Positions 1 to 64,000 of a DNA stretch of 64,000 nucleotides are shown piece by piece. A model generated the notes under the pieces. It was given only the letters and a program-made list of their open reading frames with translations. It was not told the origin of the DNA and ran no database searches. The first letter of the stretch is position 1. Each line of letters opens with the position of its first letter. Both the position numbers and the translations under genes were made by a program. The DNA comes from a virus (lineage: Duplodnaviria > Caudoviricetes), in IMG/VR virus record IMGVR_UViG_2595698595_000001, positions 155,373 through 219,372 of that record, one strand, 5' to 3'.

Positions 1-33
1 AAAAACAGCATGACGGTGGAATCTATCTGTTCA

Positions 34-62
34 AGAAACTTTAGTCAGTTTCTTAGTAATAT
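34..62 (+). promoter_or_regulatory. early/middle-type phage promoter (AGAAAC-N14-TAGTAATAT)
   Basis: Matches the window-wide WGWAAC-N14-TAGTAHWAT motif with the same spacing; upstream of the ORF at 95. Confidence 0.6.
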
Positions 63-94
63 TCAATTATAAAAACTTAACAAAAACAAATTTA

Positions 95-1825
95 ATGGAG
101 CATGTAGTTATATTGGCTGGTGGTCTTGGTTCTAGACTTCATAAATTTACAGCTAATCTTTATCCTAAGATTTTGATTTCGATGGGTAACGAAACTATGT
201 TAGACAAACTTGTAAATTACTATTCAGTTTACAAGGATTTGAAATCGTTTAACATTGTCGTTTCGACTGAAGAAAATCAAAGACTTATATCTAATTATCT
301 GAATCGATATCATTCTAACGCTTTCGGAAAAAATACAAAAATCGATGTATTACTTTACAAAAAGTTAGATGGTTCTTTCAATACGATTTACAACCTATTC
401 AAGGGTCAGGGATTGAAGAATGTAGTATTCAATTGGTCTGATATCATTCCAACATCACATCTTCAGGTAACAAAATTATTGACTAACGAATTCAAGATAA
501 TTACTGATGTTCAAAAACGTCATAGGATGGGTATCGAATTTAGACAAGGTACAAGAACTTATGAAGTTGTCAAATATTCGAAAGATGATATGAAGGGTAA
601 CATTCCAGGATATTTCTTTATAGGTGATTTCGATAGTATATTCGATCATGTATTCGTTGATAACTTAAGACTATATCATAATCTGTCACCAGAAATAGAT
701 TTGATGGATGCTTTAGAAGCACAAATCGAAAAGAATAGATGTATAGTTTCAACTAATGAAATAGATTTTATCGATATCGGAGATGTTGAAAAATATGAAA
801 AATACATGGAAACGATATCGTTAGAAACTAGATATTTCAATAGTTTAGAAATTACTGAAAATACAGTTCGTAAGAAAGCTTTAAACGAAAAAGGTATGTC
901 AGTAATCGATAATGAATTGAATTGGTATTCTACAGTTGGTAGATTCTTTCCAGATACTAAAAATCGTCCAGCTATTCCAAGAATTTCTAATATTCAAAAG
1001 AATTATGATTATCCTCAAGGTGAACAGAAATTTCATTCTATTGAATTTTCAATGAATCGTATTGACGGTAAAACTGTTGACGAATATCTTTGGAACGATC
1101 CTTTAGAAATGTATAATGTATTACGTTTATTTGATACTGAGATTTCTAAGTTTCATAATATCGAACAATCGAATAAACCTGAAAAACGTTGGAATGAACA
1201 TCATATGCATGAATATTTCAAAGTTACATATCAACGTTTAGATGAAATATTCTTCATGTTACAAGCTGATGTACATCATTTCAAAATCGGTGATAAGATT
1301 CATAGTTTCAAAGGTGATACTATTCATTTACTTGAACATACTATGAAATATCTTTATGACGCTTATTCTAAATCTGAAGCTAATGAATGGGGATTGATTC
1401 ATGGTGACCCAAACACTTCTAACGTAATGATTTCTAATGATGGTACCGAAATGTTCTTTATCGACCCAAGAGGATTATTCGGACATTCTTTGATGTTTGG
1501 TGATATTTATTACGATTGGGCTAAATTCATATATGGACTTCAAGGTTATTCTAGATTCAATTTAGATAAGACTTTCGAATTACATTATGACGAACATAGT
1601 AAAACTATGCAAGTAGATTTCTTCAAATATGGAATCTATGATATCGATACAGTGTTACATACTGTAAAACAGATTAGACCTGATTTAGATATCAAGCGTT
1701 TACGTGTTATCGTTGGTTTGATTCATGTTAAATTAGCACAGTACATAAGAAACAATCCATCAAAAATGTACGCAACTTATTATTACGGTAAATACTTATT
1801 AGAAACAACCTTATCTGAAAAATAA
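95..1825 (+). CDS. NTP-transferase / aminoglycoside-choline kinase-like phosphotransferase fusion
   Basis: N-terminal VILAGGLGSRL..PK nucleotidyltransferase motif; C-terminal HGDPNTSNV and FIDPRG kinase (APH/ChoK) motifs. Confidence 0.8.
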   Translation: MEHVVILAGGLGSRLHKFTANLYPKILISMGNETMLDKLVNYYSVYKDLKSFNIVVSTEENQRLISNYLNRYHSNAFGKNTKIDVLLYKKLDGSFNTIYNLFKGQGLKNVVFNWSDIIPTSHLQVTKLLTNEFKIITDVQKRHRMGIEFRQGTRTYEVVKYSKDDMKGNIPGYFFIGDFDSIFDHVFVDNLRLYHNLSPEIDLMDALEAQIEKNRCIVSTNEIDFIDIGDVEKYEKYMETISLETRYFNSLEITENTVRKKALNEKGMSVIDNELNWYSTVGRFFPDTKNRPAIPRISNIQKNYDYPQGEQKFHSIEFSMNRIDGKTVDEYLWNDPLEMYNVLRLFDTEISKFHNIEQSNKPEKRWNEHHMHEYFKVTYQRLDEIFFMLQADVHHFKIGDKIHSFKGDTIHLLEHTMKYLYDAYSKSEANEWGLIHGDPNTSNVMISNDGTEMFFIDPRGLFGHSLMFGDIYYDWAKFIYGLQGYSRFNLDKTFELHYDEHSKTMQVDFFKYGIYDIDTVLHTVKQIRPDLDIKRLRVIVGLIHVKLAQYIRNNPSKMYATYYYGKYLLETTLSEK

Positions 1826-2814
1826 TGAAATTTAAAGGAACTGACCAAAAAACTTCAAGACTGATATTCACCGACTTCGATGGTATCTTCAGTCATGATA
1901 TGCAATACTCATATATTGACAGAACTAGTAACGGTCCTGAGAAAAATGCAAAAACTGTAGCATTCGGTATTCGTGATGTTGTTAAGATTCTGAATTACGC
2001 TGGTTTCGAAATTCATATTGTTTCGGGTGATTCTACAGAAAAAGGTCAAGCTTTAACTAAGAAGTTTTTACATAACATTCATGTGGAATCTGTAAACTTT
2101 GTACCAACCGATCAAAAACTTGATAGAATTCTTGAACTAGCTAATGGTAGGGATTTCATCTGGATCGGTGAGGACTTGATTGACTTACAAATCAAGGAAT
2201 TCGCCATGAATTACATAACTACCGATAACGCTCCAAACATGTTGAAGGAATTAGCTGATGCTAACTTTAGACAAGATTATTTTTGGCACGATTTGTTATC
2301 ATATTTAATGAAAACTAAAATCTTCAATGTTGTTGACGAAGATACACATTGTCTGATAAAATACGCTTTACAGAAATACATCAAACCAGATTTCTTCAAG
2401 TTAGTAAGTTACGGATTGATTGATAAAAACTATCTAATCGAATCCTTAGAAACATATCGAGGTGTTGAAGAACTTAACGAAATCAAAGTTAACGATATTG
2501 AAGACTTCATGGATAAGATAAAAACTACAGAAGTTCTAAAAACTGTACCAGTCTTTGGTAAACTCGATTTGATTTCATCTATGAAAGTTTTAGTCAATAA
2601 CATTTGTAAACATGAACTTAAGTTTGTATATACTAAGAACGTTCATTTGTTTTCAGACACTGTAAATATCGGTGACATATTCGAAGTTCTTTCATCATTA
2701 AGATTTACAGAATCTTCTAACAGTTTCCACGATTACTATATCTACGGATTTACAAAAATCGTAGAAGGTAAGATTGAAAACATGTTAAACGAGAAGTTAG
2801 GAGCTAAATTCTAG
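1825..2814 (+). CDS. HAD-family phosphatase, KdsC/YrbI-like N-terminal domain
   Basis: IFTDFDGIF motif I, IVSG motif II, IGEDLIDL motif IV; TAATG-coupled to the upstream gene. Confidence 0.65.
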   Translation: MKFKGTDQKTSRLIFTDFDGIFSHDMQYSYIDRTSNGPEKNAKTVAFGIRDVVKILNYAGFEIHIVSGDSTEKGQALTKKFLHNIHVESVNFVPTDQKLDRILELANGRDFIWIGEDLIDLQIKEFAMNYITTDNAPNMLKELADANFRQDYFWHDLLSYLMKTKIFNVVDEDTHCLIKYALQKYIKPDFFKLVSYGLIDKNYLIESLETYRGVEELNEIKVNDIEDFMDKIKTTEVLKTVPVFGKLDLISSMKVLVNNICKHELKFVYTKNVHLFSDTVNIGDIFEVLSSLRFTESSNSFHDYYIYGFTKIVEGKIENMLNEKLGAKF

Positions 2815-2839
2815 GAAACTATTATTACAGTGTAGGTAT

Positions 2840-2847
2840 TATACATA
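2840..2847 (+). promoter_or_regulatory. putative late promoter TATACATA
   Basis: Intergenic copy of the motif recurring before virion genes. Confidence 0.55.
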
Positions 2848-2864
2848 TCTACTAATAATTAATT

Positions 2865-2890
2865 AGGGAGACATTTGATCTTGTCTCCCT
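2865..2890 (+). other. intergenic stem-loop AGGGAGACA-N8-TGTCTCCCT
   Basis: Perfect 9-bp GC-rich inverted repeat; terminator or 5' UTR hairpin. Confidence 0.55.
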
Positions 2891-2915
2891 TCATGGTTTC
2901 ACTAAAATAAAAATA

Positions 2916-3551
2916 ATGTTTAGTTCAAAAAATGAAAAATCAGATCAGAAACACCCAATCTTAAAATTAATCGAATCTATAAAGAAATTCTTTGATTTCG
3001 ATACAGTACTGTCAATTATTATAATGGTATTCATACTATGGTTACTATTAGCTTCTAAAGGTTCAGCAAAGGCTGAAATGCTGTCAACAGATTCTGATAT
3101 TGTTGACGTAAATCTCCCAGAAAAATTCAATGAAAAATCTACTTCAAGTAAAATCAAGAACAAAGAGGATTTGTATGTTTACATGAAGAAAGCTGGAATT
3201 AAGTTTCCTGAGCTTGTATGGTCTCAAGCTATGATGGAATCTGCTTGGATGAATTCAGCAGTTTTTAATCGTTCTAATAATCTTTTTGGAATGAAGAAAT
3301 CTGGAAAACGTGACCATTTACAAATACATAAACGTAACGATTCTTATTCACATTTCGAAACAATCAAGAAGTGTGTATTAGATTACAAGTTACATCAAGA
3401 ACAAGTTCTTAAAATCGAAAACATTAAAAACGAATCTCAATATATGAGAAGGTTAATCAAAACTGGTTATTGTCCTGATGAAGGATATGCTAGAAAGATA
3501 TTAGCTATTCGTAAGAATACAGATTTTAACGAATTGAAAAAATCTAGTTAG
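2916..3551 (+). CDS. GH73 glucosaminidase/muramidase with N-terminal membrane anchor
   Basis: QAMMESAW (catalytic Glu), SNNLFGMK, GYCPDEGY motifs; hydrophobic segment near residues 31-47. Confidence 0.8.
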   Translation: MFSSKNEKSDQKHPILKLIESIKKFFDFDTVLSIIIMVFILWLLLASKGSAKAEMLSTDSDIVDVNLPEKFNEKSTSSKIKNKEDLYVYMKKAGIKFPELVWSQAMMESAWMNSAVFNRSNNLFGMKKSGKRDHLQIHKRNDSYSHFETIKKCVLDYKLHQEQVLKIENIKNESQYMRRLIKTGYCPDEGYARKILAIRKNTDFNELKKSS

Positions 3552-3582
3552 TAATACATATTCAAATAAAAAATATACTATC

Positions 3583-3912
3583 ATGACCGAACAAGAAATT
3601 AATATTCGTATAGCTGAAGATAACAAGGTTATCAAACTTCAGGAAGAAACTGTAGAAACTCCAATCGTAAAGTATTACGAAGTTGTTAAAACTTCATGTA
3701 GTTCTGAGATTCTATTTTATGGTAATAATCCAAAACTTAAAGAAGGTGATTTATTCGAATGTTCGAATTCTTTACAATCTAACGTGTTAGGTGTAAGTAA
3801 ATGGTTACTACCGAATCATCTTGAATTTTCTGGATTGAATTCTATAGCTTTAGAATGCTGTCAAGAATTGACAGAAATGGAATACAAACAAAAATTAGCA
3901 AGACGTGATTAA
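3583..3912 (+). CDS. hypothetical protein
   Basis: ORF after AATACATA motif at 3553-3560. Confidence 0.6.
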   Translation: MTEQEINIRIAEDNKVIKLQEETVETPIVKYYEVVKTSCSSEILFYGNNPKLKEGDLFECSNSLQSNVLGVSKWLLPNHLEFSGLNSIALECCQELTEMEYKQKLARRD

Positions 3913-4189
3913 ATCTTTTGAAGAACGTAAATCAGAATTTCTTCGAAATTTCAAAGATTTTAGATTACCTAATGAAGCTAATTACGATACTAAGATTCGA
4001 TATGTTGTAGCTTACGAATTTCTAAACAACATTATGATAAACCGTAATGTTAGTTTCGATGGTAATGTATTCAAACTATCTAACGGTATGATAGTAAACA
4101 AAATAATAGCATTACGAAGGGCTAAACCTTACGAACCTAAGAACGCTTTTCATATTACTAACGAAATTCTAAAATCTGGAAAACTATAA
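3905..4189 (+). CDS. hypothetical protein
   Basis: Overlap-coupled ORF, GTG start. Confidence 0.55.
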   Translation: MIKSFEERKSEFLRNFKDFRLPNEANYDTKIRYVVAYEFLNNIMINRNVSFDGNVFKLSNGMIVNKIIALRRAKPYEPKNAFHITNEILKSGKL

Positions 4190-4566
4190 TGAAAACTTTA
4201 ACAAAACTTTTTGAAAGTTCTATATATGTTGTTTCTTCAAAAGAAGCTTCTGAACAATATACCATGATTTCCGGTAACGAGTATGGTACGAAAAAGGGTA
4301 TTGATATTTACGTAAATGACGTTTTAGTATGTAAGACTAGAAAATATAAGATGTACATAGCTAAAGGCTACAGTCAAGTACTTAAAACTGTATCAGATAC
4401 TGATTATGATCATAATAATTTAGCTAAAGCTTTGAACTCAGACGTCAATGTTGTACAAAAATACTTCAGGTCTGATTTTCATAATACTAGAGTATGGAAT
4501 CCTGGTACTTATACAACAGTTAAAAATTTCAAAGAAAAGCTAGAATTCTTTTTAAAGCATAATTAG
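4189..4566 (+). CDS. putative internal head protein (MKTLTKLFES N-terminus)
   Basis: N-terminus resembles T4 capsid-targeting sequences and matches the gene at 19866. Confidence 0.5.
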   Translation: MKTLTKLFESSIYVVSSKEASEQYTMISGNEYGTKKGIDIYVNDVLVCKTRKYKMYIAKGYSQVLKTVSDTDYDHNNLAKALNSDVNVVQKYFRSDFHNTRVWNPGTYTTVKNFKEKLEFFLKHN

Positions 4567-4570
4567 TAAA

Positions 4571-4616
4571 ACGAAACCCTCGGAAACTGAAACTTTCGAG
4601 GGTTTCGTAGTAATAT
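4571..4616 (+). repeat. hairpin-promoter element, type A
   Basis: ACGAAACCCTCGGAA-ACTGAAAC-TTTCGAGGGTTTCGT then AGTAATAT; 4573-4612 identical to 20564-20603. Confidence 0.9.
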
Positions 4617-4644
4617 ACATTTATAACTTTATAATTTATCAACT

Positions 4645-5130
4645 ATGGGACTATCTACAAAGGTTATCATTAACCCAAAGACCAAACTATCTGAAATCAT
4701 TACATTTCTGGAAACTAAATTCAAAACTAAGGTAGAATTACGTGAAGCTGCTTCAGGTATGTTCAGCTTAATGTTTACTATAAACTTAGACAAATCCGGA
4801 ACAAAAGAACAAAGAGTTTTATACGTTTTCATGGATCGGACAACATGTCGATATGATTTCGAAATCGATGGAATTCTTATAAGTTTCAATTGCTGGGGGA
4901 TGTTTAAATCTATAGCAGATTCACTATGTAACGAATTTGGTGGAATGGTTGACTATAACGATTGTGACGATGAAGGATTCATAACTATCTGTCCTGAAAA
5001 ATTCTTTAATTCTGAAGCTCCAGAAAACAAAGAACTTGATTCTGTATTACATGAAATCATATTAGCTTTCGGTAATGACAAAGTTAATAAGTTCATAGAA
5101 TTATCTAACAAATATCAAAACGTAAAGTAA
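4645..5130 (+). CDS. hypothetical protein
   Basis: ORF downstream of promoter element, TCAACTATG start context. Confidence 0.65.
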   Translation: MGLSTKVIINPKTKLSEIITFLETKFKTKVELREAASGMFSLMFTINLDKSGTKEQRVLYVFMDRTTCRYDFEIDGILISFNCWGMFKSIADSLCNEFGGMVDYNDCDDEGFITICPEKFFNSEAPENKELDSVLHEIILAFGNDKVNKFIELSNKYQNVK

Positions 5131-5651
5131 TGAAATACGAAATGAAAACTTGGAAGTTATCTACAGAAATTGAAACTTCTAATTTATTCAAAGCTATTAG
5201 AACATTAGCTGATAGATACATGTCAGCTTCAAGATTCGACGCTCCAGGAAATTCAATAATCGAAGGTTTGACTGGTACAGAATTAACTGGAAAACAAGCT
5301 AAATATATGTTCCTGTTCAAAGAACTTGAACTATTCGGTAAGAAACAAATGGTGAACTATATGTCTTTATCTTCTCAACCGTTTTCAAGAAATCATTATT
5401 GGAAAGAAGAACCTGAAGATAAAATTCCAGCAATGGATGGAATTCTTAGATGTGAAATAAAGGATTATGGTAACGAATTACCTGACAAATCTTATCCTAC
5501 TTTAATGTATTTCGAAATTGATGATAAATTCAAATGTATCAAAGTCGAAGCTTACAGTAAAGATGGTAAAGTAATTGGTACTATGACGAATCCAACACAG
5601 AAACGTTTCGAGAAAACATTCGAACATGCTTTAGAACATTTTAAATCTTAA
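5130..5651 (+). CDS. hypothetical protein
   Basis: TAATG-coupled ORF. Confidence 0.65.
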   Translation: MKYEMKTWKLSTEIETSNLFKAIRTLADRYMSASRFDAPGNSIIEGLTGTELTGKQAKYMFLFKELELFGKKQMVNYMSLSSQPFSRNHYWKEEPEDKIPAMDGILRCEIKDYGNELPDKSYPTLMYFEIDDKFKCIKVEAYSKDGKVIGTMTNPTQKRFEKTFEHALEHFKS

Positions 5652-5655
5652 CATC

Positions 5656-6267
5656 ATGAATTTCCATAATCCACTATCGTTTACATTCAGATGTAAGAAA
5701 ACAAACTCTACGTCTGATATAGCTATTCAAGACATTGATATCGCATACAGTTTTCTAAAGATGTTAGATAACATCGAAATGACACCTGATGATATTTACA
5801 AAGTCTATAAATATCTTGAGAAGGCGTTTCCAGATCATTCATTAAAGGATAAGATATTCTGGGAGGATTTCGATATGTTAGTTTCTGTTACTAGAATGTA
5901 TGATGTATCGATTTTACAAATAGAACCTATTCAGTTATCGAGATTCAATAGTTCATTTAACGTACAGAACTTTAGACATGAAATATGTGTCAGAACATTA
6001 GCGATATTAACAGATTCTTATGACTGTGAGAAAATAGTCAACATTCTTAATGATAGTATCTTTTCATTCTTTACAAAATATTTAGATGTTTCGATCGAAA
6101 CTGAAAGAAGTATTTCGTATCTAGTGAGCAATGTTGAGAATAACGAAACTATAGTTCTAAAGAATCTTGACGAAACAGATGAAATCCATTTCAAGTATTC
6201 GACTATCGAAGAAGTAAAAACAATCAAACGTAAACTATACATCTATAAAAATGACAGTAATTCCTAA
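5656..6267 (+). CDS. hypothetical protein
   Basis: ORF in co-oriented cluster. Confidence 0.6.
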   Translation: MNFHNPLSFTFRCKKTNSTSDIAIQDIDIAYSFLKMLDNIEMTPDDIYKVYKYLEKAFPDHSLKDKIFWEDFDMLVSVTRMYDVSILQIEPIQLSRFNSSFNVQNFRHEICVRTLAILTDSYDCEKIVNILNDSIFSFFTKYLDVSIETERSISYLVSNVENNETIVLKNLDETDEIHFKYSTIEEVKTIKRKLYIYKNDSNS

Positions 6268-6658
6268 TCAATCGAATTTAGTAGATTCTAATATCCAATC
6301 CGAACTTCAAGTTAAACAAGAAAAACCTTCGAAGTTATTGTTAGTAGATTGTATCAAACCTCATAACAATCATTCAGTATTCGAAATTAACTTGTCTGAA
6401 CAAACTATTCAAGTAGCTTCATTCGTTTCTAAAGATACTATCACTTGGTGGGAAGCTTTAGATGGTTCTTACAAGAATCTTGAGATTATCCGTAAACCTA
6501 ATTGCGTTTATCATACAGCTTTGAATGTTGAAAATTTGGCAAAAAGAGTCAAAAGGGATTACGACTACGATTTATCAGGATTCGAATACATTGCTGACAA
6601 TTCAAATGGTGGTAGTAACCTGAAAGTTAATGTTAATGATTTAGTAAGTTCAGTTTAA
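6251..6658 (+). CDS. hypothetical protein
   Basis: ORF in co-oriented cluster. Confidence 0.6.
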   Translation: MTVIPNQSNLVDSNIQSELQVKQEKPSKLLLVDCIKPHNNHSVFEINLSEQTIQVASFVSKDTITWWEALDGSYKNLEIIRKPNCVYHTALNVENLAKRVKRDYDYDLSGFEYIADNSNGGSNLKVNVNDLVSSV

Positions 6659-6670
6659 AGCATTATATCA

Positions 6671-7057
6671 ATGTCATACGAAAGATTGAACAAAATTATA
6701 GAACTTGAATCTGATGGATTCAGATATAAGTTAATGCAATTACGTTGGAATACTTTCATGAGTTCGAATCCACCTGAAAAGTTTCATCCAGAAAACGTAT
6801 TACTGGATGACAATGAAACGATAATGATTCTATCTGTTTATAGCTTACCATTCACTTTAGAAATCTCTAATGTTGATTTACATGCTAACAGATTAGTTTT
6901 CGAAAATTCTGGAAACAATAAAAGTAAAATGGCTAAACGTAACAGTATTTACGAGCAAGATTATCGAATCTTTGGTTGTGAACCTGAAATGAAAAAGATT
7001 TCATATCATCCTAGCATCTGTTATAAGATTTTAGAAAAAGTTCAAATTAATACATAA
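6671..7057 (+). CDS. hypothetical protein
   Basis: ORF in co-oriented cluster. Confidence 0.6.
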   Translation: MSYERLNKIIELESDGFRYKLMQLRWNTFMSSNPPEKFHPENVLLDDNETIMILSVYSLPFTLEISNVDLHANRLVFENSGNNKSKMAKRNSIYEQDYRIFGCEPEMKKISYHPSICYKILEKVQINT

Positions 7058-7133
7058 TTCATGGTACCATATATCTTCACTTTCATGTGTCAAGAACAGT
7101 AATAGTTCAATTGCTGTTCTATGACTTATTATC

Positions 7134-7382
7134 ATGAAAGAAAATAGAACAATCGCTTATCGTAGACATAAAGCTTCTACGAAACTAAACAGAAAAATCA
7201 AACTAACTTATGACATAGATTTAATACATGAAGAAATGTCATATTCTGATTACAGTAAATCAGTATTATCAGGTAAGTTACATACTTGGATGCGTTCAAT
7301 GAACACTGCATGCTCCTGTTACATGTGTTCAGGATATTACAAGTATAAACGTATCAAGTTTGATTTCGATTCAGAAATGTAA
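7134..7382 (+). CDS. small basic protein with CSCxxC motif
   Basis: Lys/Arg-rich, ACSCYMCS putative metal-binding motif. Confidence 0.55.
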   Translation: MKENRTIAYRRHKASTKLNRKIKLTYDIDLIHEEMSYSDYSKSVLSGKLHTWMRSMNTACSCYMCSGYYKYKRIKFDFDSEM

Positions 7383-7384
7383 AA

Positions 7385-7428
7385 GAAACCCTCAGAAACT
7401 GAAACTTCTGAGGGTTTCGTAGTATAAT
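7385..7428 (+). repeat. hairpin-promoter element, type A variant
   Basis: GAAACCCTCAGAA-ACTGAAAC-TTCTGAGGGTTTC perfect stem, then TAGTATAAT. Confidence 0.9.
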
Positions 7429-7457
7429 AATCAATATAATCTATAAACTATATTCGT

Positions 7458-8009
7458 ATGTCAACTATTATCAATACTAAAGAGCTTAGAACTCGTATCG
7501 AAAGCAATCAAACTAAGTATCAAGATGTGAGATACATTCACAATCTTCTAGAATCTAAGGTTCTTGAAGAAGAGAACTTACGATACTTGCTACAATTACC
7601 ATTATCGAATTTACGATCTGAATCTACAGAACATTTGAATTTCGTTTCAGAAACTCTTAACAATTTAGGATATCACGTAAAAACTGACAGTAATCATATA
7701 TATGTTAAGTATGCTGATAGAGTTATGGATTCTATATTCAAATCTAAATCTTTATATTTTCTATATTCGATTTCAGCTGATAGACTTTCCATCAAGTACA
7801 ATAATGTTCAGAAAGCTAAGGAACTTTATCATAGACTAATGAAGGTTATGGAAATCGAATTGTTCTTTAATGGTAGTCAATACGATCAAATTTTAGACAA
7901 TGATCTCGTTCTTAAAGAATTAATCGTTTTGTTACAAATAAATGGTTTCAGAACTGAGAAAACTGTTATATCTGACAAGAAAGCTAACCTTAAAATTTCT
8001 TTAATATGA
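7458..8009 (+). CDS. hypothetical protein
   Basis: ORF downstream of promoter element. Confidence 0.6.
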   Translation: MSTIINTKELRTRIESNQTKYQDVRYIHNLLESKVLEEENLRYLLQLPLSNLRSESTEHLNFVSETLNNLGYHVKTDSNHIYVKYADRVMDSIFKSKSLYFLYSISADRLSIKYNNVQKAKELYHRLMKVMEIELFFNGSQYDQILDNDLVLKELIVLLQINGFRTEKTVISDKKANLKISLI

Positions 8010-8482
8010 AAAGTGTAAACTGGTACGATTTCGGTGCAATGGAAGTTAATCCTCCAGCTAATCGTAGAACTGAACATGGATTTAGATCATATGATTTTCG
8101 AGCACCTAAACGAAACGATAAGAAAAACTGGAAAAAGTTCTTATTATGGTTTCTAACATTTCGAGAGGAAAACGTCGTACGTTTCAAAGACGTAATGAAA
8201 CTTTATGGTGTAACTTTGGAAAATGTTGAACGTGAACGTAAGTCCTCTTACAACAGAATTAAACGTAATAACGTTGAAGCAAGGAGATTAAACAAAAGGA
8301 TTAGAACCCCCGAAACTGCTGCGAAACTTGACATAGAATTTCAATACCATTCTTATCGCTTAGACTGGATGAAAGAAAATCCAAAGAAAAATGATAAAGC
8401 GATCAAAAAATTGAAAACTAAATGTGAACGATTAAATTCACCTTCTAGAAGGAAACGAATTCAGAAAATCCTAGAATCATGA
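8006..8482 (+). CDS. basic hypothetical protein
   Basis: ATGA-coupled, Lys/Arg-rich. Confidence 0.6.
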   Translation: MKSVNWYDFGAMEVNPPANRRTEHGFRSYDFRAPKRNDKKNWKKFLLWFLTFREENVVRFKDVMKLYGVTLENVERERKSSYNRIKRNNVEARRLNKRIRTPETAAKLDIEFQYHSYRLDWMKENPKKNDKAIKKLKTKCERLNSPSRRKRIQKILES

Positions 8483-8895
8483 TAATAACAGTATTCATAA
8501 TATTAGCAGTAATGATTACTGCAGTATCTTTCATAACTATTAATGAAGAACCATCGAAAGTTAACAAACATGGACTGAAATATAAACTTGAAGAATTTGC
8601 TTCTACAAGTTACAATCTAGCATTTTGGGACGAATCTAAGAAAAAGTTAATTTGGATATTATACGTTGGTATCGATGTAGATAATTTCAATAGAAATCTT
8701 GTAACATATCCTCCGAAACTTGATAGAGCTTTCTTCGAAATGGGTAGAAAAATCGATTATGCGATTGACAAATTCGAAACTATCGAACAAGTTTACGAAT
8801 ATAACAAAGTTAGAGAATCAGAAGCTATAAGAGCTAATGAAAGATACGAAAATAGGGTAAAACAATTCGAGGAACAAAGATCAAAATATGAATAA
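8479..8895 (+). CDS. membrane-anchored hypothetical protein
   Basis: N-terminal hydrophobic helix; ATGA-coupled. Confidence 0.6.
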   Translation: MIITVFIILAVMITAVSFITINEEPSKVNKHGLKYKLEEFASTSYNLAFWDESKKKLIWILYVGIDVDNFNRNLVTYPPKLDRAFFEMGRKIDYAIDKFETIEQVYEYNKVRESEAIRANERYENRVKQFEEQRSKYE

Positions 8896-8928
8896 TTCTA
8901 TACATTCGTTATAATAAACTAAAGAAAC

Positions 8929-9543
8929 ATGAAAAATATTAAAAACGCTGACATACTAACTGACTACATATTACGTACATTCAAAGAATTAGATAACATT
9001 AGATTTACTTCTAACTATATCAAGGGTTCGATGACTAAACGTACTTTATGTGACACTGTTCAAGTAAATGACAATCTTGAAATATTTACAGCTTTATCTG
9101 GAAAACGTTTGTCACATGTGACAAAACTTGGATTAGTTTTCAAGGATGTGAATACTATTGTAAAAATCGACATTAACGAAATCAATTCAGAAAATCTTTC
9201 ATTCGTTATAGCACATCTTAGTAATAGAACTGTTAGTAAACTAATGAAAGTCATAACTAATACTAAGATGACAGAATCTACGAAATGTCGTGAAATTTCG
9301 AACCATTTCGTAAAGAAATACAAATTACATTTAGTAGATTCTGATGGTCATTTATGTTGGATTAAATGTTTGCATTCGAATACATATCTTAATAACTATC
9401 ATTCGAAATGTCATAGTAATGACAACGTTCTTGAAAAACTAAGGAAGGAAAGAACTAGTCTAATTCTAGAACTTGATATTGTCAATGCTAAAATAGAAAT
9501 GATAGAAAACAAAAATGCAATTTTAGAAAAACTAAATACTTAA
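8929..9543 (+). CDS. hypothetical protein
   Basis: ORF with C-terminal coiled coil. Confidence 0.6.
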   Translation: MKNIKNADILTDYILRTFKELDNIRFTSNYIKGSMTKRTLCDTVQVNDNLEIFTALSGKRLSHVTKLGLVFKDVNTIVKIDINEINSENLSFVIAHLSNRTVSKLMKVITNTKMTESTKCREISNHFVKKYKLHLVDSDGHLCWIKCLHSNTYLNNYHSKCHSNDNVLEKLRKERTSLILELDIVNAKIEMIENKNAILEKLNT

Positions 9544-9547
9544 AATT

Positions 9548-9694
9548 ATGCAATCGATCCTATATCTACCAATGACAATTTTATTCTTCACAGCTTTATC
9601 ATTCTTCACGATTTGGGGATCGTACAAGATTGGTAAATTAATCTTTCAATTATGCTCAGAAAAACTTCGAAATCTCAGAAACGTAAGTCTTTAA
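9548..9694 (+). CDS. small membrane protein (48 aa, not in ORF track)
   Basis: MQSILYLPMTILFFTALSFFTIWGSYKIGKLIFQLCSEKLRNLRNVSL fills the gap after 9543. Confidence 0.45.
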   Translation: MQSILYLPMTILFFTALSFFTIWGSYKIGKLIFQLCSEKLRNLRNVSL

Positions 9695-9897
9695 TTCGTA
9701 AAGTTTTCATCAGTTTATATCCTGATGGAATGACTAATAACGCTCATAAATCTATGACAGAAATCATAGAATCTGGATATTGTAATAATCGAAAACGTTT
9801 GAGATGGTTTATCAAGAAAGGTTTGACAAGTTTCCAGAAATCTGGAATGGTTGCAACCCGTAAGAAAATTATCAATCGTCTTATAGCTTCAATTTAA
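9652..9897 (+). CDS. basic hypothetical protein
   Basis: TTTCAATTATG start context. Confidence 0.55.
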   Translation: MLRKTSKSQKRKSLIRKVFISLYPDGMTNNAHKSMTEIIESGYCNNRKRLRWFIKKGLTSFQKSGMVATRKKIINRLIASI

Positions 9898-9902
9898 TCG
9901 AA

Positions 9903-10298
9903 ATGTCAGTATCAGAACAAACTATAATAAATTCATTACATGATTTGAAACAGTTATTAGAAAGAAATCATTTAATAGACAATTTCGATTCTTTAGACAA
10001 TTCAATTTTTTCAAAACATTTGAAACTTACTAGTAGTATATACACTCACTGTCTTTATATAAATCTATTTCTTTTTGATTCTACTTGGTATAAAATCGAT
10101 AATACTGTAATAGGTTTGATAAAACGAATAGAATATGTAAAATGGTTCTTTCAGAATAGAAAGGAATCGTTTTATAGTAGTTATACTACATTGATGCGAT
10201 TAAACTCAGAACTTAAATCAATTCAGACACGATACTGGGATAAACCTATTCAAATGTTTTTAGAATTCGACAAGCTTGCTAAATTTCCAAGAAGATGA
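9903..10298 (+). CDS. hypothetical protein
   Basis: ORF in cluster. Confidence 0.55.
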   Translation: MSVSEQTIINSLHDLKQLLERNHLIDNFDSLDNSIFSKHLKLTSSIYTHCLYINLFLFDSTWYKIDNTVIGLIKRIEYVKWFFQNRKESFYSSYTTLMRLNSELKSIQTRYWDKPIQMFLEFDKLAKFPRR

Positions 10299-10681
10299 AA
10301 ACGTTAATATTATCAATATTCATAGCTTTGATGTTTCTTAGCTGTGAAGACAAAATCGAAATACTTTCTATCAATAAGAATTCTGTTATAGATTCTAAAG
10401 ATATCGAAAAGTTCAATACTGTAACAACTTACTATTCTGATAGTACTGTTACCTTGTATTACAACAGTCCTACAAAAACTGTTAATATTAAATCGAAAGG
10501 TTCTTATACGATACTTGATACTTTGGAATCTGGTAGTAAGATTACAACTTACTTGGGTGATTTGAAACGTAAAACAGGTACTTTGAAATTCTCGATATCT
10601 GATAACAAATCAACAAAACTAAATTGTACAGCCACTGATTCTATATTCGTAGCTGGTGTAAAGATAGTAAATTATAACTAA
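10295..10681 (+). CDS. predicted lipoprotein
   Basis: MKTLILSIFIALMFLS-C lipobox followed by EDK. Confidence 0.65.
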   Translation: MKTLILSIFIALMFLSCEDKIEILSINKNSVIDSKDIEKFNTVTTYYSDSTVTLYYNSPTKTVNIKSKGSYTILDTLESGSKITTYLGDLKRKTGTLKFSISDNKSTKLNCTATDSIFVAGVKIVNYN

Positions 10682-10688
10682 ACTATTT

Positions 10689-10737
10689 ACAAAAAGTTTC
10701 ATCGTAAGTGAAACTTTTTGTCGTTTCGTAGTATAAT
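10689..10737 (+). promoter_or_regulatory. terminator hairpin overlapping TGAAAC-N14-TAGTATAAT promoter
   Basis: ACAAAAAGTTTCA-N7-TGAAACTTTTTGT; motif at 10709-10737. Confidence 0.75.
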
Positions 10738-10799
10738 ATACTAAATAAATCAAATATACTTCATTTATGAAGCGCATTAGCTTCGCTAATTTTTCAACT

Positions 10800-10907
10800 A
10801 TGGAAATTCTTCAAACAATCGTTCAAACTGTAATGACAGGATTATTCGTTACAGCTTTAGTTCTTTTCGTTACTATCGGAATCAGAAATCTTATTAAACT
10901 TTTCTAA
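10800..10907 (+). CDS. 35-aa single-TM peptide (not in ORF track)
   Basis: MEILQTIVQTVMTGLFVTALVLFVTIGIRNLIKLF; TTTCAACTATG start context after promoter. Confidence 0.55.
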   Translation: MEILQTIVQTVMTGLFVTALVLFVTIGIRNLIKLF

Positions 10908-10908
10908 T

Positions 10909-10989
10909 ATGTTTAAGTTCTGTAAGAAATGCTGTACTATGGTACTGGTTAAATCATCTAAATGTACAATCTGTAAACGTAGCATATAA
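10909..10989 (+). CDS. 26-aa Cys-rich zinc-ribbon-like micro-protein (not in ORF track)
   Basis: MFKFCKKCCTMVLVKSSKCTICKRSI; two CxxC pairs; TAATG-coupled to the next gene. Confidence 0.5.
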   Translation: MFKFCKKCCTMVLVKSSKCTICKRSI

Positions 10990-11192
10990 TGTCATCTATC
11001 AAAGAAGTAAACGCTAAGGTAAGAGCTAACAAAATAATCGAAAAATTAGAATTTCTTAAATCTAATGGATGTGATCAAAGAATTTATGTTCCAAATACTA
11101 TCGATAAATTAATTATCGAAGAATTAGAAAGTCGAAACTATGTAGTTGAAGACAACTTTCATGATTTAATCGTTTATCCTAAAATCAAATAA
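10989..11192 (+). CDS. hypothetical protein
   Basis: Coupled ORF. Confidence 0.6.
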   Translation: MSSIKEVNAKVRANKIIEKLEFLKSNGCDQRIYVPNTIDKLIIEELESRNYVVEDNFHDLIVYPKIK

Positions 11193-11193
11193 C

Positions 11194-11538
11194 ATGTACT
11201 TACTTCTTAAAAACAATATCTCAGATTCATCGAACTGGGAAGCTATAGCTACTTACGAAATTATTCCTTCACCTGAAGAACTTCTAAATCTTGAATGTTT
11301 CGGAGAAGGTTCTGATGCTAAACATAAAGAAACTGGTGAATCTTTAAACGAATTACTATGTAAACAGTTATCAGAAAAACTAATTACTAGTACGTTTCAA
11401 TTTTCTTCAAGTTTTAGATTCGAATATATGCTAATAGAATTCAAACATGGTGAAGATTTGAATTTACATGATTATCTTCTAACAGGTTATACAGATATCA
11501 ATCCTGGAATCGGATTCGATTTGGATAATTTTTGTTAA
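11194..11538 (+). CDS. hypothetical protein
   Basis: Acidic ORF in cluster. Confidence 0.6.
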   Translation: MYLLLKNNISDSSNWEAIATYEIIPSPEELLNLECFGEGSDAKHKETGESLNELLCKQLSEKLITSTFQFSSSFRFEYMLIEFKHGEDLNLHDYLLTGYTDINPGIGFDLDNFC

Positions 11539-11555
11539 CTTTATTTTTCAGCAAC

Positions 11556-11584
11556 TGAAACAATCTAAACTTTCGTAGTATAAT
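11556..11584 (+). promoter_or_regulatory. TGAAAC-N14-TAGTATAAT promoter
   Basis: Exact consensus in intergenic region. Confidence 0.75.
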
Positions 11585-11622
11585 ATCTTCATAAATATCA
11601 TAAATAAAAAACATTTTCAACT

Positions 11623-12606
11623 ATGGCTAAGGTAAAACTTACAAAAAACGAACAATCAATTCTTGATGCTATAAAAAACGGTTCAACAACTATCGAATCG
11701 ATCTCAGAAAAAGCTAACGTTGCTAAAAACGTAGCACATCTTCTTGCAGGTTCACTTGTTAAGAAATCATTAGTTCGTAAAAATCCAAACGATAAAACTT
11801 TCTCAATTGTTCCAGAAGGTGCTGATACTTCTAAAATCGTATGTTACGGTAACTTGTTATTACCGGTTCGTTTCTATGTAAACAAACAAACTAAACAACG
11901 TTACGCTATTCGTGGAACTTGGAATCCAGTTGAGGATCATATTACTGAAGATGATATTCAATGGATCGATGATACAATTTCTCAGAAATCTAAGAAAGGT
12001 AAAACTGAATCTAAAAATCGTGATGGTTTAGCTAAACCAAGATTACGTGTAATAACACCTTCAAAATTCCAAGTTTGGTCAGAATTACCTTTAACTGATA
12101 AACAATTATCGGGTGAATACAAAGGTAAAACAGGTGATTTCAATATTGATTTCAAGGTCAAGGAATCTCGTGGTGAACAAACTCATATCGAAGCTTGTAT
12201 CAATTTCAAAATCGGTAAAATTACTTGGAGCATGTACCCAGTAACTAAAACTGATGTTCTTGTTGATACTGATAAATTGGAAAAATTCATCAAAGGAAAG
12301 GGTGAATCTATCTTCACTTTGGAACAATTCATTTGGCGAAATCCAGACCAAGTAATTCAATATCCAGTCGATATCAAAGTTAACGAAGACACATCTTTGA
12401 TTGGTACAACAATTCAATTCGTTAAATGGAAAGATATTAATAATCTTTCTTGGAATGTTTTCCAAATCACTTGTGCTGCTACAAACGGTAACTGTAAATT
12501 CAAGAAAATGTCATCTGGTACTGGGTCATTAGAGGAAGCTTTGAAATCTGTAAATGGAATGCCAGCATTTGTATCAGCTTTAGAAGCTTTCAAAATCGTA
12601 AAATAA
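11623..12606 (+). CDS. protein with N-terminal winged helix-turn-helix-like domain
   Basis: LTKNEQSILDAIKNGSTTIESISEKANVAKNVAHLLAGSLVKKSLV fits a TrmB/MarR-like wHTH pattern. Confidence 0.55.
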   Translation: MAKVKLTKNEQSILDAIKNGSTTIESISEKANVAKNVAHLLAGSLVKKSLVRKNPNDKTFSIVPEGADTSKIVCYGNLLLPVRFYVNKQTKQRYAIRGTWNPVEDHITEDDIQWIDDTISQKSKKGKTESKNRDGLAKPRLRVITPSKFQVWSELPLTDKQLSGEYKGKTGDFNIDFKVKESRGEQTHIEACINFKIGKITWSMYPVTKTDVLVDTDKLEKFIKGKGESIFTLEQFIWRNPDQVIQYPVDIKVNEDTSLIGTTIQFVKWKDINNLSWNVFQITCAATNGNCKFKKMSSGTGSLEEALKSVNGMPAFVSALEAFKIVK

Positions 12607-12627
12607 TAACACACTACTAAATCCTAA

Positions 12628-12660
12628 GATTCGGAAGATTTTTATCTTCCGAATCATTTT
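12628..12660 (+). terminator. intrinsic terminator
   Basis: GATTCGGAAGAT-TTTT-ATCTTCCGAATC then ATTTTT. Confidence 0.75.
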
Positions 12661-12680
12661 TAAAAGCTAAAAACGAAATA

Positions 12681-13304
12681 ATGATTAACACACCATACGA
12701 AAAACAAGTTGCGATTTTTGAAGAACTTAAAGAAGATTTTACTGACAGATTAGCACTTTTACTTGATAGTGAATTTGGACAAGACACTCAAGATTTACTT
12801 GATGTAAAATTCCTAGAAACTGGTATCATAATCTGTGACAAAGTATTTGTCGAATACGATCAAACTGTTATAACACCAACTTTCAATATCAAACCATTAT
12901 CTTCGTTTGAAGATTTCAAAATCATTAATGCTGTACTTTCGAATAAAGATGAAATCAAAGATTTCGTTAAGAAATATCATATAACTTTGGAAACTATTAA
13001 ATCGTTTTCGAACAAATCAATTTCTGAGGAAAATCCAATCATTGAAGAAATCAAAAACGAAATCCAAGCTGGAATCTTGGAAGGTGATATCACTGATAAC
13101 GTTTACGAAATCAATGAAAACTTGTTCTTGAAAATCTTATCATATGGTACTTCAAGACAATTACATGTAACTGTTGGATTTTTCAGAGACATTCAATTAG
13201 AAGAAAATCCTTTCAGAATAGATCGAATCAATAAAGATGATTTATTCGAAAGACTAACATATCTTATCAATCACGAATTAGACAATACTACTTTAGTAGA
13301 CTAG
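12681..13304 (+). CDS. acidic hypothetical protein
   Basis: 207-aa ORF between terminators. Confidence 0.65.
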   Translation: MINTPYEKQVAIFEELKEDFTDRLALLLDSEFGQDTQDLLDVKFLETGIIICDKVFVEYDQTVITPTFNIKPLSSFEDFKIINAVLSNKDEIKDFVKKYHITLETIKSFSNKSISEENPIIEEIKNEIQAGILEGDITDNVYEINENLFLKILSYGTSRQLHVTVGFFRDIQLEENPFRIDRINKDDLFERLTYLINHELDNTTLVD

Positions 13305-13339
13305 GTTGTAGTTGACCATTTTATATTTTTGTTATTTTT

Positions 13340-13372
13340 AAAGAACTGGATATTAACGTATCCAGTTCTTTT
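13340..13372 (+). terminator. intrinsic terminator
   Basis: AAAGAACTGGATA-TTAACG-TATCCAGTTCTTT. Confidence 0.75.
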
Positions 13373-13398
13373 CGATTAGATCAAATCGTTATTCAGAT

Positions 13399-13427
13399 TG
13401 AAACGATTTCATATTTGTTAGTATAAT
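13399..13427 (+). promoter_or_regulatory. TGAAAC-N14-TAGTATAAT promoter
   Basis: Exact consensus upstream of helicase. Confidence 0.75.
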
Positions 13428-13466
13428 ATATTTCAATACAAATATATTTACACTAATGTCATACAA

Positions 13467-15395
13467 ATGAACGACAAAGATTTTATCGACGACCTAGATG
13501 CGTTATTATCCCCAAAACCTGAAAATGTTTCAACGGAAACTGAAGAAACAAAAGAACTTGTAGAAAAACGTTCAAGGATTCTTGAATGTCTTGATAAAGT
13601 AATCGATAAGCTATGCGAGAATCCTGGAATCTTACGAGAAAGAATCGAACAAACTCAGAAACCTATTATCGAAAAAGCTCTTAACGCTTATATCAAAGGT
13701 GTTAAGAATTACATTGTAGAAGCACCTACAGGTGCTGGTAAATCAATCATTGGATTACTTATTAACGAATCAATCTATCTTTACAACAATAAAGATATTG
13801 CAGCTTATACGTTAACACCTACAAAGATTTTACAGGATCAGTTAGATGAAGACAACAAACGTTTGAATCTTGGATGGGCTTTGTTAAAGGGTCAAGGTAA
13901 TTACATGTGTCTTGAAAACAATGAAAACTTTACGAAAAGAGCTTGCCATAAGTTAGCTATTTCTAAAGCAGCTCAATTACCTTGTGCTGAAACATGTGAA
14001 TACATTCAAAAACGTAAAGCTGCTATTTTGTCACATAACGCTGTATTATCTTACGCTTATTGGTTATCTGCTATGAATTACATGTATAACATGCTTGGAG
14101 ATAATTCACCATTTCAACCGAGAGAAGTTACAGTATTTGATGAATGTCATATGTTAGCTGATACAGTTCAAAGTATGTTTCAAGTTGAAATATCGAATCA
14201 AGTTCAGGATAGAATCGTTAAGCTAATTTCATTCTATGAATCTGTTGAAAAAGATGTTTACAAGCTTGAAAGAATGTTTGGACTCACTAAAGATTTCAAG
14301 AAATGTTTCGATCATCTTTTCAAGATTACTAACGAACAATCATTGAAAGATGTTTACGATACTATGCTAATGACTACAGCATATATTCATAGGATTTCGA
14401 ATATGTTCTTAGACTTCATTCAAGAATATTTTCCTAAGAATACTAACCTTTGGTCTGTTGGTCAACAAGAATTCGATAAGAACTTTGAAAGATTCGCATC
14501 AGTTTCTTCAAACATGAAATTCTTCTTATCAAATAACAAAGATATTGAAAACATTGTTGCAGATAAAACAGTTTTAGATGATGGTACCGTAGTTCTACTA
14601 TTTAGAACTCTTAACGAATCTAGTTTAATGGCTAGACATGTTCATAAGTATACACAATTCGCAGTATGGACTTCAGCTACATTAGGTGGACGTAAAGGTT
14701 TAGAATCTTGGGCTGAACAAAATGGTATTACGAATTACGAATATACTATCATGGAATCTAATTTCGATTTCGAAAATTGTCCTATCAATATCTGTTCACC
14801 TACTATTTCAATGTCATTCAAAGATAAGGCGAATAACATGAATGCTTTAATGATGCGAATCATGACTTTGATCAATTGTCACGAAGATGAACGTGGTATC
14901 ATTCATACTGGTAATTTCGAAATAGCTAGAAATCTTAAGACTCGTACTGAAAAAGGTAATGACAGATTCATTTTCTATAACAATTCATTTGAAAAAGCTC
15001 ACGCTATCGAAGAACTTAAACGTTCTAAAAATGGTATTATCGTTGGACCTTCGTTATCAGAAGGATTGGATTTGAAAGATGATTTAGCCAGATTCGCTAT
15101 TCTCGCTAAAGTACCTTATCCGTCACTAGCTGATTCATTGAACAAATTAAAACTTGAAAGAATTCCAGGATGGTATGATTGGCAAACAGTTGTAACTGTT
15201 CAACAGCAGTTAGGTAGACACGTAAGACATAAAACGGATTGGGGTACAACTTATATGTTAGATTCGGGATTCGAAAGAGTTATAACTAATTCTACATTCC
15301 CGAATTACATTGCTAACCGTTTTACAAAAATCAATGTCAATAAATTAGTAACAGATTTCCAAAATCAAGATTCAGATTTCGATGACTTATACTAA
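13467..15395 (+). CDS. DinG/XPD-family SF2 helicase
   Basis: EAPTGAGKS Walker A, LKGQGNYMC plus Fe-S-type Cys residues, FDECH motif II, SATL, EGLDL, QQLGRHVRHKTDWG motif VI. Confidence 0.9.
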   Translation: MNDKDFIDDLDALLSPKPENVSTETEETKELVEKRSRILECLDKVIDKLCENPGILRERIEQTQKPIIEKALNAYIKGVKNYIVEAPTGAGKSIIGLLINESIYLYNNKDIAAYTLTPTKILQDQLDEDNKRLNLGWALLKGQGNYMCLENNENFTKRACHKLAISKAAQLPCAETCEYIQKRKAAILSHNAVLSYAYWLSAMNYMYNMLGDNSPFQPREVTVFDECHMLADTVQSMFQVEISNQVQDRIVKLISFYESVEKDVYKLERMFGLTKDFKKCFDHLFKITNEQSLKDVYDTMLMTTAYIHRISNMFLDFIQEYFPKNTNLWSVGQQEFDKNFERFASVSSNMKFFLSNNKDIENIVADKTVLDDGTVVLLFRTLNESSLMARHVHKYTQFAVWTSATLGGRKGLESWAEQNGITNYEYTIMESNFDFENCPINICSPTISMSFKDKANNMNALMMRIMTLINCHEDERGIIHTGNFEIARNLKTRTEKGNDRFIFYNNSFEKAHAIEELKRSKNGIIVGPSLSEGLDLKDDLARFAILAKVPYPSLADSLNKLKLERIPGWYDWQTVVTVQQQLGRHVRHKTDWGTTYMLDSGFERVITNSTFPNYIANRFTKINVNKLVTDFQNQDSDFDDLY

Positions 15396-15666
15396 AATCA
15401 AAGAACAATTCAAAGATCGATACAATCAGATTTGTATCGATCTAATGGAAATGATAATCGAGGAAGTTCTATACATAAACGTTTCTATAAACGAATCCGA
15501 TCAAATGGAAAGCATTTTAGATTCTATGGAACTATCAGCTTTAAGTTCTGTAATCGATAAATACTATCAAGTTTCGATAAGTAATACTGAAATAAGTTAT
15601 AAGACTTTCGAAGAGTTAGTATGTCGAATCATTTACTTACAAGTAACACCACAGTCAAGGTTATGA
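15382..15666 (+). CDS. acyl carrier protein-like protein with intact DSM motif
   Basis: ILDSMELSALSSVIDKYYQVSISNTEISYKTFEELV aligns by eye with ACP [36 protein letters not shown]. Confidence 0.6.
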   Translation: MTYTKIKEQFKDRYNQICIDLMEMIIEEVLYINVSINESDQMESILDSMELSALSSVIDKYYQVSISNTEISYKTFEELVCRIIYLQVTPQSRL

Positions 15667-15923
15667 AAAAGACACATAGTGAAATCATCTCTACTATAAA
15701 TTCAGATTTAGAAGATTTTATGCGATCTAATAGCATGAATACTAGATTTTCGTATAATGAATATCTTTATAGACTTTGGAGAAGAGAAGATTACGAAGCT
15801 TTCTGTGAACATGTAATACATAAGTACGATGGATATAACATCAAACGTCAGTTTTTCATGACTATGAACACACTTATAACTAATCTAGCGAACAGGGAAA
15901 TTATTAAACAACAAAATTCTTAA
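15663..15923 (+). CDS. divergent ACP-like paralog (likely start 15663)
   Basis: ATGA overlap with upstream stop; similar length and helix pattern; no Ser at the attachment position. Confidence 0.35.
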   Translation: MKKTHSEIISTINSDLEDFMRSNSMNTRFSYNEYLYRLWRREDYEAFCEHVIHKYDGYNIKRQFFMTMNTLITNLANREIIKQQNS

Positions 15924-15928
15924 AAACT

Positions 15929-16192
15929 ATGATATCAAAGAAACGTTATCAATCAAAATATGACGAAATCAGGTTAGACTTGAATTTCTTCTTAGTAACA
16001 GAATTAGATCAGTCTAAAGACTTACAGGATTCTGATGTTCTAAACAAAGTATTAGATCATATGGAAATTGCTGATTTGAAAGACTATTTAGAATCAGAAT
16101 ATAACTGTAAAGTTGGAATCGATGCTATGACTTATCATGATCTTATCGATCTTCTAACTTTAAGATACTTCGTAAATATAGATTCCGAATAG
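15929..16192 (+). CDS. ACP-like paralog (Ser replaced by His)
   Basis: VLDHMEIADLKDYLESEYNCKVGIDAMTYHDLIDLL. Confidence 0.55.
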   Translation: MISKKRYQSKYDEIRLDLNFFLVTELDQSKDLQDSDVLNKVLDHMEIADLKDYLESEYNCKVGIDAMTYHDLIDLLTLRYFVNIDSE

Positions 16193-16194
16193 AC

Positions 16195-16506
16195 ATGGAA
16201 AATTTCAAAGAAGTTTGCGATTATCTAAAGTCTGAACTAAAAGAAGTATGTTCTTTAGATTACGAAATATATGCTTACGAAACTCTTTCAGACTTTATCG
16301 ACGATTATGATATCTTGAATTTCATTTCAATAATCAAACATAAGAATCGAGGTTTATGTAATATCGAAGTATCGGATTACAGGAAACTGACATTAACTGA
16401 TATAGCGAACAATATTCTATATAATAAAAATAGATTGGAACTTTTCGATCTATTTTCTAAAGCTAGTAAAAGAATGAGAGAATCTTGTAAAATCTTGTAC
16501 ACGTAA
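16195..16506 (+). CDS. ACP-like paralog (Ser replaced by Asp)
   Basis: FIDDYDILNFISIIKHK...EVSDYRKLTLTDIANNI. Confidence 0.45.
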   Translation: MENFKEVCDYLKSELKEVCSLDYEIYAYETLSDFIDDYDILNFISIIKHKNRGLCNIEVSDYRKLTLTDIANNILYNKNRLELFDLFSKASKRMRESCKILYT

Positions 16507-16567
16507 ACATAAAATATCAAGTTTAGTATAATACATATAATTCAATATATAAATTCAGACAAAGAAC

Positions 16568-16834
16568 ATGACAGAACCTATCATTACAGTGTTGTCTAAA
16601 AACGGTTGCGTTCCCTGCGAAACTGTTAAAGCTACACTTAAATCGAGTAACATAAAGTTTGAAGAAATCAACTTATTCGATAACGCACATATTGCTACCA
16701 AATTCAAAATTCGAAACGTACCAACTGTAATGTTTACTAATAAACCATTAACAGATGATACAGCTATAGAAGTTTCGGAAAAATTCACAGGTCCTGGAAC
16801 ATTGGACAAAATTCAACAATACGTTTCTAAATAA
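16568..16834 (+). CDS. nrdH: glutaredoxin-like NrdH redoxin
   Basis: CVPC redox motif, NVPTV cis-Pro motif; first gene of the nrdHIE cluster. Confidence 0.75.
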   Translation: MTEPIITVLSKNGCVPCETVKATLKSSNIKFEEINLFDNAHIATKFKIRNVPTVMFTNKPLTDDTAIEVSEKFTGPGTLDKIQQYVSK

Positions 16835-17205
16835 TGACTATCGTTTATGACTCAAGGACTGGGAATATTGAACGATTCATTAACAAAGTAAAAGAACAAA
16901 CTGGATGGACTTTCGTTAAGATTGATAAGAATCTTGTCATCGATGAGAAAGTCCATCTTGTTACTTATACTACAGGTTTCGGACACCTCCCAAATCCTAC
17001 AAAGGCTTTTCTAGCAAATCAATCTAATGTAAACAATTTACTTTCTGTATCAGTAAGTGGTAATCGTAACTGGGGACCTAATTTCGGTAAGGCTGGTGAT
17101 ATCATCTCAGATGAATACAACGTTCCGTTACTATTGAAATTCGAATTATCTGGTAATCCCTCTGAAATAGAAGCATTCATTGAAAACATTCAAAAATTCT
17201 CTTAA
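16834..17205 (+). CDS. nrdI: flavodoxin-like class Ib RNR assembly protein NrdI
   Basis: YDSRTGNIERF, TYTTGFG, SGNRNWGPNFGKAGD, KFELSG. Confidence 0.95.
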   Translation: MTIVYDSRTGNIERFINKVKEQTGWTFVKIDKNLVIDEKVHLVTYTTGFGHLPNPTKAFLANQSNVNNLLSVSVSGNRNWGPNFGKAGDIISDEYNVPLLLKFELSGNPSEIEAFIENIQKFS

Positions 17206-17211
17206 TACAAT

Positions 17212-19794
17212 ATGAACAATCCTTGGATTTTACTTAACAACCAGCTGTTAAATCGAGCTGAAGGAACAATCGATTTAGAAAAAGACAAAGAAGCCGCGAG
17301 ACAATTCTTCCTAGGATATGTAAACAAGAATATGGTTTGGTTCCATTCGTTACATGAGAAACTATGTCATTTGGTTAACGAAGGTTACTATTTCGATATG
17401 TTTCAGAATTACGAATATGAAGAAATCAAGGAGGTATTTTCATTCGTATATTCTAAGAAATTTCGTTTCCAATCGTATATGGCTGCATTCTTATTTTACA
17501 AGAACTATGCAATGCGTGATGGAGAAACAGATCAATTCTTTGAAAGATATGAAGATCGTATAGCTACAGTAGCATTATATACTTCAATTGATCTTAAAAC
17601 TGGTAAAGGTGATTTACAAAAAGCTTTAGCACAAGCTGAAATCATGATTAATCAGGAATATCAACCTGCTACCCCGACATTCTCAAACGCTGGAAAACTT
17701 AAAGGTGGTGAATTGGTATCATGTTTCTTAGATGAAATCGGTGATTCTAAAGTTGGAATATCCAAATCTATTCAAGCCGCATTGGATTTATCTTCGATGG
17801 GTGGAGGTGTATCGTTTAACGTATCTAAATTACGTGCACGTGGTGAAGCTATTAAAGGAATCGACGGAAGAGCTTCAGGTGTTTTACCAGTAATGAAAAT
17901 CCTTGAAGATGCTTTTTCATATGCTAATCAATTAGGACAACGTCCAGGTGCTGGAGCTGCTTATATCAATATCTTCCATTCAGATGTTGAAGAATTTCTA
18001 GATTCTAAGAAAATCAACGCTGACGAAAAATCACGTCTTAAATCGCTTTCGTTAGGTGTTATCGTTCCTGACAAATTCATGGAATTAGCTGAGAAGGATG
18101 AACCATTTTATGTTTTCTATCCATATACAGTTAAGAAAGAATACGGTAAACATCTAGATGATTTGGATATCGATACAATGTATTCCGAATTAGTTTCTAA
18201 TCCTAATGTTAAGAAACGTAAGTTAAATGCTAGACGTATGTTAACTAAGATTGCACAAGTTCAGAAAGAATCAGGTTATCCATATTTCTTCTTGAAAACT
18301 AATGCTAACGAATATCATCCTTTGAAGAATTTGGGAGACGTTAAGTTTTCTAATTTATGTTTTACTGGTGATACTTTAGTTAACATAATTACTAGAGATG
18401 GTCAATATGTTAAACGTACTATTGAAGATTTATCTACAAATTTCGATCATGAAAAAGAAGGATGTATAACAGTACAGGGTGCGTATTGGTCCGATGATAA
18501 AGGTCAATGGGACTATGAATGGTTTTATGCTACAGCTTTCCAGACAGGTTGGAAAAAAGTAATAAAACTTGAACTATCTAACGGTGGTAATATAAAATGT
18601 ACACCCAATCATGAAATAGCTACAATTCATGGAAAGTATGTCAAGGCTTCAGAATCGATTGGTTCTATTTTAGCTTCAGATTCTAATAATGTATATGTAA
18701 CTGATATTAAAGAATTAAACGAATGTGTTCCAGTGTACGATTTGAATGTACAAGGCCCCCATAATTTTACTATTTCTGTAAGTGATAACGAATCGGTTTT
18801 AGTTCATAACTGTACCGAAATCATGCAATATTCAGAAGTGTCAGAATACAATGATTACGATAAGCAACATAACGATAAAATCAATTACGGTATTTCATGT
18901 AACTTAGGTTCTCTAAACATCGCAACTGTTATGAAGAATTCTAAAGATACTAATCGTTTCGAAAGGATCATAAGTACTGCAATGGATTCTTTAACTCATG
19001 TAACTGATCGAACTAACATTGCTGCTGTTCCTGCTATTGCTAGAGCTAACAAACATTTCAGGTCTGTTGGATTAGGTGCTATGAATTTACATGGTTATCT
19101 TGCACAAAATGAAATCATGTTCGAATCTGATGAAGCTTTAGATTTCGTTAATGTATTCTTCGGAATGGTAAATTACTATTCATTGAAACGTTCCATGGAA
19201 ATTAGTAGAGAACGTGATTGTGACACTTTCGAAGGATTTGATGAATCTGAATATGGAAATGGTAAGTACTTTGACAGATACATAGATAACTTCAATCTAG
19301 AACCTAAATTCGATAAAACTAGTGAGTTATTCGAAGGTATCGAAATTCCAAGTTTACAAGATTGGGTTGACTTAAAGGATGATGTAATGAATTACGGTAT
19401 CTATCATGCATATCGTTTAGCTATTGCACCTAACCAGTCAACAGCTTACATTATGTCAGCCACTCCTTCGATAATGCCAATATCTGATCAAGTTGAAGTA
19501 CGTGAATATGATCATTCGACAACCTTTTATCCTATGCCTGGAATGAACGATGATAACATGTTCTTCTATAAATCAGCATACGATATGGATCAGTTTAAGG
19601 TATTACGTTTAGTATCAGTTATTCAACGTCATATCGATCAAGGAATTTCATGTATTTTACATACAAATTCTGAAGATGATACCGCATTAATGGCAAGATA
19701 TTACATCTACGCTTGGAAGATGAAACTGAAATCGTTGTATTATACACGAACTCGTAAATCCTCTATTGACGGATGTATATCCTGTTCAGCTTAA
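17212..19794 (+). CDS. nrdE: class Ib ribonucleotide reductase alpha subunit, intein-containing
   Basis: PATPTFSNAG, LVSCFL, QLGQRPGAGA, SNL-intein-CTEI, CNLGSLN, LAIAPN, C-terminal CISC. Confidence 0.95.
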   Translation: MNNPWILLNNQLLNRAEGTIDLEKDKEAARQFFLGYVNKNMVWFHSLHEKLCHLVNEGYYFDMFQNYEYEEIKEVFSFVYSKKFRFQSYMAAFLFYKNYAMRDGETDQFFERYEDRIATVALYTSIDLKTGKGDLQKALAQAEIMINQEYQPATPTFSNAGKLKGGELVSCFLDEIGDSKVGISKSIQAALDLSSMGGGVSFNVSKLRARGEAIKGIDGRASGVLPVMKILEDAFSYANQLGQRPGAGAAYINIFHSDVEEFLDSKKINADEKSRLKSLSLGVIVPDKFMELAEKDEPFYVFYPYTVKKEYGKHLDDLDIDTMYSELVSNPNVKKRKLNARRMLTKIAQVQKESGYPYFFLKTNANEYHPLKNLGDVKFSNLCFTGDTLVNIITRDGQYVKRTIEDLSTNFDHEKEGCITVQGAYWSDDKGQWDYEWFYATAFQTGWKKVIKLELSNGGNIKCTPNHEIATIHGKYVKASESIGSILASDSNNVYVTDIKELNECVPVYDLNVQGPHNFTISVSDNESVLVHNCTEIMQYSEVSEYNDYDKQHNDKINYGISCNLGSLNIATVMKNSKDTNRFERIISTAMDSLTHVTDRTNIAAVPAIARANKHFRSVGLGAMNLHGYLAQNEIMFESDEALDFVNVFFGMVNYYSLKRSMEISRERDCDTFEGFDESEYGNGKYFDRYIDNFNLEPKFDKTSELFEGIEIPSLQDWVDLKDDVMNYGIYHAYRLAIAPNQSTAYIMSATPSIMPISDQVEVREYDHSTTFYPMPGMNDDNMFFYKSAYDMDQFKVLRLVSVIQRHIDQGISCILHTNSEDDTALMARYYIYAWKMKLKSLYYTRTRKSSIDGCISCSA
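18358..18810 (+). mobile_element. mini-intein (151 aa) in NrdE
   Basis: Starts CFTGDT, block B CTPNHEI, ends VYDLNV...LVHN before the +1 Cys of CTEI; too short for a homing endonuclease. Confidence 0.9.
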
Positions 19795-19799
19795 AAACT

Positions 19800-19848
19800 A
19801 AACCCATGTAACTGAAACTTACATGGGTTTCTTAGTAAGATATACATA
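19800..19848 (+). repeat. hairpin-promoter element, type B, followed by TATACATA
   Basis: AAACCCATGTAA-CTGAAAC-TTACATGGGTTT; 19800-19837 identical to 21346-21383. Confidence 0.9.
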
Positions 19849-19865
19849 CTATTAAAAATAACTAA

Positions 19866-20543
19866 ATGAAAACACTTACTAAGATATACGAAAGTCTTTC
19901 ATAGATTAATGTCGGTGATTATGTAAAACTTACAGGATATGATAAAGATTACAGAGAAGCTGTAAGAGATTCTATAACACAAAATTTACTTGGTTTCGAA
20001 TTCAATGGTGATAGAATTGCATGGGTAGCTGCTGCTAAATACATAAACGATGCTGTAATGCAAGTTACAGGAATAGAAGATTCTAATTGGGGTGTTCGTG
20101 CTAATCTTGAATTGTCGACAGGTGTAAGTCCTGAGAAACGTAGAATGTCTATCCCTTTAACATTCTTATCACCTGCTTCAAAATCGGAAGTTAAATCATG
20201 GTATGACATGAAATTCGATGACTATATCAAAGAATATGGTACACCTAAAATTCTATCAGAAAAAGAATTTAAAGAAAGACAATCAGTACCAAGTTCTAAA
20301 ATGTTCCTAGTAACAAAACCATTTACGTTTAAAGGTAAACATGGTCAACTTAAATTCAGTAAGAATGATATAGCTAAATACTGGAATCAGAGTGGTAGTT
20401 TGGGTGACTTATTTACAGTAACTAATGTTACCACTGATAAATCTGATTCTAAAATGGAAACCGGTTATTCTGATACTCAAAATACTTCTGACAATCTTAA
20501 AGAATTGACTTATAAAGATTACGTAAAGTACATAAATAAATAA
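19866..20543 (+). pseudogene. putative internal head protein gene with in-frame TAG at codon 13 (pseudogene or read-through)
   Basis: ATG 19866 MKTLTKIYESLS*INVGDYVKL... continues in frame into the tracked ORF 20058-20543; TAG at 19902-19904. Confidence 0.65.
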
Positions 20544-20563
20544 TTGTTTTAGTATTTTTAAAA

Positions 20564-20607
20564 GAAACCCTCGGAAACTGAAACTTTCGAGGGTTTCGTA
20601 GTATAAT
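20564..20607 (+). repeat. hairpin-promoter element, type A
   Basis: 40 nt identical to 4573-4612, ending TAGTATAAT. Confidence 0.9.
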
Positions 20608-20635
20608 ATATACTAATAACAAATATATTTCAACT

Positions 20636-21340
20636 ATGAATACTATTTACAATCACCCATGTACTAATGAAGAACTTTTAACTATCGCTCTAGACAGAGT
20701 TAACTCTAACATTAAAGGAAAATGGCTTCATGTTTCAAGTCAATTCAATAACTTTGACAATGATTTTGAATACTATCTAGAAAAACCTATCTATACAGAA
20801 TTCAAAGACAAATACGGAAACATTAATACTGGTTATATTACTGTAATCGAATGTGAGAAATCACTATTCATTAATAAGTGGGAATTCAGTTTATTAGTAA
20901 TATCTTCAGAAGGTCATGACAAAACTGTTACAAAAACGAATTCAGGTTTTCATTATACGAAAACTGATAACATAAAAGATCATTATCTTTTCAATTCTAG
21001 AAATGCTGTTGTAAGCTGTTCTAAACGTAACACTTTAAACAAAGCTGATTGGGATTTAATCGTTAGCATAACTAAAACTTTGAAAGTTGACGATTTCTTA
21101 AATTCTGGAAATGTATCACCTGAAACTAAACGTGATATAGTTAATAACAGAATTACATCAGATGGTGGAAATGTTACCTTTCATGATCATGATGATTTGA
21201 TTCTTTTCACAGAACCGGATAATAGTAAGGTTTACACTTACTTAGATGTTGAACCTTCTGAAATGTTTCCAGATGGAAAACATAAGTTTCTAGCATCTAA
21301 CGAACAAATAGATATCGCTTACAATAAAATCGTAAAATAA
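20636..21340 (+). CDS. hypothetical protein
   Basis: Single gene bracketed by two hairpin-promoter elements. Confidence 0.65.
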   Translation: MNTIYNHPCTNEELLTIALDRVNSNIKGKWLHVSSQFNNFDNDFEYYLEKPIYTEFKDKYGNINTGYITVIECEKSLFINKWEFSLLVISSEGHDKTVTKTNSGFHYTKTDNIKDHYLFNSRNAVVSCSKRNTLNKADWDLIVSITKTLKVDDFLNSGNVSPETKRDIVNNRITSDGGNVTFHDHDDLILFTEPDNSKVYTYLDVEPSEMFPDGKHKFLASNEQIDIAYNKIVK

Positions 21341-21343
21341 ATC

Positions 21344-21387
21344 AGAAACCCATGTAACTGAAACTTACATGGGTTTCTTAGTATAAT
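21344..21387 (+). repeat. hairpin-promoter element, type B
   Basis: AGAAACCCATGTAA-CTGAAAC-TTACATGGGTTTCT then TAGTATAAT. Confidence 0.9.
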
Positions 21388-21416
21388 ATTTCTTTATCAA
21401 TGGTATATTAAACATC

Positions 21417-21791
21417 ATGAAATTCGAAACAGTTACATTAGGTATTTCAAATAAGGAAATCGAAAGTCTAAAGACTTATAATATAGACCCTCAAACAGAA
21501 CTTAAACGTAGACTTCTTGAAGAATTTGCAGCAGAGTTAGCTAATACTGAATTAGATTTGACAAAGGATCATATAGTCAAACTATCAGTTGAAGAATCTG
21601 AATATGTTAACTTTCATCACTTACAAGTTGGCGAAACCTATCATGTTGTAAATGGTTGTTGGGATTTCAAAGTTCTTGAATTACATGAAAAGTCTGTTAA
21701 GATTCTTATATACGATGGTGATGACACTGAAAAGACTTGGACTAGAAATGAATTTTCTTCTAACAACGTAACATTATCATCAAATGATTAA
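21417..21791 (+). CDS. hypothetical protein
   Basis: ORF after promoter. Confidence 0.6.
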   Translation: MKFETVTLGISNKEIESLKTYNIDPQTELKRRLLEEFAAELANTELDLTKDHIVKLSVEESEYVNFHHLQVGETYHVVNGCWDFKVLELHEKSVKILIYDGDDTEKTWTRNEFSSNNVTLSSND

Positions 21792-22095
21792 ATTCGTAAA
21801 ATCTTTATTCGAACCTAAACCGTTCACTATCGAAACTCTTATAGCTGATTCAGACGGAACTTGGAATGTTTCTGTATCAAGATTATCAGAAAACTCTTAT
21901 TCGTATAAAGCTGCTGGATATTTCTTTAGTTCACATAATAACGAAATAATAGATATTGACAAAGTTAAGAAAGTCATGAAGAAATCTAGATGGGGTTATC
22001 TAGCAATTGAACGTGACGGTAAGATGAAAACATTTACAGATTCTGATAAAATTCGAGAGTTTCTTAAATCGAATGAACATTTAATTCAAAGATAA
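21784..22095 (+). CDS. hypothetical protein
   Basis: Overlap-coupled ORF. Confidence 0.6.
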   Translation: MIKFVKSLFEPKPFTIETLIADSDGTWNVSVSRLSENSYSYKAAGYFFSSHNNEIIDIDKVKKVMKKSRWGYLAIERDGKMKTFTDSDKIREFLKSNEHLIQR

Positions 22096-22442
22096 TGAAT
22101 ACAATATACTTTAGAGGTAAAGACATTTTAACAGGATCATGGGTTTACGGTTACTACTATAAACATAATGAAGTTCATGGTATATTTACACCCGGTCGAG
22201 GTTCTGAAAGAGTAACTTTAGAAACTGTTGGTCAACTAGTTTACGAATTAGATGATACTATGGTTTTCGTTGGTGATATTATGACTAATCCGAGAGGTCA
22301 GAAATTTGAAGTCGTAATATACGACAACTTACCTAGCCTTAAACCAATCGATAGACAACAGTATAATGCTATGTCTAACGGTTATATGCAGAACAAAACA
22401 TTGATTGGAAACAAATTCGATAATCCTGAATTACTTAAATAA
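22095..22442 (+). CDS. YopX-family protein
   Basis: IYFRGK..G.WVYG, ETVGQ, VFVGDI, IGNKFDNPELL. Confidence 0.8.
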   Translation: MNTIYFRGKDILTGSWVYGYYYKHNEVHGIFTPGRGSERVTLETVGQLVYELDDTMVFVGDIMTNPRGQKFEVVIYDNLPSLKPIDRQQYNAMSNGYMQNKTLIGNKFDNPELLK

Positions 22443-22675
22443 TGAAACCAGAAAATTTCGATATAGAAAAAGTAAAAGAACATTTACAAGGTACTTGCAT
22501 GTCTTTAGATGAAGGCTTATCAGACTTATATCCAGACATGGATCAGTTTGACTTAGAAATGTCAGATCATGAAGCTATAGACATGGAAATGTTTAGATGT
22601 GATGGTTGTGGATGGTGGTTTGATAACTCAGAAATGGGTGAAGAAGAATGTCAAGATTGTGAAGAAACAGAATAA
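22442..22675 (+). CDS. small acidic zinc-finger protein
   Basis: CDGCGWW...CQDC. Confidence 0.6.
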   Translation: MKPENFDIEKVKEHLQGTCMSLDEGLSDLYPDMDQFDLEMSDHEAIDMEMFRCDGCGWWFDNSEMGEEECQDCEETE

Positions 22676-22677
22676 AA

Positions 22678-23205
22678 ATGAAAAACGAATCAAAAACTAT
22701 ATCAGCTAAAGCTATAGCAACTGGAAAGGTTTATCATTCAGGTGAAAATAAATGCATCAGACTAAAAGATTTAACAATCGGGGAATTAGCTGACAAACTT
22801 AAAACTTCTTCAGATTTTCGAGATAATTCAGAATCGTATCATTTTCGCTTGTTCTCTGATAACGAAATTGAAATGATAAGGGATAATTATCCACATTTAT
22901 TAGAAGGTCATGAAGTTATCGACATACCCTTAGAAGTAGGTTACTGTGTGATTGATAGAGAAATTGATCAGTTATACAAGATTTATAGAAATGATATAAT
23001 ATCCGAAGAAGATGGAGAACTTTATACAGTTGTTAGAAAGTATAACGGTTCTAATCTTAAATCGATTATGAACGGATTTTCTTCTGAATTGTATTTTGTT
23101 AAATCCTCAAAACTTGAATTCATTTCTACCGAAGAACTTAGAAATCTTAGAAATCTTGGATATCATATGAAACATGATCGCGGTGATTCATATCTAGTTT
23201 GCTAG
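22678..23205 (+). CDS. hypothetical protein
   Basis: ORF in cluster. Confidence 0.6.
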   Translation: MKNESKTISAKAIATGKVYHSGENKCIRLKDLTIGELADKLKTSSDFRDNSESYHFRLFSDNEIEMIRDNYPHLLEGHEVIDIPLEVGYCVIDREIDQLYKIYRNDIISEEDGELYTVVRKYNGSNLKSIMNGFSSELYFVKSSKLEFISTEELRNLRNLGYHMKHDRGDSYLVC

Positions 23206-23236
23206 ATTATACATATTACTGATACTTATTTTTAAC

Positions 23237-24232
23237 ATGACCGATAAAAAATATACTGCTGTAAACTGGAACAATCCAGATAACGATTATGCCCAAATGT
23301 TCTGGGATCAAAATATTAAACAATTCTGGATCGATACAGAATATGTACCTTCTAACGATATAACTTCTTGGAAGTCGTTAGAACCTGAAATGAAGAAAAC
23401 ATACATGAGAGCTTTAGGAGGTCTTACATTACTTGACACTTTACAAAGTCATACAGGTATGCCTAAGATCATAGATCATATCGACTCTCTACAAAACAAA
23501 GCTGTATTATCGTATATGTGTATGATGGAAGCGATACATGCTAAATCATACTCAACGATATTTACAACAGTAGCTAATAAAGATGAAATCGATGAAATCT
23601 TTAGTTGGATAACTACAAACCCTCAGATTCAATATAAAGCTAGTGTTATCGATTCTTACTATCAAAAGTTAGCAAATCCTGAAGTCGATCCAAAGGATTT
23701 ATTCATGGGGTTAGCTGCATCAGTAATGTTAGAATCATTTCTATTTTATTCTGGATTCTTTTTACCATTATATCTTTCTGGTAACGGTAAGATGAAAGCT
23801 TCAGCTGATATCATTAAGAAAATCGTAGCTGATGAATCTATTCATGGTGTATTCGTTGGATTACTTGCACAAGAAGTTTACAACACTTTCGATGATACTA
23901 CAAAGAAAGAATTAAAAGATGAACTGTTAAGAACTATTTACAGTTTATACGAAAACGAAGCTAAGTATACTGATTACATTTATACCGAAGTTGGATTATC
24001 TTCAGATGTAAAAGAATACGTTAAATACAATGCTAATAAAGCTTTGATGAATCTTGGATTCGATCCAGAATTCACACATGGTGAAATAAATCCAATCGTA
24101 TTGAATGGACTTAACACCGAAACAACTCAACATGATTTCTTTTCTATGAAATCTACTAATTACGAAATGGCTATTAATGTAAAACCAGTACATAATGAAG
24201 ATTTCGAATTAGACTTAAGCTGTCCAATCTAG
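23237..24232 (+). CDS. nrdF: class Ib ribonucleotide reductase beta subunit
   Basis: AVNWN, QFW, LTLLDTLQ, MEAIHAKSYS, LESFLFYSGF, DESIHG, HDFFS. Confidence 0.95.
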   Translation: MTDKKYTAVNWNNPDNDYAQMFWDQNIKQFWIDTEYVPSNDITSWKSLEPEMKKTYMRALGGLTLLDTLQSHTGMPKIIDHIDSLQNKAVLSYMCMMEAIHAKSYSTIFTTVANKDEIDEIFSWITTNPQIQYKASVIDSYYQKLANPEVDPKDLFMGLAASVMLESFLFYSGFFLPLYLSGNGKMKASADIIKKIVADESIHGVFVGLLAQEVYNTFDDTTKKELKDELLRTIYSLYENEAKYTDYIYTEVGLSSDVKEYVKYNANKALMNLGFDPEFTHGEINPIVLNGLNTETTQHDFFSMKSTNYEMAINVKPVHNEDFELDLSCPI

Positions 24233-24276
24233 GCAAATTATCAATCGACGTTTTGGAACAACGTTCATATCCTTCG

Positions 24277-24318
24277 AACCCTTACATTAACTTGTAAGGG
24301 TTTTTCTGTTTATACATA
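24277..24318 (+). terminator. intrinsic terminator followed by late motif TATACATA (24311-24318)
   Basis: AACCCTTACA-TTAACT-TGTAAGGGTT then TTT. Confidence 0.75.
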
Positions 24319-24322
24319 ATCT

Positions 24323-25564
24323 ATGATAGGAATATTAAACGATAGTAATTTTTCTTTAGCTAGTCTTGATAACGTTCATAACTATGAACTTATGGTTAGG
24401 GCTATAGCTAATAAAACTGTAACACATCACGTTTCAGCAATTGAAAGATTCAAATCAAGCCCTTACGTAGACGATCCATTATTTCTAGGATATCGACCAC
24501 TGTTTCATTATACGGTAAATTCTGGATTATTAGCACCAGAGGAATTCACAGATTCAGCTTTAGCTTATCTGAAAAGAATCGGTGAGGAAACTAGATATGA
24601 AGCGTTAAAACAGTTTATCAGACAATTACAAAAAGTTAATGTCGATATGCCATACATGTTTCAAACTATCGAAGGGTTAGCAGAAGCTAAGAATAACTTC
24701 AATAAAACTATATTGAAAGAAAACAATATAATTTCTTTTGGTATGCTTGAAACTTTAGATATGCGAATTCAAGGATTGATTCAATCTTATCAAAACATAG
24801 CATATGATTCGATAAGACATGTATGGGTTCTTCCAAGAAATCTTAGACAATTTTCTATATCTATTGTCGTATATCCTATCGGTGTTTATAATGTTGGAAC
24901 TAATCTTGAAGCTGAATCAATCCCAAACGCTAAATCGGATGGAACTGGATTCAAGAAACCTGCTGACAATATTTTAGCGTTTAATCATTTAATGTTTGAA
25001 TTCGCTCAATGTGAATTCGATATTGAAAGTTCAGGGCAGACATTTATAGAAAGTGTTAATAACGCTGAGATAGAAATGGCTACAACTTCATTAGCTTTCA
25101 AATATACTAGAGTAAGACAATCCGGTGTATTCAAATCTTTACTTGGTCAAAAAGTAATATCACCTTCCTCTTTCGCTATCATAAATGCTGTAAAAGAAAA
25201 ACAATCAGGTAACAGAATTCTCAATTTTGTTAAGGATGCAGCAGCACCAGTTCTAAGAGATATAAATCAGTTAAAGGAAAGATTCAAATCGTTAGAAGAT
25301 TTCAAAGCTGGTTTCGGTGAACTATTTGGATCAGCTAGAGAATATCTTGAAAGGAACGCACAAGCCTTTCTAACGAATCAAATCAATAGATTATATCTTG
25401 GAAACGTTTACGAAACTTCACCCGCTGATATAGTAGCTATGGCTAATTCTAGAACATTTGAAAATCTATTGATAAATTCTGGAAGAGCCTTTAATAACGA
25501 TTCTAGACGTGGAACTTCTGGACAAGGTACACCACCAAACGAAAACATATATGGACAATCTTAA
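24323..25564 (+). CDS. putative virion structural protein (tail tube/baseplate-like)
   Basis: First gene of late module; no firm motif, positional inference. Confidence 0.4.
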   Translation: MIGILNDSNFSLASLDNVHNYELMVRAIANKTVTHHVSAIERFKSSPYVDDPLFLGYRPLFHYTVNSGLLAPEEFTDSALAYLKRIGEETRYEALKQFIRQLQKVNVDMPYMFQTIEGLAEAKNNFNKTILKENNIISFGMLETLDMRIQGLIQSYQNIAYDSIRHVWVLPRNLRQFSISIVVYPIGVYNVGTNLEAESIPNAKSDGTGFKKPADNILAFNHLMFEFAQCEFDIESSGQTFIESVNNAEIEMATTSLAFKYTRVRQSGVFKSLLGQKVISPSSFAIINAVKEKQSGNRILNFVKDAAAPVLRDINQLKERFKSLEDFKAGFGELFGSAREYLERNAQAFLTNQINRLYLGNVYETSPADIVAMANSRTFENLLINSGRAFNNDSRRGTSGQGTPPNENIYGQS

Positions 25565-25769
25565 TAATGCTTTAAATCGTTTACAGGAAAGTACTAAACG
25601 GTTAAATGCTTCATATGAATCAATAATAAAACGATTCGATGAATTAGATGAAAGTATTTCAGAATTGAAGAATCTAAATACTGAAATATTGTTCAAATCT
25701 GTAACTAAGTTACATGAAGTCGAAACAGAATTACATAAACAAATAACAGAAATCAAACAACTAATATAA
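25551..25769 (+). CDS. small coiled-coil protein (likely start ATG 25551)
   Basis: Heptad-rich sequence. Confidence 0.5.
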   Translation: MDNLNNALNRLQESTKRLNASYESIIKRFDELDESISELKNLNTEILFKSVTKLHEVETELHKQITEIKQLI

Positions 25770-25771
25770 AA

Positions 25772-27781
25772 ATGAAAACTCAGAAACTATTAATATCGTT
25801 AGTTCTATTTATTACGACATTAACGACATTCGCTCAAAACGATTTGAAAGTTCGTACAAGATCAGCAGATGGATATCTTCAAACTGATTACTTTCTAAAC
25901 GTTCCAAAAAGATTAACAATTCCTTCAGGTCCTACTGAAACATTAAATTCGAGTTTAATCGATACTACTAAACAAGCTTCATTATTCTTCAACACTACAA
26001 CTAAGAAACTTAGAGCATTCGATCCAGTTGGAATGTCATGGGCTGATGTTGTAGCTGGAGGAAGTGACAGTCCTATTAAACTTAACAATAGCACTATTTA
26101 CGATTCTAGAACTTCTAATTACTCAAACAATAACAGTATTTTTCTAGGTGATATGGCTGGAAGAAATGCCACTAATGCTAACAATTCGATAATACTTGGT
26201 TATTATTCTGGTAATAATGCAACTAATTCTAGAAATTCTGTATTTATTGGTAACAGTACAGGTAATGGTGCTACAGCCGCAAACGAATCTGTATTTCTAG
26301 GTAGCTACGCAGGTGATGGTGCTACAGGTGCACATAGCTCAATAATGTTAGGAGAAAATGCAGGTTATAATGCAACAGGTGCTAGTATGTCTATTCTTTT
26401 AGGGAAACAGGCAGGTAAAGGTTTTACTGATAATGGTAATGTAAATACTATAGGAACTAATAATATCATCATTGGTAGAAATATATCATTACCAAACGCA
26501 TTCACGAATGGTATAAATATCGGTGGTATTCTTTTTGGTACTGGAACTAATGCTATTACAGGACTTAATCCAGTAATAACCCCAGTAATTGGTGGTAAAA
26601 TTGGTATAGGTGTTATACCAACAACTAGTACTTTTGAAGTTGCTGGAACTGGTTCGTTTACTGGAACTGTTAAAGGTTCTAACGCAATAAATGCTAACGA
26701 ATTCGCAACAAAAGGTCAAATGGACGCTCAATCAGTTATAGAAGGTGTTGACGTCAGTGGTAGATTAGCTTATAGATTGAGAGGTATTGGAGCGTTAGCT
26801 GGTGGTGCTGGATCAATAAATCTTTCATCTGCTCCAGTTAGTCAAGCTGTTGGTGAAAATTCAGTAATCATAGGTGTTGGTGCTGCTGATGCAACATCGT
26901 CAATAAAAGCCAATGGGAACAATTCCGTTATCATTGGAGGTAATGCAGGACAGGGTGGTACATTAAGTACAACAGGTAACGGTATTTTATTAGGAGGTAA
27001 TGTATATGCAGGTGGAAAAATATCATCAAATGGTACGACTATAAAATTAGATGCAGCTAATAGTAATGTAACAAACAATGGTACTATCATAGCATCAAGT
27101 ATATCACAGGGTACGCATACATTTGAGTCAGCTACATCGATTTTTTCATCATATTTAACGTCACCTTCGTTCGAATTTAATCTTAGACCTAATATACTTT
27201 TGGGTGTTAGATTTGATAGAGGTGCTATTAAACTAGGTAAAGGTACAAACGAAGACAGTGAATCAAATGCTACTATGATAGGTGGGTATTATCATGCTAG
27301 TATCTCAGACATGTCAACCAATATAACATCAAATGGTAGAGGTAATGTCATCATTGGAGGTTTTGAACAAACATCATCTACTAACAAAACTATTAATAAA
27401 TTTGCATACGGTAATGGTTCAGTTTTACTTGGTGGTACTGGATTACAATCTAATACACATGCGGCTGTTACTATGGGTGTATATAACGATCCAATAATAA
27501 CAACTAAACGAAACAGTTATGTTGCTACTGATCCTATTTTCATAATAGGTAATGGTACAAGTGATGTAGCACGTAGTAATTCGTACGTGATGCATGGTAA
27601 CGGTAATTCTTTACAGATTGGAACAGCTACAGCTAAACAATTTAACGTATCTAATCTTAATGAAGCACCAACCTCAGCTACAGACACAGGTACGATAGGT
27701 GAGATAAGAATAACAGCTGATTACATTTACATATGCGTTGGTGCTAACGAATGGAAACGTACAGCATTATCAACTTGGTAA
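25772..27781 (+). CDS. signal-peptide-bearing adhesin/fibre-like protein with Hep-Hag-type repeats
   Basis: MKTQKLLISLVLFITTLTTFA-Q signal; tandem 17-aa S(I/V)(F/I)LG..AG..AT.A repeats; fibre-like C-terminus GEIRITADYIYICVGANEWKR. Confidence 0.6.
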   Translation: MKTQKLLISLVLFITTLTTFAQNDLKVRTRSADGYLQTDYFLNVPKRLTIPSGPTETLNSSLIDTTKQASLFFNTTTKKLRAFDPVGMSWADVVAGGSDSPIKLNNSTIYDSRTSNYSNNNSIFLGDMAGRNATNANNSIILGYYSGNNATNSRNSVFIGNSTGNGATAANESVFLGSYAGDGATGAHSSIMLGENAGYNATGASMSILLGKQAGKGFTDNGNVNTIGTNNIIIGRNISLPNAFTNGINIGGILFGTGTNAITGLNPVITPVIGGKIGIGVIPTTSTFEVAGTGSFTGTVKGSNAINANEFATKGQMDAQSVIEGVDVSGRLAYRLRGIGALAGGAGSINLSSAPVSQAVGENSVIIGVGAADATSSIKANGNNSVIIGGNAGQGGTLSTTGNGILLGGNVYAGGKISSNGTTIKLDAANSNVTNNGTIIASSISQGTHTFESATSIFSSYLTSPSFEFNLRPNILLGVRFDRGAIKLGKGTNEDSESNATMIGGYYHASISDMSTNITSNGRGNVIIGGFEQTSSTNKTINKFAYGNGSVLLGGTGLQSNTHAAVTMGVYNDPIITTKRNSYVATDPIFIIGNGTSDVARSNSYVMHGNGNSLQIGTATAKQFNVSNLNEAPTSATDTGTIGEIRITADYIYICVGANEWKRTALSTW

Positions 27782-27814
27782 AAATATACATATATCAATT
27801 AAACAAAATAGACC

Positions 27815-28339
27815 ATGAAAAGTTTTATAGTTAAGCATTTAGTTTTCGATTGGAAATTCAAAACTAATGTATTCTTCATTTTTGCAAATATTTTCATATT
27901 TGCTGTTCCACATGCTTATATTACGTCATTACGTGTTGGAAACATATTCGCATGTTCTGTAGCATTACTGTATTTGATAGCAATGATTCTAAAGAAACGT
28001 GAGAAAGCTGTAATAGTTTCTTCAGTACCTAGACCATATCTTATCATATTTGGAGGTCTGTCTATAGTAGCTGCGATTAGTATAGCTTTAGATTTACCGA
28101 CAATACCAAGTTTTATAGCAGCGTTCTTAGTATCATGGGTTATCTATTTACTTCCTTTGATTTATCAAAAGATTTTTGGTAGATTCACTTGGAATGATTT
28201 AGATGACTCTCAAAAATGGCAATTAGGTTTAGCTGAAGGTGGTGGTTACATAACTCCTGGAAAGGAAATTATGACGGAAGAAAACTGGAAAGAATGGAGG
28301 GATTTAGATCATAAATTTAAACTAGAATTATTCGGATAA
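27815..28339 (+). CDS. multi-pass membrane protein
   Basis: About four hydrophobic helices; TATACATA at 27785-27792 upstream. Confidence 0.6.
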   Translation: MKSFIVKHLVFDWKFKTNVFFIFANIFIFAVPHAYITSLRVGNIFACSVALLYLIAMILKKREKAVIVSSVPRPYLIIFGGLSIVAAISIALDLPTIPSFIAAFLVSWVIYLLPLIYQKIFGRFTWNDLDDSQKWQLGLAEGGGYITPGKEIMTEENWKEWRDLDHKFKLELFG

Positions 28340-28340
28340 A

Positions 28341-29084
28341 ATGTCTCATCAAACATACGGAATTGTAGCAGATATCTCTGACCCTATGAAGAAATCTAGG
28401 GTCAGAGTTCGTGTGTTTACTAGAACAGATGACGAGAGTAAAATCTCAACAGACCTGTTACCTTGGTACACACTTCATGGTAACACGAATTTACATTCAT
28501 TACCAGCATTGAACGAAATCGTTAAAGTACATTTATACGATGACGATATTCATGTTGGTGAATACGAAAGAATAAAATCAACTTATCTAGCTTTATCTGA
28601 TGAAGATTACAAATCTGGTAGAATTCTATTGTCAGAAAATCTTGACAACTTCGAAGATTCTGGCATAGTAGAAGTATCATATCGTAAAGAAACTGGATTA
28701 GAACTACAACTTCGTGAATCTAAAGTAACAATTAGAAAGGACGGATCGATTTCGTTATACAATAAAGAATATGACAAGTACATACATCTTTCTAACGAAT
28801 CGATTTCATTAGGATCGGATCAAAAATCTGCAGAACCTGGAACTCTTGGTCAGACTAACGTTGATATGCTAAATCAATTAAATGATACTATCAATACGTT
28901 AAGAGATGACTTATCAAGCTTTCTTAAGGATCAAGCTAAATTAGCTTTATCGAATCCTAGAACCGCACATTTAGCAAAGGGTTACATAAAATGTGATGCT
29001 ACGATAACTAAACTTACATCAACTTTCAAAAAGAATAGTAGCGATTTCGAAAAGACTAAATCTAAAATAGTAACATTGGATTAA
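28341..29084 (+). CDS. gp5/gpV-like baseplate hub/spike protein
   Basis: YGIVADISDPMKKSRVRVRVF...LPW OB-fold signature followed by beta-rich segment. Confidence 0.7.
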   Translation: MSHQTYGIVADISDPMKKSRVRVRVFTRTDDESKISTDLLPWYTLHGNTNLHSLPALNEIVKVHLYDDDIHVGEYERIKSTYLALSDEDYKSGRILLSENLDNFEDSGIVEVSYRKETGLELQLRESKVTIRKDGSISLYNKEYDKYIHLSNESISLGSDQKSAEPGTLGQTNVDMLNQLNDTINTLRDDLSSFLKDQAKLALSNPRTAHLAKGYIKCDATITKLTSTFKKNSSDFEKTKSKIVTLD

Positions 29085-29099
29085 AATAATACATATATC

Positions 29100-30065
29100 A
29101 TGAACACAAATTATTCATTACCTACAGTTCCAGAAGTTAAATCTAATGTTACATATACATTATCTGAATCAGCTTCAAAGGGTTCTAATTTTGTATTACT
29201 AGATCGTAAACTTGACGAACGATTTGAAATCGTTAGTGTTCAAGGTAACGTTCATATGATCGTAAGCTCCGTTAAAAGGGAAAACGGTAAAGTATATAAC
29301 GAAATATATCCAGCTTTATTATCTAACGTATCTTCAGGTTATGAAATTTCATGTTTATTATATAATCGAAACAATAACAATCTGATACTATCTTCTGAGA
29401 ATAATTATGATCTGATTTCAAGATTCATGATTTTAGCTGAAGAACTTAAATCTCTGTTCAAACAGTTATCTTCAGTTACTCTTAAATTACCTGATGATGC
29501 TTATAAGATAGCAGTTCGTAACGGTTTTACAGGAACTGAACAACAATGGTTATCTTCGTTAAAAGGTAAGGATGGTATATCTCTTGATCCAGCTTTATAT
29601 GTTACTTCTATTATCTTTAATCAAACAGTTAACGATCTTAATGCTAGAATAGATGCTATCGAAATTCCAAGTATATCAATGACATTGAACACTTGGGATA
29701 ATCAAAGATCATATTCTGAAAACGAATTCTGTTCTAAAATATTAACTAACGGATTTGAATTAATGTTCAAATCTAAAACTGATGATAATTTAGATAATGA
29801 TCCTATTTCAGATTCAACTAATTGGGAATGTATAAACAATTCTAAAAAGGTAATATTTGATGCTGACAATACTAAAGATGAAACTGAAATAATCGTAGAT
29901 TCTGAACTAAGATTATTATTCGGTAACTATCCTACTGTTAATACTTACGAAGATGGTATCGAACAAATGTCATGTATCGTAAGACGTGAAGTTGACGTTA
30001 ACGATGATTTAGTTAAACTTATCATAGTAACAAACAAATTAAATTACAAAATCATATTATCGTAA
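29100..30065 (+). CDS. putative tail/fibre-associated structural protein
   Basis: AYKIAVRNGFTGTEQQWLSSLKG motif common in phage fibre proteins; late motif upstream. Confidence 0.5.
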   Translation: MNTNYSLPTVPEVKSNVTYTLSESASKGSNFVLLDRKLDERFEIVSVQGNVHMIVSSVKRENGKVYNEIYPALLSNVSSGYEISCLLYNRNNNNLILSSENNYDLISRFMILAEELKSLFKQLSSVTLKLPDDAYKIAVRNGFTGTEQQWLSSLKGKDGISLDPALYVTSIIFNQTVNDLNARIDAIEIPSISMTLNTWDNQRSYSENEFCSKILTNGFELMFKSKTDDNLDNDPISDSTNWECINNSKKVIFDADNTKDETEIIVDSELRLLFGNYPTVNTYEDGIEQMSCIVRREVDVNDDLVKLIIVTNKLNYKIILS

Positions 30066-30820
30066 TGGATTTATTAGTAATAAGAGATTTAGCTACAGAT
30101 AACGAAACATTAGGTAAACTATATATCGATGGTAAGTTTTTCTGTTATACATTGGAAGACGTTTCAAGACCTGTAAAATTGTACGGTGATACTTGTATTC
30201 CTTATGACGATAACTATAAAGTTAAGACTACTAATTCACCTAGATTCGGTAGACCTTTACCTTTAGTTTGGAATAACTCTAAAGACGAATCCGTAACTAA
30301 TAGAAATGGTGACAGATGGTCGGGTATTCGTTTCCATGGTGGTAATCATCATATGCATACTTTAGGATGTTTATTAGTAGCTAAGAATAGATACGATAAT
30401 AAACCTACGAAATTCGATTACAAAGGAAAGACTTATACTTTCGATAATTGGATTCAAGGTAGTATGATTGATCCGTTAGTTGCAAAACTTGGAAAGAATA
30501 CTTCGAATATGAAGATAGTTTTATCAGATAGTTTCAAAGATTTAAGAACTATCAATACTGATAAAATCAATTTCAGTTTTAAAGTAAACGAATTAGATAA
30601 TTCAGATACTTTAAAAATTAAGAACGCTTTGATTAAACATGGATATCCAATTGAAGATAGTAAGTTCGATTGGGTTATGCAAGAATACGTATACATGTTT
30701 CAGAAAGCTAATGGAATAAATCCAAACGGTATCGTTAACAAAGAAACTATGACAGCTTTAGGTCTGTTATGGGATGATTACGAATTAGTTGAACCAATCG
30801 ATCATTTAAAAATCAAATAA
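30065..30820 (+). CDS. DUF5675-family putative peptidoglycan hydrolase with C-terminal PG-binding domain
   Basis: TLGKLYIDG.FFCYTLED, CIP, SPRF, GIRFHGGN...TLGCLLV; FQKANGINPNGIV PGBD. Confidence 0.75.
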   Translation: MDLLVIRDLATDNETLGKLYIDGKFFCYTLEDVSRPVKLYGDTCIPYDDNYKVKTTNSPRFGRPLPLVWNNSKDESVTNRNGDRWSGIRFHGGNHHMHTLGCLLVAKNRYDNKPTKFDYKGKTYTFDNWIQGSMIDPLVAKLGKNTSNMKIVLSDSFKDLRTINTDKINFSFKVNELDNSDTLKIKNALIKHGYPIEDSKFDWVMQEYVYMFQKANGINPNGIVNKETMTALGLLWDDYELVEPIDHLKIK

Positions 30821-31104
30821 TGTCACTATCTAGTAAAGTAACAGCTTTAGGAAAGGATATAGAAAAAGCTAGTAAAGAAGCTATGAAATCAGCAATGAAA
30901 TCAGCTGACAAAATTTCAGTGGTTGAAGCTAATACTTCTGATGATATATCTGAAACTTATTCTGAAAGATTCGCTTCGGAATTTGGAAAATCGTTTGGTC
31001 CTAAATTAGCTGAATTGATAAAGGACTATGTTCAGGATGCTGAAGTAAAACACGTACTAACTGCACCTAACGGTCCAGTTAAAGGAGAAATAAAATTGCT
31101 ATAA
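30820..31104 (+). CDS. hypothetical virion-module protein
   Basis: TAATG-coupled in late module. Confidence 0.55.
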   Translation: MSLSSKVTALGKDIEKASKEAMKSAMKSADKISVVEANTSDDISETYSERFASEFGKSFGPKLAELIKDYVQDAEVKHVLTAPNGPVKGEIKLL

Positions 31105-31106
31105 AA

Positions 31107-31931
31107 ATGACAGAACCTCAAAATCCAGATTTCGGTGGTATACAGCTAACAGAAGCTGATTACTCTTTCATGACTTTCATACAATCTGAGATTTCAGAAG
31201 ACGGTCAAATACCTTTCGAATATCCATTAGAATCTATGCCAAAAGTCATAAAGAAATGTGCATTGTTTTTCTATACAGAATACGATTTAGCTGTTCAAGA
31301 AGAATGGCTAATGATAAAGTATTCTGATATTCGTGACACTAATCAAAATCAATCTATAAGATTACCTGATGATATTCAAAACGTTTACGAATTGAAGGTT
31401 ATCAATCAAAATAGTTGTATGGCTTGTGGTAACATGGCTAAGTTCGCACCTTGGGGTATGTTATCGTATATGTCAGGACCTATGAACGGTTCATATTCTT
31501 CTATAAGTAGACAACGTTCAACTATGTTCAATAACTTATATGACAGAGAAATGGGATTTCAGGAAGGTCTTATAAGAATGTTTGAAGTTCAGCAATATGA
31601 ATCTCTGTTTACAAAAGGAGTAAGATTTAATTACAATCAGAACACGCATAAACTATTGATACAAGGTGCTTATAACGGTGATTTAGTTCTTTCAGTATTT
31701 AAACGAATTCCTCCGGAAGATTTGTATAACGATAGATTGTTCATCGAATATGTTACAGCAGCATGTCTAATGCGTGTTAAACGTATCATAAATTCTTTCG
31801 ATTTCCAATATCCTGGAAATGTTAAACTGAATGTCGATGAAATCACAGCTGACGCTAAAGAACGTTTCGATAAAGTTGAAGATTATATCAAGGAAACTAG
31901 TAACGGTTCCGATTTGATACTAATGAGTTAA
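31107..31931 (+). CDS. neck/head-completion protein (T4 gp13-like)
   Basis: FNYNQNTHKLLIQG and PGNVKLNVDEI..DAKE resemble gp13-family motifs; size and position fit. Confidence 0.55.
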   Translation: MTEPQNPDFGGIQLTEADYSFMTFIQSEISEDGQIPFEYPLESMPKVIKKCALFFYTEYDLAVQEEWLMIKYSDIRDTNQNQSIRLPDDIQNVYELKVINQNSCMACGNMAKFAPWGMLSYMSGPMNGSYSSISRQRSTMFNNLYDREMGFQEGLIRMFEVQQYESLFTKGVRFNYNQNTHKLLIQGAYNGDLVLSVFKRIPPEDLYNDRLFIEYVTAACLMRVKRIINSFDFQYPGNVKLNVDEITADAKERFDKVEDYIKETSNGSDLILMS

Positions 31932-31952
31932 AAGTTACATGATCATTAATAC

Positions 31953-31997
31953 GAAACCTGTTAGAGAAATCTAACAGGTTTCTTTGTTTTATACATA
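31953..31997 (+). terminator. GAAA-tetraloop terminator followed by TATACATA (31990-31997)
   Basis: GAAACCTGTTAGA-GAAA-TCTAACAGGTTTC then TTTGTTTT. Confidence 0.8.
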
Positions 31998-32032
31998 AAC
32001 TATAACGCATAAAAGAATAGATATTTGAACTT

Positions 32033-35000
32033 ATGGCTAACAATCAAACTAGGGCTGAAAACTCACTATCTGAACAACTTAGACAATTGAATCTTAATTC
32101 AAACAATATCGTTGATATTATGAATGCTATTCAAGAAGCTATAACTTCTGATAAAGTTTCTGTACCTTTTACAATTAAACATCCTGATGGAACTGAAACA
32201 ACTATTCAGTTACCTACGAATACTTCATTGTATAACGAATTAAAAATAGTCTTATCGAATCAAAAGCAAATACTTGGTCTTAATGAATCTGGTCAAAAAG
32301 CTGTAGTATTTCAAGATGGGGTAAGACGTAGTATTGTTCTTTCGTCATATGATAGAATGTTACAGAATTGGCAAAACATAACAAGACTTGAAGACGTTAA
32401 GTTATTGAACAAGTCTATTGTTATGAACTTTATGAATCCAGTTTCTTCAGTAGCTTTCGATTTACCTTCAAACATTCTATCGACAAATCAAGTATTCGTA
32501 AAGAAAATAACTGTATCTAAAGAATTCATAACGAATAATACTAACGAATTCGAATATTACGATTTAATACAAGCACTTAGAAATAGTGATACAGTTTTCA
32601 AAGAATATGAAGACGTATATGACACTGAACCTAGAGTTCAAAGATTTTATGGTAATTTCGATGTTCTTAAGATTACACCTTTGGATAATGGTACAAGTAA
32701 TGTCGAACTAGAATCATTGAATTACTCTGATACAGAATCTATATCAAATACTAGAGAATTAGATGCTGGGGATTATCTAACTAACGCTGAAGGTACTAGT
32801 AAGTATCTTGTAACTTCAGTAAATAAAACTACAAAAGTTGCAAATGTTAAACGTGTTGGTGGTTTTGACGCTATATCGGTTGGTGTAAAACAATTGAATC
32901 TTACTGTAGATATCGAAAACGAGCAAAGACGTTTACATGTTCCAATCAATGGTAATTCATATCAATATGTTTTCTTAGCACCTGTTAATGTCGATACTAG
33001 TGTAAGAACTGAATTATCTAAATCGTATAGAATAGATTCAGACGAATTGGTAGTTATCGAAGATTCTGCTAGATTACCATTCAATGCTTATTTCAATCAG
33101 AAGGTTCAAAATATAGGTTCGTATCTTTCTTCATTAATTGAAGAATCTACAATTCCGTTAAGCTTAGGTATTAAACCAGATCGACCACAAGTTGATTCAT
33201 CCTTCTTCCAAGTTGTTCAAGTTAACGAACATTTAATGGATAATACTGACATTAAGAAGATTAATCAGATGCTTACTGAAAAATCTAAAGTATATGCGCA
33301 AATCGTAGCTTTAGAAAATTCGATAAGGGATATTTCTAGTCGTATTAATGCTGGAAAGTATAAGTCAGCTAAAGAACGTAGTCAGGATAGAAACGAACTT
33401 CAAAAATTATCCGGTGAACGTAATGATCGTTCAAAATACTACGATTCTTTGATTAGTGATATAGCTTCGAAAACTCAAAATGAGGATTTGACTACATTAA
33501 AACCTAAATACAGAATTCGTGGTTTCTGGCCAGTACAAGAACCAATATTCTCAGAGAATTCAAGACCTCAGAATATCATTTCGTATTTAGTTCAGTATCG
33601 ATACTTATCTCCTACGAAAGCTAATACAAGTTCACAAAGATTAACATATACTGATCAAGGTAAAGAATTAGTTGGTTCGTTTACAGATTGGAACATTTAT
33701 CCATCCGTAACTTTGAAAAAGGTTAAGAATATCGATGGTTCTTATGTATGGGACGCTATTGTAACAGAAGATTCTGATAAGACAAACATAAATCAGTTAG
33801 ATATTCCTATTAGAGCAGGTGAGAAGGTTCAGATAAGAATAAAAGCTATTTCAGAAGCTGGTTATCCAGTTTCAGGATTGGAATCTGATTGGTCTGAAAT
33901 AATTACTGTTGACTTTCCAAACGATTTACTAAATACCACTGATGTAATCGATCAAGTAAAATCAAATTTCGAAGACTTAAAACAAGTACAGATAAACGAA
34001 TTGTTTAGATCAAAAGGAATCGATGAACATTTAGCAACTTCATTCGTTGAACGTGATAAGTATTTCGCTCATAGTTCTCAACAGATAGCATCAGGTTTCT
34101 TAACTAACGAACAAACAACGATTTCATTGTTTGATTATCTTACAAAACAAGCTAACGATCTTACAAGACTTGAAGAATTGTTATCTAAACGTATGGCTAA
34201 TCTTTCTATTGATATAGTTGACGGTGATACTCAACAGTCTTACTCAGTTCAAAAGAATGCTACTATAAATCTTTTTGGTGGATATTACACTGAGAAAGTT
34301 GATTTATCAGAAGCTTCTAATTTCGGTGATATCGTTAGGAAACTTTTCTATATTCGTATAACAAACAAATCTGCTATTACAGCTGAGTTACTTTCTACAA
34401 GTCCTGGAGTATTATCTAACGATACTACAAATAACAATTACAATGTTATAGGAGTTGCTATAAGTGAGGACACAGTTCGTCAGAAAAATGGTCAAGTGTT
34501 ATACTTACGTAAGAATGATATATCAAGTTCGATTCCTTTGTATTCTGATGATTTCAGTTTGATTCCAACAACTATTCCATTAGCTGATATCGTAGCTGGT
34601 GCTGTCGTAACTGAACATAACGCTGTACATATAAATAATTCAGGAGACGTTGAATCGGTACAAGTAAAAGCTGATTCGGTAGATTTAAACTGGGTTGCGT
34701 TAAGTATCAATCATCCTTTCGTTATCGAATGGAAAGCTAATCCAAATACAACTACAATAGACAGAATCAAAACTGAATTACAAAGAGTTTCTAGATACAA
34801 TCAAGTTCATAAAGCTCCAGTTATTCAAAATGCTTATAATGCTTCAATGACAGCACCTTATAACGTAAATGATAAACATATTGTTGGTTATTTTACAACG
34901 GGTTCGAAATTCTTTATGTCTTCGAATACGTTTTCATCTATTCAGGTAGCTTCATCAGATGCTGGTGCTGTAAGAGAATTACATCCAGGTGATTCTAATG

Positions 35001-35269
35001 CTTTGTTAATTCCTATTGTAATGCAATATCGAATGACTGATGCTTTAGGTAGACCTAATGGTGTTTCGACAAACTCATTAAACGATACCTTCGATTACAA
35101 TAAACTTATAGGTATCGATATGATTATTAACAATGAACCTTTTAGATTTGACTTAAATGTTCAAGCTAAATTTAGAAGTACAACGTTATCAAATCATGAC
35201 ATATCAATCGATAAAGTGAATCTTGTTAACCAATTCCAAACTGGTAACACTTCACCACAAATATCATAA
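32033..35269 (+). CDS. large virion structural protein (baseplate-like; coiled coil and FN3-like segment)
   Basis: 1078 aa in late module; VQIRIKAISEAG...SDWSE FN3-like strand pattern. Confidence 0.5.
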   Translation: MANNQTRAENSLSEQLRQLNLNSNNIVDIMNAIQEAITSDKVSVPFTIKHPDGTETTIQLPTNTSLYNELKIVLSNQKQILGLNESGQKAVVFQDGVRRSIVLSSYDRMLQNWQNITRLEDVKLLNKSIVMNFMNPVSSVAFDLPSNILSTNQVFVKKITVSKEFITNNTNEFEYYDLIQALRNSDTVFKEYEDVYDTEPRVQRFYGNFDVLKITPLDNGTSNVELESLNYSDTESISNTRELDAGDYLTNAEGTSKYLVTSVNKTTKVANVKRVGGFDAISVGVKQLNLTVDIENEQRRLHVPINGNSYQYVFLAPVNVDTSVRTELSKSYRIDSDELVVIEDSARLPFNAYFNQKVQNIGSYLSSLIEESTIPLSLGIKPDRPQVDSSFFQVVQVNEHLMDNTDIKKINQMLTEKSKVYAQIVALENSIRDISSRINAGKYKSAKERSQDRNELQKLSGERNDRSKYYDSLISDIASKTQNEDLTTLKPKYRIRGFWPVQEPIFSENSRPQNIISYLVQYRYLSPTKANTSSQRLTYTDQGKELVGSFTDWNIYPSVTLKKVKNIDGSYVWDAIVTEDSDKTNINQLDIPIRAGEKVQIRIKAISEAGYPVSGLESDWSEIITVDFPNDLLNTTDVIDQVKSNFEDLKQVQINELFRSKGIDEHLATSFVERDKYFAHSSQQIASGFLTNEQTTISLFDYLTKQANDLTRLEELLSKRMANLSIDIVDGDTQQSYSVQKNATINLFGGYYTEKVDLSEASNFGDIVRKLFYIRITNKSAITAELLSTSPGVLSNDTTNNNYNVIGVAISEDTVRQKNGQVLYLRKNDISSSIPLYSDDFSLIPTTIPLADIVAGAVVTEHNAVHINNSGDVESVQVKADSVDLNWVALSINHPFVIEWKANPNTTTIDRIKTELQRVSRYNQVHKAPVIQNAYNASMTAPYNVNDKHIVGYFTTGSKFFMSSNTFSSIQVASSDAGAVRELHPGDSNALLIPIVMQYRMTDALGRPNGVSTNSLNDTFDYNKLIGIDMIINNEPFRFDLNVQAKFRSTTLSNHDISIDKVNLVNQFQTGNTSPQIS

Positions 35270-35293
35270 GACTTTTCTTTATGCGTAGAACTT

Positions 35294-35336
35294 GGTCGAT
35301 ATCGAAAGATATCGACCTTTCTTGTTTTTATACATA
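35294..35336 (+). terminator. GAAA-tetraloop terminator followed by TATACATA (35329-35336)
   Basis: GGTCGATATC-GAAA-GATATCGACC then TTTCTTGTTTT. Confidence 0.8.
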
Positions 35337-35353
35337 TTTCATAAGACTTTACT

Positions 35354-38300
35354 ATGACACTTATCGATCCAACATTAACAGATTCACAGAGAACAAAAAC
35401 AGGAGTACATTCACTACAAAGAACGAATGTAAGATTATCTGGTAACATTAAGTACGTTTACGATAATGATTTCATGTATCTCGAATCGATAAACTCTACA
35501 ATGTATTTGTCTTCTTCACAATTCAAAGCTAATAAGATTAACAAGTCAGTTTCTCTTCCATTGGCTGTTAAGAACTTCATGCAAGGTTCTTCTGAATTAA
35601 CTGAATGGTATACACATAAAAACGTAAACTTAGAACAAGCTAAATATCCTTACGAACAGAGGGATTATCTATACGAATGGGGTGCTTATTATGACAGTTC
35701 ATCACCTTTACAGAAAAATAGATTCTTTGCACCATTGTTTACTTATGGTGAATTACCTGAAATGTTTTGTATCTTCAGATTAGAAAACGAATCATACGCT
35801 AACGATATCAAAAAGATTCTAACGAAAGGAAAACTAATCAAAGCTGTAGACATGCGTAAAGGTCATAACAGTTATTTCGATTGGATTAGAACATATTTAT
35901 CGGATAGAAACTTTAGACCTGATTCTTTACAGGTAAATTACAGTGGTGACGATAAATCGATTTCGTATTATGGATTTTCAGCTGAGAATGGTAACTGGGC
36001 TTCTAAGCGTGAATTCGTTCTTAACGATTACTTAGCTAACGAAAGAATGATTCTTGAAACAAATAACGATATCACTAATGGTTATTCCAGGAACTCATTG
36101 ATTCATCCAGCGTTATTCAATTTCGAATTCACTTTCGAAGATTTAGAAGTAGCTAATGGTTGGTCACAATATGTTGGATTCTATTGTAATTTGGATGATA
36201 TAACAACCGGTGAAGCTGAAAACGTATTGTTACAAAATCCTGAAGCGTTATTCATTTCCAAACATAAAAACGAATTCGAAAGAACTATTGAACAAGCTGA
36301 TCCATATTTACAAGTATCGAATAAATTGACAGCTTTCAAATCTGAAGAATTAGCTTCACAAGCTGAATTGAATTGGTTATGGATTCCACCTAAGAACTCA
36401 GTATTACAGATAAGATTTAATTCGATAATTGTTTACGAATTCAAATTTGATTCGTACAATACGATTAAACAGGCGAAACAAGCTTTGTTACGTGATTTTA
36501 GGTCAGCTAAGTTGAATAGTGTTTCGTTAAGAATGTTCGAAGATGGTGATAGATTTTTCATAGCTTCTGTAAATACTTCTGAACAATATGAAAATCTTGA
36601 ATTAGTTTTACCTTCATCTATAAGAACTACTTACGGATTCAAAGTTGTCAATAGTCACGATTTAATAGTAACAGGATTCCCTCAGGAAGACATAATATCT
36701 TTGAATAATGATTTATATTTAATCGAAGAAAGGTATATGTACAGAGACTTCTTTGTTATCAGACTAGACAAAGAAATCAATCTTAGTACAACAACTAATC
36801 TTGAATTGATGTCATATGTTTATCCGGAACTTTTCTTATGCTCTTACATTCCACATAAAGATTTCGATTATTCAATTGACAGGTCTAGTAATTACGATCC
36901 AGTAGATTCCGATCCAGTTCTTAACAAAAAGTATTTGATAGATTCTATTAACGATCCTTTATTTGTAGGAGGATGGGATCAGGATTCTGGAATATCATTA
37001 GCTCAATATAAAGCAAATCTAATCGATATGGTTAATGAACATTTCGATTCTATTAACATACCTAAAGAATTCATGTTAAAAGATTTAGATATCGTTACAT
37101 TAGAAGCTCAGTCAACTGTTCCTAACGAATATCTAAGACTTGAAGAATCAACTAACGCTATTACTAAAGACGTGAATAAATTCAATCCTTTCATAGTTAA
37201 ATGGGGTCATTCACAAGGTCGTAATGTTTATTCAAGACCTTATGATTTGAACATAGCTCTTTCTATGCGATATGATAATTTCGCACCAGAATATTCTAAC
37301 GCTGGAAGGGATTTAAGAACTCATACACATTCTTGGTATGTTATAGGTGAAGGTTTACCTCCATATTTTACTAACGCACGTAAAGCTTTAGGATATACTA
37401 ACAAACCTATAGAATATACTGACTTAATCGATACTGATATTGATGCTTACGAAGAATACTTAACTCACTTGGTTGATGGATATCATGAAACTTCTTGGTC
37501 GGAAATGAAGTTACGTGACGGTTCTCAAACTAATTACTATACATTTTTCAGAGGTGCTGAGTTAGAATTTACTGGTAATTATGAAGGTTACAGATTCTGT
37601 GCTATTTTATTGACAAAGGATCAAGTTTCGACAACATCAGTTTCTGATTACATATCGATAGTTGATAATAAACAGTTCAAAACGTTAACAATTCTTATCA
37701 GATTCTATATACCTGACCCTGTTCTAACATCATTAGAAGGTGGAATACCTTACATGCTTGACAGGTCTTTGTTGTATTTTTCTAACAAAGTATATTCTAC
37801 TAAGAAACTTTCTAGTTTCGGACAAGATGTAATTTCGTTAGATTTGTATAACGAAATCAATAGAAAGTATTTCAATGGTGTTGATGTAGGTTATGATTGG
37901 AGACATCACGATGTTCCTTCTAATACTACTTACTATAACATTAGAAGGGGTGATATTTTCAGATGGAACGGTGATTTCTTAGATGTATTGTCACAAGGTG
38001 ATGATTTTACTTGGAGAACTGTTAGAAACGATGGTACTACTATCGTCGAATACAAAGCTGTTAACGTAATCGAAATTCAGTCAGAATATTTCTGGTGTGA
38101 GGATATACAAATGCGTTCTTTCAGAGAACCAACTGGTCAACAATGGAGATCATTGAAATCTGAATTAGCTAGTTATACTGGTGAACCAACTTTACTTACT
38201 AAAGATAACGATTGGTATATTTCTAAAGCTATTTCATATTACAACTCTATTTACGATATCGTAGTATCACCTAGAACGAATAACAAAAGATATAAAGCTG

Positions 38301-39142
38301 TATCATTTGCTGCTATAGCTAACATATTGAACAATTACGCAATTAACTATACTTACGTAACCGAATCTGATATTACTGTTTCTGAGAAAAGGATAAAAGT
38401 TTATGAACCTTCTTATTTTCCGATACTGAATTCTATTAAGTCTGAAGACAATCGGTTATTACAGTTAGAAGATACTCAGTTAATTTTTCCAATGTATCGA
38501 TATAGTGGAACATATTCTCCGATTTTTAGAACTATTTACAATGGTTCTATGCTATACAATTCTAGTAAACATGGTACTATCGAAAAGATAAATAAAGACT
38601 TACGTTACATAAAGAAATGGTCAACTATTTCAATGACTGATCAAATCGATATCGAAGATCGTAATTATACATTATCACCGATTTATGATAGTACTTTGAA
38701 ATTGTATAATAACGATAACTTCTCAATAATGAATCGATATACTAACGTAAACAAATCGAATTCGTTTATATCATCAATTTTTAGATACTTCGATACTATC
38801 GAAATCATATCTACTGAAAGAATTTTTGATTTACGAAATCTAACTAGAGAAGTTTTACTAAGCACAGTATTTGGAGCTAGTTATGCAAATAATACAATAT
38901 CGAATCAAATGAAATTAGATGTATTGAAAACTTATGTACATAATGCTACAATGAATTCAATGCAGTTAGAAGATGTTGATAACTATACTTATACGAATTT
39001 CTTTCTAGGTACGTTTATCAGCATGTATTCTATAGATAGAATATTGACAATCGATGATAAGATAATCCAATATAGTCAGAAGAATACTTTCGAATACGAA
39101 ATGGAAGCTGATTATGGTAGAATTATTTTGAAATTGTCTTAA
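35354..39142 (+). CDS. large virion structural protein (baseplate wedge-like)
   Basis: 1262 aa in late module; positional inference. Confidence 0.45.
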   Translation: MTLIDPTLTDSQRTKTGVHSLQRTNVRLSGNIKYVYDNDFMYLESINSTMYLSSSQFKANKINKSVSLPLAVKNFMQGSSELTEWYTHKNVNLEQAKYPYEQRDYLYEWGAYYDSSSPLQKNRFFAPLFTYGELPEMFCIFRLENESYANDIKKILTKGKLIKAVDMRKGHNSYFDWIRTYLSDRNFRPDSLQVNYSGDDKSISYYGFSAENGNWASKREFVLNDYLANERMILETNNDITNGYSRNSLIHPALFNFEFTFEDLEVANGWSQYVGFYCNLDDITTGEAENVLLQNPEALFISKHKNEFERTIEQADPYLQVSNKLTAFKSEELASQAELNWLWIPPKNSVLQIRFNSIIVYEFKFDSYNTIKQAKQALLRDFRSAKLNSVSLRMFEDGDRFFIASVNTSEQYENLELVLPSSIRTTYGFKVVNSHDLIVTGFPQEDIISLNNDLYLIEERYMYRDFFVIRLDKEINLSTTTNLELMSYVYPELFLCSYIPHKDFDYSIDRSSNYDPVDSDPVLNKKYLIDSINDPLFVGGWDQDSGISLAQYKANLIDMVNEHFDSINIPKEFMLKDLDIVTLEAQSTVPNEYLRLEESTNAITKDVNKFNPFIVKWGHSQGRNVYSRPYDLNIALSMRYDNFAPEYSNAGRDLRTHTHSWYVIGEGLPPYFTNARKALGYTNKPIEYTDLIDTDIDAYEEYLTHLVDGYHETSWSEMKLRDGSQTNYYTFFRGAELEFTGNYEGYRFCAILLTKDQVSTTSVSDYISIVDNKQFKTLTILIRFYIPDPVLTSLEGGIPYMLDRSLLYFSNKVYSTKKLSSFGQDVISLDLYNEINRKYFNGVDVGYDWRHHDVPSNTTYYNIRRGDIFRWNGDFLDVLSQGDDFTWRTVRNDGTTIVEYKAVNVIEIQSEYFWCEDIQMRSFREPTGQQWRSLKSELASYTGEPTLLTKDNDWYISKAISYYNSIYDIVVSPRTNNKRYKAVSFAAIANILNNYAINYTYVTESDITVSEKRIKVYEPSYFPILNSIKSEDNRLLQLEDTQLIFPMYRYSGTYSPIFRTIYNGSMLYNSSKHGTIEKINKDLRYIKKWSTISMTDQIDIEDRNYTLSPIYDSTLKLYNNDNFSIMNRYTNVNKSNSFISSIFRYFDTIEIISTERIFDLRNLTREVLLSTVFGASYANNTISNQMKLDVLKTYVHNATMNSMQLEDVDNYTYTNFFLGTFISMYSIDRILTIDDKIIQYSQKNTFEYEMEADYGRIILKLS

Positions 39143-39178
39143 AATTATACATATATCATAAAACGAAATTAACAAGGA

Positions 39179-41806
39179 ATGGAAAATCTTCAAGATACTG
39201 GTATAAGGCTTAAACAACTATCCGTTAGTGATTGGAATACTTTAATTGAGAATTTGAACTATAACTTCTCGATACTTTTATCCAGTCCTTTGTTCAAGGG
39301 TATGCCTGGTAGGGAAGGTCTTCCAGGTCCTTCAACTAACGGTGAAAGGGGTTCAAGATGGTTTTGGGCTATTTGGGATGATTTCAGAGTAGCTTACAAT
39401 CTAACGAATCCTAATCAAGTGAATTTAGCTTTCATAAATGGGCAATTGGCTTCAGATTTAGCTAAATTATGTGACACTTTAAAAACTGATTCGATTATAT
39501 CAAATGATAATATAGTTTTACCTGACGGAAGTATCATAACATTCGATATTACTTTAGGTAAGTTCAAGGATGCTGGAATGTCATTTGCACAAGCACAAGG
39601 TGTTACCGAACAACGTGTTAATCAAATGATTAATGATGCTATCGCAGGTATTAACGAAGGTTCTATCATTTATGAAGTATTTAAAGCTTACGCAAAGAAC
39701 TTCCCTGATGCTACAACTTCTGGAAATAATAATCAAGTAAACCCTGATTCTATTATCGATATCGGTTCTCCTTTATCGAAACCAGGATATCTTCTAGATA
39801 AACATAGATTCGTAGCATTATCAACTTCGAATATGAATTCTATGGATGATGCTACAACATTCATATTCGGTGCTGCTGAAATGTATCATAACTTGATTCA
39901 AAAGACTCAGAACGGTGCTGGTAAAACAACTAACGAATATGGTCCAGGTGTAAACGATTCTACAGCTTTAGCTGTATTACAGGATAACTATAAAAATGGT
40001 ATCATAATCGGTTACAAAGGAGCTAATACACTTAGAGACTTTGCTAGAATTTATAGGGATCTAAACGCTTTACGATTAACTTCGAATTATTCAGTATACG
40101 AAAACGAATTCTCAGAAATCATAATTCGTGAAGACGTTATTAAGTTACGTACTAAGGATATGTCACAGACTAGTGAAGTTCAGGTTGAATCGAATTTCAA
40201 AGTTATTGGTAAGGCTAGATTTATGTCTGATATCTTACATACAGCATTTGAAGTATTAACTGCTCAAAATGTAACGAACATTGGTATACATCAATCTTTA
40301 ATGCCTGTTGGACAGACTTACAAAATAGATTTCAAGGAAACTCCTACATTTAGTACGATTCCAAACATGACATTTTTAAGTACTGATGCTTTAGGTAAGG
40401 TTAGAGGTTCTGGATATACTGTTACTGGTGTGGTTAATGGTTCTTCAACTTCTACACAGATTCCAACAGCTTTAGCTGTAATGAACGCTTTAAATGGATT
40501 CAATCAGAATATAGCAAATCAAATAGCTACGATTAATAACAGTATAAACGTTTTAAATAATAACGTAGGTAATTTACAAAGGGATGCTTTACAATTTAGA
40601 AATTCTGTTGCTATTCCAAGTGATGCTTCACCTAATGGTATTTATCGATTAGCTGCTGGAACTTCTCCTAATAATCAACCAGGATATGTTTTGAATTTGG
40701 TAGATACTTCTACTTCCACTAAAGCTCAATTTGCTGTAACAACTACTGATATATTGTTCAGAGCTTCGACAAGTTCTATAAATTCTGTAGCTTGGATTAC
40801 TTTAGCTAAAAAGACTGATTTGGATAATGTTAATGCTGCATTAACAGCCAGACTTAATGGTCATGATGTTGATATATCAAATTTAAGTTCGTTAGTTTCT
40901 GGTAACTATACAACACTAGATAATAAGATAAATACAGTAAATACGAATCTTACTAATAAGATAAACAGTGATATAGCTAATACTGTTACAATGCTAAGAA
41001 CTGAAACTGTACAAGCTATTCAAGGTATATCAGTTTCTGGTGGGTTGATAAAATCTAACGTAGGTAACTCCATCAATATAGCTCACCCGACATTCGGAAC
41101 TACTGTTCAACAGGAAGCTAATCCAAGTAGAATCATTACTTCGATTAGTACTAATAATGGTCATGTAACAGATGTAAAATGGACACCTTTTACATCAACT
41201 GGTGAGTTAGTTTATGGTATGGTTATAGACTTGATAGCATTCTACACACCTCCAGGATATTGGAATTGGTGGAATGATAGTGGTAGTATGAATTTTCATA
41301 GGGCTATAGTTGGTCAGTATTTCGAGCTTAATGGAAGAGGTAAAGTAAATGCACAAGCTATGATAAGTGGTGGTACAATTAAAGAATTTGATTTAAGTAA
41401 ATTCGTTTTATGTGATGGTAGAAATGGTACACCAAACCTTACTGGTCTAGTACTTATAGGTCAAGGTTATTCTAAAGCTTTAGATAGTTATGGTTACAGA
41501 GTAGACCCAGGTTTTTACATATCTGGTGACGCATTGATTCCACATACACCGAATACAGGTTCACATGAATATGGTCTACCGATTTATGGTTTGTCCACAA
41601 AGAGATTAAGTATAGCTGAAATGCCAGCCCACGATCACCAAGTTACATTTATGGAACCTTATCAAGAAAGAGAAGGTGGTGGTACTAAAACAAGATATGT
41701 ACAAGCTTCATCTAAAACTAAAACTACGACAAGTACTGGTAATGGTAACAGATTCTCAATATTACCAACATCTTTCTCGACATTCAAGTTAATGTATACA
41801 GGTTAG
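39179..41806 (+). CDS. tail fibre protein with C-terminal tail-collar domain
   Basis: Short GxxGxxG collagen-like stretch, coiled coils, LCDGRNGTPNL...LSIAEMPAHDH collar/receptor-binding motif; TATACATA at 39146. Confidence 0.7.
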   Translation: MENLQDTGIRLKQLSVSDWNTLIENLNYNFSILLSSPLFKGMPGREGLPGPSTNGERGSRWFWAIWDDFRVAYNLTNPNQVNLAFINGQLASDLAKLCDTLKTDSIISNDNIVLPDGSIITFDITLGKFKDAGMSFAQAQGVTEQRVNQMINDAIAGINEGSIIYEVFKAYAKNFPDATTSGNNNQVNPDSIIDIGSPLSKPGYLLDKHRFVALSTSNMNSMDDATTFIFGAAEMYHNLIQKTQNGAGKTTNEYGPGVNDSTALAVLQDNYKNGIIIGYKGANTLRDFARIYRDLNALRLTSNYSVYENEFSEIIIREDVIKLRTKDMSQTSEVQVESNFKVIGKARFMSDILHTAFEVLTAQNVTNIGIHQSLMPVGQTYKIDFKETPTFSTIPNMTFLSTDALGKVRGSGYTVTGVVNGSSTSTQIPTALAVMNALNGFNQNIANQIATINNSINVLNNNVGNLQRDALQFRNSVAIPSDASPNGIYRLAAGTSPNNQPGYVLNLVDTSTSTKAQFAVTTTDILFRASTSSINSVAWITLAKKTDLDNVNAALTARLNGHDVDISNLSSLVSGNYTTLDNKINTVNTNLTNKINSDIANTVTMLRTETVQAIQGISVSGGLIKSNVGNSINIAHPTFGTTVQQEANPSRIITSISTNNGHVTDVKWTPFTSTGELVYGMVIDLIAFYTPPGYWNWWNDSGSMNFHRAIVGQYFELNGRGKVNAQAMISGGTIKEFDLSKFVLCDGRNGTPNLTGLVLIGQGYSKALDSYGYRVDPGFYISGDALIPHTPNTGSHEYGLPIYGLSTKRLSIAEMPAHDHQVTFMEPYQEREGGGTKTRYVQASSKTKTTTSTGNGNRFSILPTSFSTFKLMYTG

Positions 41807-41834
41807 ATTTTTAATTGTTCATCATATTCTTTTT

Positions 41835-41879
41835 AAACCCCATGAAATTTCATGGGGTTTTTAAGTATAATTATACATA
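41835..41879 (+). promoter_or_regulatory. terminator hairpin with TGAAAT-N14-AAGTATAAT variant and TATACATA
   Basis: AAACCCCATGAA-AT-TTCATGGGGTTT; both promoter motifs in tandem. Confidence 0.65.
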
Positions 41880-41906
41880 TATCATAAAAACTAAAGAAAC
41901 AAGACT

Positions 41907-43061
41907 ATGAGTAATGCTCTAATCGGTTCTTATACAAGAATCAAACCTATCAATAGAGGTAGCGATGCTGTTACTTCTGAGAAAATAGAAATTGTAGATG
42001 TTCAGGGTGATTTCGCTTACACTAAAAAAGGTGAAAAAATAGACGTATTAGATTTATTCGACTCTACGCAATATGTTAAAAGTAATTTAGATTCAATTAA
42101 CTTAGGTGCTGGAAATCAGTTTAGAAATACTGCATCAAAAACTAATGAATCGAATCCTGGAATACATCATTCTCAAGTATTACCAGAACCTACTGTATCA
42201 ATACAAAATGTTACAGCTACATCACAGCCCGTTCAACAAGCTAAAGTTTCACCATTAACTGAACAGCAACAATTCGTAGATAGTGCTATTAAGATTTCAA
42301 AGAAACAAGGAACTAATTGTATCTATTCTATCGAAATTGAATTCTGTAACCATTTCGATATTGAATTCATTCATAAAACCGCTAAAGCTTTAAACGTTTC
42401 AGACTCTGACATAGCTAAAGTGGTTTCACAAAACCTTGATAACATTACATTAGAAGATATCAAACGTAAGATAGTTTCGCAGGTACTTGGTATCGAACAT
42501 GTAATCGAAGAACCAAAAGTTGTAGAAGTAATCGAAGAAAATACAAATGATAAAGAAACAGGAATAGCTTATGTAACTGTAGCTTCTCAATTTTTCAACG
42601 ATCCTGTAGTTTTGATACTGGATTATCAAGAAGCTGGTATTGAACAATCTGATATTACTAATACAGTTTTACCTAATGAAACGATTCTTCAAAACTTTTT
42701 AACAGATGGTAACCTTGTACATTCAGTTAAGAATGGAATCTCTGATATGATCGAAAGTTTCGGTAGTAATATAAGCAAAGATAATATCAAGTTCGAATTC
42801 GCTGAAGATGTATATTACAGTATGTTCGATTCTATTTCTGATATAGTTCTAGAAGAACCTAAGGTTTTAGAAAATGTAGAACCTGTTGTAATTAACGAAT
42901 CGACAATTACTGAAGAATCTGAAACTACTGAGAAAGAAGAGGAAATCATCAATCCTGTAACATTACAAGAAGCTAAAGAAAACACTTCAAAATTACCTAG
43001 AGTACCGAAACTTAATTCTTTATCCAGTTTATGGAAAATGAAAAACGTTTCTAAAGACTAA
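41907..43061 (+). CDS. acidic hypothetical protein
   Basis: Glu-rich low-complexity C-terminal half. Confidence 0.6.
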   Translation: MSNALIGSYTRIKPINRGSDAVTSEKIEIVDVQGDFAYTKKGEKIDVLDLFDSTQYVKSNLDSINLGAGNQFRNTASKTNESNPGIHHSQVLPEPTVSIQNVTATSQPVQQAKVSPLTEQQQFVDSAIKISKKQGTNCIYSIEIEFCNHFDIEFIHKTAKALNVSDSDIAKVVSQNLDNITLEDIKRKIVSQVLGIEHVIEEPKVVEVIEENTNDKETGIAYVTVASQFFNDPVVLILDYQEAGIEQSDITNTVLPNETILQNFLTDGNLVHSVKNGISDMIESFGSNISKDNIKFEFAEDVYYSMFDSISDIVLEEPKVLENVEPVVINESTITEESETTEKEEEIINPVTLQEAKENTSKLPRVPKLNSLSSLWKMKNVSKD

Positions 43062-43077
43062 CAATTATACATAGAAT

Positions 43078-43533
43078 ATGGATATACTTCATAGAAAGCT
43101 GCACGCTAAAGATGATGTTGTTTATTTTCTTAGAAGTTCTATAGAAAATCCTTTCCTATACCTCAGATTTAGGGGTATAGTAAAGGATGTTATAATCGAA
43201 GGTGAATCAATAACATATCATCTTAAAACTGTACAAGTTCACGAATCTTTCGAAGATGTTAAAACTCATTTGAATCGTGTACGTTTTAGAGTAAGAGGTC
43301 GTAAGATAAACAGATATTTAGACAAATGGACATATTCATTTGATGTTCGAGAGAAAACATATTCAGATGATTTCTGTAAGAAATATGCTAACTATCTATT
43401 CGATGTTCCATCATTACTTGTATTCGAAACTAGAGACGAATTAGAGACCAATCTGAATAAGCTTAATAAGAAAATACTTAATGACTTAAACAGATACACA
43501 CATTTTGTAAAAGTTAGAACGAATGAATATTAA
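43078..43533 (+). CDS. hypothetical protein
   Basis: TATACATA at 43066-43073 directly upstream. Confidence 0.6.
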   Translation: MDILHRKLHAKDDVVYFLRSSIENPFLYLRFRGIVKDVIIEGESITYHLKTVQVHESFEDVKTHLNRVRFRVRGRKINRYLDKWTYSFDVREKTYSDDFCKKYANYLFDVPSLLVFETRDELETNLNKLNKKILNDLNRYTHFVKVRTNEY

Positions 43534-45133
43534 CGATGCGCCTGTAACAGATAATATCGATACTAAAGAAACGATAGAAGTATCTAAGAATGAATTTAGT
43601 AACGATGTATTACCCGAAGTTCAATGGGGTGACGAGTTCTTCGATTTGGAAGAAATTGAGTTACCACGTGGTGATGATTTTCATGATACAGATTCAGGTG
43701 AAGTACCAGCACCAAAAATAACTGGACATCAGTCACTTTTCAATGATTATCATCTTTTCAAATACAAGGGTCCACATGCTAACGCTTATCCTAGAACTGA
43801 TGATGAATATCGAATACGTGAAGGAAATAAGTTATATGCTGACATAAAGCTTACAGATTTAATAAAGAATCCTTTAGGTCATAGAATTTATAAAGCTGCT
43901 GACTTTTTGTATCTTGAAGATATTGGTTCACCTATAAATAGAATGATTACGTTAAGACGTTTTCCATTTCCTATTCTAGATGATATCACAGATACTTCTA
44001 CAATAAAGGATCATGATATAGGTAGACTTGTTACTTTCATGACGGAAGATGTAAATAAGCTTTCTGATTTCATGACATTCGATTATGGAATGAATTGGAG
44101 ACCTTTGGAAGCTTCAACTGAACGAGCTGACATGCAAGGTGATCAGAATGGTGTAAATGGTTACATGAAAGACATACTTAGATTCGTTGACCCAAAATTC
44201 GGTAGAGAAGCGATGATGGGTGAAAATCGTTTAGATTACAATCCTATTCATGACAATAACCGAGTTTATGGTCCAGTTGATTCTATTCATACTACACATA
44301 TTCGTGATATAGGTCTTAGATTTGAATTCGAAACTACTTTGACATTTAGATACAAACTAGATTCTATAAACGGTATTAACGGTAAGGCTGCATTTATCGA
44401 CTTGATTTCAAATATTCTAGCAGTTACTATGAACAACGGTAAATTCTGGGGTGGTGCTAGATTCTGGACAGGTCCTAGACCTACAAGATATTTGAAAGAC
44501 TTACAGTTCCTTTCAGCAACATCATTTGATGATTTTCTAACTAAAGGTTTCGATCAAATGAAAGTAGTTTTGAATAAGTTTACAGGTCCTAATGCTAAGA
44601 CTAACGTTGTAAACTTGTTGAAAACAATCGCTTTTAATGCTTTGAATCTTGGATTTGGTCAGTTACTTGACAAAGTTGGTAGACCTTCAATTCCAATGAT
44701 TACTTCATTATTGACTAACGCACCAATAGGTAACTGGCATTTAACAGTTGGTAATCCTATGAATCCTATAATTACTATCGGTAACTTGATTTTAACTAAT
44801 TCTAAATTAGGATTCGGTGATACTTTAGGATATGATGATTTCCCTGATGAAATAGTTTTGGAAGTTACTTTGAAACCAGCAATGCCCAAGGATAAAGCTG
44901 GTATAGAATCAATGTTTAACTTAGGTAAAGGTAGAACTTACTGGAAGCCTACTGATGAAGCTTTAAAGAAACGTAGAAGTGGTGGTAAACGTAGAAATCC
45001 TGACCATGGTTTAGTATACAACGAATTGATCTCAAGACCTATTGACGCTTTAGCTACAGGTAGATATGATGCTGCTGAAGCTAGAGATGTTTTGAAAGAC
45101 GTGATATACGATTTCCGTCAGTTGAAGAAATAG
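43523..45133 (+). CDS. putative baseplate/tail-tube-initiator-like structural protein
   Basis: Late context; tube-like beta pattern near the C-terminus; weak call. Confidence 0.35.
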   Translation: MNINDAPVTDNIDTKETIEVSKNEFSNDVLPEVQWGDEFFDLEEIELPRGDDFHDTDSGEVPAPKITGHQSLFNDYHLFKYKGPHANAYPRTDDEYRIREGNKLYADIKLTDLIKNPLGHRIYKAADFLYLEDIGSPINRMITLRRFPFPILDDITDTSTIKDHDIGRLVTFMTEDVNKLSDFMTFDYGMNWRPLEASTERADMQGDQNGVNGYMKDILRFVDPKFGREAMMGENRLDYNPIHDNNRVYGPVDSIHTTHIRDIGLRFEFETTLTFRYKLDSINGINGKAAFIDLISNILAVTMNNGKFWGGARFWTGPRPTRYLKDLQFLSATSFDDFLTKGFDQMKVVLNKFTGPNAKTNVVNLLKTIAFNALNLGFGQLLDKVGRPSIPMITSLLTNAPIGNWHLTVGNPMNPIITIGNLILTNSKLGFGDTLGYDDFPDEIVLEVTLKPAMPKDKAGIESMFNLGKGRTYWKPTDEALKKRRSGGKRRNPDHGLVYNELISRPIDALATGRYDAAEARDVLKDVIYDFRQLKK

Positions 45134-45176
45134 AAATTAATACATATACTTTACAATAAAGATAACAAAACTAAAT

Positions 45177-46220
45177 ATGAAAGGATTACATAATCTATAT
45201 GAAGCTAAACTAAATGAAGCTAATGAATCTAAGAAAATCAATGAACTGTTCAAATATCCATTGACGAAAAACTTCTTATTAAATTTATCCAAAGAAAAAG
45301 GTATCGATTTATCTAGAATAACTGATGATCAAGTATCATTAGTTACTCGTCTTGTTAAATCTGAAGATACTTATAATCGTGTATCTTTATACGATTTCAT
45401 GGATTTAGGTAAATCGAAAAATTATAACAGATATGCTAGTAATGACATAGCTTACTATATTTTTCAGAAAATTGACGGTACACCGTTTTTGATAATCGAA
45501 CAGGACATGAATGATAAAAAGGATAAATATTCTCAAGTTGCTGTTGATCCTTCTCTAAAACGTGTTTTCCCAAAATCGTCTAATCAATTGTTTATTGGTA
45601 TTGGAAACTGGTTAACTGATAATTTCAGTGATTCAGCATTTACTGTTACTGTAATGAATATTAGAAATCTTACAGTTATGGATCATAAAGCATTAGACGA
45701 TAAAAAGAAAGGATATGCTTTAGCTAACGATAATACTAATCTAGGTGTACTTTCTATGTTAATGAAAAATTCTAACATGGAAGTTAATGATTTAGAAGGT
45801 ATAATCGAAAAAGATTTAGCTAACGAATTGTCTAAGTACGGTAATAGTTTCAAAAATCATAGAACATATTGTTCAATGGGTACTAATGACGGTGTTACTA
45901 CTATACGTAGAATTGGTATTGAAGCTTCATCAAGCTTTAACCGTGCACCTTCTGACGCTTTACAGAAACTTGATATTTCTTTAGAACATTGGAGAGATTC
46001 TAAAACTAAAAAGACTTTAGAACTTAATCAATTTAGATCAGAATATGAAATGTATGACGATATTTCCAAAGATTTAGATATTTACAGTAAAGCTGTTAAC
46101 GATATAAAAAGTCTTGACAAATTCCTTACAGAATATTTCCATGATATAAATTCCAACAGTGGTAAAATGAATAAGAATACACAGTTGCGAAAACTAGCAC
46201 AGAAATACAAAGACATGTAA
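45177..46220 (+). CDS. putative internal head protein (MKGLHNLYE...LNE...INE)
   Basis: Repeated (L/I)xE prohead-protease-type sites in N-terminus; AATACATA at 45139-45146. Confidence 0.45.
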   Translation: MKGLHNLYEAKLNEANESKKINELFKYPLTKNFLLNLSKEKGIDLSRITDDQVSLVTRLVKSEDTYNRVSLYDFMDLGKSKNYNRYASNDIAYYIFQKIDGTPFLIIEQDMNDKKDKYSQVAVDPSLKRVFPKSSNQLFIGIGNWLTDNFSDSAFTVTVMNIRNLTVMDHKALDDKKKGYALANDNTNLGVLSMLMKNSNMEVNDLEGIIEKDLANELSKYGNSFKNHRTYCSMGTNDGVTTIRRIGIEASSSFNRAPSDALQKLDISLEHWRDSKTKKTLELNQFRSEYEMYDDISKDLDIYSKAVNDIKSLDKFLTEYFHDINSNSGKMNKNTQLRKLAQKYKDM

Positions 46221-46225
46221 AAATA

Positions 46226-46298
46226 AGTAACTTTGCATAATTCTTTAGTACTATTCTATCATACTAAAATGATAATTTAATACAAAGAATTATGCAAA
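46226..46298 (+). promoter_or_regulatory. promoter AGTAAC-N14-TAGTACTAT within a 15-bp inverted repeat covering the next start codon
   Basis: 46232-46246 TTTGCATAATTCTTT is the exact reverse complement of 46284-46298 AAAGAATTATGCAAA. Confidence 0.7.
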
Positions 46299-47602
46299 AT
46301 TTATTTAAAGACTTTGGTTTAGAAATTGTTGATAAAGAAAACATTTCTAACATCAATTTATGTAAAAACACTGAAGATGTCAGAGTTAAGCCAGTTATCC
46401 TAATAACTGGTATTTCGAGTCAAATTGGTAACGACTTAGCTAATCTGATACAATCTTCCTGGAAGCCAAAATTTCTAAGTGATTCTAAAGAACTGGAAGC
46501 TTTCAAAAATCATCCATCTGAAAGCGGTACTTACGCTGAAAAGACTAAGGAAAAATTCATAAATTATGTACATTCCTTAGAAACATCGAAATACTCTTTC
46601 TTTGACATATATTGTACATCGTCCAGTGAATTAGATATGTCAGATATAACAGAATTAAGAGAGTATATCAATAGAAGAAAACCGGACTATATCATTAACT
46701 TAGCAGCATTTACTAACGTTCAAGCATGTGGTACTAATCCAAACGCTTTTAAAGTAAATACTAAAGCTGTTGAAGTTTTCGCTGAATACATTAGAAATAA
46801 CAAAGCTAAGTTGTTACATGTTTCAACAGATTTCGTTTACAATAAAGATACTAACAGAAACGATAAAGGTTTAATTCTTAGTGAAACTATACCAACTGGA
46901 ATTCCATGCAATCATTATGCTATTCAGAAAATGCTTTCTGAAGCTATTATAGATAATGCTGTTAACAAACCGGAATGTAAAGGTGTTGCTGAAATCGTAA
47001 GAGTTTCCCATTTGTTTTCAACTCATAAAAACAATATCGTAAAGTCATTGACTAGAAATCTGATTAATCGATCTGTCACTAAAGCTGTTAGTGATAATAG
47101 ATTCGTTCCAACTTACTCAGAAAATGTTGCTAAATTCATAGCAATGTCGATATTAACTTTCCATCCTAATAAAGATTATAAGGGTAAATGCTATCCAGAA
47201 TGTTCGAACTTTGTGGAGAATATTGAACCTATGTCTACTAACGATTTGACATTAATGATTAAATCCGTTATCAAAAACATCGATGAAAATACAGAAACGT
47301 TAAGGAAAAAGGATGATGGTATTTCTATTGGGTCAGTTCTTAGTGTTACTAGTGATTTTTATGTTTCTGAATCGGAATTACCTGAAATGTTACCAACTGA
47401 TACAGCTTTAGCTAGGGATTGTAAATATTTCACGCCTTATCCGGATAGTGATAATTCCACTAAAGAAATAAACAAATTGATCGATAATCTTATGCTAAAA
47501 TATGATTATGTTTCATGTTCTGATGCTATTAAAACAGTAACTGGTATAGAATATGCAAATCAATTAAATTCAATAACTTTACAAATGCAAATAAAAGGAT
47601 AA
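46292..47602 (+). CDS. RmlD-like NDP-sugar reductase (extended SDR)
   Basis: ILITGISSQIG, IINLAAFTNV, HVSTDFVY, YAIQK (YxxxK), VRVS, PTY. Confidence 0.8.
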   Translation: MQNLFKDFGLEIVDKENISNINLCKNTEDVRVKPVILITGISSQIGNDLANLIQSSWKPKFLSDSKELEAFKNHPSESGTYAEKTKEKFINYVHSLETSKYSFFDIYCTSSSELDMSDITELREYINRRKPDYIINLAAFTNVQACGTNPNAFKVNTKAVEVFAEYIRNNKAKLLHVSTDFVYNKDTNRNDKGLILSETIPTGIPCNHYAIQKMLSEAIIDNAVNKPECKGVAEIVRVSHLFSTHKNNIVKSLTRNLINRSVTKAVSDNRFVPTYSENVAKFIAMSILTFHPNKDYKGKCYPECSNFVENIEPMSTNDLTLMIKSVIKNIDENTETLRKKDDGISIGSVLSVTSDFYVSESELPEMLPTDTALARDCKYFTPYPDSDNSTKEINKLIDNLMLKYDYVSCSDAIKTVTGIEYANQLNSITLQMQIKG

Positions 47603-48012
47603 TGGAACAATTTGAACTAAAAACAGATTTACATGATGCTTCGATATTGGCTATCATGTCAGATGGTAAAGTTTATACTTGCGAAAGTGGTAAACTACCA
47701 GAACAACCCATAATGTATATCGATACAATCTTAGGTTTGAATACGATAACAACTAATCCGAGAACTTCTACAGATTTCAGAGAGATTAACGGATTGTTTT
47801 GGGAGAATGGTCATTTCAACAAATTCGAGTTGATAACTTTAAATACTGATTATGAGATTTACGCTTATAATACGAGGCATGAAGTCCATCAAGAACTTGA
47901 AGAAATCTTATTCTATGATCCTGAATCTGATTTCATAATTACAGTTATCGACATAGATAAGAATCAATATTATGATGTCAAAGAAAAAGTCTGGAAAGAT
48001 TACGAAAAATAA
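47602..48012 (+). CDS. hypothetical protein
   Basis: TAATG-coupled. Confidence 0.6.
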   Translation: MEQFELKTDLHDASILAIMSDGKVYTCESGKLPEQPIMYIDTILGLNTITTNPRTSTDFREINGLFWENGHFNKFELITLNTDYEIYAYNTRHEVHQELEEILFYDPESDFIITVIDIDKNQYYDVKEKVWKDYEK

Positions 48013-48018
48013 AAGTAA

Positions 48019-48064
48019 ACGAAACCCTCGGAAACTGAAACTTCTGAGGGTTTCGTAGTACTAT
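48019..48064 (+). repeat. hairpin-promoter element, hybrid type A
   Basis: ACGAAACCCTCGGAA-ACTGAAAC-TTCTGAGGGTTTCGT then AGTACTAT. Confidence 0.9.
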
Positions 48065-48089
48065 ACATTTATAACAAAATATTTCAACT

Positions 48090-48275
48090 ATGCTAACACC
48101 TTTCGAAAAATCCCTAGTCAGATTAATCAATCTAAATCACAAGAAATCTTACAAATTCGACGACTTACAAGAATGGTCAACTGATGAAGAAGTAGTGAAA
48201 ATGAACAAGCAAGATAATGAAACGATTTACAAAGTTTCAGGTACCTATGTTGCGATGCGTAACTCTAAGAAATAA
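48090..48275 (+). CDS. hypothetical protein
   Basis: TTTCAACTATG start after promoter. Confidence 0.6.
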   Translation: MLTPFEKSLVRLINLNHKKSYKFDDLQEWSTDEEVVKMNKQDNETIYKVSGTYVAMRNSKK

Positions 48276-48278
48276 GAC

Positions 48279-48611
48279 ATGTCATTAAAAGGAAAAACTT
48301 TCGTACCTTACACTAATTCAAGATCGTTTAATTACGATTTGACTGGTACAAATGATCTTTGGTTAGCTGGAACTGTCACCTTAATACCAAAAGAATCCAT
48401 TATCATGGAAGACGAACCTACATTAATTTGGACAGGTTTCGATTTCGAGCCATACATTTTAGTATTGACTGAAGATAATAAACCAGTATTAGCTAACATA
48501 TGTACTGTAAGGGATTACATAGATGTACCTTTTTCTAAAGTTATGGAAGATCATGAAGAATTTCTAGATAATTTCAGGAATTCTGATGAAGATGACGAAA
48601 CAATGTATTAA
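48279..48611 (+). CDS. hypothetical protein
   Basis: ORF in cluster. Confidence 0.6.
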   Translation: MSLKGKTFVPYTNSRSFNYDLTGTNDLWLAGTVTLIPKESIIMEDEPTLIWTGFDFEPYILVLTEDNKPVLANICTVRDYIDVPFSKVMEDHEEFLDNFRNSDEDDETMY

Positions 48612-49098
48612 TATGGAAAACTCGATCCTAGAAATGGTCAAAGAAGTTGACTATCAGAAAGAATATGATTACGATAAACGTGTTGAACTTTTCAACAAAT
48701 ATCATATTTCAACTTCTTTGTCATACATCAATCCAATAATGTTATTGACTGAAAGACTTCTAAATCCAGGAATGTCATTTTCGAGATTCTATCAATTTGA
48801 TTGTTGGGGTACATCACATCATGGTGCTGTCAAAACTGCATTCAATCAAAAGATTAAAGAAGATCGTTCAGATTTCTGTAAGATTCGAGAACTTAAAAGT
48901 AAAACTGTGATAACGATTAAACGTTATAAATACGATTCTAAGAAATTCGAATTAGTCATGAACTATCATATAGAAAACGATTTAGTTCATTTCAGTTTCT
49001 TAGAAGGTGTGAAATTCTCACCTAAACGTGGTTTTTGTTTTATAGCTTTAGCTGAAGAGTTCTGTAAAGATTTAGGTTACGACATAAAATTCGAATAA
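48586..49098 (+). CDS. hypothetical protein (true start may be ATG 48613)
   Basis: ORF in cluster. Confidence 0.55.
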   Translation: MKMTKQCINMENSILEMVKEVDYQKEYDYDKRVELFNKYHISTSLSYINPIMLLTERLLNPGMSFSRFYQFDCWGTSHHGAVKTAFNQKIKEDRSDFCKIRELKSKTVITIKRYKYDSKKFELVMNYHIENDLVHFSFLEGVKFSPKRGFCFIALAEEFCKDLGYDIKFE

Positions 49099-49625
49099 TG
49101 AAGAGATACAAAGCCCTAATATTCCTAGATATCGACGGTGTTCTTAATAGTGAAAGATTCTATGAACTTAGAAGTCAAGGAAAACTTGAAAAACTTGAAA
49201 TAGAACATGATATGTGTTCTGATTCGATTTCTATGATCGATGAAGAATTTTCAAAACATTTTCCTGAAGTCGCTATAGTTCTTACTTCCACTAGAAGATT
49301 CGATCATACTGTAAAAGAATGGAATACGATTTTCAAATCGTTAGGTCTTAATAACATTCCCATTATTGACGTTACTAATAGACATGATAATAGTTTCGGT
49401 TACGGTTTCAGAGGTGGTGAAGTTTATCAATATCTTTTAGAAAACAAAGTCATTCTAGAAACATCAACAAACAATTACGTTATTTTCGATGACGATTGTG
49501 ACTTCCTTATCGAGCAAGCCCCAAGATTCTTTAGAATCAATAAACAGATTGGAATAACTTATAACGATATTCATGAAGCTTTAGTATATCTTACTAACGA
49601 TTCGTTTTACTTTCAGAAGAAATGA
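49098..49625 (+). CDS. HAD-domain protein (Swiss-Army-Knife RNA-repair-like HAD)
   Basis: IFLDIDGVLN, IVLTSTRR, RGGEV..YL, YVIFDDD. Confidence 0.8.
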   Translation: MKRYKALIFLDIDGVLNSERFYELRSQGKLEKLEIEHDMCSDSISMIDEEFSKHFPEVAIVLTSTRRFDHTVKEWNTIFKSLGLNNIPIIDVTNRHDNSFGYGFRGGEVYQYLLENKVILETSTNNYVIFDDDCDFLIEQAPRFFRINKQIGITYNDIHEALVYLTNDSFYFQKK

Positions 49626-49867
49626 ACAAACTGATTAACGTTTTACAGAAACTTACGAAGTATTATTCATCGTATTACTGGATGATTACAGAAAATTCGA
49701 TAACTGTAAAACTTTCCTATAAAGTAGGTAACGAATTCAAGGAAGATGTTTACATGAAATCGAATACTGAAAAGCATATAGAACAATTAACAGAATCATT
49801 AAAACGTCTAGAACGTAAGAAACGTTTATCTGAAAAGAAGAAACAAGATAAAGCTTGTATCGGATAA
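49622..49867 (+). CDS. hypothetical protein
   Basis: ATGA-coupled. Confidence 0.5.
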   Translation: MNKLINVLQKLTKYYSSYYWMITENSITVKLSYKVGNEFKEDVYMKSNTEKHIEQLTESLKRLERKKRLSEKKKQDKACIG

Positions 49868-49885
49868 ACATTAAATCGGACAAAC

Positions 49886-50386
49886 ATGAAAACAATACTA
49901 TTTGAAAACTTTAGATTACTTTCAAAAGAAGTAGAATTATTCGTTAAATCCATTGACGAAGATTTTGTAGAAATCGACCCAAGTTTCAAAGATACTTATA
50001 TTGGTTTACGTGACGATTTACGAATGTATTCTTTACTGATACAACCAGAACTTGAAAATATAGTTGTTAGTTCAGCGTTCGAACATATATCAAGTAATCA
50101 ATCTTTTGAATCGCAAATTGGTTGGTTTGCTGAAATCTTATTCGCTGCGATTGAATATCGTAAAGATAAGAAACTAAAACCGATCAAAGTCTGGATATGG
50201 CACCGTTCATATGATTTTATCAAATGGCTTAATAATGACGCTAACTCACCAAAGTATGATTATCTTAGACAGTCTATAAGAATGATGATAAGACCTGATA
50301 GAAATTATCCAATCCATATCATATTTACAGACGATGGTGAACATAAGGACAAATTAACAATACTAACACCTGAAATGATAGATTAA
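49886..50386 (+). CDS. hypothetical protein
   Basis: ORF in cluster. Confidence 0.6.
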   Translation: MKTILFENFRLLSKEVELFVKSIDEDFVEIDPSFKDTYIGLRDDLRMYSLLIQPELENIVVSSAFEHISSNQSFESQIGWFAEILFAAIEYRKDKKLKPIKVWIWHRSYDFIKWLNNDANSPKYDYLRQSIRMMIRPDRNYPIHIIFTDDGEHKDKLTILTPEMID

Positions 50387-50410
50387 CTATTTTCAAAAGT
50401 TTAGTAAAAT
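50382..50410 (+). promoter_or_regulatory. degenerate promoter ATTAAC-N14-TAGTAAAAT
   Basis: Same spacing as consensus, at a gene boundary. Confidence 0.4.
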
Positions 50411-50432
50411 TCAAATATAACAAATTTCAATT

Positions 50433-50891
50433 ATGAGCATTAAAATTCAAATCAATAGCGTTGAAGCTTTAGAACGCTTAATCGGAGGCGATACCCAAAT
50501 CGAAATAGATATTCGTAACAATATCGTCCAAGAATTCGCAAAACGTCATTTAAAAGATATCGCTGAATCTGAAACTTTCAAAGGTATCGAATCTTCAATC
50601 AAAAACTTCATGACTGATAATTTCATGACTAAAATGAAATACGGTTTTAATGAATACGAATTCAATGAAGAAGTTCTTAAGAAATTCAAATCATCTCTGC
50701 TAATAGCAGGTGAAAGTAGCTTATTACAAGCTGTTAGAGATGTATCAGAAGATATAAACTTCAAAGGTCGTATCGAAGGTATGCTTAATGAAGCTGCTAG
50801 AAATATTGAACATCAACTTTCTGATGCAATCTTGTCTAAGAAAATCGATGAATTAGTTGACAAGAAAATCAAACAAAAACTAGGACTGTAA
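50433..50891 (+). CDS. helical hypothetical protein
   Basis: TTTCAATTATG start context. Confidence 0.65.
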   Translation: MSIKIQINSVEALERLIGGDTQIEIDIRNNIVQEFAKRHLKDIAESETFKGIESSIKNFMTDNFMTKMKYGFNEYEFNEEVLKKFKSSLLIAGESSLLQAVRDVSEDINFKGRIEGMLNEAARNIEHQLSDAILSKKIDELVDKKIKQKLGL

Positions 50892-50893
50892 TC

Positions 50894-51748
50894 ATGAAAA
50901 TCAAAACTAGAGCACGTATTCTAAATTTCTTTGGTTTAGCTTACGATAAAGTATCATATCCTGTAACTATCTGTAAGGAAGTTAACATAATTACAAAGAT
51001 CAAGAAAGGAACTATTAAGAATCCTAATTGCATACGTAATTACAGTTCAGTTGTTTTAGAATATCCTTACGATATTACTAAATCACTGAACGAAAATATC
51101 GATTTGTTTGAAACTTACTTATTCGATTTTGGAAAACATATTGAATTCGTTGGACAGAGATGTTCGGAATTAGGACAGGAATGTTCTTACGAATTATTAA
51201 GTATGAATATTGATCGATATTCTATCAGAACTAATAGAAACAAAGTTGTCGAAAACATAGAACGTGAATCAGATTACGATTTTTTCGATGATGTTAGTTT
51301 CTATCCATCTAATAGTAATTACAATAAGTTCATGTCGAATTTCAAAATCATTCATTGGTTAAGAAAGAAGATTTCAGGATCAAGTAAACATGTAACTTGT
51401 TCAGCTGTGAATGTTGTTATAGAACGAGATGAGGAAAATCATCCTAGTAGAAGATTATCATTATATGGTAGACGTCATGGATGTATTCAGAAGTTAATCG
51501 ATATTCTAGTTCATAATGATTATAGTAAAGAAATTCTTAATGATTCTAACGTTACTATGGGTTTCATGATTAACGATTACAATAATCGATTTGATAAGAA
51601 TCTTACAATGTACTTTAATTCCCGTAAAGATTCTTTCGAAGTAGCTTACAATGCTTTACAATTGTCTGAAATCAATTATCAGCTACCTCCAGAAAATGAA
51701 ATGTTGATTTCAGAAGACTTATACTTCTTGGATAAATATGGAAGATAG
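50894..51748 (+). CDS. hypothetical protein
   Basis: 284-aa ORF. Confidence 0.6.
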   Translation: MKIKTRARILNFFGLAYDKVSYPVTICKEVNIITKIKKGTIKNPNCIRNYSSVVLEYPYDITKSLNENIDLFETYLFDFGKHIEFVGQRCSELGQECSYELLSMNIDRYSIRTNRNKVVENIERESDYDFFDDVSFYPSNSNYNKFMSNFKIIHWLRKKISGSSKHVTCSAVNVVIERDEENHPSRRLSLYGRRHGCIQKLIDILVHNDYSKEILNDSNVTMGFMINDYNNRFDKNLTMYFNSRKDSFEVAYNALQLSEINYQLPPENEMLISEDLYFLDKYGR

Positions 51749-51959
51749 ACTTGTAGAACTTCTAAACGAATTCAATAAAATTATGGATTCGAATAGATAC
51801 TTTCGAGATAATCTTAATCGATTGAAATCTATATTTCAAGAACTTGAACATAAGTTTCTAAGTGTTGAACATTTGGAAACTTTGAAATTTGAATTAAATG
51901 AATTCGAAATGTTTACTAAAACTTTCGAATTGGAAGATTTTTGCAACTATATAATCTAA
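51738..51959 (+). CDS. hypothetical protein
   Basis: Overlapping ORF in cluster. Confidence 0.5.
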   Translation: MEDRLVELLNEFNKIMDSNRYFRDNLNRLKSIFQELEHKFLSVEHLETLKFELNEFEMFTKTFELEDFCNYII

Positions 51960-51963
51960 CGAA

Positions 51964-52380
51964 ATGGATTTTTTAACAATAAAGGACATAGTCGTCCTTA
52001 AAACTAACGGTAAATCTAGATGTGTATTTCCAGGTTCTAATGTTACTAGAAATAGTGAACATTTCAATACATTGATGGAAGACATGAAAGTGTCGAATCT
52101 TTATGATTCTTTCAAACTAATCGAAATCGGTACTAATATCGGTAATATCAAAAGTATTGAAGATAATATAGCTCGATTTGAATACGAGGATTATTCTATA
52201 GCTCTTCCGATGGAATCTTTAGGATTCTTTGTAAGTAGATATACTGAAGAAAATGCTATGCTTACCTCAGAACTTTCTAGATTTTCTAATGAACGTGCTG
52301 GTATTAACAACGTAATCGAAAAATGTTTGACTAGATTAAAGAACGATTTCGTTGAACACGTACAAATAGTAATATCTTAG
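51964..52380 (+). CDS. hypothetical protein
   Basis: ORF in cluster. Confidence 0.55.
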   Translation: MDFLTIKDIVVLKTNGKSRCVFPGSNVTRNSEHFNTLMEDMKVSNLYDSFKLIEIGTNIGNIKSIEDNIARFEYEDYSIALPMESLGFFVSRYTEENAMLTSELSRFSNERAGINNVIEKCLTRLKNDFVEHVQIVIS

Positions 52381-52382
52381 CT

Positions 52383-52655
52383 ATGGGAGTAATGACTTGT
52401 CATAGATTAGATTGTGACAATATAATGTGTTCTGTCTATATTGATGAAAACGACATAGGTTACATTTGTCATGAATGTATGAGAGAATTCGAAGATTCTA
52501 ACCCAAGTGAAATGACAGAATCTAAACTTGTTAAACGTTTAAAGAAATTCATGCTTACTAGTAAAACCGATGTAGTTGAAAAAGTAAGTGAGAATCTTAT
52601 AAACGTTTCAATTTTTTTCTGGAAACGTAATAGACATAATGATGAAAACTATTAA
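52383..52655 (+). CDS. Cys-rich zinc-finger-like protein
   Basis: CHRLDCDNIMC...GYICHEC. Confidence 0.6.
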   Translation: MGVMTCHRLDCDNIMCSVYIDENDIGYICHECMREFEDSNPSEMTESKLVKRLKKFMLTSKTDVVEKVSENLINVSIFFWKRNRHNDENY

Positions 52656-52992
52656 AGCTTTATTAACGCAACCTATTTCTTTACTAATAAATTGTAAAAG
52701 AGTATTAGACAGAAACATAGTATTAGTTTACGAAACTAACTATGAACTGTATCAACCTGAAGATTGTGTTGTTATGAAACCTGGAACTGTTGTTGATGTT
52801 TGTACATCATCGAATGATATCATATTCGATGGACATCGATTCGATAATAATTACAAATGGCTATTCGTAGAAAATACTGAAGAAAATCTAAGACTTATTA
52901 ATGACGCACAGATGTTAAGTACTGCTATAAAGTCTTTGGAAAAACAACGTAAGTCAGTAATGAGTAAATTCGAACCTTTGAATAAATCATGA
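52639..52992 (+). CDS. hypothetical protein
   Basis: Overlap-coupled. Confidence 0.55.
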   Translation: MMKTIKALLTQPISLLINCKRVLDRNIVLVYETNYELYQPEDCVVMKPGTVVDVCTSSNDIIFDGHRFDNNYKWLFVENTEENLRLINDAQMLSTAIKSLEKQRKSVMSKFEPLNKS

Positions 52993-53495
52993 ACAGTCAT
53001 ATCAAAATGATAGATTTCAAGGATATCATATTCAATATCAAAAATATTGATTCAATATCTGAAGTTAAACATAATTATGGTTCTATCAATCCTGAATCTA
53101 TTAGATGTAACTTAAAAATCTATATAACTTTAAAGGGTAAGTCATTAACTTTATGCATAGAATCTGTTTTACCTTATTATGGATTATCGTATTCGTTCAT
53201 ATCCAAAGATTCTAAAGCTAAATTAGATTCGATGGATATGTCAGAAAATACAATTTCTATAGAAACTATGTCAGGACTTGAAGTTGACTCTCATAATCAT
53301 TTGATTATATTCGAATTTATGCAAAATCTTAGACATGAAATACTAACTTTCGTTAGTAACGAATCTAATGAAAGTCTATTTTCTTTGAATAAAATCAGAA
53401 ACGATTTGTACATAAGACTTCATGAAAACGATTCTCTGTATCTTAACAAAAATGATAATTTCGTATTAAACTTCATTACATGGTCAAATTCATAA
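52989..53495 (+). CDS. hypothetical protein (possible paralog of next gene)
   Basis: N-terminus MIDFKDIIFNIKNIDSISEV resembles that of the gene at 53480. Confidence 0.55.
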   Translation: MNSHIKMIDFKDIIFNIKNIDSISEVKHNYGSINPESIRCNLKIYITLKGKSLTLCIESVLPYYGLSYSFISKDSKAKLDSMDMSENTISIETMSGLEVDSHNHLIIFEFMQNLRHEILTFVSNESNESLFSLNKIRNDLYIRLHENDSLYLNKNDNFVLNFITWSNS

Positions 53496-53884
53496 AAATC
53501 AATGATCGGACAATAAACATCGACCAAATACAGAGTTTGGAAGCTGTAAGTACTTACAATGATTCAACTCCTCTATACATGTGTGGTATTAAGTATAGTA
53601 CGACAAGTTACTTGTCTATCATATTTAAGAAATATGTTTATACGATAGATGTTACTATATCTAGTAATACTCTTACCAGTTCTGATAACTATGAAAAGGT
53701 TATAAACGATCTAAGAGAATCTGTTGAAGGTATACGTTCACAAATCGAAACTTTCTTATGTGATGATTCACCAATGCTAGAATTGAGTACAGCAAATATC
53801 GATTTATCTGAAAGTTTCAAAGAACCTGTTCTTATAGACGGAATAGAATACACTGTGACTTTCGAAATTAAACTAAGCTACTAA
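53480..53884 (+). CDS. hypothetical protein
   Basis: N-terminus FIKINDRTINIDQIQSLEAV. Confidence 0.55.
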   Translation: MVKFIKINDRTINIDQIQSLEAVSTYNDSTPLYMCGIKYSTTSYLSIIFKKYVYTIDVTISSNTLTSSDNYEKVINDLRESVEGIRSQIETFLCDDSPMLELSTANIDLSESFKEPVLIDGIEYTVTFEIKLSY

Positions 53885-53908
53885 CATTGGTACAATATAA
53901 ATAAAAAT

Positions 53909-54109
53909 ATGAAACAGATTATATCAAGATTCTTACTATTTACTGGTATTTTATGGCTTATGACATATATCGGATTTTCTATTATCTCAAGTTCTTTTGC
54001 TATATTCGAATGGAACGACATTCAACGAGGTAACTTCAGTATGTGGATTATGATATTCGGAGTAGCTAGTTTGATAGGTTCAATCATATCAGTCGAAGAC
54101 GATAAATAA
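53909..54109 (+). CDS. two-TM membrane protein
   Basis: Two hydrophobic helices. Confidence 0.6.
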   Translation: MKQIISRFLLFTGILWLMTYIGFSIISSSFAIFEWNDIQRGNFSMWIMIFGVASLIGSIISVEDDK

Positions 54110-54120
54110 AGATACAGATA

Positions 54121-54173
54121 ACAAAAAAGACCTTGTTACTTAAATGTAACAAGGTCTTTTTGTTTAGTAATAT
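54121..54173 (+). promoter_or_regulatory. terminator hairpin overlapping TGTAAC-N14-TAGTAATAT promoter
   Basis: AAAAAGACCTTGTTAC-TTAAAT-GTAACAAGGTCTTTTT. Confidence 0.7.
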
Positions 54174-54197
54174 TATCTTATTAACAATTTGTAACTT

Positions 54198-57100
54198 ATG
54201 CTAAAAATTCTACATCTATCCGACATCCAAATCGAGATTCGGAGAAATTCACAAAGATATGATGAATATGCTAGCGCATTAGAAGAAGTCATATCTTATG
54301 CTAAATCAAATTTAGATATTTCAAAGGTTGTACTTTCTGGTGACATTTTCGAATTCTGTGCAGTTACTGACACTGAACGCGTGATGTTTATCAGATTCAT
54401 TAAAACTTTAGAAAGTATCGAAACTATTAATGAAATCGTTATCACTTCCGGAAATCATGATTTGAAACAACGTTTTAACGATATCAACATTTCTGGTGTG
54501 TCAGTTATCGAAAATTCGGTAATGGATTCGTTACATGAATCATTCAAGGAATCTAGTAAGATTAAAGTTCTTACGAAATCAGGTTTTTATCCTTCAAATA
54601 CTGTTGGATTAAATTGGGGTGCATGGGCACATGAACATAAGTTCGATGGAAACATTGAAAACTATAGCCCATGGGAACGTGAAGTTGTAATAGAACCTAA
54701 AAATGTTATTGAGATTTATCATGACAATTTCGCTGGTGCTATGAACTTCAATGGATTAATTCAGAAAGGTTGTGAAGATGCTAAGAGTTTTGACATGTTT
54801 AAAGCTAAAACGATATTAGCTGGACATATTCATAATCCTCAACAATTCAAATCTGATTCGAATCAAACATTTACTTACGCTTCATCATTAGTGATGCGTG
54901 ATTTCGGTGAAGGTGATTATTATCTTAACGGTAACAGGACAGTCAAAGGTTTACAGAATCATGGTTTCTATGTACATACTATCGACACTAATGATTATTC
55001 TACAGTAAGTTCAGAATTCATTCCAGTAGATTGTTATACTACTAGAGCTACATTCTTAATCGATAAGAACTTTAATTGGGAGACTATTAACGATCTAAGA
55101 TTAGATTACGTTTCGAAATACAAAAACATGTTACGTATTGTCGTAACTGGAAACGAATCTAAATATCATGAAAAATCTGCAGAAATCTTACAAGCTATTT
55201 CTAGGAACGTACCAAATCTTGAAGTATCTATTGATATTGATTCTTCAAATATCTTTTCTGAAACATCAGAAGACTTGGATTTAGAACTTGACAAATTAGT
55301 TACAGAAGAGCAAATACTCGATATCGCTATTCCATTTATCAAAAGACGTATTCGTTCTACTAAACGTATTCTTGAAGAGGATAAAGACAATGCTGAAACT
55401 ACAACAATCGAATTGTTCAAAACTCAGTTATTGAAACTACGTAAAACTATCGAACGTAATCATATTACTTTTCATAATCTTACAGTTTCGAACTTCTTAT
55501 CTTTCGAAGACAATGTAAATATAGATTTTAGTAAATTACGTTCTTTGGTTAAGATTTCTGGAACTAATGGTATCGGTAAGACTAATATCATGAAAACGTT
55601 AAAATGGATTGTTGATGATTTGATCGATGGTTCACAAGCACGTAATTCAGTGAATCAAAACGCTTTAGACGTATTTAACGATAAACGTTTAGATACGAAT
55701 TTAGTTGAATCAACTTTCGTTTTCAGTCGTAATGGTAAGAAATATACTTTGAAGAAATCGATAGAAAGATTCTTTAAATCACGTTCTAAGGATATTACTG
55801 TACATAACTGGAAAGAACATATCAAGAATCTAACGATTTCTAAAGAACTATTGATACAGTCTTCGAATTCCGAAGAAACATTAACAGATTTGGATTTGAT
55901 TCAAAATGAATTACGTGAAATCTTTGGTTCTGTACATGACATGGAAGCTTTGTTATTCACTAACGCTAATTCTTTAGAACGATTAGTTAAATCTAATCCT
56001 GATGTATTAGCTGATCAAATCATGCATCACTTAGGTTTGAGATATTTTCAGGATATGAGTAACGATTATGAAAATGTCAGAACTGAGAAATTGAAAACTT
56101 TAAGTAAACCTTCGAAATCTATAGAAGCTATGGTTTTAGAACTTGAAGATTTCAAGGAAACTAAGACAAATGGTTCTAATATCGTTAAGTCATTAACCGA
56201 ACAAAAAGAAATCGATTCTTTAAAAATAGCTACGAAGCATTCAGAGATTAACGAATTACGTGAAACTTTACATCAAGTTGAAAATCCTGAAATGTTAGAA
56301 ACTAATATCGAAAGTACTAGTAAAGATATCGAAACTAAGACTAACGATTTGGAACTTGTTCATACTGGTATGAAAACCTTGTCAGATGCTTTAGCTTTGG
56401 ATTACAAGAATTTCGATGCGATAATCGATGAATATAATTCTGAAATCAAAACTATAGAAAATGAAATATCAGAATTAAACAATTCTGTTAAGTTAGAAGC
56501 TTCGAATCTTGAAACTGAGAAACAAAAGGTTCTGACAATAACTGAATCAGTTAAATCAGAAATGAATTCTGAAATCAATAACAGATATTCTTCGAAAACT
56601 GAAACATTGAATTCAGAACTTAAATCTAAAGAAAACGAAAAGAATACAGTTCTAACGTTATTACGTGAAGCTAAACATGAGTTTGAACTTAAACGTAATC
56701 AAAAGAAATCTGAATTCGAAACTTCATTATCTGATGCTAAGAAGAAAGCGGAAACTCTTGTAGAATTAATCGATACTAATACGGGATTGATTACAGTATA
56801 TGAAACTGCTACAACTTGTAAAACTTGTGGAAATGCTATTACTGGTAAAGCTTTAGAAGAAATTCAAAATCGTAAGAATGAATGTCAAGTAAAGATTAAC
56901 GAATCTAGAAATGATTTAAATGAAGTTTACGAAGCTATCAAAATTATAGAATCTGAATTAGCTAAACCATATTATAGTATAGAACCTAATGCTTGGTTAA
57001 CTGAGAATTGTGCTGATAATTTGAAATTGGCTAGAAGTCTTACAGATACTATAACTGATATCGAAAAACAAATAAAAGAGATTAACGATGAGAAACAAAA

Positions 57101-58103
57101 AGAAATCGATTCGATTATCGAAAAGGTCAAAGAGTCTAAGAAAGTTATTGACGCTATCGAAAGTTATAAGATTAGAAAAACCTCTTATGATGGGTTCAAT
57201 CAAACTACTATCGATACAATCTCTCGTAAATCGGATCAGGTTGAAGAGATTAATGGAAAGATTTCGATAGTTAAGAAACAAAAACTTGATTACGATACTA
57301 AATCGAAATCGTTAGTTGATCTGAAATTAAAGGTTCCAGAGTTAACAAACATAATCGAAAATCTTAAATCGAAACTTGAAAGATTCAAATCTGATCTCGA
57401 AAAGATGTATCAGAATAAGGAAGTTCAGGAAAAGATAAAACTTCAAGAATTGTATTTGTCACAGATGGAATCGAATCTTAACGAAACTGTTGAAAATCTA
57501 CAAATGTATATCAGGAAAGTTGAAAACGCTACTAACAGTATCAATGATTTAGAAACTGACATACAAGATTCGATTAACTATCGTGTTATGGAATCATCGT
57601 TAGCGATATACAAAACTTTCATAGGTAAATCTGGATTGAATAAATTGATATTCGATGCAGTTTCTAAGAAGTTGAATCTTCATATGAACGATTTACTTAA
57701 GGATTCACCTTACAAGTTAGCTTTCGTAAACGGTGTTCTACATCTTATCGATTCGACTAATATCGAAACTCCTGTAACAAGAACAGCTCCAGCTTTCTCA
57801 GGTATGCAAATCATACTTGGTGGATTATCATTATTCTACGTTTTACGAAATGCTTCATTAGGTACGAAATATGATTGTGTATTTATTGATGAGATTTCAG
57901 GACCTTTGAATGACGGTAAGGAATTAACATACAAAGCTATAAATTACAAACAGTTACTAATCGATATGATAGCTAAAATGAGAGAATCTTCAAAGGTTTT
58001 CATTGTAGATCATTATCTGGATTTTTACGATGGTTCTATTCTTGAAGTTTATCCTTCTAATGATGGATCGAATATCAAGGAAATCTTAGTTCCACAAGCT
58101 TAA
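54198..58103 (+). CDS. fused Mre11/SbcD nuclease - Rad50/SbcC ATPase (T4 gp47-gp46-like)
   Basis: HLSDIQ, SGDIF, GNHD, AGHIH phosphoesterase motifs; GTNGIGKT Walker A; coiled coil with CKTC hook; FSGMQ signature; FIDE Walker B; VDH. Confidence 0.9.
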   Translation: MLKILHLSDIQIEIRRNSQRYDEYASALEEVISYAKSNLDISKVVLSGDIFEFCAVTDTERVMFIRFIKTLESIETINEIVITSGNHDLKQRFNDINISGVSVIENSVMDSLHESFKESSKIKVLTKSGFYPSNTVGLNWGAWAHEHKFDGNIENYSPWEREVVIEPKNVIEIYHDNFAGAMNFNGLIQKGCEDAKSFDMFKAKTILAGHIHNPQQFKSDSNQTFTYASSLVMRDFGEGDYYLNGNRTVKGLQNHGFYVHTIDTNDYSTVSSEFIPVDCYTTRATFLIDKNFNWETINDLRLDYVSKYKNMLRIVVTGNESKYHEKSAEILQAISRNVPNLEVSIDIDSSNIFSETSEDLDLELDKLVTEEQILDIAIPFIKRRIRSTKRILEEDKDNAETTTIELFKTQLLKLRKTIERNHITFHNLTVSNFLSFEDNVNIDFSKLRSLVKISGTNGIGKTNIMKTLKWIVDDLIDGSQARNSVNQNALDVFNDKRLDTNLVESTFVFSRNGKKYTLKKSIERFFKSRSKDITVHNWKEHIKNLTISKELLIQSSNSEETLTDLDLIQNELREIFGSVHDMEALLFTNANSLERLVKSNPDVLADQIMHHLGLRYFQDMSNDYENVRTEKLKTLSKPSKSIEAMVLELEDFKETKTNGSNIVKSLTEQKEIDSLKIATKHSEINELRETLHQVENPEMLETNIESTSKDIETKTNDLELVHTGMKTLSDALALDYKNFDAIIDEYNSEIKTIENEISELNNSVKLEASNLETEKQKVLTITESVKSEMNSEINNRYSSKTETLNSELKSKENEKNTVLTLLREAKHEFELKRNQKKSEFETSLSDAKKKAETLVELIDTNTGLITVYETATTCKTCGNAITGKALEEIQNRKNECQVKINESRNDLNEVYEAIKIIESELAKPYYSIEPNAWLTENCADNLKLARSLTDTITDIEKQIKEINDEKQKEIDSIIEKVKESKKVIDAIESYKIRKTSYDGFNQTTIDTISRKSDQVEEINGKISIVKKQKLDYDTKSKSLVDLKLKVPELTNIIENLKSKLERFKSDLEKMYQNKEVQEKIKLQELYLSQMESNLNETVENLQMYIRKVENATNSINDLETDIQDSINYRVMESSLAIYKTFIGKSGLNKLIFDAVSKKLNLHMNDLLKDSPYKLAFVNGVLHLIDSTNIETPVTRTAPAFSGMQIILGGLSLFYVLRNASLGTKYDCVFIDEISGPLNDGKELTYKAINYKQLLIDMIAKMRESSKVFIVDHYLDFYDGSILEVYPSNDGSNIKEILVPQA

Positions 58104-58122
58104 TTACAAATTGTTAAAATCT

Positions 58123-58170
58123 GAATCGGTTGTTACAATTAAGTAACAACCGATTCTTGTTTAGTACTAT
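58123..58170 (+). promoter_or_regulatory. terminator hairpin overlapping AGTAAC-N14-TAGTACTAT promoter
   Basis: GAATCGGTTGTTAC-AATTAA-GTAACAACCGATTC. Confidence 0.7.
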
Positions 58171-58188
58171 ATTCTAAATCAAACAGAT

Positions 58189-58518
58189 ATGCATTATACG
58201 ATATTACTAATTTTGAATATTATTCTAATCGGTATAGTAGTTCATACTATTTCTAGTAATAAGCTAAGTATCAAAATAAAGAGAAATTTGAATAGAGAAT
58301 TCATAACATTTTCTATTACTGTAATATTAGCTTTGATATTTTTCTATCCATGGAAAGAACTTCATATGATAGAAAACGAAATCGATAAAACTTCGAAATT
58401 ATTTGATACTTTCGTTATTTATACGATCTTGTATTTTGTTATGCAGTCATTAGCTATAGTATCGTTTCTATTCTTTCAGTTACAATTACAGTATCTAAAA
58501 TCTAGAAAAATAAAATAA
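58189..58518 (+). CDS. three-TM membrane protein
   Basis: Three hydrophobic helices, basic C-terminus. Confidence 0.55.
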   Translation: MHYTILLILNIILIGIVVHTISSNKLSIKIKRNLNREFITFSITVILALIFFYPWKELHMIENEIDKTSKLFDTFVIYTILYFVMQSLAIVSFLFFQLQLQYLKSRKIK

Positions 58519-58530
58519 TACATATTTCAT

Positions 58531-58707
58531 ATGGATTCGATAACAAATTTTTCGATAATACTTTTCCTGCTGATCTTCATATCAGTGGTAATACTCCTAC
58601 TAGTCGATAGAATACCTTTCAAATTGAGAGTAATTCTATTATTACAGATTATCTTCTATTCGTTATTCATGCTATTCCATATCTTATTTCTAACAAAGAC
58701 ATTATAA
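58531..58707 (+). CDS. 58-aa two-TM protein, holin candidate (not in ORF track)
   Basis: MDSITNFSIILFLLIFISVVILLLVDRIPFKLRVILLLQIIFYSLFMLFHILFLTKTL after AATACATA at 58517-58524. Confidence 0.5.
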   Translation: MDSITNFSIILFLLIFISVVILLLVDRIPFKLRVILLLQIIFYSLFMLFHILFLTKTL

Positions 58708-58711
58708 AACA

Positions 58712-59185
58712 ATGACACAATTCATTAACTATCTATCTAGTATAGATTACGAAATCTATATAGGTTACGTATACATGCTAGCATTAATCGGTATTACTAC
58801 TGTATTCTTTACAAAGAATCCCACAAAACTTATAGCTTTCATTTTAACTATATCGTTACTTTTCGTTTCAATGTTCCTATTATCAGATAACATTAAGAAA
58901 ACAGTTTCTAACGTTAAAGAACTAGAAATTAAAAACGATTCATTAAATAACTTGAATTCAGTAATACAAAATAGCAACGATTCATTAACATTGATTATTG
59001 ACAAACTTGCTATAAGAGTTGATTCAGTCGACAAAGTTATATTACGTTACAAAGAAATCATCAAACAAAATAAACAAATAAACAATGAAAAAATTATCGC
59101 TATTGATACTTTCGATTCTGATGACATTGACAGCTTCTTCTCAGATTACGAAAAACGATACTACAATATCTTTATTAAACCTTAA
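58712..59185 (+). CDS. membrane-anchored coiled-coil protein (i-spanin-like)
   Basis: Two N-terminal TM segments followed by a long coiled coil. Confidence 0.5.
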   Translation: MTQFINYLSSIDYEIYIGYVYMLALIGITTVFFTKNPTKLIAFILTISLLFVSMFLLSDNIKKTVSNVKELEIKNDSLNNLNSVIQNSNDSLTLIIDKLAIRVDSVDKVILRYKEIIKQNKQINNEKIIAIDTFDSDDIDSFFSDYEKRYYNIFIKP

Positions 59186-59543
59186 ACCAAAAACAATTAC
59201 GTATTACGATACAACTTACAAAGCTTTCACTTTAGAACAAACTAGAGAAATCGTTAAAGAATTAGCAACTCTTGAGTATCTAGCTTGGGAAAACGATCTA
59301 AGGGAAAATTGGATTACAGATTTAGAAGGTACAGTAGCTGATCAAAATACAATGATAAATCTTTATAAACAGAAATCAAGTAATTATCAGAGTATTATTT
59401 CCAATCAACAGAATATCATAAAGAACAAGGATAATATTATACATATTCATCAAAATACTATTAAACGTAAGAATAAGATAATGATCCTTGGTACTACAGT
59501 TAGTATAGCTGCAATCGTTGGTATCTTATTCGTAGTAAAATAA
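59085..59543 (+). CDS. secreted coiled-coil protein with C-terminal TM (spanin-like partner)
   Basis: Signal peptide ending TASS-Q, coiled coil, C-terminal hydrophobic helix; overlaps the upstream gene by 101 nt. Confidence 0.5.
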   Translation: MKKLSLLILSILMTLTASSQITKNDTTISLLNLKPKTITYYDTTYKAFTLEQTREIVKELATLEYLAWENDLRENWITDLEGTVADQNTMINLYKQKSSNYQSIISNQQNIIKNKDNIIHIHQNTIKRKNKIMILGTTVSIAAIVGILFVVK

Positions 59544-59547
59544 GAAT

Positions 59548-60411
59548 ATGAAACAGAACAAAGAACTTTTTACAGAAATACGGACCATTTTCTGGGACAC
59601 TTCACAAGCTTATAATGCTAAACATAAGTTAGATTTATTAGGACCTGTCTGGTTTAACGCTTATGACATTATCGCAGCACATACACCGGAAGTTGATTTT
59701 GATGCTGTTGCTGAAAAATGTGCAAGAACTCATACGAAACCTACTGACAAATACTATGGTATGTCAAAGGAAGAAATTCTTACACAATGGAGAACTAAAT
59801 CTGACAAAGGTGCTAAATCTGGAAACGATTTAGATGCTTATAATCAAGCTCTATTTCATGATAAACCTTTACCTGAATTAGACTTAGAACTTGATATCGA
59901 AACTCTTGAGAAATATCGTAAGTTAAGAATTAACGCTGATACTTTCTATTCTAAATTGAATCAAAATCCAGCAGTTGAACTTGTAAATACTGAAGTTTGG
60001 GTAAACGAACCATTGTTTGGATTCCGTGGTAAAATGGATTTACTTCTTAACAATACATCAGCTGAATCATTATTGATAGTCGATCATAAGCAGAACGAAT
60101 TCATTTCAACAACTAACGCTTATGGTAAATTCATGACAGGTTGTCTAAGTATGTTACCCGAAACTGACTTGAATAAAATGACACTTCAACTTTACGCATA
60201 TCGATATGCTATAGAAGAGGTTGCTAAAAAGAAAGTTGGTTCCACTGCTTTAGCACATAACACCGTAAATGCTTTCAATTTGATTAGACCTACTTTCGAT
60301 TATTCTAAAGAAATGATGGAACGTATTTTTAATGACACCCGTGAATACGTTGTTAAGAAACGTAAAGCTGCTTATGATGCTAAGTTTAACGAAAATAATC
60401 AACCATTGTAA
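59548..60411 (+). CDS. PD-(D/E)XK exonuclease (RecB/Cas4-like fold)
   Basis: TEVWV, GKMDLL, IVDHKQ, QLYAY. Confidence 0.75.
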   Translation: MKQNKELFTEIRTIFWDTSQAYNAKHKLDLLGPVWFNAYDIIAAHTPEVDFDAVAEKCARTHTKPTDKYYGMSKEEILTQWRTKSDKGAKSGNDLDAYNQALFHDKPLPELDLELDIETLEKYRKLRINADTFYSKLNQNPAVELVNTEVWVNEPLFGFRGKMDLLLNNTSAESLLIVDHKQNEFISTTNAYGKFMTGCLSMLPETDLNKMTLQLYAYRYAIEEVAKKKVGSTALAHNTVNAFNLIRPTFDYSKEMMERIFNDTREYVVKKRKAAYDAKFNENNQPL

Positions 60412-60413
60412 AT

Positions 60414-60755
60414 ATGACATACAAAGATTTCGAAAAGATTATTAGTGTTTGGAAGGAAGACACTATTAACTATATTGCTATTACTAAGAAGCTTGGAGAA
60501 CTAGGTGTTCATCCTTCCAATTTACAAGATGTTTCGAATCCTTCAAGCATTAAGAAACATTTGATAGCTTATCTGATAACTAAATGTCGTGTAACATATT
60601 CAAGTGATTTAGTTTCGATCTATAGTTCTAAGACTATGGGATTCATCGTATACGATAAGAAGAACAATTTCATTTTCATTGATGAAATCATGATTAACGC
60701 ATTCGATCTTAGAAATCTTCCAAACGAAAAAGAATTCTATAGGAAGCTTATGTAA
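60414..60755 (+). CDS. hypothetical protein
   Basis: ORF in cluster. Confidence 0.55.
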   Translation: MTYKDFEKIISVWKEDTINYIAITKKLGELGVHPSNLQDVSNPSSIKKHLIAYLITKCRVTYSSDLVSIYSSKTMGFIVYDKKNNFIFIDEIMINAFDLRNLPNEKEFYRKLM

Positions 60756-60758
60756 TAC

Positions 60759-60787
60759 TGAAACATATTTCATTCGTTGAGTATAAT
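60759..60787 (+). promoter_or_regulatory. TGAAAC-N14-GAGTATAAT promoter
   Basis: Near-consensus, intergenic. Confidence 0.7.
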
Positions 60788-60823
60788 ATAAACATATCAA
60801 TATTTAAATTATACTCAACGAAC

Positions 60824-61654
60824 ATGAAATCAATTATTTCGAAAGTACTTAAGGTAGCTGAAACAGCCCAACCTAGAAATATCGAAAACGTAATGTTAAA
60901 GGTTCAGGAAGAAGTTGGAGAACTTGCTACTGAAGTTAATGTCAAATCTGGTTTCCTTGGTCAGCATAAAGCTGGAAAGGATGGAATTCTTGGAGAAGCA
61001 TGTGACTCAATCATAGCACTTCTAGATATTATTTATCTTGACAATCCAAATGTCACTGAAGAAGATATAGCAAAAACTATCAAAAAGAAAGTTAAGAAAT
61101 GGGTAAATCGTAATACGAATAACGAATCTAAGAAAGAAAGTGTATTCTCGCATTCTGATTTTCACTACAATATTATCGAAGCTTCTAAACGTAATCGTAT
61201 TGGTAAGTTGAAATTTCAAAATGATATAGTTTTCGAAAGAAATGAAGACGTAGTAACACTTTTTCATGTATCTGTTACTGAAAACAATATGTTCGAACCA
61301 GTTTATAATGAAGAATCTAAACGTATAAATGTTCCAACTGACAAAGAAATTTACTATACTATCGAATTAAGATTCAATCCTAATGATAGTATATCAATCA
61401 TTCTTAATCTTAACTATAACGATGGTAATAGTAATGTAGAAATATTTTCAAGTTTCATAGGTATTTACGAAAACTGTGATAACGTTTTGAATACATTTTT
61501 ATATGAAGAATTTGAAGACGGTATCGTTTCCAGAGAATCTGTAAACGAACTATTGAATTTACAGTTCAATCGTACTAATCATCTTGGTTTTAATGATAAC
61601 GAACTTATCAAATTATTGACACGTTCTATATTTGTTACCAAGACATACGCGTAA
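60824..61654 (+). CDS. MazG-like NTP pyrophosphohydrolase with C-terminal extension
   Basis: KVQEEVGELA...GEACD MazG motif in the first ~95 aa. Confidence 0.75.
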   Translation: MKSIISKVLKVAETAQPRNIENVMLKVQEEVGELATEVNVKSGFLGQHKAGKDGILGEACDSIIALLDIIYLDNPNVTEEDIAKTIKKKVKKWVNRNTNNESKKESVFSHSDFHYNIIEASKRNRIGKLKFQNDIVFERNEDVVTLFHVSVTENNMFEPVYNEESKRINVPTDKEIYYTIELRFNPNDSISIILNLNYNDGNSNVEIFSSFIGIYENCDNVLNTFLYEEFEDGIVSRESVNELLNLQFNRTNHLGFNDNELIKLLTRSIFVTKTYA

Positions 61655-61659
61655 TACAA

Positions 61660-62088
61660 GTGATTAAATTCAAAACTTACAAGGGTGACATAACATATTT
61701 ACCACCTCGTGGTATTTTCGTATTCGGGTCAAATACTGAAGGTCGACATAGTAAAGGAGCTGCATTAACAGCTAAATTGATGTTTGGTGCTGAATATGGG
61801 AACCCTGTAGGAAGACAGGGTCAATCTTATGCTATAATTACGAAAGACCTTACGAAATGTTTTCATCCGTCTGTTTCAAGAATTCATATAGAAAATCAAA
61901 TCCTGGATTTATACGATTATGCTATAGCACATCCTGATTTATTGTTCTTTGTACCTTACAAAGATAATCAAGAAAACTTAAATTATTACACTTCGAAAGA
62001 AATGGCTGATATGTTCAGTAGATGGAAAATTCCAGATAACATGGTTTTCGAGGAATCATTTTCTAAACTTTTAACACAATGCTACTAG
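61660..62088 (+). CDS. macro-domain-like phage protein (FVFGSN..GRH..GAA family)
   Basis: IFVFGSNTEGRHSKGAA, GQSYAI motifs. Confidence 0.65.
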   Translation: MIKFKTYKGDITYLPPRGIFVFGSNTEGRHSKGAALTAKLMFGAEYGNPVGRQGQSYAIITKDLTKCFHPSVSRIHIENQILDLYDYAIAHPDLLFFVPYKDNQENLNYYTSKEMADMFSRWKIPDNMVFEESFSKLLTQCY

Positions 62089-62357
62089 ACAATAAGAAAG
62101 TATTAGCACCTGTTATTTCATTGATACTTTTTGAATTACTTAAAGAAAAACATTCTGAAGAAATCGATAAGATTTTCCAGATTTCGATAAACAAGATAAA
62201 TCATTTACAATTTATACCTTCAGTTGATTCTAGAGTAACTGTTCAATTCGATTATACGATAGCATATAAGGAAAATTGGCCTGAAAATAAACGTAAATTA
62301 AATGGTCTGGAATACGTTCAAATTCTTGATTTATTAGCATATATTGTAGGATCATGA
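62079..62357 (+). CDS. hypothetical protein
   Basis: Overlap-coupled. Confidence 0.5.
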   Translation: MLLDNKKVLAPVISLILFELLKEKHSEEIDKIFQISINKINHLQFIPSVDSRVTVQFDYTIAYKENWPENKRKLNGLEYVQILDLLAYIVGS

Positions 62358-62641
62358 CAAAAGGATTTAAACTATTAGAAAAGGCTGATTTGGATCAAAT
62401 TAAATCTGACAAATCTGCTAACAAATTACTTGACTATATCAAGAAACATGTTCATAACGAAACTGGTCCAGATTTCGAGCTTCAAGAATTCATTGACAAT
62501 TTAGGAATCTGTTATCAACAAGCTGACGGATTTGTTTTGACTGATGGTTCTAGAAAGAATTATTCGGTTCCTTCTATTCTATCACATATCGATAGAACTG
62601 GTGAAATATCAATTACTGAACTTACAAATAATAGCATATAA
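62354..62641 (+). CDS. hypothetical protein
   Basis: ATGA-coupled. Confidence 0.55.
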   Translation: MTKGFKLLEKADLDQIKSDKSANKLLDYIKKHVHNETGPDFELQEFIDNLGICYQQADGFVLTDGSRKNYSVPSILSHIDRTGEISITELTNNSI

Positions 62642-62961
62642 TGAAATTCGATCCTCAAATATACACAGTTTACACTTCTAATGAAGACTGTAAGGTAAAA
62701 ATTTCGTACATGATAAAAGTTTACTTGTACGAAATGTCATTATTCGGTTTAATGAAAACTTTGAAACAGAAAAAGGAGCTATTCTTATGTAAGAATGGTG
62801 ACGAAATTGTTCCATTACGTTTCGAAACGTTAGAAGAAGCTTTCAGATTCAAACGTGATTTAAACGATAAAGAAATAACATTGTATCAAGCTGACAAAAG
62901 TGATACATATTTTGTAAAAGAATTAGACATATTGTCATATTATAACTTTATAAACAACTAA
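62641..62961 (+). CDS. hypothetical protein
   Basis: TAATG-coupled. Confidence 0.55.
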   Translation: MKFDPQIYTVYTSNEDCKVKISYMIKVYLYEMSLFGLMKTLKQKKELFLCKNGDEIVPLRFETLEEAFRFKRDLNDKEITLYQADKSDTYFVKELDILSYYNFINN

Positions 62962-63007
62962 TTATGAAAAAGAAACTAGACAGGCTTTAGTACTAAACTA
63001 AAGCAAA

Positions 63008-63181
63008 ATGAAAATAGATAAATTCGAAACGAATCCAAAGGCTATTCGTTTACATAACAAAAGATTTCAAAGATGTGAATACTGTCCACCTAATAAGGGT
63101 TGTAACGTTCAAAGGGATAATGACTATAAAGGTTGGAAATTCTGGAACAAGACAAGAAAACAGTATCAACGTCATAACTAA
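63008..63181 (+). CDS. 57-aa basic Cys-containing protein (not in ORF track)
   Basis: MKIDKFETNPKAIRLHNKRFQRCEYCPPNKGCNVQRDNDYKGWKFWNKTRKQYQRHN ends right at the hairpin element. Confidence 0.55.
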   Translation: MKIDKFETNPKAIRLHNKRFQRCEYCPPNKGCNVQRDNDYKGWKFWNKTRKQYQRHN

Positions 63182-63225
63182 AAGAAAGCTCGTTAATGAA
63201 ACTTAACGAGCTTTCTTAGTATAAT
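63182..63225 (+). repeat. hairpin-promoter element, type C
   Basis: AAGAAAGCTCGTTAA-TGAAAC-TTAACGAGCTTTCTT then AGTATAAT. Confidence 0.85.
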
Positions 63226-63250
63226 ATTACTTTAACAAATCATATCAATT

Positions 63251-63463
63251 ATGAAAACTGAATTTCAAGAAGCTGTTAAACAAGAATTAGAAAACCTTCT
63301 AAACGATAAAGAAACACTCAAGTCAATTTTACAAGATAGATTAACTATCGAAACTGAGAAAGAAACAAGTTACGGATTTCATAGTGATTCTAATCATGTG
63401 ACAGTAAAACTTAGATTAGATGGTGAAGTTATATCATCAGATTCGTTTCTTATACGAACTTAA
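63251..63463 (+). CDS. hypothetical protein
   Basis: ORF between promoter elements. Confidence 0.6.
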   Translation: MKTEFQEAVKQELENLLNDKETLKSILQDRLTIETEKETSYGFHSDSNHVTVKLRLDGEVISSDSFLIRT

Positions 63464-63472
63464 AAATAATTG

Positions 63473-63506
63473 TTCAGAAACTGAAACTTTTGATAAAACT
63501 GTAGTA
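63473..63506 (+). repeat. 34-bp promoter-containing direct repeat, copy 1
   Basis: TTCAGAAACTGAAACTTTTGATAAAACTGTAGTA, identical to 63904-63937. Confidence 0.9.
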
Positions 63507-63529
63507 CTATACATTTAAATCAAAATCAT

Positions 63530-63880
63530 ATGTCAACTGTATATATCATTCAATATTCGACAAATCGTTACAACTTACATAAAATCTCTCCAGTAGATTT
63601 TGACGGTTTCGGTTTTCTTAGAGCATGTAATATCGATATTCCGAGCTTGATGAAAGCTGGTTTCAAATCGATTCGTTCTTTAATCAAAGAATCTTCAGAG
63701 AATGGGAAATCTTTAGTTTCATTGAAACTTAACAGATCGATTCCTAAATCGGTTGTCAAAAGTCTTGAAGAAAAATCTAACAGTTTCTCAGTCCCTTATT
63801 GTGAGATTTGCATTGAACATGAAATTGATGGTGAAATCTTCAAAGCTTATTTCAAAATAACTAAATCTCGTTTAAAATAG
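63530..63880 (+). CDS. hypothetical protein
   Basis: Gene flanked by the 34-bp direct repeats. Confidence 0.6.
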   Translation: MSTVYIIQYSTNRYNLHKISPVDFDGFGFLRACNIDIPSLMKAGFKSIRSLIKESSENGKSLVSLKLNRSIPKSVVKSLEEKSNSFSVPYCEICIEHEIDGEIFKAYFKITKSRLK

Positions 63881-63903
63881 TTTCATTTATTTGAAACTTT
63901 TTA

Positions 63904-63937
63904 TTCAGAAACTGAAACTTTTGATAAAACTGTAGTA
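63904..63937 (+). repeat. 34-bp promoter-containing direct repeat, copy 2
   Basis: Identical to 63473-63506. Confidence 0.9.
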
Positions 63938-64000
63938 TAATATATACAAATAAATCATTATACATATACTCAATTGGTTTACATTGTCAAATAAATTGAT

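Follow-up and report, generated by a model that had tools for sequence, protein, structure and literature searches.

Four small genes between a helicase gene and the nrd genes

The window analysed here is a 64,000-nt stretch of DNA from an uncultured phage, whose 219-kb genome was taken as complete. Within it, four small genes, g1 to g4, are flanked by a gene for a helicase (Helicase_C_2/DEAD) on one side and by genes for a glutaredoxin-type NrdH, NrdI and NrdE on the other (Table 1). A first-pass annotation, made by reading the sequence, had described four adjacent genes of 86–103 aa between a DinG helicase and nrdH. All four ORFs (94, 86, 87 and 103 aa, all on the + strand) are present at the coordinates that it gave, and the Pfam matches of the flanking genes bear out the setting. 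The helicase gene and g1–g4 form one tight co-directional row. The 3′ end of the helicase gene overlaps the start of g1 by 14 nt, g1 and g2 overlap in ATGA, the gaps between g2 and g3 and between g3 and g4 are 5 nt and 2 nt, and no terminator-like sites were found within the g1–g4 row. The helicase shares 34% identity with its counterparts in Tenacibaculum phages PTm1 and pT24, and its alignment with them has four invariant cysteines. Proteins g1, g3 and g4 are acidic while g2 is neutral; the median pI is 4.15 for the reference carriers described below and 6.64 for the small ORFs of the phage.

Table 1. Features of the row and of its surroundings, with positions in the window
Feature	Position	Strand	Assignment and basis
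Helicase gene, 642 aa	13467..15395	+	Rad3/XPD/DinG-type; Pfam Helicase_C_2 (3e-19), plus ResIII and DEAD
g1, 94 aa, pI 4.39	15382..15666	+	Putative divergent relative of stand-alone carrier proteins, serine kept
Ser48 codon (TCT) of g1, motif ILDSME	15523..15525	+	Reference-carrier alignment
g2, 86 aa, pI 7.88	15663..15923	+	Small helical protein; carrier link unproven
g3, 87 aa, pI 4.48	15929..16192	+	Paralogue of g1 by sequence; His replaces the carrier serine
His44 codon (CAT) of g3, serine column	16058..16060	+	Pairwise and multiple alignments, 38-row MAFFT alignment
g4, 103 aa, pI 5.16	16195..16506	+	Predicted carrier-like fold (residues ~1–82) and C-terminal helix; serine absent at the site
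nrdH	16568–16834	+	Pfam Glutaredoxin
nrdI	16834–17205	+	Pfam Flavodoxin_NdrI
nrdE with intein	17212–19794	+	Pfam RNR_N, Ribonuc_red_lgC, Intein_splicing

Sequence relationships of g1 and g3

In phmmer comparisons g1 and g3 matched each other with 22–23 bits (E = 4.2e-6 among the 744 ORFs of the genome), whereas pairs involving g2 or g4 reached at most 5.7 bits and, within the genome, E values of 0.8 or worse. The mutual profile similarity that had been expected of all four proteins was thus found between g1 and g3 and in no pair that includes g2 or g4. Against the Pfam PP-binding family (PF00550), g1 scored 18.1 bits (E = 0.0033), short of the gathering cut-off of 20.8 bits, and g2, g3 and g4 gave no match at E ≤ 10. 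Since g1 lies below the threshold and the other three are unmatched, we refer to the proteins as distant relatives or look-alikes of carriers and not as curated members of PF00550. The place of g1 was also the sole match (E = 6.8e-4) when the genome was searched with PF00550 in six frames.

An independent HMM was made from 34 reference carriers drawn from 31 genomes by family search; L030, whose genome is marked unpublished, was excluded. When this HMM was used to rank 126 entries, comprising the 122 small ORFs of the phage with g1–g4 entered again under their own names, g1 came first and g3 second (E = 0.018 for g3), and both g2 and g4 fell outside the top 14. Ranking of the same set by hhalign placed g3 first, g4 62nd and g2 87th. 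Because the g2 and g4 pairs and ranks are no better than chance, the pattern that the four genes had seemed to share is in part an effect of alignment by eye.

A profile built from g1 and g3 returned nine PDB sequences at E ≤ 10. The best match was 2lki (E = 0.012), which we take to be a carrier protein, and five are carriers by depositor name (E = 0.065–0.67). The alignments to the PDB carriers are in register at LDSM. On its own, g1 matched two PDB sequences, both carriers (E = 0.24 and 1.4), with the same register on 6cxt as the profile; none of the four PDB matches of g3 alone is a carrier. Among 1.84 billion representative proteins, the profile recovered g1, g3, P0003 (E = 7.3e-5) and one repeat protein at E ≤ 0.001. 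P0003 itself scores 39.2 bits as a genuine member of PF00550, and collecting carriers through it yielded P0005 and one genome locus only. A 185-aa ORF matched by the profile (E = 0.0036) is a GmrSD_N protein, and this match was judged spurious. In NCBIfam, the sole match of g1 was the AmcB ACP model (E = 0.027). Each carrier match of g1 or g3 taken alone is marginal (E = 0.003 to 1.4), but five independent look-ups agree and each aligns the serine in one and the same register. Judged by their sequences, g1 and g3 are paralogues and distant relatives of PP-binding carriers, with remote homology that stays in register across independent profiles.

The serine site and comparison with known carriers

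The pentapeptides quoted in the first-pass annotation were found at residues 46–50 of g1 (LDSME), 39–43 of g2 (WRRED), 42–46 of g3 (LDHME) and 35–39 of g4 (IDDYD). In a MAFFT alignment the serine column holds Ser in all 34 reference carriers, Ser48 in g1 and His44 in g3. Ser48 aligns with the LDSM of 2lki and the LNSM of PltL, and the motif (D/N/H)-S-(L/M/I) at the start of helix II occurs in g1 alone (D47-S48-M49). The same column holds Tyr44 of g2 and Ile40 of g4 by MAFFT, and Arg41 and Asp37 in the register of the earlier reading, so that serine stands in neither register. Residues around the site in g4 are Asp36, Asp37 and Asp39, with no serine nearby. The proposal that one copy alone retains the phosphopantetheine serine is upheld for g1 and g3 and, by predicted fold only, for g4, with Ser48 of g1 as that residue.

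The proteins g1 and g3 resemble stand-alone type II carriers such as PltL, PigG, the 2lki protein and P0003 (PF00550). Both are ~90 aa and acidic, and share with these carriers the order of helix I, a lengthy loop, (I/L)LDSM where helix II begins and a Y/F-x-(I/V)-x-(I/V) segment; the serine of g1 falls in the invariant column, and each aligns with P0003 from end to end with few gaps, at 25% identity. They differ from them in that g1 is under the Pfam cut-off, g3 has His for Ser, the searches of the phage genome brought up no adenylating enzyme, PPTase or other partner and the genes lie in a phage replication block. The likeness to AcpP, with which the genes had first been compared, extends to a small acidic helical protein with the serine where helix II begins. 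However, the motif is LDSM and not DSLD, and no AcpP model was matched in NCBIfam at E ≤ 1. The nearest carriers are instead stand-alone ones of the LDSM type (2lki, PltL, PigG, the AmcB-type model and P0003), of the secondary-metabolism or glycan kind.

Predicted structures of g4 and g2

The ESM Atlas model of g4 has a pTM of 0.71 and a pLDDT of 0.78. Eight of its ten rows of nearest structures are PP-binding clusters, aligned over residues 1–82 with TM scores of 0.58–0.66, which are modest for ~80 residues. A single-sequence AlphaFold model was too poor to use (pLDDT 52.7), and its Foldseek search was empty. Searches within the genome, of the PDB, of phages by tblastn and of proteins by word index gave no sequence relatives of g4. 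We regard the carrier-like fold of g4 as a prediction from structure only. The first feature match of g4 in the Atlas (0.91) suggested an R2 fragment, but BLASTP against the phage NrdF gave E = 65, a chance value.

For g2 the single-sequence AlphaFold model is better (pLDDT 82.7) and has helices at residues 5–22, 31–39, 44–54 and 60–84. Its Foldseek rows from the PDB contained no carrier (0 of 59 matches at E ≤ 0.001), and carriers were absent from the top 50 obtained with VIA (best Z 5.6) and from a second look. They were likewise absent from the ten neighbour rows of the ESM Atlas model of g2, which is poor (pLDDT 0.56). Searches of the PDB with the g2 and g4 sequences gave noise only, and PHROGs gave no match below E = 0.001. 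A carrier-like nature of g2 is unproven on these models. We also considered g2 as a LYR-motif protein (Complex1_LYR) on account of the stretch LYRLWRR at residues 35–41. Complex1_LYR proteins are small helical ACP binders with the motif N-terminal; the stretch in g2 differs in following the first helix, and no Pfam match of g2 to this family was found at E ≤ 10.

The first-pass annotation had taken all four genes to be ACP-like and to form a duplicated, diverging family with one serine copy. This stands firmly for g1 and g3 on sequence and extends to g4 by predicted fold only, while membership of g2 is not supported by sequence, model or pI. It had further suggested that all four genes form a single, diversifying family whose products mimic AcpP and titrate host proteins docking AcpP (SpoT, MukB, LpxA/LpxD, acyltransferases) or a defence that needs ACP. 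AcpP is a hub that docks many proteins, with SpoT, MukB, LpxA/D and HlyC among its partners. Such a family would fit the carrier likeness of three of the four proteins, the acidity of g1, g3 and g4, the lack of serine in two or three of them and the absence from the phage of enzymes that use carriers, which would suit action by binding. Yet g2 is not acidic and has no carrier likeness in sequence or model, the nearest carriers are of the stand-alone LDSM type, and the HMM dominated by AcpP gave only 12 bits with g1 (8.3 bits with g3). Mimicry of AcpP partners has no specific support because AcpP is not among the nearest carriers, and we consider this explanation unlikely.

Partner enzymes and related phages

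The first-pass annotation had noted that no gene for a phosphopantetheinyl transferase (PPTase), FAS, PKS or NRPS is nearby. This holds for the surroundings of the row and was extended to 293 of the 294 crude ORFs of the genome, none of which matched at E ≤ 1e-4; the 294th, which spans the locus border, lay outside the Pfam scan. Six-frame searches of the genome with PF01648 and PF00501 gave no matches at E ≤ 1, and the searches of the phage genome brought up neither an adenylating enzyme nor a ketosynthase or condensation domain. For most of the scanned phage ORFs, no Pfam family reaches E ≤ 1e-4. Genes for dTDP-sugars and glycosyltransferases are present in other parts of the phage genome, and none of these adjoins g1–g4.

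These data bear on the suggestion that g1 is a working carrier, served by host or unrecognised phage enzymes, for instance to put acyl or aminoacyl groups on a sugar or other small molecule, and that g3 and g4 are decaying duplicates without a role. The D-S-M site of g1 is canonical, sugar genes and glycosyltransferases are at hand in the genome, and unseen phage enzymes are possible because most scanned ORFs are without a Pfam family. In addition, L022, a cellular relative of the nearest carrier, is flanked by a hexapeptide acyltransferase, an asparagine-synthase-type amidotransferase and a GT4 glycosyltransferase. This context is a single case, however, L022 being the sole cellular relative with readable neighbours. 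The sugar genes of the phage are not adjacent to the row, and the genome searches brought up none of the enzymes that would load or use a carrier. Moreover, g3 and g4 are intact in a tight row, where decaying phage genes seldom stay so. It is improbable, in our view, that g1 is a working carrier accompanied by decaying copies.

No close relatives were found in IMG/VR using g1, g3 and the helicase. Megablast of positions 15000–17000 against phages gave no match, and in 50,697 phage records tblastn searches with g1 and g4 gave nothing below E = 0.09, which is chance level. A word-index protein search with g1 and g4 returned only the query itself. Alignment of the helicase led to nine distant loci, where none of 575 ORFs resembles g1–g4 at E < 0.3. 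The comparison of copy number across related phages that had been proposed gave no PF00550 match at E ≤ 1 in any of seven related phage records, five of which are fragments (12–76% complete). Within these searches, g1–g4 are all orphans. That they are known as such from one uncultured phage weakens the locus.

It could be argued that the carrier likeness reflects no more than a distant common origin or a small helical shape found in many proteins, and that g1–g4 are fast-evolving early ORFans, such as acidic nucleic-acid mimics or anti-restriction proteins, which act in ways unrelated to the docking of carriers. Orphan genes in a DNA-metabolism block would agree with this, as would the marginal carrier matches, and small helical models can be fitted to a wide range of folds when TM or Z is modest. 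Against it stand the five independent look-ups that give carriers with one register at the serine, and a PF00550 member as the sole real non-self match among 1.84 billion proteins. Furthermore, carriers make up nearly all structure neighbours of g4 and none of those of g2. We think it quite unlikely that the row consists of such ORFans, even less likely than that g1 is a working carrier.

Proposed explanation

We consider it somewhat probable that three products of the row have a carrier fold, that the remaining one is a small helical protein unrelated to them, and that the serine-less carrier-fold proteins serve as binding modules. Genes g1 and g3 would have arisen by duplication of a very divergent LDSM-type stand-alone carrier of the peptidyl or secondary-metabolism kind. 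The conversion of g1 to its holo form would be carried out by a host PPTase, and only by a host enzyme because the phage has none. With His44 in g3 and Asp36/Asp37/Asp39 in g4, these two proteins should be unable to carry the prosthetic group. They would most likely be pseudo-carriers that occupy or bridge proteins that normally dock a carrier. Protein g2 would be a separate small protein and a possible partner of g1, since the two genes are translationally coupled. The four genes are probably expressed along with that of the helicase, as part of a replication and nucleotide-metabolism block. What the data show is the order of the genes, the paralogy of g1 and g3, their remote link to carriers and a serine retained in one copy and lost in the other; host modification of g1, a binding or decoy action and co-expression are inferred.

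A bolder version would see a graded set of carrier-shaped proteins: a loadable g1, and a His copy and an acidic-site copy that would both imitate an empty or phosphate-bearing host carrier. Together with g2 as a possible adaptor, these would capture a carrier-dependent host enzyme or a defence protein early in infection. This version is unlikely; if true, the carrier fold would underlie a new class of phage proteins that act against the host.

Duplicated ACPs have been described in flavobacterial jumbophages in a 2026 paper (PMC13573597). Published large phages of Bacteroidota-type hosts resemble the present phage in having carrier-like genes, duplicated in one case, the role of which is also unassigned there. 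Those carrier-like genes are placed next to lipoprotein, secreted-protein or lysis genes, unlike g1–g4, which adjoin the helicase and Nrd genes.

In the literature that we searched, carrier docking is barely treated as an element of phage takeover. Carrier proteins act as hubs to which many enzymes of bacteria have to dock. A phage with several carrier-shaped proteins, most of them apparently unable to carry, would suggest that docking surfaces are a target or a tool of the takeover. The serine of g1 and the histidine of g3 would offer a natural side-by-side contrast for experiments on this point.

Gene order

The four small plus-strand ORFs between the Rad3/DinG-type helicase gene and nrdH, here g1 to g4, lie exactly at the positions given by the first-pass annotation, and the pentapeptide motifs quoted there are all present. 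The last 14 nt of the helicase gene also belong to g1, an ATGA is common to g1 and g2, and gaps of 5 and 2 nt separate g2 from g3 and g3 from g4. No terminator-like site was found within the row, which is followed on its 3′ side by nrdH, nrdI and an intein-bearing nrdE (Pfam). Since the ESM Atlas contains the 86-aa g2 and the 103-aa g4, letter-for-letter identical, the gene calls of the source agree with these ORF boundaries.

Positions in the window and properties of the four ORFs
ORF	Position	Length (aa)	pI
g1	15382-15666	94	4.39
g2	15663-15923	86	7.88
g3	15929-16192	87	4.48
g4	16195-16506	103	5.16

g1 and g3 as distant relatives of carrier proteins

Judged by sequence comparison, g1 and g3 are distant acyl/peptidyl carrier proteins. 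Against the Pfam PP-binding model (PF00550), g1 gave E 0.0033 and 18.1 bits, below the 20.8-bit cut-off, and in a six-frame scan of the whole genome its site was the sole match (E 6.8e-4). A joint profile of g1 and g3 matched nine PDB sequences at E ≤ 10, with 2lki, which we take to be a carrier, at the top (E 0.012). Five others are carriers by depositor name (E 0.065-0.67), namely PltL twice, two ACPs and PigG or a putative PCP. These alignments placed LDSM opposite LDSM or LNSM, and the 77-residue chain of 6cxt aligns to g1 in the same register. Among 1.84 billion representative proteins, four matched the profile at E ≤ 0.001: g1, g3, a database protein termed P0003 (E 7.3e-5) and, spuriously in our view, a helical-repeat protein. 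P0003 is itself in PF00550 (39.2 bits) and shares 25% identity along its length with each of g1 and g3.

As a control, an HMM without g1 and g3 was made from 34 carriers (32 from 30 Acidobacteriota genomes, P0003 and a further database carrier, P0005) and run against 126 entries, comprising the phage's 122 ORFs of 50-140 aa and g1-g4 entered again by name. The top two places went to g1 (E 0.0012) and g3 (E 0.018), the third entry having E 0.27; in the hhalign ranking g3 led and g1 was fifth. None of the four PDB sequences matched by g3 alone is a carrier, so its link to carriers goes via g1 and the profile tests.

The two proteins are also significantly alike, with 22-23 bits by phmmer (E 4.2e-6 against all 744 genome ORFs of at least 40 aa) and 23% identity over 74 residues by BLASTP. 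In contrast, all phmmer pairs with g2 or g4 scored 5.7 bits or less (in-genome E 0.8 or worse), and a MAFFT alignment of all four has two invariant columns. The common pattern previously read in four genes is thus real for g1 and g3 and a by-eye likeness for the others.

In a 38-row alignment, all 34 reference carriers have the phosphopantetheine serine in one column, after D, H or N. There g1 has Ser48 (codon 15523-15525) and g3 has His44 (codon 16058-16060). The register of g2 and g4 depends on the method, being Tyr44 and Ile40 by MAFFT and Arg41 and Asp37 in the first-pass annotation; neither register puts a serine at the site, and g1 stands as the sole copy with one.

Predicted folds of g2 and g4

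The proposal that g2 is ACP-like gained no support from modelling. AlphaFold modelled g2 confidently (pLDDT 82.7), with helices at 5-22, 31-39, 44-54 and 60-84, and with this model Foldseek found no match at E ≤ 0.001 and listed no carrier among 59 matches at E ≤ 10. Among 48,161 chains compared by VIA, the highest Z was 5.6 and the top 50 included no carrier; a second look with VIA listed none. The Atlas model is poor, its 10 neighbour rows being ten different things, and g2 is near neutral. A carrier-like topology is possible for the predicted fold, but nothing here supports it. Residues 35-41 (LYRLWRR) are reminiscent of the LYR motif of small ACP-binding proteins and residues 23-25 form an N-S-M tripeptide, neither at the expected place; Pfam gave no Complex1_LYR match at E ≤ 10.

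For g4, no sequence relatives were found in the genome ORFs, PDB, phage records or protein database, but its fairly confident ESM Atlas model (pLDDT 0.78, pTM 0.71) favours the ACP-like reading. PP-binding clusters occur in 8 of its 10 nearest-structure rows (TM 0.58-0.66), over residues 1 to about 82, residues 83-103 forming an additional helix. From the single sequence, AlphaFold gave a poor model of g4 (pLDDT 52.7), for which Foldseek returned nothing, as expected at that pLDDT. On the Atlas model, g4 is probably carrier-shaped.

Partner enzymes and relatives

Pfam searches at E ≤ 1e-4 covered 293 of the 294 crude ORFs, all but the one that spans a locus border, and detected no PPTase, adenylating enzyme, ketosynthase, condensation domain or acyltransferase. 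This extends to the genome the earlier remark that no PPTase, FAS, PKS or NRPS gene is nearby. Most phage ORFs match no Pfam family, so unrecognised enzymes could be present. Six-frame searches of the phage for ACPS and AMP-binding gave no match at E ≤ 1, the controls being positive in 10 and 12 of 14 genomes. PF00550 was absent at E ≤ 1 from all seven related records (Tenacibaculum phages PTm1 and pT24 and five IMG/VR records), five of them fragments, and nothing resembling g1-g4 lay around the helicase gene at nine related loci.

The cellular carriers nearest to g1 and g3 are stand-alone and of LDSM type. The closest, in an Acidobacteria MAG (L022:139-5236; PP-binding 23.5 bits), lies between genes for a hexapeptide acyltransferase, an amidotransferase of AsnB type and a GT4 glycosyltransferase. 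This cluster may serve carrier-dependent modification of glycans.

Phage genome and likely host

The source record, an IMG/VR virus genome of 219,372 bp (G+C about 31%) whose bases 155373-219372 make up the window, is rated complete by CheckV and is T4-like, with a Gp20-type portal, a Gp23-type capsid protein and a T4-type baseplate protein in the Pfam scan; 288 of its 294 crude ORFs are on the plus strand. The host is likely a marine Bacteroidota, since the helicase is closest, among 494 phage records, to those of PTm1 and pT24 (33-34% identity).

NrdE (860 aa, window 17212-19794) has an insertion within its barrel domain, probably a mini-intein, with an Intein_splicing match at residues 440-476; six small ORFs of no Pfam family (window 20058-23202) separate nrdE from nrdF (23237-24229). 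There are two thymidylate-synthase-like genes. The 443-aa product of one (L004, genome 16974-18302) holds a large insertion, as profile positions 1-238 are spread over residues 2-382; the other (L011:2221-2925, genome 135221-135925) encodes a short, divergent protein (235 aa, E 2e-11) that could be a pyrimidine hydroxymethylase-type enzyme. A family-B DNA polymerase occupies two ORFs (L008:7441-8901 and 11329-12540, genome about 83.4-88.5 kb), one with the exonuclease and polymerase start and the other with the remaining polymerase, about 2.4 kb and four Pfam-less ORFs apart.

Genes for an RmlB-like dehydratase, RmlC epimerase, RmlA nucleotidyltransferase and RmlD-like reductase of the dTDP-sugar pathway, and three tandem Glyco_transf_7C glycosyltransferases (L011:4823-7299, genome about 137.8-140.3 kb; window 46292-47599; L010:8556-11497), suggest that some component of the phage or its host is modified with sugar. 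GmrSD_N (DUF262) is the only domain in each of two neighbouring short proteins (L008:16544-17733, genome about 92.5-93.7 kb); one of them matched the g1+g3 profile (E 0.0036), which we judged spurious. A role as a fibre or in surface binding is probable for an 1857-aa protein (L008:1211-6781, genome about 77.2-82.8 kb) in which 16 DUF285 repeats (883 bits) and, weakly, PKD were matched.

Comparison and proposed action

ACP genes are already known in phages, duplicated ones included. Published examples are an island with duplicated ACPs in Flavobacterium jumbophages (PMC13573597), an ACP near the spanins of Eneladusvirus phages identified by LC-MS/MS (PMC7760394) and a 'putative acyl carrier protein' of a Vi01-like phage detected by mass spectrometry (PMC10892097). 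PMC5977210, in which a table names an 'acyl carrier protein reductase', is not relevant here. A full-text search, with coverage outside subscription journals, turned up nothing published on ACP mimics of phages or on phage carrier look-alikes that lack the serine. What is new is a tandem orphan carrier-fold set in a replication block, in which one copy has the serine and one or two lack it. The duplicated ACP-like family of the first-pass annotation is upheld in part, two of its four memberships being weak or absent.

All four ORFs come from a single uncultured genome, and any function is a proposal. By its position the row would be expressed with the helicase, early or mid infection. In principle, g1 could be made holo by a host transferase. 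The g2 protein, its gene coupled to g1 by the ATGA, may be a partner. The serine-less g3 and g4 could not be made holo; for intact, tightly packed, acidic, carrier-shaped proteins the best reading is that they would act by docking, and they may bridge partners, or compete for the partner of a host carrier. The sole LDSM-type carrier with readable neighbours lies amid acyltransferase, amidotransferase and glycosyltransferase genes, so the docking target may, as a lead from this single case, lie in secondary or glycan metabolism, rather than in fatty-acid synthesis. The Ser/His sister pair g1 and g3 is a neat natural experiment.
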